From Lepidodermella squamata (lineage: Eukaryota; Animalia; Gastrotricha), in NCBI GenBank assembly GCA_047495785.1, contig JBLDXI010000003.1, positions 4,340,001-4,404,000 of the forward strand: a DNA stretch of 64,000 nucleotides, given 5' to 3'. The notes beneath the pieces are model-generated. The model did not search any database and was not told the DNA's origin. It saw only the letters and a program-made list of their open reading frames with translations. Positions 1 through 64,000 of the stretch are shown piece after piece (within the stretch, counting starts at the first letter, position 1; each line of letters opens with the position of its first letter). A program made the position numbers and the translations under genes.

Positions 1-226
1 ACGCGGATTTCACCGCGGAAAATAGAGGAAAATTCTGCGGAGGAATGCCCGCAGCTGAAGTGTTAATAGCGATAATTACTGCACATGACACAATCACCGA
101 TTGAAACTATAATAAATTATTTAAAATCGCCAATCATAAACCAGAGGTAGGAAGATTTTTGACGAAAGGCGATATTTTCAAATTAAACGTACGAAATTTA
201 GAAGATCAATAAAAAATTGCGCATAC

Positions 227-2945
227 CCTAATAAGGTCCATCAGCAGCGGTAACAGCTGTTCGGCCGTGATACCAGCAGCCGGAGCTGGAGCAGGTGGAA
301 CCGGAGGAGTGGCTGTCGCGGTCGACGAAGGAGGCCGATTCTGTAGTTGCTGTTGGTAGCTGCACTCCATGCGGACCACTGACTCGCGAAACTGGCGCTC
401 TAGGTCACGCAAATGGCGCGCAACATCAGCCAAGTCCCTGGCGGCGTTACTAAGGTCGCGGATCGCCGGCATCAACTGTCCGACAGCGTTGTTAAGCACC
501 GAAATCGACTGCTCCTGTTGTTGCTGAATCAACGCGAGCGCTTGCTGCTGCTGCTGCGATACAGCCGGTGGAACAGGCGATTCAGCAACGCTATCACCAT
601 TGACTGGCATGGTGGTTACAACACGCTGAACGTGAGTTGAATGTCCGTCGTCTTTCTTGTTGCCGGATAGGTGTTTTTTAATGCGATTCGCACTTCTCGA
701 GGCAACCTCTGCCACCAGAGCCCGTTGAACTTGGTGAATGCCGGCTTGCGCGAGGTTGGCGGCCCTTTCATAAGCTGTCAACGCCGATTCATACAGTTGG
801 CGAACAACCCATGAAGAAGAAGCGGAAGCAGAAGCCGAACGAGCGCTTTTCTCAAGCGCCTCTTCAGCCATCGCCTCGAAGGCTCTTCCTTCGAAGAAAC
901 TCGCCAGCGGGAGTTCGTTAGAGCAACTTTTCAGTAATTTCACGGCCGGCTCGTTGTTTCCGTTAATGTAGGCGTCAAATCCGAGGTAGAAGTTGGCAAA
1001 AATCAGTACGCGGTTGCGAAGATCAGCCGAAACACTGGCTCCCGCCAGTCCCTCGAGCGAAGCATTGGGGAACGGCTCAAAGAAGCGCTGTTGACGGCTA
1101 GGTGGTGCTCCGGCACCGCCGATGCTCATGCGCTGCGAGCCATGGCCATGAGACGTCGACCGACTGGCTTGCACATGTTGAAGCAGGCCGTCCCAATACT
1201 TGCAGCTGTAGACGTGGAAACGCCGAAGCTCAGCGTGCATCAAATTTGCAGGCTTTCCGTCTGACTCCGAGTTCAGCGCGTTCAAATAGTTTTCCATAAC
1301 GAATGCTTGAAAAGCTTCGGCGACTCGGATAGCAAGATGGGCCAACTTCGAGTCCATTCCAGACAAGCGGAGCAAAAACAGGCCGTCCTGTATCAATCTG
1401 AATTTCGTAAATGGATCCTGGGTAGCCTGCTGGCCTTGCGTGGATTGGCGGCCGTCATGTGGCGATGTCACTGCACGCCACCATTGCACCTGCGAAGAAG
1501 TTAGCCACACGTTTTCCCCTCCCAGCTCAGTACTTCCAAGTGAAGAAGTGAGGAAAGGCGGTTGAATGTAATCATTGTTAACATCGTCTCCTGGTGGCAT
1601 CGCGATTTCAACGCGAGCGGCGGCCATGATCACAAATGAAATTACATCAACCTGGCACAGCGCATCGGCACTAGGCGAGGCGAAATCGCCTGCCAGTGTT
1701 GATGGCAGATGGCTGCATCGTCGAAGCGCCTCTCCTTTTGCGAGAGATTCTATTACCAGTGTGTCAGAAAGGCGGTTTCCACCCGAATTCGACGGCGGAA
1801 ACAGCCGGTGCAGCTGCACCACGCACCAAACCATGGTTTGAAGTTCAAAAGAAGTCAGTAATACGCGCTCGAACAGCGCTAACAAATCCGTTGGCGTCGG
1901 AATGCTCGATGTCAATAGAGCATTTGTAGAAGAGTAAGACAGCGATGTCAAAAGCGGAGATGCATCTTTTACCTCAAGCACTTTCTTCAAACAAGCCTGA
2001 AACAAATATGATAATTTTTCCGTAATAATTAGTCAATTTAGCGGGAACTCACTTGACTTTCGGTGAGCAAATTCGGGAACTTCGAGACCCAGCTCTCCGA
2101 AGCCGCATTGCGCGCGCCTTGATAAGCCGCGCGCATCTTTTCAACGAGCATAGCTGCAGATACGGCATTAACTTGAGCATTCAGTCTCTCCGCTTGCGAA
2201 ATAATTTTGCTCTCGTTGGTGGAAGGAGAATTGGGTACTTCCGAGAAATGCGAAGAGGCGCGGGTCGACAGGTCATACGCCAAAGCCAAGAGGGCATAGC
2301 TACCGTCAGCAGTATTTCGATTTGCCGAACGATTCTACAATAGCGCATAAAATATTAAATAAGGAAGTCGATTATATATTACTGAACCTTTTTGTTTGTT
2401 TTAGCATGCAACGAAGCCACATATAGGTAAAATGCAGCTTCAGCGGCGAGAGTGACGGCTGCGTATTGCGGGTACTGCTTGATCGAAGCGTTAACCTCGA
2501 TGACGCGATCGCCCAATCTGCAAGGCAGCAAAGGTAATCTATTGCCTTCATATTGCTCAATAACTCACTCGGCAATACGCTTCTTCAGATCAGAATCGAT
2601 GTCAACCCGCTCAGATTGAAAAGTGTGCTGACAGAAATGACACATCGTCACTAGTAACTGAGAGATTGACTCCGGAGAATTGGTTTTCTAATAATTTACA
2701 TTTGAAGTTTCGGCAAGGAAAATCAAGCTTCTGCTTACTTTAAGATATGCAGTCACCTCCATAAACCATTCACTTGATGAACTGAACAGTTCATCGTATT
2801 CCGCATTAACAATCATAGGTATGCACTCAGCGGCAGAGCGATTCGCACGAAGAACATCAATACATGCTTTGATGCCTTGTTTTTCCTGTGGGTTTGAAAA
2901 CTCAACATTAATTTCCGTATCAAATAGGAAGGATATACTAACCAT
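227..2945 (-). CDS. RANBP2: RanBP2/Nup358 N-terminal helical region (5' exons; the gene probably continues off the left edge)
   Basis: Spliced model ATG(2945)|EKQGIK..., with GT-AG introns of ~50-57 nt. Motifs FSSSSEWF, DALCQVDVISFV, QVQWWRAV, RLIQDGLFLLR, KYWDGLL and RFFEPF fall in the same order as RanBP2 SSLEW, SICILDLEVFL, QKSWWDAV, LLVQHEINTLR, HYWKKVL and LFKHF. Splice donor AGG|gtatgc at 226. Confidence 0.8.
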
Positions 2946-3121
2946 TTATTACAAGTTGTTGATGAAAATGATATGATAAAATGAAATAACGCCTAGAAAA
3001 CGCAAAAGTCATATTGAATAGTCGACAAATATTGTTTTATTTGCCATCTCGACTTGCGATACTCGCTTTACAAGTCTCGCCAAAAATTGACGCTCCTCCT
3101 CAATACAAATATTTCCACTGT

Positions 3122-3496
3122 TTAAATCCTTGATGGGTACAACATCACTCGGACACGCTTTCCGATGGCCTTCGAAGGAAGGTTACGAGCGAACTTCGCG
3201 CGTACAGCACCGCTGTTGCCATGAGGACGGATGACTTTGCCCCAAATCACGCGGATGTGGCTGCGGCGATTCTCGTTCGGCACCCTGGTCTTCTTTTGAG
3301 CACGATAAACGAAGGCGCACTTCTTTCCCAGGTAAAAGTCGGCACCCTTCTTATTCTCAACGCCGTCAATGCGCAACAAGGCTTGATGTTCGTGCTGATT
3401 ACGGAGACCACGCCGGTAACCAGTGAAAACGCCGTGCACGTAGAGTCGTCCGTATTTACGGCGAGAAGTCTGAGACTTTTTCTGCGCTTCCGCCAT
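3122..3496 (-). CDS. RPL35A: 60S ribosomal protein L35a (eL33)
   Basis: [26 protein letters not shown] ... [23 protein letters not shown]...[14 protein letters not shown]; single coding exon. Confidence 0.98.
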
Positions 3497-3644
3497 TTCA
3501 ATTAATATTCACAGAAGTGAACAAAACCCTATAAAAATAGAGTAACAAATCAACTAAAAGATTACCATAGAAATGAGATAGGAGATAGAACTTCAATTTA
3601 ATTGATTTGGTTCATGTTATTTAACTCAAGAGTAATTGAACGCC

Positions 3645-3650
3645 AAAAGG
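3645..3650 (-). promoter_or_regulatory. Likely 5'TOP/TCT transcription start of RPL35A
   Basis: CCTTTT pyrimidine tract ~150 nt upstream of the ATG; a putative 37-nt 5'UTR intron (gtaatc...tatag) at 3565-3529. Confidence 0.5.
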
Positions 3651-3700
3651 TCGATAGGACGCGCTCGCTCGAGTTTAACATTGAAAATTGAGCTGGGTCC

Positions 3701-4580
3701 TGTTAAGTTAGTAACGACTGGAAAGGCCTATTACTAGCTAGCATTTTGTACAGCCTTGTCGTGATCTATTAGTTAGATTATTAAGAAAAGAGAACAACTG
3801 AACAAAAACATTTCATTCCAAGTAGCGAGCGTCAGAAAAAAACAAGAATTAACAATAAGACAAGAGTGAGCTCATCGTCATTTCATGGACCGTGCACAAT
3901 CGTGACGGAAATTATTAGAACAGGTGAAGTCCAAAAAGAATATGAAATGAAATGATTATAGTTTATAAGAAAGCATGAATGCATGCCGGAATTTTATTGG
4001 CTTCTTTGCTTAACTATGGCTGCACGTAATAGTCAGATCTTCGAACTATAGTAAATCGCATTCTAATTCGAATGCAGCAATCGCGTCAGTAAGCAGTAAT
4101 TTTTGGGCAGAGATACCAAACAAAAACTATACAATAAATAATTAGCCTAAATGCTTCGAATAACGACTAAGCAATTATTGCGCCGATGTGTGTGGCGTGT
4201 TAAGTAAAAAAATCACGGCCAGGTAATCACAGGTTATGAAGACAGAAGACAGGCAGTATTCAGTATCGCCATCTCAAATCTCACACATGGCTCAAGCCAC
4301 GATAAACAAGCTGCTCTTTAAACCAGATGATGATATAAATCGAGTATCGATACAAGCTAATTGCTCATAGCTTTTCTCGTCAAACTCGTCAAATCTTGCT
4401 ACCCTATCGGTTGAACCTCTGAATCTGTCTCGTAATTTAGTTACTATATTACCGGGTTTTTGGAGCGTCATCATCATCATCACAAAGGTCTCGATTCCAG
4501 TTAAATCGAAAGAAAGCCTTGAAGAGTGGAAATCAATCAAGTTTGAAGTATCGCTTTACAGGATTTGACTACATGGTACA
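3701..4580 (+). mobile_element. Decayed Copia LTR, PBS-like site and possible gag start
   Basis: TGTTAAG...AATCACA (3701-4231) followed immediately by GGTTATGAAGACAG, resembling the copia PBS GGTTATGGGCCCAG; then a disrupted MAQATINKL.. ORF. Confidence 0.45.
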
Positions 4581-4862
4581 TGTGAACACCCAGCAGACAG
4601 GACCGAACGGACGGAAGCCCCCTCCTCAGACCATCAAGTCGGTGTAAGGTCGCTGAAAAAAACGAGCGTGGCACGGCTCCCTTCGAGGACGCGCGGGAAA
4701 AGTGCAATTTTAAAATTCATTAATAAGGTCATTTAAAAATGAATTCTATATTGTTTTTAAGACAATTGTTAAAATATATAGCTGCATGTTATTTTTGAAT
4801 TTTTGACAGAAAATTGTCTTGCGCGCACTTGTGCGATGTAACGGGCAGGTCCATCCTGGTAT

Positions 4863-4984
4863 TGTGCCATCTCTGCGCCTAACATCGAATTATCGGTGAC
4901 AGGCATAACTTATCATCCCAAGCCCTGTTAAATCACCAGGAATGGTGTCAGGGTCTAACATCCATCCATCCATCCATCCATCCA
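4863..4984 (+). repeat. LINE 3' tail fragment ending in (ATCC)n
   Basis: Near-identical to 7688-7802 and to the reverse complement of 22433-22545. Confidence 0.85.
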
Positions 4985-5212
4985 GTATCTGGGATCCTGA
5001 ACTGGCAATCATTTGAACCTTTCCGAACTAGGACCAAGCCGCATCGATGTTACGTTTCGGAATCAATAAACGTCTTTTTCGTTCTAGGCAGAGGGTCTTT
5101 GAACGTCTTTAAGATAGGATATTGCTCTCATCCTGCTGGAAAATTGCTCATTGTTAGGAATAACGGGATATGTGTAAATCTGATCCCATGCTGTTTTTCT
5201 TAGACCGTGTTA

Positions 5213-5418
5213 CACTTCGTTATTTAAATAGCAATCTCAGCTTATAATCAGCTTGTCAGCTCAGCTTATCCTGCTCGCTAGTAAGCTGAGCTTGATAAGT
5301 TTAGCTGGCTTCGGCTATAACAAGCTGAGCTTGTACGCTAAGCTAAGGTGTGAATACGCTGAGCGTACCGTAAGCTGAGCTGACTTTAAGCTGAGCTTGA
5401 TACATAAATAACGAAGTG
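5213..5418. mobile_element. MITE
   Basis: TIR CACTTCGTTATTTA...TAAATAACGAAGTG; internal AAGCTGAGC/CTCAGCTT repeats in mirrored orientation. Confidence 0.75.
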
Positions 5419-5924
5419 CAAGGGGGCTTTCTTAGGGTCGTTGAGTCTGTGTTCAGATGTGTATCTCAATACAGACAACACAGCAATCTGATAAGTATCT
5501 CAAGCTCAGGCGACACAATCAATTTTTCATTGGGAATTTCCAACGAGACCGCTATATAGGCCTCTGCTTATCAAACTTTACTCTTTTGATGCCGCCGCTC
5601 TCCTCAAACAGTTAAGTTTGCTACCAATCGACGGCAAACGCCATCTATCAGATCTTTCGAAATATATGTTATCCAATGTCACTTGAACAGATTCAGAAGG
5701 TACTTATTCACTTCTTCCCTAGAATTGTTTTACACTGCGCAAATTAGTCCGGTTCATCATAAATCGCAATGATCGTTCTTTGTGGTGAATCTGTGGTGCA
5801 ATTTTATCTACATTTACGGGCTGCTTCTACATCTAGTATACTTCGAGAATTTGCTCTTCGCGTGATCACCTTCGCCTTGTTTTACGTTCGCCTTTTGCTT
5901 GAGTGAGCTGTTCTGCCGGTGAAT

Positions 5925-6200
5925 TCGCCGTTGAGTACGTCGTGATGACAAGGATTCTCGTCCCGACAACAGCTACTCAAGAAAAGCTGATACCGTACGA
6001 ATTTTGACACGGCCGAACGTGGAAATGCTCCATACTTTCGGTTGCGTCGGATACGCGAACCTGTTGAAATCAGATATTACGCCGTTTGGAGCAAAAGCAG
6101 AAAAGCTGCGCTCTGTTGGGCTCGCGTACAATCAAAAGGGCTACAAGCGCTTCAACCTGAACACGCGAAGTGGCCGTCGATTTCAGCGACAACGAATCAA
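5925..6200 (+). mobile_element. Copia integrase C-terminal/SH3-like fragment
   Basis: PYEF*..RPNVEMLHTFGCVGY...GAKAEKLRSVGLAYNQKGYKRFN matches the Copia pattern P..LRVFGC..Y...K....FVGY...KGYR. Confidence 0.8.
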
Positions 6201-6739
6201 GGTTGAAGGAACGGCTCGAGTACCGAAACTTTCGTTTAGCCGCGAAGTATGCGCCTAATGAACTAGTCGCCATTTTGGCCATTTACCTCGGCACTCGGCA
6301 TGCAAGACGACGCCGTTCGCCTCCTTAAATCCGCGAATCGCAACGACTTGCTGTCGACAATGTACCAAGCATCGGGGAACTTGACTGAGGCGATCATAAT
6401 CGTGGAGACTGAAGACCACGTGAATACAACCTATCGCAACTATGTCAAGTAACTCGAACAGGAGGGTGATGTCAAACAAGCGGTCACGATGGACGCCTAG
6501 GCGAAAACTGAATATTACGATGTGCCGAAAATGTTGCTAATCTCGTTGACTTTGGGAGTTAGGAGTTAGCCTACTAAGAGCAAAAATGGGTTTGTCTAAA
6601 TTTATTATGGCGGATTTTTCACATCCCGAATTTTTCGAATTTTCAGCCAAGTGAAGAATGGTACGCATAATATTTAGAACCCCTCGGAGATTTGGACCGT
6701 TCTACTTTGTGGTACGAAAAGGCGGATGATAAGCTGGCA

Positions 6740-7802
6740 ACGATGGCATTCCTGAATTTGTTCTACGAGACAGCATTAGCTGCCCGGCAATGAACGCCGC
6801 TTTGGTCTCCCTATTTAACGGCATTCTCAAAGGTGATCTACTCCCAGGTGACTGGAAAACCAGTGTTGTAACCCCAATTCATAAGTCGGGCGAGAAACAG
6901 CTTCCTGAGAATTACCGTCCTATCTCGATTCTACCTGGCTGCCTGAAACTCTTCGAACGCTGCCTAGGTGAACAACTGAAACCTCGCCTGAACAGCTTCC
7001 TGTCAAAATATCAGTTCGAATTTCGCAAACACCACTCGACTAGCGGCTGTCTGGTATCGCTCGCTGAGAAATGGCTCGTAGCTGCAGCACAAAACAAGTA
7101 CGTCGCCACTGCCAGCTTGGATCTTTCAAAGGCGTTCGATTCGCTTGACCCTGCTGGGGTTATCGAATCTCTCCGTTCGTTTGGTCTTGGACCCGAAGCC
7201 CTGAACCTGTTCACGGACTATCTATCTATCCGTCACCAGAAGGTTAAAGTCGGCAGCATCTCCTCGTCGCCCTTGCCAATCAGATATGGTGTCCCTCAAG
7301 GGAGCGTCCTCGGCCCTCTTCTCTTCACCGTCTATGTTAATGAACTGCCAGAGACTATCAACGATTCGCGGTTTTCCAGTGCCTGCATGGCGAAGCACCA
7401 GTCGAGCTAATCGAGCTCTTCAGGCCGAAGACAGAGGTGAACCCAGGACTTCGCAGTTCCTCTAACGGCAGCCTTAAGGCCACGCAGTCCGACAGTGTCA
7501 CCCAAGACCGAACTTTCCTCATCCGCGGCTCGAAGGCATGGAGTCATACCGACCCCTTCATTCGTAAGCTGACTAGCTCGAAAGCCTGTCGCAAAGCCGC
7601 CTACTTGCAGGAATTCTTCATCGAGCAGGTGTCTGAATGGACCAAATAGATCATAGCTCTATTTTTATAATTTATTTTCGTATTCTATTGTGCCACTCTG
7701 CGCCTAACACCGAATCATCGGCGACAGGTTTCAACTCATCAACCCAAGCCCTGTTAAATCACCAGAATTGGTGTCAGGGTCTAACATCCATCCATCCATC
7801 CA
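6740..7802 (+). mobile_element. L2/CR1-clade LINE: RT fragment with internal deletion plus 3' tail
   Basis: WKTSVVTPIHKSG..NYRPISIL, LDLSKAFDS and GVPQGSVLGPLLF; the ORF breaks before YADD; ends in (ATCC)n. Confidence 0.92.
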
Positions 7803-8078
7803 TTCACGTTGAGATAAAACAATGATGAGATGCTTTGGAACCTAAACGCTAACGGCGGGGGCGTCGACGACTCATCATCGGCACCATCAATGTGTGCGGC
7901 TGAAATGTGGCTCTCAAGAAGGCTTGTATCCTCGGAGTCAACACTCCGGTGATCAGCGATGCTGATGGTAAATACATGTCCATTCTACCTTATTCAAGGT
8001 TCGTTAACAACGGAAGGCCACAGGTACCTTCAAAAAACGGTCTTAATCATGTGACCTTCATGTGACGGTCATAATTAT

Positions 8079-8930
8079 CCATATCCAGCGAGAACTTGAT
8101 AGCGAAAGTTAGCTAGTATGGTGGCTAAGAAGGCTGCAAGATGCAAGGTCGATATGTATTTTTGACTTGCCGATTTACTTGCCGCCGGTGTTTGGTGGTT
8201 TTTCCCGATATCGAATTACTCTTTCATTGTTTTTTTCTGATTTAGACATTTTAAATCAATTGAACTTGAAAAACTGCATAAAATGGCATTGGCATATGCA
8301 CTCGCATGGATAGCTGATATTGTTGTGATTTCGGCTACACAATCGTGCTGAAGTCCGTGAACATTTCATGAATTCGGCAGTTTCCAGCCTACAGAGTCCT
8401 TTGGTGCTTTCTAGAATGCGAAAGGCGCAGTTCGTTGTGTTCATCCTGAATTATTATTACCATTTCGGAAGCCGGCTGAATCGAACTCACCGAGAGTGGC
8501 TAGCAATATCAAGCATGCTAATGCTGCTTTTTGCAGTTTGTTTAGCTGACTACAATATTGTCCATGGGCATCATCCGGATACAAGTTCAATCACAACAGC
8601 TTGTCGAAATTTTATCAAGCGATGAAAAAGAATGCGATGTTTTGAAAACGCTGGCGTGAAGCGTTCCATTGCCGCGGATCAGAAACCTACTCTATGTACG
8701 ACAACCTCTGAAAAACGGAAAAAAGAAAGAATTCGTTGCCGCAGAAACGGAACCACCTAGAGAAAAACATCGACACGCTGAGATCGGGCGATTTCGATTG
8801 ATCACGTTGAAAACTAAATCTCCGTCGACAGCAGACTGTCTTTTTCGCTGTTAGAGTTGTTTCTTGGAACCGAGCCCACCTAGTTGGCACCTCAATCGGA
8901 AGATGAGCAGCATTTGGAGTCTTAAGACTA
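8079..8930 (+). mobile_element. Deleted copy of the hAT-derived composite at 25129-27140
   Basis: 8079-8640 aligns to 25129-25700, and 8641-8930 aligns to 26818-27140. Confidence 0.85.
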
Positions 8931-9001
8931 GGCATTTGATTTCCGCTTCTTTTTGCCAGTACCTTCAATTAACACCTTGCTCGAAACTCTAAAATAATAC
9001 G

Positions 9002-10512
9002 TTGCTTCAGGCCGATGGCCGCCCTATTCCGCCTGAGAAAATTGACGGGTTCTATGTCATCTCGATCACAATCGGCGCTGCTCAATTCACACATCGCTTT
9101 CTCGCGATTGTCGACTTGTCCCGTGATGTCATTTTAGGCCAGGACTTCATCTACCCGTCGGTGTATTCAATTAGCGTCAGAGGAATGTGCAAGTCCTTGT
9201 CTTACCAGGACGCTCTTGGATGGCGCCGTGTTGTCTACGGCCGCGCCTTACACCGCCGTCTCGCCCGCTTTCTTACGCTGAATTGGTAGCGATTACGTGC
9301 CGCTCGACACCGCGTCTAGTCGTTTCGCTGTTCGTGGCATCAACGCCGTAGGCTCCGTGGACAAGCCCTCCTGTGTGTGGAGGTCGGCTCATCGACGCAG
9401 CATCTTTCTGCTGTAGTTGTGCCTCACCTCCGCGCCCGCTCGTGCTGGGCCGCAATCACCTGTAGCACCGCCGCCAACTCGTATGGTCGCCGGCTGCGCT
9501 AGTTTCGCCTCGACGACGCCACATCTCGTCGCCTCGCATGTCCTCGCCCCGTGGGGTGGCCGCATTGCTTACGCCGTGCCAAGCCCCAAGACGTCTGGCG
9601 CACACCTGCAGCGGCTGACGGAAACCGAAGTACTTGCCGGTCTTACACGCTCGCCAGACGCCATCATGGCCGCCTACCAGGTCGATTGCCGGCGCGCTCG
9701 ACTCGAGTTGCGATTGATCGGGCCCGTACTGTACTCAACACATTCGACAAATTCAACATCGCTCTATCGGCTAAGAAGAGCGAATTCTTCGCTAAACGGG
9801 TTAAATTTTGCGGCCGTATCTACAGCGAGAAGGGCTGCGAGGTCGCTGACAACCACCTTGAAGCGATCTCCGATTTCCCTCGCCCTACCACGAAGGCAGT
9901 CCGCTCCTTTGTCGCACCGCGAATTTTCTGCGACACCACTTACCCGACTTCGCCCGCGTCGCTGAGCCGCGCTGTCGCCTCATGGGCGACAAGTTTGTGT
10001 GGACGCCGGAGTGCGAAAGCGCTTTCCAACGCTTGAAGACCGCTCTAGCATCGCCGCCCGTCCTCGGCTTCCCGAACTTTCGCCTGCCTTTCCGCCTCAT
10101 GACCGACGCCAGCGACTACGATTTGGGCACGCTGTTGCTGCAAGATCAGGGCGGTAAGCCGCGCATCATCACGGCTCACAGCCGCCTGCTGACCCCGACC
10201 GAGCGCAATTACAGCTCGCTCGACAAAGAGTGCCTTGCGATCGTCTTCGGCCGCGAGAATAACTGGGAGATGTTGCTCGGGCAGCCATTTGTCATTGAGA
10301 CCGACTGCCGTGCACTCCTGTGGCTCAACTCGATGATGACGCCCTCCAAGCGCCTCTTTGGCTATATCGAGAAGCTGTCGGGCCTGGACTTCACCATCGT
10401 CCATCGCCCGGGTCGCCTCAACTACGCCGATGGCCTTTCGCACCAAATGCCTGATGATGAGTCGCCGCACGCTCTCCGCAGCCGTCGCCTTCAAACAAAT
10501 ACGCCTCGCTAG
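9002..10512 (+). mobile_element. Gypsy/Ty3 pol remnant (protease end, RT C-terminus, RNase H), frameshifted
   Basis: DVILGQDF; KKSEFFAKRVKFCG; WTPECESAFQRLK.L.SPPVL; TDASDY..G..L.Q; ERNYSSLDKECLAIV; ETDCRAL; HRPGRLN.ADGLS. Confidence 0.93.
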
Positions 10513-10569
10513 CAGTCGCCGACTCGCTGCGTCTCGAACCCGCCGAACTCCGTCGCGCTCAACTTAGTG

Positions 10570-11875
10570 ATGCTAACTACGCTCCGGTCCTCCGCTTTTT
10601 CTGACTTTTTCCACCTACTGACATGGCTGATTTTGCTTCATACCTTGCAGGTATTAGGGCAGGTTGCTGTTAATGGCACCATTTTTTCGGATATGTTGAG
10701 CTCTCAACCAGTAAGATTTGAGGCATTTCTGGCCATTCCTGCGGGCAAATCCGAAAAATAGTGCTAGCTATAGCTCGCTTCGCTCGCGCTACCACAAACG
10801 CGCTCTGATTACAGGACTCTCTAGGTTTTCTGTAATGGTAGCTTCTCGAGTGTCGCAGATCAATTCAATACTCAATACTTTAGTACTTATGCGAAGACAC
10901 AAAGTTTAGCTGGAACCCTGCCTCCTTTCCTCTGCGGCTGTTAACGTATTCGGAGTGGACAGCATATTCTTTATTCTTGTTTATATGACGTTTTAGCATG
11001 GGGATTTAAGACTTTCTCTTTCGTCTAGTCTTTTAATAATCTTGTTTGTAGAGCTTTGCTTAGATCATGAACCTTGAGCTGCGGGCTTATCACCTTGTCT
11101 TGTGGCTCACCTCTTGTGTTGTTAAATCACAAAATTCTTGTAGATGTTGTATTTTCTATTTAGGCCATTAAATGCTGCATCATCCTGAAAATGGCAATTC
11201 GATGCCTGTGCTTGCACGTGTGCCCCTGAATGGCTAGACAGCAATATTGGATGGATGGGTGATATGGGAACTCGGCTGGAAAAAGTCTCCGGCACTATCA
11301 ATCAAGAGTGCGTCATCTGCTCAGGAGCTGGCAGGGAGCTTGTTTGTGCCCGCCCTTCAACTTACCCGATTAACTTGTCATCATGCAGCGTCATCACACT
11401 CAATTGCGTACCATTTGGCCGTGTGATTATCATAACTACAGCTTGGAGTAGAACATGACCAGAAATGGTGGTAGCGGTTGTCAAATCTCTGACTGTGCCT
11501 TAATGTTCGACAAGCAGCCGATTGATTGGCCTGATTGGCCGGGCCGAGTTACCATGATTACTTCATCGTTCACCTGTCAATGGCAGCTTAGATAGTTCGG
11601 TATTGCATTTCTCTGTCTCAACAAAGCAATCAAAAGTATCTACAGCACAATGCAGGAAATGCTATATTCAGTCGATTCAGGCCCTGGTGGATTTACTTAC
11701 TGGAAGCAGACTTATGACACAATGTCGCTCGCCGAGTTGAATTATGGATCTTCAGATCGTATCAATCAATTCAATCTTCAAGTTGTGGCTTTTTCAATAC
11801 TGTTTGGAATTCATACCTTTATTTTTATCTTAGGAATGGTCACTGCAATCAAACTGCTGAGTTTCGACATCGTGA
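10570..11875 (+). pseudogene. Decayed intronless type I membrane glycoprotein (env-like or viral relic)
   Basis: Signal-like LLTWLILLHTLQVLG; Cys-rich segments; NxS/T sequons; C-terminal hydrophobic VVAFSILFGIHTFIFILGMVTAI; several stops and frameshifts. Confidence 0.45.
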
Positions 11876-12084
11876 AGCGGATCAGAAACCTGCTCTATGT
11901 ACGACAACCTCTGAGAAACGGAAAGAAGAAAGAATTCGTTGCCGCAGAAACGGGACCACCTAGAGAAAAACATCGGCACGCCGAAATTCGCTATTACATT
12001 GGGCGATTTCGATTGATCAAGCTGAACACTAAATCTCATCATCTTCGTCGAATGCCGACAGCAGGCTGTCTTTTTCGCTGTTCG
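11871..12084 (+). repeat. Third copy of a dispersed repeat (also at 8642-8930 and 26819-27140)
   Basis: Shared GCGGATCAGAAACCTGCTCTATGTACG...GCCGCAGAAACGGGACCACCTAGAGAAAA. Confidence 0.85.
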
Positions 12085-14587
12085 AGTGAGCTGATTGTTG
12101 ATCAGCCGAAGTGAGCCACGATTATGCACCATTGGGGCCGTGCCCCTTTGATGCATAACTTCACATTTTCCTGCCCCAATATGCATAACTCACGATTTTG
12201 ACCTGAATCGTGATCTACGTGGTCGATTTACCCTATCCAGCTATTTTCAGGCGAGAACAGCCAAACTTGTGCTAGACGAGACACGGCATCTACAAGTGCT
12301 CAGGATGGCACCGACGGTACTTCAAGCGGCCAGGGGAAATCCTAAACCCGCATGCTCATGACGACAGTTTGATTTGATCACTTTGAATAAATTAAGATCA
12401 GCTAGTCACTTTGCATGCATTTTACCATCATTGATCGAACTTGTGTAGTAAATATTTGTGAGTATTGTTTCGGTTTTGAACATTTTTATTTTCATTATCA
12501 GTACCACAATAATATCAACTTCTTTCATATTTATCCTTCTTATTGTTTGCTCGTTCATCTCTGCTTTTTATAACAGATAGCTGTTGATAGCTCAACCGTG
12601 GTTGTTACGTGACGAAATGGCCTTACACTTTTCAAGGAATGCTGATCACCTTCTATCAATAATAATAGCGATCTCTTTTTTGCCTGTCAGTTATATTCTT
12701 ATGTTTCTTCCCGATTTTAACCAGCTTGCTGGCTTTCGCTTTTTTATTTGTTTGCGACTTTTGCGGTCAGAGCCTCGAACTGAAGTACGCCGTGCATTCT
12801 AGAAGAAAGTTGATTACTTGCTAAATACGTGAGCATTTTAGATACTCTATAGCCAGAGATTTTTTACAGTGTTCTTGGTTATGTTAGGCTGCCGAAACCG
12901 TGTTGCCACATACATAATGATTTTTCATTTACTTTGCGCTCGATCAAAAAGACGTTTTTATGAATTTTTAGCAATGAATAAATGTTGAATAACATTTGTG
13001 TATATACTGAATTTTTTCGATTTCACAAACAGCAGTTGACAAAGTAAGCGCTTGTTGAGCAGTCGCATGCTGATAACTGTCCGTAATTGTCCGATAGGAT
13101 GGGTATTTTTAGTGTGACTAGCTGCTTTCGATCTAGATTCTCAACACCGGGTTTTCGTTAGGTAGGTCGCTAGGCTCCATTTGATTTTGTTGTTGATTTT
13201 GATTTTATTATATTTAAACACCCCCAAATAAATCATGAAATTGGTCACCAGCACCAAGTTGTCTACGAATCTTGCCACTTTTAACGTTCAACGCATTCCA
13301 GATTATGGTAATTAAAAAAGCGTAAACTAAAGCTCAAAAATGTGTAACATAACGTATACATATAACATGAAACAGGTATAAGGTATAAGTGGCAGTCCTA
13401 GTCAAGGGAATACAAGTGACTAGCGACTACAAGGGAAACAACAATGCATCATTTCCAAAAGAACTAGTGCCACCCGGAAGAGCGCTCGAGATCTGAAATG
13501 AAGTCCCAGCAGCGGTCAATCAAAGCTAGCTCAAGATGTTCTGCACAATTCCCGACTTTGACAATTTGGCAGCGAAACGGAAATGCTGGTAAATGAGAGC
13601 ACAGACGACAAAAAAAATTCCGACACCATAATCAATTTTGAACTTATTGACGTAGCTCACGGTCTGCGAACATACTCGTATGACAAAAATTTGTATGTGA
13701 TTTGTAATAAGTTTTTTGCCGGGGTCGTATGTGTTGGCGAAAAAAATCGCATACGGCATACAGATTCGTTCACAAACTGATTCGTTTTTTCCTCGTATGT
13801 GATTTTTTATGGTCGAAGAGGCACGAAGAGGCCACTTTGATGTGGCTGGAACCCCGTCCGCCTGTTGAACAGGCCGGTATAATAGCATCTGCAATATGTT
13901 GCCATCATATTTAAGTGTTGCTATAAATAGGCTAATACTTGGTTGCTAGTACAGTGTGATTCAGAAAGGCCGCCCTAGCCACGATTAGTATTTGTCCCTC
14001 TTGTTTTTTCCCACATTTTTTTGTTCCAAGTCCGCGCGTGCCGACTCGAAAAACAATTTCGCGAAAAAATAATAATAGCCAAGAATTAAAATAATAAATC
14101 TAAAACAACAGATAAGACTAGAATTCAACAGCGACTGACAAGAATAGATAGGCAGGATGAAGAAAATCTGAACAGGGAACAATTTAGCTTTTGACAGGAA
14201 AAGCTTCCGTGAAAGCTTCGCATTTTGAAAATCCGAAAAACTACCATGGGAAATTAATATTAAATGCGGACTATAACCCTTAAAAGCTAAAACTGACGTT
14301 AAACAAATAATAATAAGTGAATAATAAGTGAAGTGTGTTAATAAGTGAAATGCATGGGAGCAGTGCTTGCTGCTCATAAAAGCACTGCAAAAGCTGTGGA
14401 AAAACCTGAAAACAGCTTAATATAGGACCGAAATTTGATTGATTACTGCAAGCTTTTTTGCTATCTGTCGTGATCGGCGTGGTCGGCATGATGTGTGTGA
14501 TCGTCTTGAAAAAACGCCAAAATGAACGATATTAATACGCGTTCATTCATCATAAAAACTGGAAAAACTGATGAATATGATCCAACT

Positions 14588-14899
14588 GGGGCACACAGTA
14601 GTTCAGTGGATAGCTGTCTGCTGTGTATTGAGCGTCAAGATCGATGGGCACGAGTTCGATCCCCACCCGGGTCGACCGTGGTTTATCAATGACGCTCTAC
14701 CCCGATGGTGGCCGACCACTCCATCGTGTTACAAAAGTGAATAGTGGTAGATTAGGAGTGTCAGCGAGACTGCACTAATCGCTACCGAGCTGTCCTCAAG
14801 AGACCCCAACAAGCGACCCTAAGAGCGCTCATTCGGGACCCATGGCTTCGGCCCATCCATTCAACGAATGGGACGTCTCAATAATAAAAAGGAATTTTC
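14588..14899 (+). mobile_element. tRNA-derived SINE
   Basis: A box TAGTTCAGTGG, B box GAGTTCGATCC, A-rich tail, and a 15-bp TSD GAATATGATCCAACT / GAATTTGATCCAACT (one mismatch). Confidence 0.8.
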
Positions 14900-15978
14900 G
14901 AATTTGATCCAACTTTTTCTACGGCCGTGTCTGTTTATGATGCGCTCGGGCGCCCTTTCTGAATCTGTGGCGAAGCCACCTGTTGAATGTTGAATTTGAA
15001 ATTGGCGGTCGACCTTGACCGAACCTCATGGATACGTGTAGCGTTAATGTAGTGACAAATGGCGAACTATGATTGGCTGGATATCGGTATATAAGATGGC
15101 TTGTTAATAATATGAAGGATTGGGAAAATAAACTAGAGATTGTGATATAACGTGTTGTTGTCGTTGCCAGTAGAAATACTAGCCTTGGTCTTCTCGCCAC
15201 AGAATCACACTGTATCTTTCAAAGCCATCTGTATTTTCTGGGTCAAATGCGGCCGTTGAGCTGATTCACGAACGCTTTTGATGGCTGAATTCAGAGTCCA
15301 GAATTCACGATAATTCAGCCATCTGGGGATCTCAGGTGATTGCCATCTGGCAATAGATCGAAAATGTGCAATCTGTTCCATGATTTCATTGTTGTACGGG
15401 CACAAAAACTTGCCGTAGATTGGCGAGCCTCGTCGGGTGTGGCGCAACCTAATTCCGAAATACTCCCAGCTTTTTCAAAGACTTCATGAATTTCTCATTG
15501 AACTATGGAAACTATGAAATGCAAAACTTAAAACAATGAATGCTGGCTGAAATCCCACGTTAACAATCTCGAGCTTCGTCACGGCAATTGTAAAATTCTG
15601 CGAAAATGGAGGCAGTTCCATGCATCTAATCTCCTGGAACAACATTTGCGTGGCGCCACCGTGGTATTTTTCTGGTGTGAAGGCTTTGAAGCCCCACAGC
15701 AGACCGGCGAAAACGATTTCGGGCGATAAATGGGACTTCGGCGTATTGGAGGCTCGTAAACGCCTTGACGAAAGTGGCCTAGATAAATTTTTTTATTTAT
15801 TTATTTATTTAAAGAGCATTGATCCCATTGTTGAGAGCTCGACTTGGAAAATTAGGTGCAATTATCAAAAAAAAGTGTGCAGAGAGCCGTTAGATTTGTC
15901 ATTTCCGTTTCGTTATAAGTCAAAAACAATTGAGATGCGTTTTGAAGCGTACGGTGAGATGCGTTTGTATAAAAATAA

Positions 15979-16835
15979 TCAACAACAAAGTAAATGTTTA
16001 TAAACAAGCTGTCTGCAGTCGTTGGCGGTGGCGCAGGCCTTGATTCCACATTCGCAGGTTGGAAGGTTGCCGTTGTAGGTGCTGATTTCAACTGGCCGAT
16101 GTTGTGAGCAATGGAAGTGGATTGGCAGGGTGTTGAAGAACACTGGCCCGCGGTGACTGAGACTGGCTTTGCCGTAGTCGATGCGGAATTTGGGAACTTT
16201 GAAGGTCAGCCGGGCACTTCGAAGTCGGCCGGGCTCGTTTTTGACGAATAGTGAGGCTATGGCATCGGGTGCTTCATCGATGACACACCTGAACATTAGC
16301 GTAGCCAGGTGAACATTGCGTTTACCGTTCAGGTCTAGCCAGCCTAGTTGCTTTCGAAGAGGATCTGCGGCTGCGGTATAAGGCGCATTCATAATTATGC
16401 GGACCGCTCTGTCTTGCAGCCTTTGAAGGCGTTCGAGGGACGTTTTACTCGCCTCTCCGAGTACAGTGTCGCAGTATTGAAGATGAGCGAATACAAGCCC
16501 GTTGGCCATTGCTTTAAGGCACGTGCGATTCAGAACGTTTTTCGCAGCAAGTTGTAGAGCAAAAAGGCCCTAGAGCAAAAAGGCGGCGTCGATGTGCTCG
16601 TGATGTAGCAGCTTGTTGTCGAAGGTGAAGCCTAGGAGGCGCATTGATTCGGTTTCCTCAATTCGATTGCCATCGATGGTGATTTCGATTTTTCGATCGG
16701 ATTTGCTCAGAGATAGGATCATCAGCTGAGATTTTTTCGAATTGACCTTGAGGCTATTGGAATTCAGCCAGTTGGTAACCAAATTGATGTCTTTTTGCAG
16801 GGTGCATTGAATTTCGTGGTCGGTTTTAGCTGCGA
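15979..16835 (-). mobile_element. L2/CR1 LINE ORF2 C-terminal fragment
   Basis: LQKDINLVTNWLNSNSLKVNSKKSQLM, LLGFTFDNKL, HLQYCDTV, LQRLQDRAVRII, LGWL. Confidence 0.9.
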
Positions 16836-19800
16836 AGTAAATGGGGTACCAACTACGCCAAAATGAATGAGGTTTAGTTATCCTCATTCACAAGTGCACT
16901 TAAATAGCAGTAATAGCACTTAAATTTATCGCCACGCCGCGCAGATCGCCAAAATGGGAGTCAAATTCAATTTTTGACAGAAAGCCGTTCAAACTTTTCG
17001 GGCTTCGGCTCGGGTTCCTGGACGCCAAACTCGACTGTAGGCGCGTCAGTAAATGCGGCGTTCTGGGACTTTTTCGCGGGCGGCTCGCAATGCTAGCAGG
17101 CAGCTGTGGGAATCGGGCCGAACAAAGCTGCAATTTCGTTTGCTGCCGACGGCAGAATTTCAGCAGGCTAGCCTCAGTATGAGGGCGACGAATCTCAAAA
17201 CTGTCGGCATCGCCAGCTATAAGATCCTCGTGCAGCACCCTGTCGAAGGAAATGACCGTCCCGGCACAGGTACCAACTACGCCATTATCGGCCACGCCTG
17301 CTTCTAGCAAATAAAGCCACCAGGGCTGAAAACTATTGCCTGAATCCAGCTCTTCCTGGTTCATCTCCGACAGCCTTCAACACAGCCTGCTTTTCAGCAC
17401 GGCCCCATTGCTCAATCGCTATACAAGAAATATACCCGAAATATACCCGCAATACCCGAGCTCTTTAATAACCCTGCTTCAAGGGCCACGCAAGTCATGA
17501 TTAATGGTGCACGCACCTATGTGTAATCGATTTAAGGAAGAATTTAAGTGGTTTAAAGTTTTCCCGATGGGCTAATCAGAAGGCGCGACGCATCTCGGAA
17601 TGATAAACCGTTAGAAATTCTCCGCGCCTATAGGCGTGCTTTTTTCGGTGTGTATCAGCAAAATTGTGCAGAAATAACAGCTGGAAAACAAGTGAGCCGG
17701 AAAGAGGTGGCAAATTTTCGAGATGTGCCAGGTATTCCATATTCCAGCAACCTATTTCCAGCAGCATTTCTCCAGGTCATTGCAGATGATTCCACTACCT
17801 CGTGCTTTCCTCTAGCTTCGATCAATCAAAAAAGACATAAATCAGCAGTATTTAGTATTTTATTTGGGAAAGAATTAGCGTCGGAGAGATGTCGAAAAAA
17901 CTAAGTTTAAAGGTACGAAGTTGAGTAGGCATCAGACACAGCCAAAATTTCGTTTGCCTTGCTACGGCAGCGTCTTTATTTCTTTTCTTCGTAACCGCTT
18001 CTTTTCCGCTCCGAAGGGCTACATGCATGAAAAACAAAGATGAGAACGTTTATGAGCAGGCAATTAACATGTCAGCACTCTTACCGTAATTCGTACAGCT
18101 TATCAAGTTTTAGCATAGTAATGGACGGGCGACTACTGCGAGTTTCCGCACCTCACGAATTGACAACCCAGACCGAACTTGATTCTTTATTCACCCTGTA
18201 TAAAAGCAAATCTAGATTCCCAGACGTTAGCATGAACTCTGCGCAGGTACCTACTGAGCGAACGTAGTTCAAATATTCGAATATTCACATGCTGGACGCA
18301 GCCATCGGAACTTATGAAAATTCACCGAGTTTCTAGCTGGCCAGGCCATGGCCAGGCGTATCCAATCGGTCGTTTAAAATCCAACAGAAAATTGAAAGTA
18401 CAATTTCGCAACTAAGCATCAAAACATCTTTAAACCGCTTAGGACTTAAAAAACAATAAAATTTCTATGCGCCTTAATAATTTACGAATTGAAATTCGTC
18501 GAAAGCTGATTGGCTCGCGTCAGTGACTAAAAACTCAAGAAATCGTCTATAAAATTATAAAATATCTAAGGAAGAAGGAAGAAGAAGAGGGAAGAATAGA
18601 AAGGAAGAATAGGAAGAATAAGAGAGGCAAGTGGAAGATCTCGGTACACCAAGTGATTGAATAGTCGCCGTGCTGCATCCATCAAGTCGATGATCACTCC
18701 GCAGTTGCGAACTGCACGGAAATGACCACCGACTTCGAGAAATTCAATGGCGTCTTGCTGGCTTCTAAATCGAATTATTGCAGACAAGCGGAAAGCATTC
18801 AAACGCAGGTCTAAGTTTTTACATTTTAGTACAACCAAGTAAACAAGCGCTGACGATCAATGCGAAGTCCTCAGGCAGAAAACGATGACAAGAATGTCGC
18901 TGTGGTTTTCCTGGTTGAAAACGATAGTTTTGCTCACTGGAGACTGAAAATATCCTGACATCGTCAAGTTCACCTCTGTGCTGTACCGGCAGCTATGAGT
19001 CGGCCGGTGGGCCGGCAGCTTCAGCATCAGGCGCAGCGTGAAGACGGCGCTCATCGTTGCCCCACTAGATCATCGCAGCGCGGGCATGGTCGCATCGCCG
19101 AAAATAAAACGATAAGTGACTGTTCAATAATATTGTGAACTTGTTAAGAGAAAATAGAGAAAACAGCAACAAAACGTGCTTCAAAAGATTCGAGTTACAC
19201 ATGAGCACTCGAGTCGTCGATTGTCGTGCTGTTTGATTTATTGGCGCTGGTTGGCTAGGCGATGCCGTTCGCCAAGCGGTCGTAGTCGAAGACTCCGTGA
19301 CAAGTGAATATCAAGTGAATATAGCCCATTTATTCGAGCCGAGGGTGGGAGCGCGGTAATTGGCCGGTTGACTCTGGCCAGCAGCAGTGAGCATAATTTC
19401 TTCGTTTTGTTACAGAAGTGCGAGGACTGGAAAAACAAGCAAGAAAATACAAATTTATAATTCTCCATTTTTACTCACAGCCACGCTGATGTAGGCTGAG
19501 ACAACGAAGAAGCCGGGCGATGAGTGGCGGGCGTATTCGGCGCTCGGCGGCTGTGACGACGATGGCGAGAGATTGACGGTAGTTTTCACTACAATACTAC
19601 ATTAAACAAGCTGATGCTGAACACTAAATCTAGAGCTAATGATGAGTTTACCTCCGACGAGCGTGTTTTCCAACATATTTCCGGCCAATCGTGATTGGCA
19701 AAGAGCTGTCCCTCGCGTTGCTTGCCACAAGTGTTCCGATGACACGCCAAGATAGTGGCCGACGCGCATCAACGTTTCCCTTGTGGTTGCGCTCGACTTT

Positions 19801-19899
19801 TTTCGGTTGGCGGTATTTTACCGCAAACCCGCAATTGCTTTTGGTGCTTGTTAGCCCCAAGTTTGCGATAAGAGATGATCGTAGCAGAAATATAACCAT

Positions 19900-20090
19900 T
19901 TGTAACACGTGGGAAACCTATACTGTAGGAAGAATAATCATCTTTGAATGACAGGAGGTACAGAACATTATTAAAAAGCTCGGCAGTCGGCTCAGGACCT
20001 GCCAAATCGAAAACACCGCGGCTCTGTGCGTGCTCATCTCGCCGGTGGACAAGCTCCATTGGCTTTCTCCAGTTGGCAAAGTTCACATAC
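19900..20090 (-). mobile_element. Copia integrase core fragment
   Basis: PMELVH...DLAGP...YLLSFKDDYSSY matches LELVHSDLCGP...YFLTFIDDYSRY. Confidence 0.75.
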
Positions 20091-20316
20091 GTGCTAAGAA
20101 GATTTTCTTCAAGAGTCTAATTTGTCGAGAATGTGTACCGATTTTGGCATCCGACCAAAATGGCACTAGGCCAACATTCCGGAAGATTCTAATCTAGATC
20201 TTTCTATGGACTATAAATACGCGGCTTAAAGAGATTTTTTTACATGCGATACTTTCTGATGAGTCACTTGCAATAAACAAGAGTTTTCCCTTCTGTCCTG
20301 TTGCGCATGCACTACA

Positions 20317-21156
20317 TTATTGGCGAACATGACTTTCACTCGAATTGATCACAATCTTCTCCATTATCTTTAATGGAACCGGCATGACACTGATGGGTCG
20401 GTAGTTAGCCGGGTCGGTAGGATCCCCCGACTTGAAGATGGGAGTAACAGTCGACTTGAGCCATTCGGCTGGGATTACACCGGTGTTAAGGCTTTTCTGG
20501 TAGATAATGGTTAGCGCTGGCGCAATTTCAGCAGCAGCTTCACTCCAGAACCTCATCGGCAGGCCAGGACAGCCAGACGCTTTTTTCGCCATTGCCAAAT
20601 ATTTCTGAACGGAGAATGAATCGATGGTAATTGATTCTGCTTTTTCAGCCGGACGACGCTTCAAGAATTGTTTAAACTCATCACTAGGAGTAGAGCGTTT
20701 CAGATCGTCGTTGATTTGTTGTCCGATTGTCGAAAAGTACAAGTTCAAATCTTCATCGCTACATTTTCTGTCGTCAGATGCCGCAGTTTTGGATTTGCCG
20801 ATTGAAGGAAGTAGAGCTATTAGCGATCGCCAGAATTTCGAACAACCTTTTTTCTATTCGTTTCGCACCCATGTTGCCTTAGCATTCCTTTTTGCTCGTT
20901 GGACCTCGAGCCGAGCTTCAATGAAGTGAGCATAGATCGCATTTGCAGCAGCTGTGTCACCATGTTTGCAAGCTTTGTTGTATTCCCTCTTCAGCTTATC
21001 GCGCACAGGTATGCTTTTGATCATAGGCGTGATCCATTGAGTAGTATTGTCCTGCGTTTTGATCGTCTTTTTAGGGGCACATCGGTCAATGATGTCCTTG
21101 AATTGATTTTGAAAGACTGACCACAAATCCTCAACCGAATCTAGGCCACAAAACAA
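20317..21156 (-). mobile_element. L2/CR1 LINE ORF2 fragment (linker and start of RT)
   Basis: WSVFQNQFKDIIDRCAP, WITPMIK, NLYFSTIG, IAPALTIIYQKSL.TG.IP.EW, NYRPISVMP. Confidence 0.9.
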
Positions 21157-21446
21157 TGTGTTCCATCAATACGCTGTAGCTCAACATGAAAGGTCTCTTT
21201 ATCCAGCTTTGAACGAATTTCGATCATTTGATACCGTGCATTCTTCGGTTTCGAGCAGATTTGATAGACCGTATTTGGAAGCCGTACTCACCATTGTTTT
21301 TGAAAAAGAAAAGAGCAAGGAAAAGAAAAGAGAGGAAACCTTACCCAAACCTTACCGTCGCAACGCGCGCTTCGAGCTCCGAGACGCACTGTACATAGCC
21401 CTAAGCATAAAGAAGAGCCGAGAAGTGAAACCCAGCCGTTTCAGAT

Positions 21447-22432
21447 TCCATACGCCATAAAATGCTTCCCAAGCAACTGCTTCCCAATCATTGCTCTAGG
21501 AGCAAAGTGCTTCCCAAGCAGGCAAACCGAAATGGCTAAGGAATCACTGCTTCTGAAGCAGTTGCTTCCCAAGCAGAGTTGCGCACTTTTCCCTTCTTCA
21601 CCGCTGAACCACAAAAGCAATCATAGTAAATCGTAAGTAAAGACAAGAATTATATTGTTTGATTAACTAATGCATCAATCTCGATCAATCTCACCCTTAG
21701 TAGCCCTCCACCCTAGCCGCCCTTCGTAAGCGACGCGCCAGAACAACCACTTTGATGACTCATTCGATTGTAATTCAAGGAGCCTAACTTAATGATGCAG
21801 TATGTTCGGCTTTATTAACACTGATCGCACTGATCGTAATCCGCATTTACATTCAAGGTTCAAGGGTCGACCGTACTTCCCATAAAAAATCCATAAATAG
21901 TAAAGTGAACGTACCTGAAGTTAGCGGGCCATCCCCTGGCGGGCCACCCTTCCGTGTTACTTAAATTTGTGCTTTTTATGTGAAATATGTGCCTCGATGA
22001 GGCACATAATACCATGCTATCGGCACAAAAATAGCACCTTCCTATCATTGGCTTGCTAAAAAATGGCCCGCTAACTTCAGGTACGTGTAAAGTGATGGGT
22101 TTGGCGCGTCGCTAAGGACTAATGATATCCAGATATGAAAATAAAACATCATTTTCACTAACTTTTCATTTTTAGTGTTGAAGCCATTGATCGATCGTTG
22201 ATTGATCATGCAACGGATCCTTGCTCCGTGTTGCGCGCAACCTGTGGTAACAGGGCTAAATAGCCAATTTCCTTAAAATCTAGCTTTCTCGAACAGTGTT
22301 GCTTTCCAATCAATTGCTTGGGAAGCAATGCTTGTGAAGCAGTGCTCTGTGCTCTCTAAGCGTGACGCTTGGGAAGCAGTTGCTTTGGAAGCAGTTGATT
22401 GGGAAGCATTTCATGGCGTACGGCGTACGGAA
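21447..22432. mobile_element. Non-autonomous TIR element with GCTTCCCAAGCA subrepeats
   Basis: Left TTCCATACGCCATAAAATGCTTCCCAA is mirrored by right TTGGGAAGCATTTCATGGCGTACGG. Confidence 0.75.
21909..22086. mobile_element. Nested 178-bp MITE with a 9-bp TSD (Mutator/Merlin-like)
   Basis: Perfect 24-bp TIR ACGTACCTGAAGTTAGCGGGCCAT; TSD GTAAAGTGA on both sides. Confidence 0.9.
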
Positions 22433-22677
22433 TGGATGGATGGATGGATGTTAGACCCTGACACCAATACTGGTGATTTAACAGGGCTTCGGTTCATGAG
22501 TTAAAACCTGTCACCGATTATTCGGTGTTAGGCGCAGAGTGGCACTATAGAATACGAAAATAAATTATAAAAATAGAGCTATGATCTATTTGGTCCATTC
22601 AGACACCTGCTCGATGAAGAATTGCTGCAAGTAGGCGGCTTTGCGACAGGCTTTCGAGCTAGTCAGCTTACGAATGA
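22433..22677 (-). mobile_element. 5'-truncated LINE copy (3' end only)
   Basis: Reverse complement of 7558-7802, including the (ATCC)n tail. Confidence 0.9.
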
Positions 22678-22821
22678 AAGGAATCTGCAAAACCCAAAAT
22701 CAAAATAGCGCGGGTAAAAGGTCTTTTGTTTTGAATTTTGTTTAATATTTCATTTTTATTCGTGCATTTTTATTACGATATAAAAAATATTTCGCTTAAA
22801 TAAAACCGATTGGAATTTGCT

Positions 22822-24310
22822 CACACTGAAGCTAAAGTAACGCGTTATTTCGGCACAAAAAGTAACGCGTAACTGTAAAAATTCAAAGTAACGCCCTACT
22901 TTAGGAAAAAGTAACGCGCTACTTTTTCTTTTCGTGTTTTGTGAGTTTTGCGGTTACGCGTTACTTTTAATCTATCCGTGGCGCGTTACTTTCAAGAATT
23001 ACAGCGAAAAGTAACGCGTTAATTTCGAGGCGATTTTCACCTGCGTTGTCAAGGAAACATGTCTAAATTAGCCTGCTACCCCTGCTACCTGCTGCTACTG
23101 CTTCTGCTGCTGCTGATACTGCTTCTGCTGCATATAGGCGTTATAATTGCAATCATAAAAACACGGAAGAACTGTTACAGAAAATCATTTATTGGTTTGC
23201 AAATTCTTAGGACGACAGATGGACTGATGGTAACATTAATAAGAGAACAAGAATAAGTCTCAGTGATAGTTATTATTGATGTCGGGTGGCGGGTCTTATT
23301 GATAGTTGATTGGACTTCCATTGCTCATTACCAACACGGAAATAGCGCTTTTCAAATCGACTGACGTAAGATGTACCCCAAGGTTTCAGCTGTTGCTTCA
23401 AATCTTCTTAGATTGCTTTATTTCCCTGTTAAAATCTGCAGGATGAATTGCTTAGTTGCATTATCGATTTGCTCGAAGATCACCGGCCACCGGCCACTTA
23501 GCGAGATCCGTCACCGCTGTGATGAGGATGTCGTCGACGCCAGATTCGATGGGAAGACTGGCTTCTAATTATTCTGCTTCGAGTATTGATACATCCACTA
23601 ATCAACATTAACGAACAAATTAGCTCAAGTTAGTCTAAGCGAGCATTAAAACATACATCTATTAGCTGGAAGTAGGAATTCACAGTAGCGGTTGATGTCG
23701 TCGTCTTCTTGATCTAGTTGATGGCGGCAAGTCGTTCCATTTGCTAGCATCGCGAAATCAAAAGTTGAGCTTGTCGAGAAATTTCGACGCTATGGAAGTT
23801 GCTTAGCCTGTTTTGTGATCAAATGAAGATTATTTCAGCAAGTTATTGATGAGGGCAGGCACTTGTGAGTGCAGACAATACCAGACTGAAGTTGACTTAG
23901 TTAAAACTTACGTCTTCACTTTTTAAAACACAAAATTATTAGACAAGTTAATTCGAAACACATTCTGAATAAAAAATGCTAAAAATGCCAAGGCGTGCTT
24001 TCGAACGCATGCGCGTGCAAATATTTCCGGCGTTACGCGTTACTTTTGCTCCATTTGTCAAAAAGTAACGCGTCACCCATCCTTGAGCTCCGTCAGCATT
24101 CATATGGCGCGTTACTTTTTTATTTCATCTCATTTGCAACGCGCCACTTTCTCGGCTACATTTTCGTAACGCGTTCCTGCCTTTAATTTTATTAATTCCA
24201 CCCATTTGTAACGCGTTACTTTTAGTTTCCAACCACAGAACGCGCCACTTTTGTATTTTGTTCATTATCCTTTCTCATGTAACGCGTTATTTTTGCTTCA
24301 GTGCACCCCG
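22822..24310. mobile_element. hAT-like non-autonomous element with GTAACGCGTTACT subterminal repeats
   Basis: Clusters of AAAGTAACGCG motifs at 22830-23025 and inverted at 24030-24295; ends CACTGAAGC / GCTTCAGTGCACCCCG. Confidence 0.65.
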
Positions 24311-25128
24311 TCGAAAATCGCGGGCTACGCGCGCGCAATTCAAGCGCTTGTTAGGGCAAGCCGAAAGAGCAGAAAAAGCAATAGCGGAAAATTCTGCCTA
24401 ATTTTAGGCAGAAAACATTTTTCGCAATTCAAGCGCCATTCAAGCTGCATCGCTCGGACGTAAAGACGTAGGTAGAGAAACAGAGAAATTATAGAGAGTC
24501 GATATCCCAACCAAAAGCTGGTGTCCAGCGTGTCTTCTCCATCTACAGACCACAGACCACAATGCACTGCAAGGCACACAAACTCATTCTTTATGAAAAG
24601 TTATTGAAAGTCGTTGGGCGTTGGGCGCCTAATACTGTACTCCTGTCGTCGTGTGGCGACCCTTCCTACCTTTTCTACCTAATACACGACGCCGTAAAAT
24701 CTTACTTATGACATATGGCGCATATGCTGCCACTCGCTACCCGTTATTTTTGTTCTATTTCTTGTTCTTGTGTTGACATTTCTTCATCTATACATGTTAG
24801 CCTCGCGCTAAAAGGGCGGCTTTACTAGTAATAGAATTATGCTGATAACTACGGGATTTTACGCCTAAATCATTTAACTTTATCTCCCCGAAGATGATTT
24901 CTGTTAGAAATCGAAACGTCGGAAATAAACTGATTGCGCTAAATTTCATCAAAAGTCAACTTTGTTTCACTAAAGTCGGCTTTATCCGCAAACATAAATG
25001 TACTACGGCCGATAAAGTCGACCGGCCTCGGCTTTATCGCCTTGAAGTCGGCTCTAACGGCCGATTTTTGTCCGAAATCGAGCGATTTGACCTCAAAAAC
25101 ACTTGTTGACCTAATTGTATAAGAATCA

Positions 25129-25890
25129 TCCATATCCAGCGAGAACTTTCTAGCGAAAGTTGGCTAGTATGGTGGCTAAGAAGGATTCAAGGTCGTATCG
25201 CCGATATCGTATTTTTGATTTGACGATTTACTAGCCGCTGGTGTTTGGTGTTTTTTCATGATATCGAATTACTCTTGCCTTGTTTTTCAGATTTAGACAT
25301 TTTAAATCAATTGAACTTGAAATACTGCATAAAATGGCAGTGGCATTTGCAATCGCAGAGACAGCTGATTTTGCTGTGATTTCGGCCTCTACATTACGCT
25401 GTCTTGCTGAAGTCCGTGAACATTTCATGAATTCGGCAGTTTCCAGCCTCTGAGTCCTTTGGTGCTTTCAAGAATGCGAAAGGCGCAGTTCGCCGTGTTC
25501 ATCCTGAATCTTACCATTCCGGAAGCGGGCTGAATCGAACTCATGGAGAGTGGCTAGCATTATCACAGCTATCACATAATGCTACTTTTTGCACAGTTTG
25601 CTTTGCTAACTGCAATATTTTTCCATGGGCATCGTCCGGATACAAGTTCAATCACAATAGCTTGTCGAAGTTTTATCAAGCTATGAAAAAGCATGCGATG
25701 TCTCAAGAACACATTTTGGCAATGAGCAATTCGAGCTGATGCGAGGAAGATAGGTAATCCAATTCACACCAAATTCGATGAAACCAACAATAAAGCTCGC
25801 GAAGCCCTGAAGCAAATTGTAGGCGTCATCAAGTGTTTAGTTTTAAGCCAAGCAAAACTTGCCATTTCGTGGCCATCGTGAGCAGGTAAG
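25129..25890 (+). mobile_element. Degenerate hAT transposase (ZMYM1-like, TTF zinc finger/DUF4371)
   Basis: Frameshifted EWL..S...FC..C..W...GY..KH region and AKQNLPFRGHRE motif. Confidence 0.7.
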
Positions 25891-28200
25891 GCGATAAAAA
25901 ACATATAAACTCGTATCGCAATCCAAATCGACAAATCTTACGACGGGGAGCAACGCTTGTGCTGCGCTGTGGAACCTGTTTACCTAGTGTCTCGAAGATT
26001 AGCAAGATTCATGAGAACTGGGCGCTGTGCAAAATCTACAAGGCCTCGTCTAAGCATCGCAACCGCCGCATCGTCAACTATCCGCAGTCTGCAGTCTTAT
26101 AAGCAACAACCAAAGGCGATGGCACCTGGGGGCGCTGTCGACGCTCGGCATTGCATCAAACAATCGCTCAATGAAACGACATCGGAAAGTGGCGATACAA
26201 CTCTCGCGCCGCCCGCCTCGTCTTTTCCTGGTCCTGGTCGGCAAATACAGTCTCAATCACCACAGATGTCCACAAACCAGCAAATTAAATGCAACACGTC
26301 CGTCGGCGTCATTTTCATCACTTGCGAATGTCCCTGCGAATGACTCCATTAAGGTTGTCGGAGCAATAACAGCAGCCGCGAAAGCTCAGCCTTCGCTCCT
26401 CGGCCTGCTTTGCAACAAAAATGTAACTTCGTTGATGGTTAGCACCTTCGTGAAGGTGCACATCTTACAAAAATGTTACTCGCGGCGTATAAGTAACGAC
26501 GGCACGCCTAACACGCCAAACGTCGTGCACCTTGACTACCGAGGCGACGCGGGGTCAGGCCCCGCCGTCGTCGTCGGAGCAGCAAAAGCATTTTTAACCG
26601 CAGATTGCGAAATCACCGACAGAAAATTCTTCGGTGCGTGCGTCGCCGGCTATGACAACGCCCTCTTCCGGCTATGAGAATAGCCGAGAGAGCGAAAGAA
26701 GGGAAAGTAGAAAGAACGATTGAACATATTGCGCTCGTCTGATTTGTCCCTGGGAAGTAAACTTCGACTTTTCTGCCTGAACGGTTGGGAACGCTTGTGC
26801 CTTAACAGCGGCGATGTCTTGAAAACGTTGGCGTGAAGCGTCCCCTCAGCGGCGGATCAGAAACCTGCTCTATGTACGTAAACGTCTGAGAAAGAACTGA
26901 AAGAAGAAAGAAATCGTTGCCGCAGAAGCGGGACCACCTAGAGAAAATCACCGGCACGCTGAAATTCTCTATCAGATCGGGCGATTTCGATCGATCAAGT
27001 TGAAAACCTAAATGTCACCATCTTTATTAGTCGTCGAATGCCGACAGCAGGCTGTTTTGTTGCTGTTCAAGCTGTTGCTTGGAACCGAGCCTACCTAATT
27101 GGCACTCCGTCGGAAGATAAGGAGCGTTTGGAGTCTAAGACGACGGCTACGCGTTAATTTCCTCAGAAAACTGAACGACCTATCACCGACGAGCAACGAA
27201 TCTGCACGTGCAATAGTTGCTCAACGGTTCGTTCTCAGCTTAGGATCCTAATGGCGCGAAAAGGTCGTTCAGGCGTTGATTCAAGAAAATAATCGAGGTA
27301 AAAAGTTTCAGATGTTCAAAAATCAGGTTAAGCTGTTTTGTTCTCTTCGCAGATATTGCTTTCGTTTTTTCGAAGTTTGTGATGAAACAAAACCTCGAGT
27401 CAATGATATCGCTTTCCAAATGATTCAAAATCTACTTCTGCACATTTCGAACATAACGGAGCTTGTTGCCGCTAGATTTGTAAGGAAATTCGAATATTGA
27501 AAATTGAAATTCTTTATGTTCCACCTTAATAGGCTTTTGTTAAAGTTGGTTTTATACCATTTTTGCTGAAAAATCTCAAAAATGGTCCTGAAAAGAGAGA
27601 GAAAGGTCAAGTCAACGCAGAAGTGTCTGGCTCAAAAGTGTATATTTATTCTCTACAATCTTGCCCGTTCGCTCGGAAACAAAAACGAACTGTTCGGCAA
27701 CGACGCCGTTAAGGTAATAGAAATCCTTTTCATCGGTACCGCGCACCGACTCGCACTCATGCAGCGCACCGATATTCCCGGTGACGCACTTGGCGCTGTT
27801 TACGAGGCGCGTCATGCAAAGTGACAGTCTCCAGTGTGCATTGCTTTCCGCAGTCTCACATCTGGGACCAATAAGCTACGGCTAGTATTGTGCGCTACTA
27901 CCGCTCCGGCTGCCTGGGTTACATCAACTATACGAAATTTTTGTATAACTAGCCATCTGAGATACGATACCCGGTTCGATTTATCTATTATACCCGACTT
28001 TTGTTGCTCTTATACTATTACACAAATATTTTGAATTTTGTCCGCATTTGTTGTAATTATGTCGTATTCGCGTTTTTATGATATAATTTCAGTCGTATTT
28101 ATTTGTTGGCCTCGATTCTACACTGCTTGGCATTATTTTCACCCGATTAACCCGGTCGGATTCGCCAAAAATTAGCGTAAAAATCGTATTTGTGTACATA

Positions 28201-28821
28201 CCGTCAAATGGGGTGACTTTAGCCAGTGGGGCGACATTGCCATAGGTTTTTGCGATCGAGTTTAGATCGCACACGCTGTCAATATCTCATGCATGATGTA
28301 TGTGAACTAGGATGTCAACGGAAAGCCCTGAGTATGCACAATTTAATTATATACCTTGTGTTGCTATTTGAACAGTATCCAATTTACAAACTGACGTTTG
28401 ATACTGGCAAAGTCACCCCGCGTACGGTTTAGATGCAGATGGGGCGACTTTGCCCTAACTCAAACCGCAGGTGGAAAGGCGGATACCTCTCAAGTGGGGT
28501 ACCGCTGGATAGCTTGTGTCGGAGATTGCTCGATAATGACAAGAATTTTTATTTTTGATCACACCTGGTCGACTTTAGAGTCATCTAAATTCTGCCGAAA
28601 ACTCTATTTTTTTCGCTCAACTTTACCTGTGTTTAATCACCAGGTAATGTGAAGGACTGAAGTATGTTCAAGGCATTCCAGCTGGTCTTTTCTTGGGCTT
28701 TCCAACGGTACCCCACTCAAGGGGCCTTTATCTTGATACCTCTGAGATATGGCTATGCGAAAGTCGCCCCATTTTTCCATGGCAAAGTGACCCCGACTGG
28801 CAAAGTCGCCCCGTTTGACGG
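28201..28821. mobile_element. Tc1/pogo-type MITE
   Basis: TA|CCGTCAAATGGGGTGACTTT...AAAGTCGCCCCGTTTGACGG|TA, with internal repeats of the TIR motif. Confidence 0.85.
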
Positions 28822-29162
28822 TACCAACAACAACTGTTTACTTTCTTGGCAAAAATAACAAATTTGACTACCTATATTTATTTGTTGCCAGCTTACACTC
28901 TCATTCTGAAAATTTGATTTTATTTCATCGTCGAGCATTTATTGCGCCTATATATAATAGAAAAAAATGATAATAAATTTCAAACGATGAGGAATTATTT
29001 GCGTGTACGTTTTTTTCGGCGAGAAATTAGGCAACAATTGAAAAGCAGGCTTTCATTCACAAAATAAGGAATATGTACAACAATGCCGAAGAATCGAATG
29101 AGATCAAGAGGTGTTCTTTTACAGCAGCAGCATCATCTTATAAAGCATCGCTACATATACGA

Positions 29163-29594
29163 CCGTACTGCGCCAGAAATGTTGGGCCTGTCCTTTTTTT
29201 CACAAAACAAGTCGAAACCCCGTCTTATATGTGAGACCGCCCTTTATTTGAGGCCTGACCTTAATTATTTCGAACCATTCTCAGCTCATCACGCGGTACA
29301 TCGCATCCAGTCGCCTCTGAATCGACCTCTAAATAGATCGGCATATGCTCAGTTTTTTAACCCAAGGAGAACGCGATGATGATGATGATGACTTAATATA
29401 TAATTCGAATTCCGAATTCCTTTAAACTATTTCGAAAGTTATCAAAATATATCATAAAATGATGATACACGCGTGGGCGACCTGATCATGATTTGAGGCC
29501 TGACCCTTATTACTATTTTGAATGACCCTTGGACCCCGTCTTATATTTGAGGCCGACTTTCATACGAGGCTGACTAACTTTTCGGGCAGTACGG
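29163..29594. mobile_element. Degenerate pogo-type MITE
   Basis: CCGTACTGC...GCAGTACGG|TA; repeated ATTTGAGGCC and CCCCGTCTTATAT motifs. Confidence 0.6.
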
Positions 29595-29680
29595 TATTTT
29601 ACACGGCGACACACCACTATACCTAATATTATAGAATTATTAGAAAATTATTAATATTGCTTTTCTTTATAAAAACGATC

Positions 29681-29930
29681 TTAAGGACCGAAAATGTCAT
29701 TTGCAATATCACGTATTTTTCTCAGCCGACCGCGCAAGTCAAAATTCATCCACGGAGCACTCTTCGCACTACGATGTTTTCGTCGAGGCACAAACAGAAA
29801 GAAACACAGGTATATAATTCTGAGAAGACGCATGTAGCACACATCTGTGGAAGCTGTGTTATCAATGATATAGCTCCAGTCATATTGGTTAAGAAATCGA
29901 TGAAATTCCAATGAGTTCATTTCATAAAAA
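29681..29930 (-). mobile_element. CR1-like LINE ORF2 linker fragment
   Basis: LNQYDWSYI...FVPRRK..KSAPWMN.DLR. Confidence 0.6.
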
Positions 29931-32150
29931 TTGAAAACCCGAGCAATAGACGGTGAAGACACAGTTGAAACATAATATTTTTGAGGAGAAGCAAGCAGTC
30001 AGGAGAAGAAGGCAAGCAGGTCGAAGAAGTAGATGGCGTCGCGCTGGCGACTGGTACGCCACGCGCATACCAAAGCTTGCCGATCAAATCAGCCATGACC
30101 ATGGATTCCTCACCTATCAACCACGCTACAGTGTCTACCTTCAAAGACAACTTTCTTTCCTGATAAGACGAGCTGAGTTACACTTAAGAGATTTGCGGAT
30201 AGATTCGGAATATAATTCACATTTCTCTCTAATGACGCTTTGCACCAGGAGTAGTAGGAAAATAAAAGGACATCCCACCAATGCTACCAATGCTACCAAG
30301 GCAAAAAGGTACCATCACCGATTTTAAATCTTTTTGCTTCAGATTCATGTCGAATAGAACTCAGAATAAAGCAATAGTGGTTCGCAGTAACATTCTCACT
30401 AAATCCACTGTCAACTAACCAGCGATGGTCGAGTATAGGTGTTGGCGTGGGAGTTGGCATGGATGAGAGGGCATAATCACGAGCAACTTTATTAACCAAA
30501 ATGTTACCATGCGCATGTAGGAATAGACAATCCCGTGCACAAGAAAGAAATTTTCTCGGCGTTCAAAGCCATCGTACAGCTTGATTATCCCTGTCGTGGC
30601 ATGTGCGGTGAAAGTCCATTAGTCCTGAAAACTGAATTCGCTGATCGATGCAATCGGAGCATTTTCTTCGATGAGACGCCTCTTGCTACGCAGCTCGAAG
30701 ATTTGGCGAATTTTTTCGCGTAACGACGTCAAAACAATAAAATTGGCAAAGGTACAAAATGCTCAATTCGCCACACCGCCACAACGCCGAATCTGCGCAG
30801 TTGTTTCTGTCAGGTCGAGGGCGAACGATCAAAATGTCTTGCGCTGGCAAAATGTGAAATGTTCGAATCGGGAGGCTGAATTCAGGAATATTGAATATTC
30901 AGCTGCCGTCACTCAAGAAGAATTCGAGAAAAGATTACACCAAGACTTGACTGCTAAGGCGCATTTTTCTCGCCGCCTGGTTCGCCTCATCACCAAAAAA
31001 CGCTTTCACTGGAAGATTAAAAAGCCGACAAACCGGCCGGGTTTCGTCACGTTGTAAGCTACTTTCGCAAGGAGGCACAAAGAGGTGTTGCTCCCTTTTG
31101 CTTTGCCCATCTTCAACGCGAGGTTATACAGGATTCACATTAGATCTGCCGCTTATCTCGCCAGCGCTCCTGATGTTCGCCGTCTTGTGGCTTGTTTCTT
31201 GCCACACAACGCGCCGAAAGTCAATTAGCTGGCTTAAGTTGTGAATTGAGATCTACAGGATATAAAAATGAAAAGTTACATAAAATTAAGTTTATGGGTA
31301 TTCTTCTACTACCGTATATCGGTGATTTCGTTAACAGCACGAAGACTGTCTTGGCGCATGCCGATAGTAAGATGTAAAAAGATCAAGAACTAAAGAAATA
31401 AATTAATTAAGATAACGGATCCCGCCATCAGGAAATTCCAGGTTGAGAATAAACTGAAATTCCTCGGCCTAATCTAAGTCAACTGCGGAAATAGCATCTT
31501 CCATATCCACAGCAATTCAATGGGACGAAGTTACATCTATGTTGGTGAATCGGAACTTCAGCGAATTCAGAAGCACGAGTTTATCTAAGGACCGTCGACC
31601 TCGGCCAACCATAAGCAAGAAAATTTCGACTCGCGGAAATTAAATCGCACTTATTTTTCAGAATTCGCCTTGAACGAAGCAAAAATCACTCATACACGTC
31701 CACCAATCATTCAATCAATCGGCATGGCGTGACCACCGGCCGCAGCCACCCCGTTCTACGTGGTCGATATTCCGAAGATTGCCGATCTTTAAAAGATAAC
31801 ATCGACTTGTTCTTTCCGGCGCACGCTATCAAGACGCGATTTTTCTCTGTTTTTCAATTACAAAAATTATAAACCAGAAAACACACCGTATAATTCTCTT
31901 CCGATGATATAAACCCCGGTAGAAAACCGATGGCATCATTTTGTTCTATGCTGGCATAAACGATCAGAAAGAAACGGGATGAAACTTGGCCGCACGACCT
32001 TTTCACTTGAAATTTATTGAAGATTTAGCTTTTCGCAGGCTGACGAAATAAGCTGGAATGACTGAACTCAACTTCATTTCGTGCGAAACCACGGTTTGTT
32101 CAGTCAGTCGTGCAAGAAAGGTGTTCCTGAATTCTGAGCCATAAAAAAAT

Positions 32151-32693
32151 CGGAGTGGATATTCGTACTTAAATAAGTACGCGTTTTTTGATATTCATAC
32201 TTAAATAAGTACGCATTTTTTTATATTCGTACTTAAGCAGCTTTCCGCTTACGTAATATTCGAAATTTTTCGACCATAATATTCAGCTTTTAAAACTGTG
32301 TAAGAATCATATCTCACCCAGGAAGCTGAGATAACTTGGCCTTGTCAACTTTGCAGCCAAAAACATGAAAGTAGGGTTGGAAAGCTCAGGAAACCTAAAA
32401 GGTTCTGAACCTTAGATCCAACTTGATGAAAATAGGGAGAAACTCCACATTTTGCCATCAAATTTGACAAGTTCAAGTTATCTCAGCTTCCTGGGTGAGA
32501 TATGATTCTTACACAGTTTTAAAAGCTGAATATTATGGTCGAAAAATTTCGAATATTACGTAAGCGGAAAGCTGTTTAAGTACGAATATCAAATAACGCG
32601 TCCTTATTTAAGTACGAATATCAAAAAATGCGTACTTATTTAAGTATGAATATCAAAAAACGCGTACTTATTTAAGCAGGAATATAACGACCC
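32151..32693. mobile_element. Foldback/Mutator-like element with ~200-bp inverted arms
   Basis: Near-perfect inverted arms (about 32158-32354 and 32459-32685) containing 32-bp tandem units; 9-bp TSD TAAAAAAAT. Confidence 0.85.
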
Positions 32694-33202
32694 TAAAAAA
32701 ATAATTAATTCTTAAAATGCGGAAGAAAAGAATGAAAAGTGCATCTTCAAAATATCGGAATTGAAATTTGTCGAAAGCTGATTGGCTCGCGTCACTAACT
32801 CAAAACATGTTTTATATGCAAGGCTAGAAACGAAGAAAGAGAGTGGAAGAGTAGAAGGAACATAGAGAGAAAGGAAGCGTAGATGTGGAATAGAAACAGA
32901 AATTTCAGCAACTTCATCACAAACAGAGATGTCCCACACTGCTTTCCTTTGTCAACAGTTCAATTACAGTTGGGCAATTTCGAGCTGTCGTTGTGTATAT
33001 TAACAAACCGGACACATACGGGCACAGCTAGACTTAAGATCGTTTCGTTTCGATCGTACAATAGAAAAACAATCACTAGGGCGATAATATAAAAGAAACA
33101 CCATTAAAACAAAATCAAGGTTTGAATGAACACGGAAGTAATCAACTTTAGACAACCTGCGTCATTGGAGAGGTCATTTTGTGAGGAATAAAAGGATATA
33201 CA

Positions 33203-33675
33203 TGTCGTAGTCTAATAAGCAATTTAGTTGGATTGGGAATCCAACTAGTTTAATAGGCAAACTTTTCAAAAACTAGTTTATAAGGCAATCAAACACATTT
33301 ATTGCGCAAAACATTACCTCCTTGTAGAGGGGCTGAGGTTTTGAACAACCAACTCGATTGATAGCGTCAAACAGTGTTAGAAATGCATTTTTGGGAATTT
33401 TTGAGCCATATTTCAATTAAGAAAATTAAATTTTGTTAGGAGGAGTCATTGCACTCGCAGCAAAATAAAAGAGACAGAACAGCCAAGAAAACCACTCCAG
33501 ACCTTCTTCAGGGCTGAGTTCTCTAAATTTTCGCCGAATTGCCTAATAGTTTGACATTTGATTCAATGCTTGGTATAAGATCGATTATTACAAGATATTA
33601 AACTAGTTTTTGGGCAAATTGGCAAAAAACTAGTTGGATTCCCAATCCAACTAAATTGCTTATTAGACTACGACA
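33203..33675. mobile_element. MITE with TGT...ACA ends and a 4-bp TSD (Ginger-like)
   Basis: ~48-bp perfect TIR TGTCGTAGTCTAATAAGCAATTTAGTTGGATTGGGAATCCAACTAGTT; TSD TACA. Confidence 0.85.
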
Positions 33676-33963
33676 TACATTTTGGGCCATATTAATTTGC
33701 TATATTATATTGCAGCAATAATAAAAACATAGCGGCCCCTTTCAAATGCAACGGGACGATTTTAAACAGCAGATTGAGTTGCCATCGTTGCTTCTCCTCA
33801 TCGAAGTCAGCAGTTTCTGATGAATACCTCATTAATTATTTAACGATAATATTGTGGCTCAATGACACAAGGATGTAACAAGTTCCCTCGTATTCTCAAT
33901 TTAGCTTCATCTTTATTTCTTTCCTCGCATATCTCTCACAAAATATCGTAAATAGCATAAAGT

Positions 33964-35999
33964 TTACGCCTCGCCAGGTTCCTTCAAATCCTTCTTCAAC
34001 GGACCCTGAATAAGAAAAAAACAAAAGGTCAAAGCAAATCATTCTAAAGTGTTTCAACAAACCATGAAGGAAATCTTCTCCTTGTGCGTCTGGAAGCGAC
34101 CATGACCGTACTTGGAAGCAGTATCGATCCACTTAAGGGTGATCTTCTCGTTCTGCCACCGCTTGGTCGGGGTAACCAATGACTTGCGAAGAGTAATCGG
34201 TCGCTTGCGCACACCGATGATGCAACCCTTCAGCATCAGGAAGTCGTTCTTGACCTCACCGTAGCGTGGGAAACCGCCCATGGGAGTGATGCTCTTCTCA
34301 GTCTTGTCGTGTTCGGTCGAGGCGTTATCCTTGATTTCCTTGTTGCCTTCTTTGTAGTAGCCCTTGCCAATGCGGTAGATCTTCTTGTTCATCTCCGTGC
34401 GATGGAAGTAGCCCTTTTGACCGACGCGAGCGACAGCCCACGAGACACGGGCAGGATGCCAGGCACCAATACAGGCGACCTTGCGCAGACCCTTGTGAGT
34501 TTTGCGAGGCAGCTTGCGAGTACCCCAGCGAGACGTGACACCTGAGTAAATAAGCATAAACACAATTATAGAAGTTTCGAAGTTCGAAATTTAAGCTCCA
34601 ATCAACTTGGAGGCAAATCAGTAGGAAGGCAACATTAAATTTCAACATGAAAATTCTGAGCACTGTTCATCATTTTTACCAAAGATAGTCAACCGGAAAA
34701 AATAATTACCTTGAACTCCGTGGCCCTTCGTGACACCAATAGTGTCAATGCACTCGTCTTGATTGAAGACCTGGTTGATGGTGATGGGCTTCTCGAAGTG
34801 CTCCCGCGCCCAGGCGACCTTATCGGCGATAGTGCCACCGTTCAGTTGGATTTCCATGATGTGCGCCTTCTTGAGCTTCAGAGGAGTCAGCTTGGGCTGT
34901 AAATTCAGAGAATATACATTAACGTCAATAAGCAACTCAAACCAATTCCTTAAGCACCCTTATTTCAGTTAAGGCTTTATTCTACCCACAATGAAAAGCA
35001 TCAGTGTTTGGCGAATCAACCTAAACCCTGTCGGCATTTCTGGGACTAAATGCTGTAATTGCTTAGGAACTCAGTCTAAGTAAACGTAACTAACCTGAGT
35101 GTGCGCCAGAATGCGGACGACTTTGCAGTACTTGACGATACGGCGGAAGTCACTTTCGATCTCCTTTTGACCAGCTGGGTCGCTCCATTTCTTCGAGTAC
35201 TTGGTGAACGCCTTTTTCTTTGACTTGTACCTTAGAATTTGTAAAACTCAAAGTAAGCTTTGTTTGACTGCAGGCTGACACCGATCAATCAAGTTAGATG
35301 TCGACTAAAGAGTGCACCCTGGTTCTGAGTATCATTAACCAACGCGTCGCTGCGTTAGGCTCATGTACTGAACTAAACGTGCACTCATTTAAAACGTAAT
35401 GTCTCATAAACCATTCGGTTCAGCGGAGACAAAGAACAAGTGAGTATCTGCGAGCTTAGAGGCTTGTTGGAACATCCTGTAAACAAAAACTTGAGACTAA
35501 TTTGCGTTCTAATCATACCAGTTCTTGTAGAAACGGCGGCGGCACTCTTCGCTCAGATTGTGAGCCCAGACGGTTTTGAAGATGCGCATACCCTTCGGGG
35601 TATCGATATAGCCAACAACACCGCAGCAGACCATGGGCGGAGTTTCGACAATGGTAACGGCTTCAACAACTTCCTTCTTGTTGACCTCTGCGTTGAGATA
35701 AAAAAATTTCCGACATTTAACTACTGGCTACTGGTATACTAATTAATCTTACTTGAGCCAATGCGATCGACATCACGCACGATATGAGTCATACCAGCCT
35801 TGAAGCCAATGAAAGCGGTAACATGAACAGGCTTTGAGGGGTCGTCCTTAGGGAAAGCCTTGCATTTGCCACGCATCCTGCGGCTTCGCTTCTTCGGGAG
35901 GAAACCCAGAGAGCCATGGCGAGGGGCACAATATTTACGATGCGACTAAAACAAAGTCATGTTCAAGTAATGGCAATCAAATAAAATACAACTAACCAT
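33964..35999 (-). CDS. RPL3: 60S ribosomal protein L3 (uL3), 7 coding exons
   Basis: Exons 35999-35997, 35945-35753, 35687-35519, 35230-35095, 34896-34710, 34541-34063, 34005-33964 splice to [21 protein letters not shown]...[11 protein letters not shown]...[15 protein letters not shown]...MGPLKKD. Confidence 0.98.
34612..34680 (-). ncRNA. SNORD83: Box C/D snoRNA, SNORD83A/snR52-like (18S Am468 human / Am420 yeast)
   Basis: Terminal stem GGTAAA/TTTGCC, C box ATGATGA, D' CAGA, C' ATGTTGA, D CTGA. Guide TGTTGCCTTCCT pairs with 18S AGGAAGGCAGCA, and the D+5 rule selects the first A of GGAAGG. Confidence 0.88.
35296..35450 (-). ncRNA. Candidate H/ACA snoRNA or structured intronic element
   Basis: Hairpin, ACATTA (H-box pattern), long hairpin GAGTGCAC...GTGCACTC, then ACA followed by 3 nt. 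Confidence 0.4.
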
Positions 36000-36276
36000 T
36001 ATTTAGAGTAATGTCGTGAAGACCTATAAAGTAAAACAGTTTAAAATAAACCAAAGCATAAGAAACGAGAAACGAGCTCGGAAAACAGATAAATGGATTC
36101 TACCCGTAATTAACTCATCAAGTCGGCAAATAAAGAAATATCTCTGAAGTCGCAGGAGGAAATCAGGACACAATCCTGGCTTGAATCACACAAAATGGTA
36201 CATTTTCCTTTAACCTCGGAACCTGGTGTACTGATAACTGAGGCCAGATTCTGAATCTGTCTACAAACAAGCAAAC

Positions 36277-36284
36277 CTAAAGAG
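36277..36284 (-). promoter_or_regulatory. RPL3 5'TOP start / 8-nt first exon
   Basis: CTCTTTAG|gtttgc, then an intron ending tttatag| at 36024. Confidence 0.55.
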
Positions 36285-39200
36285 CCGCGCCGGAGCCATA
36301 GCGGCACGTGCAGCGTGCAGACACGCGGTATTTTTTTAGTTTCAAATTTTAAAATACATTTTTATATTCAATTTATTAATTTTTATAGGTTTTTTTAATA
36401 ATATTTTTCTTGCGTGAAAACAGCTTATTCATCATTTTATAGCTCAAGTTTTGCCGGAGTGGTTTCATTTTTGGCAACTCCCGACCCTGGCTTCTGGCCC
36501 CCTCCGCCCTCCGAGAGAGCTTGTATAATGTTGAGCCACCCCTCTCATTCACCATTCACCTTGTCCATAACTGTTTTATCACTGATCTTTAACTCGAATT
36601 TTGCTCAAATTACGACAGCCTCTAGGCTCTATTTAGCTGCCAGTTTACAGTTAACACTGACTTTTTTAATGCGTAAGATAGATTGACCGACTGTTACCTG
36701 GCAGACTGGTATTTAACTTTTGATCACTACCACCATGTTTCTGAAAAAATTCTTCGAGTTAACAGACAAGATTTTACAGCGATAAGATATGGTATATTTA
36801 TTTTAAGATGATATTGGATTGCAGGTTAACAAACGTCTATAATAAGCCGGTCAGGAAAACTTGACCCTTAACCTCTTCTGACTTGAAACATGCATTTTAC
36901 CCATTAATTCGTGCTCTCTAAGTCATTATTCGACCTCATTTCATTCCAAAGTCATTCAAATGACTAGAAACTCAAAGGTTTTTGCTATCCACAGTTGAGA
37001 CAAAACTCTATGATAGGACAAAATTCGGGATTTAAAGACGATTTCACTTCTCTGATTGGATATTGACATGTACTATATATATAGCTTTTTACTAAATATG
37101 CTGCTACCTGAATTATCTGCCGGCTTTCAGTTGTCACGTTTGCTCTCTGCACTCTGCACCAGAAGTATAGAATAGCGTCGCCCATTTGAGAAGTGCAATA
37201 TCCGTAATATAGTTCGATAGATTGGCACCCTAATAGATTAAATCCTACGAGTAGGCGTTATGTGCAACATGCACATATTATAGTGCTAAAGCAAAGGATT
37301 TTCAACCAGTCAGGCGCATACCTCACACCGAACTAAAGCCAGCGCTGTGTTAACCGCCTCGTCTTCGCGCACGATCAAGAAAATAGTTGCCTGATTCAGC
37401 CGACTGCCACTTAGGCAATGCGATAGTCCATGCAAGCCGTACTATTTTTTCCGCTACTTATTGGCAAGTCGAGCATTGTCATCGACATATTCCTTCAAAA
37501 ACGAAGAAAATGGAGCAATCTTTGCATCAAAATATTATTTCTGAAGCCTGACATTGCAAGATCCGGGTTCTTCCCGATCTCCGCGTAAGTTGGACTACTT
37601 GCTTCCCAAGTTAGTTCGTCTTGTAGAAAGACTCAGTTGGACAACCAATTGATGGCGAATAAAGAAATCCAGAGGAAAATCATTTTAATTACTTAAAATA
37701 CCTAGTGAGTCGACTATTATCCGTGCTTTTATTTGGCCAGTACTTGCTTTTTTCGAAAGAAAATGGTTTTAAATAACTAGATTCCCAACCTGTCTTTCGC
37801 ATTGCAATTTTGTTATGTCATATGTTTCTTTTATATCGCAATTTTTTAGAATTCATTAATTTTTGATGTCTACGCGCTATTCATCACGCATTGCGTATTC
37901 CCTTGACATCCTCTCACCACTGAAAACCTCATTCTGCATGTCAATTCTAATTTGGTATTATTTATATATGTATTGGCGAGGCGCGCACGGCTCTTGATAT
38001 TCTATTATCAACAGCAGTCGTAAAAATCCTCGAGCATTCTTTGCGAAGACACTCGCGATTTGTTAAGCGGCTTTCTTCACTTGCATATATTTATATCAGC
38101 AGGTATGCGCGTCTTTGAAATTAGTCGAAGGCGGCGTGCCCATACTTGGAACTTTGGCATGCCTGGCCGTTTTATACACGGCGCCAACTTCTTTTTATTT
38201 TTATCCCTAGAATAGCCACCGACGAGCATCTCTTGTGTTGATACGATAGATCATAAACGGTGGCTCTAGTTGTATAGTGATGACGATAACAACAACAACA
38301 ATATATCATCTTTCGCATTAAATAATGCTGTTTGGTACGGATGACGACGCTATTGAATGAGCGGCAAATGCTTAGCCGGTCAAGACAAACAGTCGACAAT
38401 TTTATGGGGCAGGCACAGAGGGTACTGCTTTTATGGTCGCTATAATAGATCTCGCCCTCCGTTGTGTTATTATTATTACTGCTGTTGTTGTTGTCCTTGT
38501 TTCTGTTGTCTGCTAATTCTGTTGCCACACTCTCTGCTATATTAGTAGCTCTGCGAGTAGTACTGGCCGTGCGCATTAGCACTGAAGAGTATGGCTTACT
38601 TGCCGTAGAATGAATTTGTATTGCCCGAGATCTAGCTAGGCAGACGACGAAAACTAGAGTTAGCGCGACGTACGGCGAGTGTGTGTGTATATGTGTGCGT
38701 TTGTGGCTCATTGTTTAGTTTGCGGCCGATGGCAACTCCGTTCCTGCCTTCATTCGTGCTGCGATAGCATAAATTTCCTCTACCTTCCCGTGTCCTGCGT
38801 TTGCCATTCTGGGCAATTTTTGCTACGTGCGGCCACACACACTTGTGCATTTCTACATAGTTTTGAGCGAACAAATACTGTGCTGGTATGCATTCGCTGT
38901 TCCGCATTATGTGCTTTGCAACCTCGGCCATAAGCATATCACACATCGCTGCCATTGCGATTTGGCTCGTTTTATTACGTATCATTACCTTTAGTTCTTT
39001 GACGTCGGTGTTCTCTGCTCCTATTATCACTACATTATTGTTGTTATTTTGTTTTTCGGCTTTCGCATACTTCCCGCGTGCGACATGAGTTATTTTATCG
39101 TTCGGCTCCACGTTTCTCTACGACGCGCGTTACCGTTATCTAGTTTTTTCCTAGCGTAATCACTCCATTGCAATAAAAGCGACTAATGTAGATTAGCCTT

Positions 39201-39769
39201 TTACTGCCTACTTTTTGGTATGTAGCTCTACACATTTATTACTACGCGCTGTTTTCATCGACGCCATTTCCTTCTCTTATTCATCGGTGTTAGCAGCAAG
39301 ACATGTCTCACTTTTTTCATGTTGAGTGTAAGAGCTGGTTGCATGTGCGTTATCACACTCACCTGCCCGGTATGTCGCTTGTTTTTGATTACTGCCTCTC
39401 TTTCATAGCTCACGTACGGCCGTTCTTCCTGTCCCGCTGATCGTAGAACAGCCTCGTATTCAGCTGGCTAATTTTAATCGTGGCGAGCTCGTTTCGCAAA
39501 CAATTTATAATTTTGTTGTTTTCCTTTCATTCCCTTGCTCCGTGAAAATTTAGATTTTGATCACTCATTGGCGGCTTTGTATTACACCTCAGCCACGTAA
39601 TGCAAATTTTATTGACCGGCGAGCAACTTGACACATTTTGTTGTTTATGAACAAATATCGCGCGACCTGGAAACCTTTCTGCGACGTCATTGTGCTATCA
39701 AATTTCATGTATTGATCTGTGTTCATCTAGAGTTGTTTATTTTTTAACGCGTCCGCCGTTCCTCAAGCA

Positions 39770-42700
39770 ATGACTGATTTAATGGCCCAGCAGGTAATTT
39801 TAACGTTTGCCTGTTCATTTTCATTCGGACAAATACATTTTGTTTATTTATTTGCCACGTCGCTTTGCTTATATAGGCTGATACTGAGTTAATGCCTGCA
39901 GATGAAAGCCATCAGTCGGCTGAAGACGGAAGGGTGAGTTGTTATTTTTTGCATGCACTCGTCTGATTTGCTGATTTATTGTCGTTTCGTTATTGTTACG
40001 TACGGAAAGCGGTTATGATAATAATTACACAGTGATACAGCGGTATTCTTGAAGCAATTTTTATGCTCGCGTTTTTTTTAATCATCCTGATCGGCACGAT
40101 CCGACGAGAAAAAACGCGCTCGTAGTCGGAAAAAATTAGCTGGCCCACCGAATCGAGCCATTACGCTGGGCTGCTTTTAGTATCTCAGCGTAGATCATGT
40201 AAAAACACGGGTTTCGCTGCTGCTAACTAATATTAATATTACTGCTGTAATAAGTTTTATTGCACACGCATTTCCGAAATGCCAACATGTGTTAATGCTC
40301 ACTGTATCTGATCTACGCGCCGCAGCAATATTCGCTTATTGCGAATCCGCCTCAATACTAGGTGCCACAGGATTTACATATGTACGGCCAGACAAAAACT
40401 AATATCCACATTGTTTTATTGCTCGATATTTGTAAAGTCGTGTGTGTGTGTGTAGAATTGCGTTTGCAGCTGGATTAAAGCTGCGCGTAGCCGATATTTC
40501 GTATAAATTTATTACGACCCACCGTCGTCACCATTTCGCTGTATCAGCGGCAGCATCATCATAATCTGCAGAGACTGTGAGTTTTACTTTTCATCGCTAG
40601 CTATGACAAATTTTTTCGCTTCCTATTGATTTTGTCTATTTTTCGAGGACTACCTTGCGAACAGCGCTGTTCGAGTGCGTTTATTGCTGCTCGCTTCTTT
40701 GCGGGCAGAATCGGGTGTGAATAAACGCCGATTTGCGGCAGTGAAGCTGCCAATTTTTTAGGAGTGCTAAAACATTTCTAAATAGCCGCGTGCGGTCAGC
40801 TTAGGACGCAAACATCATTACTGCCGCTAATAACGTCATTCAGGCGAGCGATAGCTTTTCGCTTTTTCGCCTACAGTTGTCGTTACGATTATTAGCGCGT
40901 TATTATTTTTGCTCAACTATTAGTTCGCTGGCAGCTAAGTGTGGCCGATGGCAGCAGACACGTTCGTGTCGATTTTATGCCATGTTTCTAGCACAGCCAG
41001 GCATTTAGCGGCTGCGGGACCGGCGATAGACAAATCGATCCTGCCTGTCGTTTTCTTCGTCATTTACACCGTGTTTTCGCCCCATCGCCGCCTTGATTAT
41101 GAGCGTTTTCATGAACACACCAATTTAGCCGAAAACGCTGATGTTTTGCCGCCCAAATTAGTAGCAACACATAGCGCGGCAAATTTCATTATTTAACATG
41201 AATCCCCCTATCCGGCCGTCTCACGTCATTATTCATTCATACATAAACTGCCTTCTTTCGCGCGCTAGCTTGGTAGTTATATATTAATTTCTTGTTTGGA
41301 GGACATTTCGTATGTTGGGTAGAAGTGAACTACTACCGGCCTAGATTTAATAGCAGACCTGGCGCTTCTTGTTGCGACAGTTATTGTCTCGGAGCCGATT
41401 TCGGGCTCGCCCAATACCGAAGCTACGGAAGCGTTTTCACACCAATCGAACTCACCTTCGCCGCATCTGAACAGCCCTAAAAAGCTGGGCCCGAGCCGTC
41501 GCGATAACGCACCGCTCGAACCAGCGACAACGTTCGGCCTCGCTACGTCGGAATCTGCCGTCTGGAAGCAGAGATTCGATGACGGCGACATTTATTACTC
41601 GGAATCAGATAAACTTTTTGACAGTCGGTTTCGCGGTGGCGATTTGGCGATGACCTACGCGACGGTACTTGATTGTTTTATTTTTGTTCCCTCGCGCTTA
41701 TCGGAAACACGTGGAAAGTGTTGCGCTCATCGCCGCCTTTTAGTCTTGTTTACCGGCGTGTTTACGTTGCTGATCGCGCGCGCTCACAGATGATAAGCCG
41801 TAAACAGCAACGATTCTCGCTGTTATCACATGTTTTTATTATCATTATCTCCTTTACCGCTGCCGTTTATTACTAAACATCGGCGTTAATGCTCATTATT
41901 AACCGATACCTATTGTTTTCTTGCGTTAACAGCAAGCTGGTCGACGTGGTCAGAAATCTTCGAATATGGACAACTACAATTCGAGCCAACGATCGCACGG
42001 TGGAATGATTTGCGACGTCTTGCTGCTCGACGGCAGCCGTCAGAAATTCGACGTTGATGTAAGCTTCTTACTTACTTATTCTTGCAGAGAACGTAGTGAT
42101 CAGAGTGCACGCATCTTATTTGAAAAGATGCATCTTATCCATGGTTATTAAGTCCTAAGCTTTTCATTGCATTAGATTCTGATTTTTCTAAGTAGTCGAT
42201 AATGACCTTTCATCGTATCTGGCTGATTCACGTTGGTTCTAATTGAGTGGTAGTTAGAGCACCGAGTTTTTATTGCAATTGACCGGTGCAAAGTGACAGT
42301 GTATTTTTAGCGAATTTGTTCGCATTCGTCATGAGTGTATTGCCGAGTCAATTGGTGAAAACCGTTCGAAAAATACCTCCAAAAGACAGAGTTATCGCGT
42401 TTTTTCAAATTTAGAGATAAAGCCGAAACTAGGGCGGCATTCCCTTGGATTAGCAACTCGTAATTTAGCAACGGCCGCGAAGATTATCAGCATTATTATA
42501 GACGAGCGCAGAAGTCAATGTTTATTATGCGCAATAAGAAGCAGCAAGTCAAATTTTTATTATTTGACAGTGGTAACATCGCTTGTTTCGCCCTAAAAGC
42601 TAAGCTTACCACAAATCAAGCGAGCGTTAAACATATTCTAGCTAGGTAATTCGAAGCGGGTACAATCATTGGTTTTATTCAGCCGCCTGTGATTCCTCCC

Positions 42701-45700
42701 ACAATAATTTCGATCAACCGCCACGTATTTATGTGGTGAGACTTGGCGCGCCGGTAGCCTTGTGCCGCGCTGATTCATGCGAACGCCGAGGCCGTTTTTC
42801 AACGCATGTTTTTCTCGGACTCGATGTAAATTTTAAATTTTGCAGCCATTGCTCGAAGACAGCGTCCCGGCATTCGTTATATATTTTTAGTAGGCATGGC
42901 ATACGAATATTGCGCGGCGCTAAAACACCGATTTCTTTGCGCATTGTTTGTTTCGAAGAGAAAAAAATGTGCCGCGTGTAACAGCATGCAATATCGGCTG
43001 CTGACTTGTGAGCAGCAAGCGCGCCCGATGCATAAACTAGCACCCAGCCTGTGGAATCAAGCGACTTATTCAGTCTCAATTTCTATGGCACCAGCGCTGT
43101 TACCACTGCCCGCTGACAATGTCTGCCGAGGGTCGACGCGCGCGCGTTACGTGATTGCGCTTTCTATTTTCGTTCGCGCGCGCGCTGACCAATCAGTGAA
43201 ATTGTTCGCTAGTAAGGTGTGAAATTGGAAAAGAGCTGGCTCATTTTGGTTTTAGGCCCACTAAATTCTTGATCAAAATGTCTTGTTTCATAGTTGGTGA
43301 GGTAATAATTGTTCATGAGTCATCTGTTGTGTTTGTATGTGAGCGCGTGCGGTGGTAGATGAAGGCGTTTACTGCACTGCGGTCATATGCCATAACTTTT
43401 TCAGTTAGCGGCTGCCGATGATATCCCTTGTACATAATGCGTACTAAAATTGAGGGATAAATAGATGATATTGCAGTTCCGCAAAATTATTGTCATCTCA
43501 TAGAACGACGACTAATACCTGTAACCGTTGCAAACAGCAAGTGTCTGTGTGTCTGTGTGTGCGTTTTATTGAGGGCAATAATTTTCACTCGCCGCACGAT
43601 GAGTGAGTCTCTTGCGCGGCGATATGGCGTTCAATTAACAGCAGAAATGTGGTTTTCAAAAAATAGGAAACATTGAAACTTGTCTCCGCACTCGTTTAGA
43701 CGGTCGCCGACTAGCAAATTTCGGCTCATTTCACTCGGCTTTTTCACCTTGACTTAGTTTCAATTAATTGGCATTGCTGCGCTCGCCAGTTGTAAGCTGT
43801 TTCTTGCGCCTCGGTTATAACAGCGTGTTGTGCGTGCAATAGTAATAAAATTATTGCTGTGCGTGAAAATGTGTTGCTGTTTTATGAATGAGAATCTACG
43901 CGCACAAAGTGGCGCGTATTATTAGCCCCCGAAAGAATATTGAGACATGAGAGCGCTCATTTTGGGTCATTTGGCTCGTAAATTTTAAAGCTCAGTTCAT
44001 CGGCAGCCCTGATTTAAAGAAACATCATTTGACGTCTATCCCGGGTTAAAATAATATTATGGTGGAAAGCTCGTCTTTACTTTTCCTCCCGCCACTTTGA
44101 TAGGATATTGATCACTACGCTCTCTTCGCTTATTATCGGTGATGATGACATTTTTCATATATTGAAATTTTGTTATTTTTATTTGTAGAAACGAGCGAAG
44201 GGCCAAGTTCTTCTCGACAGCGTGTTGCAGTTTCTTAATTTATTGGAGAAAGATTTCTTCGGCTTGAGCTTTAAAGATGAAAATGGCGTTCGCTATTGGT
44301 TGCACCCCGAGAAGAAAATAACGCAGCAACTGAAACGCAGGCCGCCAGTTTTTGCGTTCGAAGTGAAATTTTACCCGCCAGAGCCATCGCAGTTGCAGGA
44401 AGACATCACGCGTTACATGCTATGTCTGCAAATCCGCAACGACATTTTCAGCGGTCGCCTGCCGTGTTCATTTGTCACCCACGCCCTGCTCGGGTCGTAC
44501 ATGGTCCAGTCGGAAATCGGCGATTTCGACCCTCTGCAACACGGGGACACCAGCGAATACATCCGCGCATTCTCGTTCGTGCAGAACCAGACGAATGAAC
44601 TGCTGGACAAGATTGCCGAGCTGCATCGCACGCATAAGGGCCAAACACCGTCTGAGGCAGATACCCATTTTCTGGAAAATGCCAAGAAGCTGGCGATGTA
44701 CGGCGTCGATTTTCATGACGCAAAAGATTCCGAAGGAATTCCGATTCGTATTGGCGTGTGTGCCTCGGGACTGCTGATCTACCGTGACAAACTGCGCATT
44801 AACCGCTTCGCCTGGCCTAAGATATTGAAAATTTCCTACAAACGCAACAACTTTTACATCAAGATTCGCCCGGCCGAGTTCGAGCAGTTTGAAAGCACCA
44901 TTGGCTTTAAACTCGCCAATCACAAACTTGCTAAAAGGCTGTGGCGAACTGCTGTCGAACACCATACATTCTTCCGCCTGAAGGAGCCGGAACCCGTCAA
45001 GACCGGCACCGGCTTCATCACCCTCGGCTCGCGCTTCCGCTTCTCGGGTAGAACCATTCACCAGGCTCTGGAAGCCGGCCACCGCATCGAACGCCCGCCA
45101 CCCGAATTTGACCGACGAGAGGGTGGTGGTCACAATCGCACACCTCAATCGGCCGGGTACGGCAGTCACACGAATGGTAGCGCGTATGGCACGGGTCCGC
45201 GCGGCGGCGCCGGCGGCTATCACCACCAGCAACCAATCGACTACGACGACCAAATGATGGGAACTGAACATCGCGGCGCGGGATATGCGACGATGCCCGG
45301 TCCTGGTGATCAACTGCAACGCGGACCAATTCGCGGCCAACAACAAGAGGTGAGTCCTGTCGCTAAATTGTCACTACGTTTTAGGCCTGAATTATTGAAT
45401 CTTGTAGCTATAGCTTCCTTGTTTTCCTTCCTTGTGCTTTCGTGACGTTTTTCTCTCAAATGTAGTGCCTAGCTTTTAGTAGTAGTAGTAGTTGAACCTT
45501 TTAGCTGTGCTTGAATTTTGTGCGTGTGTGATTGATATGCTCCTTGAAGCTTCATTGTTGGCATGGCGCTCGAGATCACGAGTGCTGCCTCGCTCGCCTT
45601 CAGATGCGTCAGTTCCAACACCGTCGGCTGTGTCCTTTATATACCGACCAGAATACCAGTTACCCGGTGTTGTTCATGCCGGGCCCCGGCATGGGCCCGA

Positions 45701-47975
45701 AACAGCCTAGTGCCCCGCTGGTTCTGTTGAACGACGCTTCGATCAGTGAATTTCCAACTCAGTTGAATTCTTACCTGGCGTATCCAGACTACCGGGCAAG
45801 TTGCGACAATATCGCAGCTAATTCGAGCCCGCGTCGCTATTTTCACAAATCATGTCACGATGTTGCCGCTGAACGAGACGTACGTGTTAGCTCGAGTCGA
45901 CCTTCCGATTTTACTCTGGTTACACGTTTTTAGCGATTTTTAACTGCGCCGGAGTTGAATCAGGCTCGAGTAATTAGAGTGCAGAAGGTTCAGATTTGAG
46001 ATAACCGTGATTTGTCGTGGCACTGACGCATGTTCCCCCAGAAGGCCCTTTCTTAAACCGACTGATGAGTGTTTTGTGCGTGTGAAATTATAAAAGCTCG
46101 CATAAAGTTTCTGCTTGCGCTTCTATTAATGATAAATGCTGTTTTGGCTTGCAGTATATACCGCCATCGTCTGCTCAAATTTCGATGCAAATGCCTCACG
46201 AGCAGCACATGTATGCTCAATCGCAGTACCAGCAGCAGCAACCACAAGCCCAGTATCAACCCCAGCAACAGCAACAACAGTACGTCCCGCCGCAGACTTC
46301 TCGTCGACCAGACTATTACCAACCCACTGCCCTGGCTGCTGTGATGGATTCGCGGAGGACGCCTTCGAACACCCCCTATGGCCAGCAGGCGCCAGCTCAA
46401 TCGCAGTACCCGGCATACCAAGCACAGGTTTGACGCGCTTTTAATGTCATACTGCCAGCTGCTGCTTAAAAAATTAGCGTGTTTGAACATATTAATCGAT
46501 CTCCCATATTCTCTTAATCGAAAATATCTGTGATTTAAGTCGAAATTTTCTGAACAAATTCTCGTTTCATAGAGTGCGCTTCTGCCGGGTCGCCGCATTT
46601 TATTGCGTTGACCTAGTTCGTGCCGTTTTTATTGCTTTGTGTATTGCCTCACAAGCAACACTGCGTTAATTTTTCTGCCACGTACTCGCCGCATTTTTAC
46701 CCGATTTATTTCACCCAGAAACATCTTGTTTTCGGGCCGCTTCAATAAATAGCAAGTAAATTGGCAAATATTCAAGAGATAAGAGTGGGATTTCTGAGAA
46801 ATTGATAAGCCTAGAAATTGGGCAATCTAACTAATATTTTGACAACCTAGGTTTTCCAATTTCTTACCTTCGATTTATTGCTAAGGTATCTGTCTCAAAA
46901 AACTGAGATGGGTGCCGTCATTAGAAATTACACTGCCTAAGTGCATGAATGATATACATATGATATAGCCAGATTAGAATAAGCAGGTAGCACAAACTAG
47001 GTTTTCTTAGGCCAGACTTCCTCGACTTCATTCGATATATTATTATTAGATCTAGTAACATGGCCAAAGTTATTTTGACTTTGTTGGGTTCCGCGTTCAG
47101 TCATGGCAATAGTTTACTAAGGTTAAAGAAATTGAATTTGCAACATCGATAACTGGCATTATCCAGTACCAAAACAGTATATAATATGTTAATTGATAAG
47201 GAAGATCTTGGTATTTTAACCGGCCGGTTCAGAGGTCGGGAGAGCAGTCAACCAGCCCATGTTTTGGCCGGCATCTTCCAGCGATTTTTTTCGTATATTA
47301 CCGCGATACTGTTGCTAGAATTTTTCTGCTTGGCAAGTGCCCTGTTGCTTATTTCGGCGCCCTTAAGTCACTGAATTGCTTATTTTTACGTGTTTGATTC
47401 AGGCAATATGAGTTGAGCCTACGGGCTGTCAGGTTGTTGAACGGTTTCTATCACATTAAACCTCAAATTTCTCTCTGTTGGTATCTTTACTTTGGCTTAA
47501 CTGTATTTTTCTATATCTCTCTGTGTAGCAACGGGTTAGCGGTGGCGATCAATTCGTTGTCGAAAATGAAGCTTATGGATCTCGCGGGTCGGGTATGGTG
47601 GTCCCCGGAGCTGCCGGTACCACGCGCCTTGTTATTCAATCGGCAAGCCCGCCTCAGACTGAAGCGCACACTACGGTGGCGACAACACGGCAGAAGGTTG
47701 GCGACTCGAACGTCGAACGCACCGTGACAACCACGACGCAGGTCACTCGCCACCAACAACTCATTGTTGACAGCAGCTACACGACCGAGCGCGGTGGCAA
47801 TCAAGATGTGCGAGGCGCGGTGCCTGCTGGCACAACCTTCGGAGCAGGCGACGAAGACGAGCTGGAAGCGGCTATCAGCCGTGCAATCGGTGCCAATCCC
47901 AACGTGGTTGTCGAGCGAATCGAGGTGAAGACGGAACAGCACCACGCGACGGGCGGCGGCTCGTCGAAAGCATAG
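39770..47975 (+). CDS. EPB41: Protein 4.1/coracle orthologue (FERM, FA, 4.1-CTD), ~695 aa
   Basis: Phase-0 exons 39770-39793, 39877-39933, 41933-42058, 44189-45349, 46155-46427, 47529-47975. Motifs [54 protein letters not shown]; [25 protein letters not shown]. The first two exons are less certain. Confidence 0.92.
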
Positions 47976-49787
47976 ACGTTTCTGAGTGGAGATAGTGAAT
48001 TGAGGCTGACTTCTCTTCCCGAATTTGCTTGTAGCTATTACAACGCCTGCGACGAATTTTACTAGGTTTTCATAGCTCAGAGTCTGCCACTCGTGTGTGT
48101 GTGTCAAACCGTAAAACGACAATTTTTGGCTAGAAAATTATTGTAGAAAGATCATTCTAGTTTTTCTGTTTTTATCTTGCTCTCATTCCAATCGTTGCTT
48201 GTCTCTGTGGCCATGCGAATGGCCGAATGAAATGCAGTCTATTCATTTGTCCTCCTTGCTATACTGATTCATGATTTCTACAACAAAGCTAGTGTCAAAA
48301 TAGCGAGCATTCAAAACATCATTTTCACTATTCACGAATAATATTATCACCCGCTTCTAACATAAAGAATGACAAATGCAAGTGCTAATTGGGCAATTTT
48401 AGAAAAATGCTCCTCTTGAACCGGAACAGCTTGTCCTGACTAAGTGCTTGTTTGTGAAGGTCATCATCATTTTCACTTTTTATACCAGCCGTGTATACCT
48501 GTAAATAGACTTATTGTTTTTTTGCGGAAGAAACTTGTTATTGACAGTGTTGAGGAATATCAATTACATCATTATTATATTGCTCTTTGCTTGTGTAGCC
48601 TTCTATACACATGCATTTTGTTAAGTTTTCTGATTTTCTATTATTATTCTATAACATTGTTATTATTCTATTATTTGTCTGTTGTATTTAGTGTACCAAA
48701 TGGACAGATTTTACTTGCAAACCCCTGATGTAATGAAAGTGCGATAGCTACTCAGGTATTTGTTTTTGCTGAGCTTCTCTGCTTGCCTGTCCGACGAAGT
48801 TACCATGAGAGGCATCGTCGTTTGTTCGAGGCATCTTGTACTGGCAGAGCTCGGCTGCTGTCTTTGCGCGTCTTTGTTACTGCGACGTTACTTATGATGA
48901 GAAGCACGAAATGATATAAAAATAAACAAGATAAATGCAAGTTGGTGTTGTTTTCCAGTTCCTAATCTACGTAGATAATAGAAGGTATGATTGGGCGTTT
49001 AAATGATGCAGATTGCAGAGTGATGCAATATTGATTTTCCCGAATAATTATACATTTGACTCGATCAAGGAGGCTTTTTTATATTATTTATTCGATATTC
49101 AATGGTTAGTTCCAGGCAATTTTCAAATAGCCAATTAAGAAGTTACAAAAAGACAATACGAACTTCTTGGATTCTAACCGCGCTATGTCGGTTGCCTCGT
49201 ATTTTGCAGTCGTGTCTGCTGATTTCCGGCGACGGGCCACGCCTTCGAGTGCGACGACGCATCCGCATCATGACTACACTTTATGATGGAACACGAACGC
49301 CCGATATAGCTCGGTTTTATTGTCTGACAATTTCCTCAGCGTGGTTCACATATGTTGTAGTATCCAAAGTTAGAATTCAGAATTTTATTAACAAAGCAGA
49401 AACGCAGAAAGCGGTCAGAAACGCCATTCTGCTTATTTTAAATCAGATTCGCGAGCAATTACCAGGTGAATTGGGGCAGTAATTACCACGGCGCAACGAA
49501 ATAAATTATTAAAAACACCGTTTTTGTCGCTGGGTTTTTTTCACTCCGCAGGCACAGACTAGCGCTGGACCGATCAAGCCATACCGCCATCTTAATTATT
49601 CGCATGATTTAGTCCTCACACCTATAGAAAAGCTCCTCGGCAACTGGATCAAGTGTCAACATTTATCTTTCTATTTCCAGAATGTTAATAATAACACTTA
49701 GAAGGAAACTCAATCGTGATTGATTTTGCTGATTGGTTACCAAGTTTGGCAGACTTGAATGACAATCAGCTAAATTTCGAATAAAGA

Positions 49788-51181
49788 ATGCTAGTTTCGC
49801 TTCTAATAATCTTAGTTTCAATTTGCCCGGTGCAATGCCGACTCGGTTAGTTTACACGATCACGAAATCTTCAAACGGTATTTTTGAAATAATATGTAAT
49901 TTTCAGGAGGAGGCGTTAGGAGCAAAGTTGTCGAGGCTAGCGTTCGAGTAAATGAAACTAGTGGTGCATCTTTGTTCGGCAGACTTAGCCCATCATCAAG
50001 TGGAGCAAAAGTAGTTGATCTCACAGGGTCTCTCAGAAAGAAATCTGGCTCAGAATCAAGTGGAGCGATAGGCAGGTCGGCGATACAAAGCCAAAATAGT
50101 CTTTCAGATGCAGCAAACCAGCCTTCTTCTTCGGGAATTCAGCAAATAGGGCGTCCAAGAGTGGGCGCTAAGGATCAGTCGCGTGGCCAGCATGTGATAA
50201 AAGGAACCTCAAGCGGTCGATCAGCTCTCGGCCGCACGAATTCTGACCAGCAAAAGTTAGCCGCATATAGTAATATGTTCACGTATGACACACCAAAATT
50301 CACACTTGGCCGTTCTGTCATTCCTTACAGATCAATAAGGGTATAATACTTCATCGTTGTCCTTGTAATTAACCGTTGTTTCCTTTCTAGCCGATTTACG
50401 GCTCTGAATATGACGTCCCCTTGATTTACTCTCCGGTCAGCAGCCGGCCTGTTTTTCTTCCCTACCAGGCGTATTGGCCACTGATCCAGCGCAATCCAAA
50501 CAACAAAATTTTCAAGAAACGCTATTATTCGAGAAATTCCTTATCGATGTTGCGTGAGTTCTTGAGCGTGAAAAAATTTCACTTTAAATTGCCAAGCTTT
50601 TTTACGTCTTCATATTAGATTCAATTTTCATTAACTACGCCGATCACTGTGCCTCGAAGGAGTATGGAATAGATGGCCAAGAAGAGTACTACATCGCTTC
50701 GATACGTGAAGACGTTCCAGAATCAGTTATAGGCAAAGGTCTTCAAGCAGCGTATTCACCCAGCTGCAACATCGAGGTTGTCGGACCTGAATCATCGGTG
50801 TTACATGTAACATTTAACACGTCAAACTGTTTTAACTGGCCATCCAAATGCGAAATAACTATTTCGGATGCCGCGGCTAAAGGCGACGCATGGGAGGACA
50901 TTATATATTACGACCCAACTTTGGTCAAACTGAACTCGAAGTCTGAGCTGCGTGAAATGCTTGTCAGCGGCTCGTTCTGCACTAAGGAATTGTACTCAAG
51001 GACTAACAGAATTTCAATCAATGTTGCCCACTGTTCAGCTAACTTGAATTTATTTGAGTTTTCAATCGGTGTCGAAGTCGGAATTTTGCTAGATGGCGGT
51101 GACGCTTCTGCCCTAAAATTTTCGTCCAATAATTTTATTTGCTTCATTCTTACTGCGTCTGCGCTTTGGCTTTGGTTGTAA
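49788..51181 (+). CDS. Secreted, probably GPI-anchored protein: basic Ser/Gly tail plus CUB-like domain (paralog 1)
   Basis: Signal MLVSLLIILVSICPVQC; 3 short introns; CNIEVVGP..VLHVTF..C..W...C.I.ISD; hydrophobic C-terminus FICFILTASALWLWL*. Confidence 0.75.
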
Positions 51182-51405
51182 ATGCGCCAACTCTTTAGTT
51201 ATAGATTCATACGTAAACGATGAATAAACGAGAAACATCGATAAAAGTTCGATCAAGAGCAGGGGCATTGCACGCCCTCGACTACGGCTAGGTGATGAAT
51301 AATTAAAAGCAAAGTTTTTCTCGTGGTGCAGTATACGCAGTTTCGTTAGGCTGATCGAACGCTGTTCCAAACAAGCCTTCGAATATTTTACGAAAATATG
51401 AAAAT

Positions 51406-52739
51406 ATGCGGGAGAACCACGATATTATTCCCCATCTTCCTATTAGCTGTTTGGTTCCAGACAGTTACTCAGATTGCGGGCCGGGCGGGTGGTGGTGGTA
51501 GCAGAGGTTGCTGTTGACGTGCTGAACGTGATATTTCATTGATTTGCTTTTATTAGGAGGTGGTGCTCGATCGTCAGCTGGGCGATCTTCTGGGAGCAGG
51601 TCATCGGGTAGTCGCAGCAGTGGTAGCAGCAGCGGCAGTAGTCGAGGTTCCAGCCGCGTCTCATCTGCCTCGCGATCAAGCTACTCCTCAAGAACATCTT
51701 ACGGCTCATCGGCTGGTCGCTCGATGTCTTTCGCCGGGGGGACAAGAACAGCATACGGCAGTTCAGGCCGGGTTTACATAGCCAGCAAGCCGTCGTATTA
51801 CTACAGCGCATACAGCGCGCCCACCTTAATCCGATCGCCCATGTTGATAACAGTCCGCAGCAGGCCAACCTACTACTTCTATCGACCTTACTACGCAACT
51901 TCCATTTATAGCAGACCAGTTTTCAACAACCGCGCCCCATCACAATCTCCACCGTCATCAAGCTATCCCAGCTCCAACATCACAACCCGTACGAATTTTA
52001 TTTGTTGCTATTTTCGGAATTCATGTTGTGCTGCATAGAAATGGTGTTTGCGAACTTGGCCGAACATTGCAGTCAAACCCCAACGTACGAGATCGCGAAT
52101 AATGAAAGATATCTAGTGTTCGGTAAGTCGACTTTGAGATTCGATGTTGCTTACCTTTATTACGCTTGCTTTTCATTTATAGCTTCGACTCCTGATGGAA
52201 TGATAGATACAGCAACAACGCCTAATTGGTTAGCCCAAGGCTTCGCGCCAGATCTGAAAAACGAAACCGACGATTCAATCGATACGCCAGGCGATGACGA
52301 CGATGCTGGGGACTGCTTCTTCCGACTTGTCGCTCCAGCTGGAAATCTATTGAGAGTCAAGTTTGATAGTCCAAATTGCGACGAATGGCCGGATGATTGC
52401 TTTGTGAGTATATCAGACGGCGATACCGACGCTTCAGAAGACGGCTCCGATCCTCTGGTATTGAAAATTTAAGACCCTTTGAAACGTCATTACCATCTTG
52501 TATACAAATAGCTAATGGTAGATCAATCTGCTCCGTTTTCGTGTGGCATGGAGGCTACTTCTTCTGTTTACGCGATCACTGTGAACATATCTAGTTGCAT
52601 CGCGAGTTCGTCTTTGAACAAATTCGACTTCGCCTTGGTCGTCGACGTGGTAGATGCTGCGCCAATCGGTGCGAAAGCGAGTTTCCAAGTACTAATTGCG
52701 ATGCTTCTACTAGCATTCCATAACATTAGTTCGATATAG
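51406..52739 (+). CDS. Secreted, probably GPI-anchored protein: Gly/Ser/Arg and Tyr-rich tail plus CUB-like domain (paralog 2)
   Basis: Signal MRENHDIIPIFLLAVWFQTVTQIAG; 4 short introns; CFFRLVAP..LLRVKF..C..W...C.V.ISD; hydrophobic C-terminus; same Cys pattern as paralog 1. Confidence 0.78.
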
Positions 52740-53230
52740 TAATATTGTGAGCTCATGAAATTATATTCAAAATAATAAACCGATGAAAATTTCACTTTAC
52801 TCATCTGCGCAGTTTCCCAGACATTCAAATTACAGGGCTTAATTTACACTCTTAATTTATTAAGAGTCGCGGACATTTGAAAGCCCAACGTTGGACCCAG
52901 GGCTATCGATTTGATTCGATTAGATTTAGACATGGGGTTCCATTTTGATTTAGAATGCAAGGAATGCAGCCGCAAAGCTGAACGCGAAACTGAGTTTTTG
53001 CTATATTTTTCACGGAAATCGGAATCATTGGAATGGTTATTCCCACCCGGTGAAATATGAGTCTGACTCAGTTTTTTATGCAGAATATATCAAGCTAAAA
53101 TATTTCAATTTTCCGCAACTGGAAACTCTCTCAAGTACGAATAACCAAAAACGTGTGCTTATTTAGGCACAAATAGTCACTTCTTGAAGTGCGAATAAAG
53201 ATGGGTTTTTATCGGCTCACCGGAAAATCA

Positions 53231-53846
53231 TTATGTCTTGGAATCGACAGGTCGCCCAAGCGCCCAGATAAGAAAGAGATGCCGTAACACTCGGTACGCG
53301 ACTTTACCATAGGTATAGTTAATGCTTAGCGCACTCCAGCTGGCATTCTGCAAAAATCGAAGGGGAGAATAAGTAATCATGCTGTTGCTGCTGCTCCAAG
53401 GCAACGCCATCAAATGAATAAAAAATGGATATCGTCGCTCGGTGCCTACAAATATGACACATTCAAGCGTCAGATTTTTTGGAGCAGTAGTAGTCGGCTC
53501 CTCGCCACTTGACTCTGCGTCGCTTTCGCCGCGCAATCACCCATGTGCTCTCGACCGACGCTGATGTCGTGCTGTAATCGATGGCGACCGCCTGCTGCTA
53601 CGGAGGGATGATGTCTTGCGCCCAAGTATATCGAATTCATCTGATAGGTGCTGTCCAGTTCAGTGGTCACGCAGGCCGGTTTAAGACGGTGCACAGACAG
53701 GGAGATACTGGTGGTTCTCGGGTATGAATTCAGCCGTTTGGAATTGTATCCACAATTGCCCGACCTGTGACAGACGAAAAATGCCAACGGCTCGAAAACC
53801 ACCCGCTTTGCCCCATCAGGTCACGCAACGCGGTGAAGCGTTTCAT
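53231..53846 (-). CDS. Putative small spliced gene, unknown product (3' end uncertain)
   Basis: ATG AAA CGC.. exon joins the 53470-53802 frame through a gtggtt...cacag intron; a further 45-nt gtaatt...ttttag intron lies upstream. Confidence 0.35.
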
Positions 53847-54331
53847 TCGCGATTCCGGATGTCCCCCTAAAATCGCGGAACCAATTTCGATTAAACCGAG
53901 GTGCGAATTACCTTGAGTCGCTCCGAATCCGGAAAATTCGCACTAGGTGCTTTCCCCTAGCCGAAATATTCAGTTTAGCAGCACAACAACGTTGGCGAGA
54001 TGCGAGGCAAGGGGATCGCAAACGCGAAGGCCGTTTCGTATTCTTCGGATACGCGCTGTGCGCAGTTGGCACCTGTTGCTGATGACTGATGCGCGATATC
54101 GCGACCGGGACAGCCACTTGCATTTTACATATAAATAACTCAGCTTCAATTCAACTGCAAATTAAACGCACTTTATGTAATCCAGCCCTACTAATTATAT
54201 TAATCGTATCAATTAATAGAACTATTATATTTATCTGATATATATATTCGTCAAAGCGGTGCACCGGTGTAGCTCAATTCGCACACAGGACAGGTGCTTC
54301 TTGTGTGTTTTATTCGTGGCCCAAAACAAAG

Positions 54332-57300
54332 ATGCGACACTTGGCTTGGATTTCTGCCGTAGTTGTTATGGTTCGAATAACTTCTGGCGGAGATGGCGGA
54401 GATAAGGAGGAGGATGAATCAGCTTGGAACAGCATTCGTAAATTGGCGTCTCTCATACAGAACGACGACGAAAATTTAGTCTGCGTTGATTCTGTGGACA
54501 ACACATGGGTGAAGATTTTGCGCTTTGTCGGGGTGAACAAGAAAAAGTGTTTTGAGATCGCTGTCACTCCCGGGAGGAGAAAACTCAATTTCGAGGAAGC
54601 TAAGCAGTTGTGCCGTTACCGAGCGATTGATTCGCAATTAGCTGTGATAAAAAACGCCGTAGACCACACAGCTGTTGGATACGCTCTGGGAAACAGTTCA
54701 ATCGAACTCGATGATGAAAATGGTGCGATGATAGGATTGCACAGGGTTATCGGATCTTGGAAATGGATTTCTCCGCGATTTCACGAAAAACGCACTCTTT
54801 TTCATCAAGGATGTGTAATTTCATCGGCCAATGGCAACAATAATAATGCTTCCGAAATCCCCAGGTCAAGTGTCGCATTTGAGTGTGCAATTAGATGCAA
54901 CAGCTCAAGTTTTCGTTACGCATCATCTGGTATCTATAACAGCAAGGAATGTCGGTGTACGAACGTTATCGACTGGTCGCGGGTTATCACTTGTAGTTTG
55001 AGTTCGGAGCTGCTGGGGAGGAACACGACATCGAGCGTTTATGCGGTATTTGATTTGAAGGGGATGCAAAACATGAGCATCAGTGAATCGCCTAAAGATA
55101 AATTCGGCTTCTTTCTTGAACCATGGACTACTAACATGAATCTGAATGATAGTTGGAATAGCAGTACTGCATCGAGCGGATGCCTTGCGCTTGAAATGGA
55201 CGCGATGGGAAATTCCACATTCGTCCAACGCGATTGCTCGATAAAATTGCCATTCATTTGCAGAAATTTTTCCGCAGACATCAACTGCAGCATCGATCGA
55301 AATGATTCATCATGCTATCTATTGCGGGATGACGCGCAACAATTTCACTTGGCAGTGGAAGGATGCCATCGATTAAGTCTTGAACTAGCACCAATAATCA
55401 AAGCGGAAGATTTGGCGCTTGCTCATAAATCAACCCTTAATTATTTAATTTTCAAAAACGAGACGACATCTAATTTTTCAATCGAAACCAGTATAGCGCA
55501 ATTCTGGATAGGAGCGAACAACTTTGAATATCTGTGGTCTGACGGCAGTAGTCTAGCTCCTAATGATTTTACTCGCTGGAATTCATCATTCAACGTCGGA
55601 ACTGATTTGGATTGTGTAACTTATTCCAATGACGAAGAATCAGCCAGCAGTTATGTGTAAGGAAAATTAAGAAAAAGCTTGTTGCATAACTCATTTGTGA
55701 TTTTTGAAGTTGGTCGGCGCATGCCTGTTCCTCAAATATTGTAGTTTGTTCACGGAATATATGGGAGCTGCCGCCAGGTTTTAACTTCTCTTCTGAAAAT
55801 GAAACGACAACCAGGAACTACAATTATACTACGGCAAAACATAATGCAACAAGCATCGCAGCTAGCAACAGAACAACAACTTTGATAGGCGAATCAACAA
55901 CTACTCCATGCAGGTTGTTTAGCACATCCACGGAAGCGGGAGTGAAAATAGCTACAAGGAAAATCGACTGTTTTACCACAGGGGCGACCCAGACAAAACT
56001 CCCTGCGACGCAGTCTTCTCTAATTCCCAGCTCACCTTTTCCAGGAACCATTTCCGCCGCGCCGCCCGAAAACCCGAATTCTCGAGGCGCTCAAGGTCCT
56101 CCGGGGCCACAAGGACCCCAAGGCGGATCAGGTCCTCAGGGATTGCAAGGACCCCAAGGCGGATCAGGTCCTCAGGGATTGCAAGGACCCCAAGGCGGAT
56201 CAGGTCCTCAGGGATTGCAAGGTTGGCCAGGTCAATGCGAGATCTCGTGCATTCCTTCGCTAATTATAAGCGTGATCAGTCTTGGCTGTGCAATACCTTC
56301 CGCAGTTTTAGCTATCAAAAACTTGAGAGAAAATTGCAAATCCAACTCTGCGACTGTGACACCGACTGCAGACCAGATGAAGCCTAAAATACCGCCACCG
56401 ACTGCAGACCAGGTGCAGCCTAAAATACCGCCACCGACTGCAGACCAGATGAAGCCTAAAATACCGCCACCGACTGCAGACCAGGTGCAGCCTAAAATAC
56501 CGCCACCGACTGCAGACCAGGTGCAGCCTAAAATACCGCCACCGACTGCAGACCAGGTGAAGCCTAAAATACCGCCACCGACTGCAGACCAGATGAAGCC
56601 TAAAATACCGCCACCGACTGCAGACCAGATGAAGCCTAAAATACCGCCACCGACTGCAGACCAGATGAAGCCTAAAATACCGCCACCGACTGCAGACCAG
56701 GTGCAGCCTAAAATACCGCCACCGACTGCAGACCAGATGAAGCCTAAAATACCGCCACCGACTGCAGACCAGGTGCAGCCTAAAATACCGCCTCCGACTG
56801 CAGACCAGGTGCAGCCTAAAATACCGCCACCGACTGCAGACCAGATGAAGCCTAAAATACCGCCACCGACTGCAGACCAGGTGCAGCCTAAAATACCGCC
56901 TCCGACTGTAGACCAGGTGCAGCCTGAAGTCCGGATCACTGAGACTTTGACTACGCGCCATTTGGAGACAATTGTAAGAAATCTCATCAATGAAATGATG
57001 GTCGAGGCATTCTGTCGTCCGCCTGAATCGAACCAGATCAATGTAACTTGGAAGGTTTATATGCAGGAATGGATTTCGTTCTTGTTGGAGAATCACATAG
57101 GAACACAACTAGGACCTCAACCTGAACGGGGAAATGGAGGACAGGACCCTCCAGATACGCCTGACCCACCAGTCCCTAAACGTCGCATCTATTCGAAGCG
57201 TCGAGGCAAGCTGACTGTTCCAGTTTTTCTCAAACATTCGAGCAAAAAATTAACGAAATCAGCTAGCCGCAATATCGGAGCAAAATATTGCCAGCAAAAT

Positions 57301-57447
57301 TGGGGAAGCTGTCAAATGAATGAGTCGATTTACGGAGATCGGAATGATCTTGAAGAACAACAGTCTGTCGAACATTTCCATTATTTGGGTACCTTTGTTC
57401 CGCTGAAAAGCAAGGACCGCAGTATGAGTAGTCTTGAACAATGGTAG
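54332..57447 (+). CDS. Type I membrane protein: CTLD with inserted WSC-like domain, second CTLD, Thr-rich stalk, short collagen, TM, Pro-rich repeat tail
   Basis: Signal peptide; NFEEAKQLC, IGL, DCSIKLPFIC; FWIGA..WSDGS; one intron (~55657-55709) joins the two long ORFs in frame; ~14 Gly-X-Y triplets; TM IPSLIISVISLGCAIPSAVLAI. Confidence 0.85.
56362..56926 (+). repeat. Coding minisatellite, 36-bp unit, ~16 copies (PPTADQ[MK/VQ]PKIP)
   Basis: Tandem ACCGCCACCGACTGCAGACCAG[ATGA/GTGC]AGCCTAAAAT, no spacers. Confidence 0.97.
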
Positions 57448-58832
57448 GAAACCCGCCTACCATCGATAACATGGATAAATTATTACTCATATCTGGTAAA
57501 ATTTAAAGGGTCTTGCCTGTTAGCCTGTTGCCTGTTAGTGGAACCAAATTTTGGAATTTTCAATGGGCCTAAAACCACTTTTTGAAGCTTTCAAGGATGT
57601 CTTGATTGATCAGCATACCTACCTACTAACTCGAAATAAAACATTCCTTTATCTATTTATTTTGAAGCTTTTACACCCATGAGAGGGTAGAGCTCGACAT
57701 CTTTAAATTCAGCGTGAAATTCTGTGTAATAGACGCATTCTTCACTAAAGAGTTCTTACACTGCCTCAGTTTTGAATACATATTCCATATTCGAAAAACG
57801 AAATGTTGCTTATCTAAAATTAGGTTCCGCAACATGCAGATTAGGTTCCGCAACAGACAAGTTCGGACACACACCGAAGCGCCGTCCGAAGTGTATATCT
57901 ATATCTATAGATTTTGGTTTTGTGACACCGCTGTGATTATCGCTACATTTATATATCTATTTGTGTTATTGGCACACTGTGACATCTATAACTTAAGAGT
58001 GATAATGCGCCCTAAGCCCAACGTTGGCCGGCGCGGAAAATATTTTACAAATGAAATACACGGCTTGTTTCTGTCTCATTTCATTTCACATAGTATCTTA
58101 TATTGGTATCTTACCTATATAGTATAAGTCTCAATAAATTTGAAAAATTTGAAAATTGAAAATTGTTTTTCGCAATGCTGAACCAGCGCTAAATAAAAAG
58201 TAGCAATTTGAACAAATGCAGATGAAACAGCTAGGTTGAACCGCGCAGAACCAAGTGATGTGTTGAACGGGAGGTGAAGCATCGTTTCAATTAGCTACTT
58301 TCGTTCACCTCCAAATTCTTTCGGCGCCGATATTCGGGCATTGCATTTTTGCTGTAAAAAAATTCTGTCAGCTGCGATTATATACTGAGTTTATTTGCTA
58401 ATATTGCGCTTGCTTTATTGGAGATTCATCACTGGTCGCGAAGATTCAACAGCAAACGGCGGTTTTTGACCAGCAAAACTCCGCAAAATTAGTTGATTAA
58501 ACACGTGTATACATAGATATATTTGGAATACATATAGGTACGTACAGGCAAAAGAGGAAGAGATTCGCCTGCCTCACCGGCTGAGCAATGCCACCAGGCC
58601 TATTTCGACTCGAGTAAGTATATATAGGTAGCAATTTTAATCAACGTTGCGTATAAGAAATAAAGATCATCTCACCTGTATGTGCATAACAACGATCGAC
58701 GAGCAATACTGATTGAGCTAGTATATAATATGGAGATGTATATAAGAAGCAACCGCACAATATCGGTGGTATACTAGACATGCGGTTGGCGTAGAAAAAA
58801 AGCAACAACAAAAAAATGAGTCATTGTGTGGG

Positions 58833-61800
58833 TCAGAAACGCGGGCCGAATAGCGACAACGGCTTGCGGCGCGACTTGCAGCACCGCGGGCACGTCGCCG
58901 GCGCGTTGCGCTTCGCCCACTCGCTGTAGCAGCCCTCGTGGCACTGGTGGCCACACGACAGCGTCACCGGTTTCGCGGGTCCGCGGGTGAAGCACACGCC
59001 GCAGATGAACGCCGCCTGGCTGCTCGTCGATTCCGACTTCTGACGCGTCAGCACAGGCGGTACTGTTTCGCCGATTTTCACCTTCTCGAAGTGCGACGAC
59101 CGCGCTGCGCCGTTGCTAACAACCAGCACGGGCGAGACAATGTGGGCCCGTGAGTACAAAGCCGGCGACGAGTCGTGACCGCTGAACGACGTTGACTTGA
59201 CTCGCGTAGTCGTCTTTTCAGGGTGATCGCCACTGTTGCCGACGAAGGTCACCTCGAACGGTGATGGCGGTGGCGTTGAGGCGGTGATTGAGTGTCCCTC
59301 GGGTAGCGCAGTCGATTTCGGTAGGGACGATTTCGCGTTGTGGGCATTTCGGAAGGCCGTAAATAGGCAGGCGCCGTCGATAGCCTGCGTCAGCTCGTCA
59401 CAGTCCCGGGCTGCAGTCAATTCGGCCAGCTTGCCCTTGCATGTCGATAGCGAGAAGAGGCGCCCGGTAAATGCCGAAAACGGGATATCGCCTACGTGGA
59501 TCCACTTCACGTGGAACTCGCCCAAAACTTCAGGCCGCCTATAGTAAAATAACAACAATGTAATAAGTTGAATTTTCGCAGCTTCATTGAATACGAAAAT
59601 CGAATTCCCACCTAGAATATTGTCTTGTCCAAAATTCAATAAATTCGGAACGATACCTCATCTACTTTAAAAAAGGGTCGAATGGCTGAAATCGACAGTA
59701 TAAATAAATGTGAAGATCTCATGGGCTCGGTAACATTCATCATAAGAGGGTAAACATATATGCTTAAAATTAATTGAAATAGATTGAAAATATGACATTT
59801 CAGGTCAAGTGGAGACTTTGAAATGTTAGCGAAGCTCCAGAGATTTCCCGGCACATCAAGCTACAATAGGAATCAAGCTGAAAAAGCAACAAAGCTGAGG
59901 TACAAATTCAGATCAAGATAAAAATAGGTACACATACCTAAACCCTTAAACCGTACTCTTATGATGTACGATCCCTTACGTTCCCGGAATTTTTCTCCTG
60001 ATGTCTTAATAATAACGTTACCTTTCAGGAAAAGAGGGTAGCCATGTGGGTACAGCGTTGAAGTTAACGGGAGACGTCATTTCTGCCATGCCGCAGAAGC
60101 GATCGGTGCTCCAGACGGAGAAAAACAGGTACAAGTGCCCGGAACTGGGACTACACAAAAATCATTGGAATGACCTTCGATTATTAAAAACTAGACTCAC
60201 TATCTCGCTCTGAGATTTGTAAAGGCCTTGTGCAGCCGGCCATGCCCGCCCATAGTACCGGCTGCCCAGATGCCTCGTTCAATCGAAGCAACCACGTCCT
60301 GGCCAATAGCTGGTCGGCAGATGAAGTAGCGAACATTCGACGCATCCAGCGAGGCGTCACACGGCGATGCGTGGACATTAGGCTGGATTTCAATCGATGG
60401 CCAGTCGTGTTGATGCTGTTCAGTCAAATCAGACTCGCTGAACACGTCATCGACCGCCGTCAGTTTCGACGAGCCCGACGTCGCGCCTGTACCAACGGCG
60501 ACCGGGCCGATGAGGCGGCGCAGTTGCGGCCAGAATTGCCCGAAACGCTCGCGGTCTTGCAGCAAACTAGCACCCTGCGAGCACAGATCGTGGTAACTGT
60601 GAATCAACCGCCGACCGATCAACCGGTTGTCGATGCTAGACACGATTTCCGTGACATCGGGCGCGTCTTTCGTTAAGGCGGCTCGTCGGTCGGGCGTCAC
60701 GGCTTGGTCACGGATTTTGAAGCGAGCAAACGGCAGGTCTTTGACGTAGAGCCACTCGACGTAGAATCGTGTTTTGTTAGCGAGATGGCGCGCGTGCGAC
60801 GGCACCCAGGCGTCATCTCGCACTTTTTCAACAGCAGACGCCATTTGCGCGACCCCGCAGAACTCCTCGGTGCCACTCAGCGAGAAAAACAAGTAGACAT
60901 TGGAGGAGTTAATCTTCGCCAGTTCAAACGCGTCTGACAGTCGCTGATTAGCGGCTGGCGAGCTGGCAGCCCATGCCGAGTGATAGATCGAGGCTAGGAC
61001 GTCGACAGCGCTAACAGGACGCAGCATAAAGTAACGAGTTGTCGGCGAATTTTCCAGCAAATTGTAGTGATCAGGACGCTTGACTGCGTCACGTAGGCGC
61101 TGGTAGCACTCATCCAGCGTAAGAACTGCGTGGTTCGAGGCGCAAACTGGAGCGGAGGGTGGGCGCTGAACTGCAGCGGCGTAACTCATCGACGAGGGCG
61201 TACCCGCGCCGCTGTCCATGTCTCCGGCTCCGTTGAGGAAGCCGCCTCCTAGAAGACCCAGCGAAGAATGCGAACGGTCCGTTACATCGATAAACAGAGC
61301 CGCTGTGTTGCCCAGGTTCGCTGAGCAGAAATTATTGGCGGCGCTAGTCGGCCGCGGCAAATTCATTCCATCGCCTGAAAAAATGAACCAATTATCCAGG
61401 AAAAACTGTGTTTAATCATTCAAGCTCAACCAATTAAGGAGGACTTGGCCTGCCGCATCATATGAGGAATGCCGCCGGCAGCTAATTTCGTAAGCGTTTT
61501 AAAGTCACACGGGCCGAACGAGCCGGTGATCGGCGGCGTGTCCTCCAGGGCGGCGCCGTGCTCCAACTGCAACACAGCTGTGTCGAACGTGTTCTCGAGC
61601 TGGCGCCGCTCGTCGTCGCACTCGCGCCGAGTTTGCTCAATGAGCTTGGCGATCGGGGAATCATTCGCCCCGCCAGCGGCGACACTGGCTAACGTTTCAA
61701 GGAGATTATCCGCACTTCGGAACAACGCCTTCCAGCCGTCGAATTGGGCTGATACGTAGTCCACCTTAATCACCACAAGAAATCTGTTATCATCTACTAT

Positions 61801-61858
61801 CAAGGTCATGCATTTTGCCAACCTTTTTCTTCACGCTTGGTTCGAAAAACCCGTGCAT
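58833..61858 (-). CDS. Tandem YTH-domain plus C-terminal RING-H2 protein, ~792 aa
   Basis: Exons 61858-61823, 61764-61431, 61374-60201, 60150-60022, 59538-58833 splice in frame (2379 nt). Two copies of RYF..R...D...S...W / YLFFS....FCG.A.M.S / F.V.W..V.D.PF; C-terminal CGVC-x12-CGHQCHEGC-x12-CPRC. Confidence 0.88.
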
Positions 61859-61945
61859 TTCCCTTTAGCGGAAGCACGCAACAAGGAAAATAAAACGAGT
61901 TACTACGCTAAAAACGAATGTATATTATCATTGTAAATAGCATTT

Positions 61946-63749
61946 TTAATCATTGAAATGCTCTTCTTCATAGTCTAGCAGGTAGGAAACAAGTGATTGA
62001 ATGTTAGGTCGGCAAGCAGGTTCCGTAGCCCAACACCTCAAGAGTAAATTATCAAAAAATTCTTTCGGACACAATAAATTTGGATCATCTTTGCAACGCC
62101 TAGCAACGTAACTCGGCTGGCTTTGAATGGCATGTAAATCTTCCAATGATATTCGCCCGCCAGAATCGATGAACCGCCACATTTCAAAATTGTTCTTTTC
62201 TGCAATAAAAATTGACTATAAAAAGATGCTCGAAATGAAATTAGATTGCGTTACTTTCATAAGGAATAGCTCCCAAACTCAGAACCTCGAAGCCCAGAAT
62301 TCCGTAAGACCAGACGTCGCTTTTATTCGAGAATCTTTTGTGAATCAAAGCTTCCGGTGCGGTCCAGCGAACTGGAACACGCTTATCGGAATGCGACTCG
62401 TAGGTGTTATTATGGTCTAGAACGGCTGACAATCCAAAATCGGCTATTTTCACCTCCAAACGGGAGCTGGGCGTCTCCTGGTGAACTAGGCAATTAGCAG
62501 CCCGCAAATCACGATGGAGGACCTTTTCAGCTTCAAGGTAAGCCATTCCCATGCAAACTTGCTTCAAAATGTCGACGAAATGACGGAATGAAAAATAAAA
62601 GCTGACTCCATTCGTCGCTAGTAAGGAATCAAGCAGAGACCCGAGATTCATAAACTCGGTAACGATAAGGAACGGCTCTCGATCGATGCAAACCCCGACT
62701 AGTTTTACTAGATTTTCGTGCAACACTGATGACATCGTTGTGGCTTCGTCTAAAATCGCAGCTTGACACACGCCCTCGCCAGGCTTCAGTCGTTTCACTG
62801 CAACATCAAGAGAGTTCCATTTCGCTTTGAAAACATCACCGAAATTTCCGCCCCCAATTTGACCAAGTAATTCAACTTCAGAGGCTGATATTGAGATATC
62901 ATTTAGTTCAACTCGCCGACACTGCCTAGGATAAGCCATCGTGAGGCGAAGTTGCCCCGACTGTAACCCAAGGTCGTTTTCTACAATAAAAACGCTGGTT
63001 CTTGGGAGGAAAGCAATGTCGACCGAATGGTTTTACCACAATAAAACATTAGTAATGTATCCAAGTCTGGAAATATTTCATCCGAAACTGCACAGAGTCG
63101 GCCATCGGCCAGTACACGGATCTAAAATCCTTTCAACTTGACCTCTTGGAATACATTTTGCTAAAACAAGCGCTACCTTGATATGAGCCACCTTTCGCTC
63201 GCTTGTCCGTACTGACATCGCCAAGGTTTCTGAATCGCATCTGCACGGCCTCAAAATGAAGGTACCAAGTTGCACATCGGGTCTGAGCAACATTAATTCC
63301 GCATTTCGGCGATTAACGCTAAAAAATGCTCGATTTCCCGACAGTTCGTCGCTTTTCAGTCTGTCGAATTCAAGGTAACGATCAATCCGACTTGCAAAAT
63401 CTTCAGTTCTCCCCAAGGTCATGTAAAGAGAATCCTGATCATCGTTCACCGGTTGGAAAAAAGTTTCAAAATCATCACATGATGGGCTTGATAGGTAGCC
63501 ATTTTCGTCGAAGGCCGAAAATCTTTCCTCATTCTCCAGGACACTTCCGAGTTGGCTATCGGGATTGCGACGCCTCGTCGGTCGGCTGACTTTTGGCGGC
63601 GTCACATAGGGGTACTGGCCCCCACTGTAGTCGTACATATCGTTTGGCCGGGCGAGTTTTTGAGCACGCTTCTCCTTCAGCGGATTCAACGCGCGAACGA
63701 GAGCTCCAACGAAAGAACTCCGTTTTTTCTTCTTAATAACAGCGGACAT
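61946..63749 (-). CDS. Non-receptor tyrosine kinase (SH2 + TK, no SH3 seen), ~545 aa; 5' end uncertain
   Basis: Exons 63749-63177, 63121-63037, 62980-62255, 62199-61946. SH2 GTFILRPC..LAMSV..VAHIKI; kinase GGGNFG, VAVK, HRDLRAAN, DFG, WTAPE, SDVWSYG. Confidence 0.92.
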
Positions 63750-64000
63750 ATCATAAATAAGCTTCTAAAGCAATACACGCCGTTAAGGCGGCTCGGCTTC
63801 TTATCAGTATCAGAATTCCAAATCGCAGCATTTCTCGCGTAGGCGTGCGTTACTTAGTCATCTATAAACAAGTAAAACTCTTTGAAAATGAGAATATAAC
63901 AGCTTTTACTATTTGAATCCGCTTTTTTCGTCCAACAAATAACAACTTTTCCGTGTAACAAATGATAGAAATTCAATATTCGTTCAAATCATCTCTTTGT

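What the first reader, a model, noticed from the sequence alone, without database searches (positions are those of the whole stretch)
58833..61858. Double-YTH plus RING-H2 protein: candidate m6A-reader E3 ubiquitin ligase
Seen: five exons splice in frame to a helical N-terminus, YTH1 (within exon 3), YTH2 (split over exons 3-5, so only partly visible in the ORF track), a Ser/Pro linker and a RING-H2 with all 8 zinc ligands. Both YTH domains keep the first two cage tryptophans (SAW/DAW; GIW/PTW), the YTHDF-type Asp (VDVLAS, QDVVAS) and the FCG.A.M.S motif; the third cage Trp of YTHDF is not evident. Known: canonical animal readers (YTHDF, YTHDC1, YTHDC2) have one YTH and no RING. Inference: avid binding to methylated RNA could be coupled directly to ubiquitination of mRNP or ribosome partners. 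I do not recognise this architecture, but cannot confirm novelty without a search.
Basis: partly seen in the sequence, partly recalled or inferred. Interest (0 to 1): 0.88.

Follow-up and report, generated by a model that had tools for sequence, protein, structure and literature searches.

The report
Conserved double-YTH RING-H2 animal gene

Summary
Five minus-strand exons (58833-61858, GT..AG introns of 58, 56, 50 and 483 nt) splice in frame to 792 aa. The protein has an N-terminal two-helix hairpin, YTH1, YTH2 (split by introns 3 and 4), a Ser/Thr/Pro linker and a RING-H2 with all eight zinc ligands.

The YTH-RING join does not depend on any splice call. The last third of YTH2 and the RING lie in one open exon.

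Two other species carry the same gene: a syntenic metagenome contig (710 aa) and a short genomic contig. Introns 3 and 4 have the same position and phase in both. Domains are conserved (YTH 54-55%, RING 77%) and the linker is not (13%).

Of 25 coding differences in two sequencing runs, 23 are synonymous. One RNA-like run covers exons and 3'UTR but not the 483-nt intron.

YTH1 and YTH2 come from an internal duplication on a very long branch. Both keep two cage tryptophans and the YTHDF-type Asp. The third cage Trp is gone.

No YTH+RING protein appeared among the 150 best of 775 YTH representatives, in 60 ESM Atlas clusters, or in the papers searched. m6A reading and E3 activity remain inference.

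Earlier unchecked notes of this scan report related YTH/RING paralogs and METTL3 elsewhere in this genome.

The parts
61823..61858 (-). Exon 1 (aa 1-12, start codon)
   Evidence: The ATG at 61858 and a GT donor follow in frame. In the orthologue L002 the same residues run on into the next exon without an intron. The one variant here, at aa 7, is synonymous. Run X1 does not cover this exon.
61431..61764 (-). Exon 2: N-terminal helical hairpin (aa 13-80 = 61561-61764) and a poorly conserved tail
   Evidence: AF2 models helices 2-30 and 37-68 of this exon at pLDDT about 80. It is 31-33% identical to the orthologue. Pfam finds nothing at E<=1. Structure matches in the Atlas are generic helical bundles. 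All 8 variants here are synonymous.
60201..61374 (-). Exon 3: conserved motifs IDVTDRSHSSLGL (61253-61291) and MSYAAAVQ.PP (61160-61189), YTH1, the interdomain helices and the first third of YTH2
   Evidence: Pfam YTH 8.7e-26 with two stretches. It is 53% identical to P0001 over the aligned exon-3 region (A3; 48% by BLASTP over 99% of the query). An X1 piece ends at 60201, the predicted donor.
60635..61048 (-). YTH1 (aa 233-370), with Asp248, cage Trp258 and Trp313
   Evidence: The AF2 core has pLDDT 85-96. Foldseek's best matches are YTHDF1/2/3 YTH domains, E 1e-11, TM by target 0.64-0.78. phmmer finds YTHDF1 at 1e-12. W132, W187 and W205 of the exon-3 ORF are invariant columns in a 46-sequence alignment.
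60022..60150 (-). Exon 4 (aa 515-557): middle of YTH2, including FCGMAEM and cage Trp551
   Evidence: Pfam YTH profile 40-74, 1.4e-7. It is 81% identical in L005 and has phase-2 introns on both sides in all three species.
59376..60337 (-). YTH2 (aa 470-612), spanning introns 3 (60151-60200) and 4 (59539-60021); Asp483, Trp493, Trp551
   Evidence: It scores 93.4 bits as one complete domain against an HMM of canonical YTH domains. It is 36% identical to YTH1, E 1.4e-15, and is the sister clade of YTH1.
58833..59538 (-). Exon 5: last third of YTH2, Ser/Thr/Pro linker (59016-59336), RING-H2, conserved C-terminal tail and stop codon
   Evidence: One open frame holds YTH profile positions 81-126 and the RING. 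The same is true in P0002/L005 and L002. All 11 variants here are synonymous.
58881..59003 (-). RING-H2 finger (aa 737-777)
   Evidence: All eight ligands have canonical spacing. Pfam zf-C3HC4 scores 25.9 bits against a cut-off of 21. It is 77% identical to the orthologue. The best solved relatives are the TRIM25, RLIM and RNF38 RINGs, E about 2e-3.
58700..58832 (-). 3' untranslated region (at least this far)
   Evidence: Run X1 covers it (depth 10-19) but has zero depth in intron 4 and upstream of 61752.

Best explanation
This is a functional, lineage-restricted animal gene. Its protein has an N-terminal helical hairpin, two YTH domains that arose by internal duplication, a disordered Ser/Thr/Pro linker and a C-terminal RING-H2.

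The most likely mechanism is an RNA-directed E3 ubiquitin ligase. The two YTH domains bind RNA, most probably N6-methyladenosine, since both keep two cage tryptophans and the Asp that bonds N1 of m6A in YTHDF proteins. The flexible linker lets the RING bring an E2~ubiquitin to proteins on the same RNP.

Shown here: the gene model, its conservation, purifying selection, the YTH fold of YTH1 and an intact set of RING ligands. Inferred: RNA binding, m6A specificity, E3 activity and substrates. Speculative: dimerisation through the helical hairpin, and a role for the conserved aromatic C-terminal tail (FG.P.F).
For: Gene model and domains.

The YTH-RING join lies within a single exon in three species.

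The orthologue on contigs L001-L004 has the same neighbours (Tyr kinase upstream, C-type lectin downstream) and the same architecture. Exons 1-3 are fused there, and introns 3 and 4 sit at the same position and phase. A third species, L005, is 65-81% identical.

Identity by region is YTH1 55%, YTH2 54%, RING 77% and linker 13%. dN is 0.14-0.15 in YTH2 and the RING against saturated dS; dN/dS is about 0.1 overall. 23 of 25 coding variants are synonymous, and both replacements fall in the interdomain linker.

RNA-like run X1 covers the exons and 3'UTR. It has zero depth in the 483-nt intron, and its pieces end at 61430, 60201 and 59540, which are the predicted splice sites allowing for ambiguous bases.

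YTH1 folds as a YTHDF-type YTH domain. The cage W1 and W2 and the Asp are kept in all YTH copies, and YTH2 keeps the R-D..E motif of YTHDF2 R527/D528.

The RING has V739, W765 and P775 at the usual E2-contact positions. I read these from the sequence using my own knowledge of RING-E2 interfaces.
Against: The YTH pair sits on a very long stem (2.0 plus about 3 changes per column), so a shift of ligand is possible.

The third cage Trp is replaced, and the loop after W2 is 5-6 residues longer than in YTHDF. No candidate third cage residue is conserved except an H/Y/F/L at W2+4. YTHDF1 Tyr397 is Val in YTH1 and Ala in YTH2, and the Arg of the R-D..E motif is lost in YTH1.

No structure of YTH2 could be made, because the spliced sequence has no reference. 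zf-RING_2 scores below its Pfam cut-off. The linchpin position after the last Cys is Cys in this species and Arg in the other two.

The RNA status of X1 is a guess by the tool. No single contig was shown to span all exons.
Confidence: 0.55

Rival explanations
1. It is an RNA-binding E3 ligase whose YTH domains no longer read m6A. They would recognise an unmodified sequence motif (as fission-yeast Mmi1 does) or another modified base, and the retained tryptophans would be structural.
For: The branch is very long. The third cage Trp and the Tyr397 equivalent are lost, and the W2 loop is lengthened and remodelled with its own conserved W[LV]PS motif. YTH2 carries a Trp at the position of YTHDF1 Asn441 in all three species.
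Against: W1, W2 and the N1-bonding Asp are kept in every copy under strong purifying selection. From my own knowledge, YTHDC1 and YTHDC2 also lack the third Trp (they have Leu) and still read m6A. An earlier unchecked note reports METTL3 in this genome.
Confidence: 0.3
2. It is a reader or scaffold only. The RING would be a protein-interaction or zinc-binding module without ligase activity, so the protein acts like an ordinary YTH adaptor.
For: The zf-RING_2 score is below its gathering cut-off. The linchpin residue after the last Cys is Cys here. No activity data exist.
Against: All eight ligands have canonical RING-H2 spacing. The RING is the most conserved part of the protein at 77%. The usual E2-contact residue types are present. 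The nearest solved relatives are active E3 RINGs: TRIM25, RLIM and RNF38.
Confidence: 0.1
3. It is a gene-model artefact or pseudogene: separate YTH and RING genes, or decaying copies, wrongly joined.
For: Prokaryote-style gene callers split the orthologous locus into a 502-aa YTH ORF and a 167-aa RING ORF. X1 does not cover exon 1.
Against: The end of YTH2 and the RING share one exon. Splicing restores a complete YTH2 that scores the same as the intron-free YTH1. Intron phases are conserved in three species. There is no stop or frameshift, variants are 23 synonymous to 2 replacement, and dN/dS is about 0.1.
Confidence: 0.03

Closest known systems
YTHDF-type m6A readers (YTHDF1-3, yeast Pho92)
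   Same: These are the best sequence and structure matches of YTH1. Shared features are the Asp at the N1-contact position, the first two cage tryptophans and the FCGVAQM core motif.
   Different: This protein has two YTH domains instead of one and no long low-complexity N-terminus. The third cage Trp is missing, the loop after W2 is longer, and a RING is added. It sits on a very long separate branch, so it is not a YTHDF orthologue.
RNA-binding RING E3 ligases (DZIP3/hRUL138, MEX3, Roquin, MKRN, CNOT4, TRIM25); named from my own knowledge
   Same: The logic is the same: an RNA-binding module and a C-terminal RING in one chain.
   Different: None of these uses a YTH domain. No Pfam helical domain of the DZIP3/RNF214/RBM44 kind was detected in the N-terminus. 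The RING is only generically similar to theirs.
UHRF1 (SRA domain plus RING); from my own knowledge
   Same: A modified-base reader of the PUA-like fold class (SRA for 5mC in DNA, YTH for m6A in RNA; PMC4738411 places both in this class) is fused to a RING E3. Reading a methyl mark is thereby coupled to ubiquitination of nearby proteins.
   Different: This is an analogy, not homology.
Tandem-YTH proteins without a RING (P0003 Cocos nucifera KAG1326086.1; P0006 MMETSP transcript)
   Same: They have two Pfam YTH domains in one predicted protein.
   Different: Their YTH copies are canonical (about 150 bits each). They have no RING, are not animal proteins, and are unrelated to this clade. The coconut model may be a fused prediction.
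Tandem YTH/RING paralogue cluster elsewhere in this genome (earlier notes s1-379551 and s1-379638)
   Same: The notes report a helical N-terminal module followed by RNA-reader modules, including a YTH, and in two genes a RING.
   Different: They lie on another piece of the genome and no double YTH is reported there. I could not read those sequences, so homology of the N-terminal modules is untested.

Membership tests
YTH domain (Pfam PF04146) | Profile match above the curated cut-off | tested here: met
   Exon-3 ORF 90.7 bits and exon 4 alone 31.8 bits, against a cut-off of 22.1. The spliced protein gives two full-length domains of 94.9 and 93.4 bits against an HMM of 44 canonical YTH domains.
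YTH domain (Pfam PF04146) | Alpha/beta YTH fold | tested here: met
   Shown for YTH1 only: AF2 core pLDDT 85-96, and the top 50 Foldseek matches are all YTHDF YTH domains. YTH2 was not modelled.
m6A-reading YTH domains | Three-residue aromatic/hydrophobic cage (W, W, W or L) | tested here: inconclusive
   W1 and W2 are invariant in all copies. The third Trp column holds Ala in YTH1, and the loop is 5-6 residues longer. An H/Y/F/L at W2+4 is the only conserved candidate. No coordinates were available to check the geometry.
m6A-reading YTH domains | Preferential binding of m6A over A | not testable with these tools
   This needs binding assays.
YTHDF family (orthology) | A single C-terminal YTH after a long low-complexity region, grouping with DF proteins in a tree | tested here: not met
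   There are two internal YTH domains plus a RING. The four YTH copies form their own clade (98/92) on a stem of 2.0 changes per column.
RING-H2 E3 ligases | C3H2C3 ligands with canonical spacing | tested here: met
   C737, C740, C753, H755, H758, C761, C774 and C777 fit the consensus. All are conserved in three species.
RING-H2 E3 ligases | Pfam RING model above its cut-off | tested here: met
   zf-C3HC4 scores 25.9 bits against a cut-off of 21. zf-RING_2 scores 20.9 against 27.3, which is below its cut-off.
RING-H2 E3 ligases | E2-dependent ubiquitin transfer | not testable with these tools
   This needs an in vitro ubiquitination assay.
   Pfam gave no hit at E<=1 on exon 2. The language-model search gave no usable hit. 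The AF2 hairpin matches only generic helical bundles. No DZIP3, RNF214 or RBM44 sequence was compared directly.

The most novel reading that the evidence does not exclude
This could be one member of a lineage-specific, fast-evolving family of modular 'RNA-mark sensor' ubiquitin ligases. Tandem YTH domains would detect methylated, or aberrantly unmethylated, RNA, and the RING would ubiquitinate proteins bound to that RNA. That would be an RNA counterpart of UHRF1, possibly used for surveillance of viral or transposon RNA rather than ordinary mRNA turnover.
Probability: 0.2. Interest if true: 0.8.

Novelty: new variant of a known kind. Interest (0 to 1): 0.62.

Why it matters
In the well-studied animals, m6A readers act by recruiting other factors such as deadenylases and translation or splicing factors. 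None carries an enzymatic ubiquitin-ligase module.

A natural fusion of tandem YTH domains to a RING, kept under purifying selection in at least three species, suggests that reading an RNA mark can be wired directly to ubiquitination of RNP proteins.

It also gives a compact, testable protein: two YTH domains with an unusual cage, and one RING. It shows how far the YTH pocket can diverge while keeping its two key tryptophans.

Tried and rejected
1. The N-terminal domain could not be placed. Pfam gave no hit at E<=1, the ESM Atlas feature search gave no usable hit, and the AF2 hairpin matched only generic helical bundles. A paper search on those names gave nothing useful.

2. Two JGI metagenome scans found no relatives. 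L006 and L007 share only a RING motif and have no YTH.

3. The word-indexed protein search sees only proteins of 0.55-1.75 times the query length, so full-length relatives of about 800 aa were invisible to it. It found one fragment per query.

YTH2 was therefore judged only by alignments and an HMM in scripts.

5. The species could not be named. A neighbouring band-4.1/FERM gene is 84% identical to an unnamed ENA metagenome protein. Its best named matches are a brachiopod, an annelid and amphioxus at 57-70% identity. That suggests a protostome with no close relative in NCBI, and nothing firmer. Searching for the sample accessions in papers gave nothing.

6. The 'opposite strands' joints of run X1 look like joined mates, not biology. 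I used only the piece ends and the depth pattern.

7. dS between the window and L002 is saturated, so no dN/dS is given for that pair.

Full report
**What is there.** The region 58833-61858 carries a minus-strand gene. The ORF list shows four long open frames in series on that strand. Pfam places a full YTH domain and the start of a second in the 388-aa ORF. The middle of a YTH (profile 40-74) lies in a 46-aa ORF. The end of a YTH (profile 81-126) and a RING finger lie in the 268-aa ORF.

Joining these at GT..AG sites gives exons 61858-61823, 61764-61431, 61374-60201, 60150-60022 and 59538-58833. The introns are 58, 56, 50 and 483 nt, and the CDS is 2379 nt, or 792 aa. The RING is C-x2-C-x12-C-x-H-x2-H-x2-C-x12-C-x2-C (C737 to C777), and the linker is 40% Ser/Thr/Pro.

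**Is the model right?** Five independent lines support it.

- The end of YTH2 and the RING share one uninterrupted exon. The YTH-RING fusion therefore does not rest on any splice prediction.
- An HMM built only from 44 canonical YTH representatives scores the spliced protein as two complete domains of nearly equal quality: 94.9 bits for aa 225-361 and 93.4 bits for aa 458-610. Splicing exons 3-4-5 thus restores a whole domain.
- The only close relative among 5.8 billion and 1.84 billion proteins is P0001. It lies on four ENA metagenome contigs with the same neighbours: an SH2/Tyr-kinase gene upstream and a C-type lectin downstream. That locus splices to 710 aa with the same order of parts. There the window's exons 1-3 form one ORF, which confirms the first two joins and the start codon. 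Introns 3 and 4 sit at the same codon position and phase.
- A third species, on Logan contig L005 (protein P0002), is 65-81% identical. It shows the end of exon 3, exon 4 and the RING exon, with the same two introns.
- Selection is clear. Identity to the L002 orthologue is 55% in YTH1, 54% in YTH2 and 77% in the RING, but 13% in the linker. Against L005, dN is 0.14-0.15 in YTH2 and the RING with saturated dS. Of the 25 coding differences seen in runs X1 and X2, 23 are synonymous, and the two replacements fall in the interdomain linker. This holds in exons 1, 2, 3 and 5.

**Expression.** Run X1, which the tool guesses to be RNA, covers the exons and at least 130 nt of 3'UTR. It has zero depth across the 483-nt intron and upstream of 61752. 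Its pieces end at 61430, 60201 and 59540, which are the predicted splice sites once bases shared by exon and intron are allowed for. Run X2 is DNA and covers everything. This supports transcription and splicing. It does not show one molecule spanning all exons, and exon 1 is not covered.

**What the parts are.**

- *YTH1.* The AF2 model of the exon-3 protein has a confident YTH1 core (pLDDT 85-96). Its best 50 Foldseek matches are all YTHDF1/2/3 YTH domains (E 1e-11, TM by target 0.64-0.78). By sequence the order of solved relatives is YTHDF1-3, then Pho92, YTHDC2 and CPSF30; YTHDC1 is not found.
- *Origin of the two copies.* YTH2 is 36% identical to YTH1. In a tree with 44 representatives, the YTH1 copies of two species pair, the YTH2 copies pair, and the four form one clade (98/92) on a very long stem. 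This means an internal duplication before the species split, followed by strong divergence. Long-branch effects are a caveat.
- *Pocket residues.* All copies keep the first and second cage tryptophans and the Asp that contacts N1 of m6A in YTHDF1 (D401). The third Trp column holds Ala in YTH1. The loop after W2 is 5-6 residues longer than in YTHDF and carries a family-specific W[LV]PS[H/Y/F/L] motif. YTH2 keeps the R-D..E motif (YTHDF2 R527/D528), while YTH1 has lost the Arg. YTH2 has a Trp where YTHDF1 has Asn441. The residue roles are from my own knowledge of the YTHDF and YTHDC1 structures.
- *N-terminus.* It models as a two-helix hairpin with no recognisable family.
- *RING.* It is generically similar to active E3 RINGs. 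A conserved basic and aromatic tail follows it.

**How it most likely works.** The best-supported reading is an RNA-directed RING E3 ligase. Two YTH domains would provide bivalent RNA binding, probably to m6A. A disordered linker would give reach, and the RING would recruit E2~Ub to proteins on the bound RNP. The domain identities, conservation and selection are shown. The ligand, the ligase activity and the substrates are inferred. I put about 0.55 on the full statement. About 0.3 goes to the variant in which the diverged YTH domains bind something other than m6A. About 0.1 goes to a non-catalytic RING, and very little to an artefact.

**Comparison with what is known.** The protein is not a YTHDF orthologue. 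It is a YTH-domain protein and a RING-H2 protein by the tests run.

- None of the 150 best of 775 YTH representatives has a RING motif.
- Two of them (a coconut protein and a marine protist transcript) have two YTH domains but no RING.
- All 60 nearest named ESM Atlas clusters carry YTH alone.
- Paper searches for a YTH plus RING fusion, tandem YTH domains or YTH architectures found no description.
- The nearest analogies are the RNA-binding RING ligases and, by logic, UHRF1. In UHRF1 a PUA-like reader of a methylated base is fused to a RING (PMC4738411 for the fold class; the rest is my own knowledge).

**Context from this scan (unchecked notes).** Another piece of this genome is reported to hold a tandem cluster of paralogues with a shared helical N-terminal module and YTH, zinc-finger or winged-helix modules. 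Two of those genes have a RING (s1-379551, s1-379638). I could not read those sequences. If they hold, this gene is a dispersed double-YTH member of that family, and an m6A writer is present.

**Limits.** The spliced protein could not be submitted to the fold or homology tools, so YTH2 has no model. The list of representatives is cut at 150. The species is unknown; it is an animal with short introns, and its neighbouring band-4.1 gene best matches brachiopod, annelid and amphioxus proteins.

Noticed in passing
window 55882-57447 (+): A 521-aa ORF has a short collagen-like G-x-y stretch (Pfam Collagen 1.8e-5, below its cut-off). About twenty tandem 12-residue repeats of PPTADQ[VM][QK]PKI follow. 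Both opposite-strand frames over the repeats are also open.
   Followed up: partly
window 62241-63749 (-): An SH2 plus tyrosine-kinase gene lies directly upstream of the YTH-RING gene. The same neighbour is kept in the orthologous metagenome contigs L001-L003, so the two genes have stayed adjacent across species.
   Followed up: partly
window 6790-10512 (+): ORFs with reverse-transcriptase (RVT_1) and RNase H (RT_RNaseH_2) domains: a fragment or copy of an LTR-type retrotransposon.
   Followed up: no
window 44222-45445 (+): A large exon of a band-4.1/FERM protein (FERM_N, FERM_M, FERM_C, FA). It is 84% identical to an unnamed ENA metagenome protein, and its best named matches are Lingula, Capitella and Branchiostoma at 57-70%. 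This was the only clue to the kind of animal.
   Followed up: partly
window 59361-59681: DNA run X2 shows two haplotypes at about half depth each across the start of exon 5 and intron 4. There are 10 substitutions in 175 nt, and one 1-nt insertion plus one 1-nt deletion in the intron. All the exonic differences are synonymous.
   Followed up: yes
window 54305-55660 (+): A 451-aa Cys-rich ORF has a signal-peptide-like start and many N-x-S/T sites but no Pfam hit. C-type lectin genes lie at the corresponding side of the orthologous contigs.
   Followed up: no
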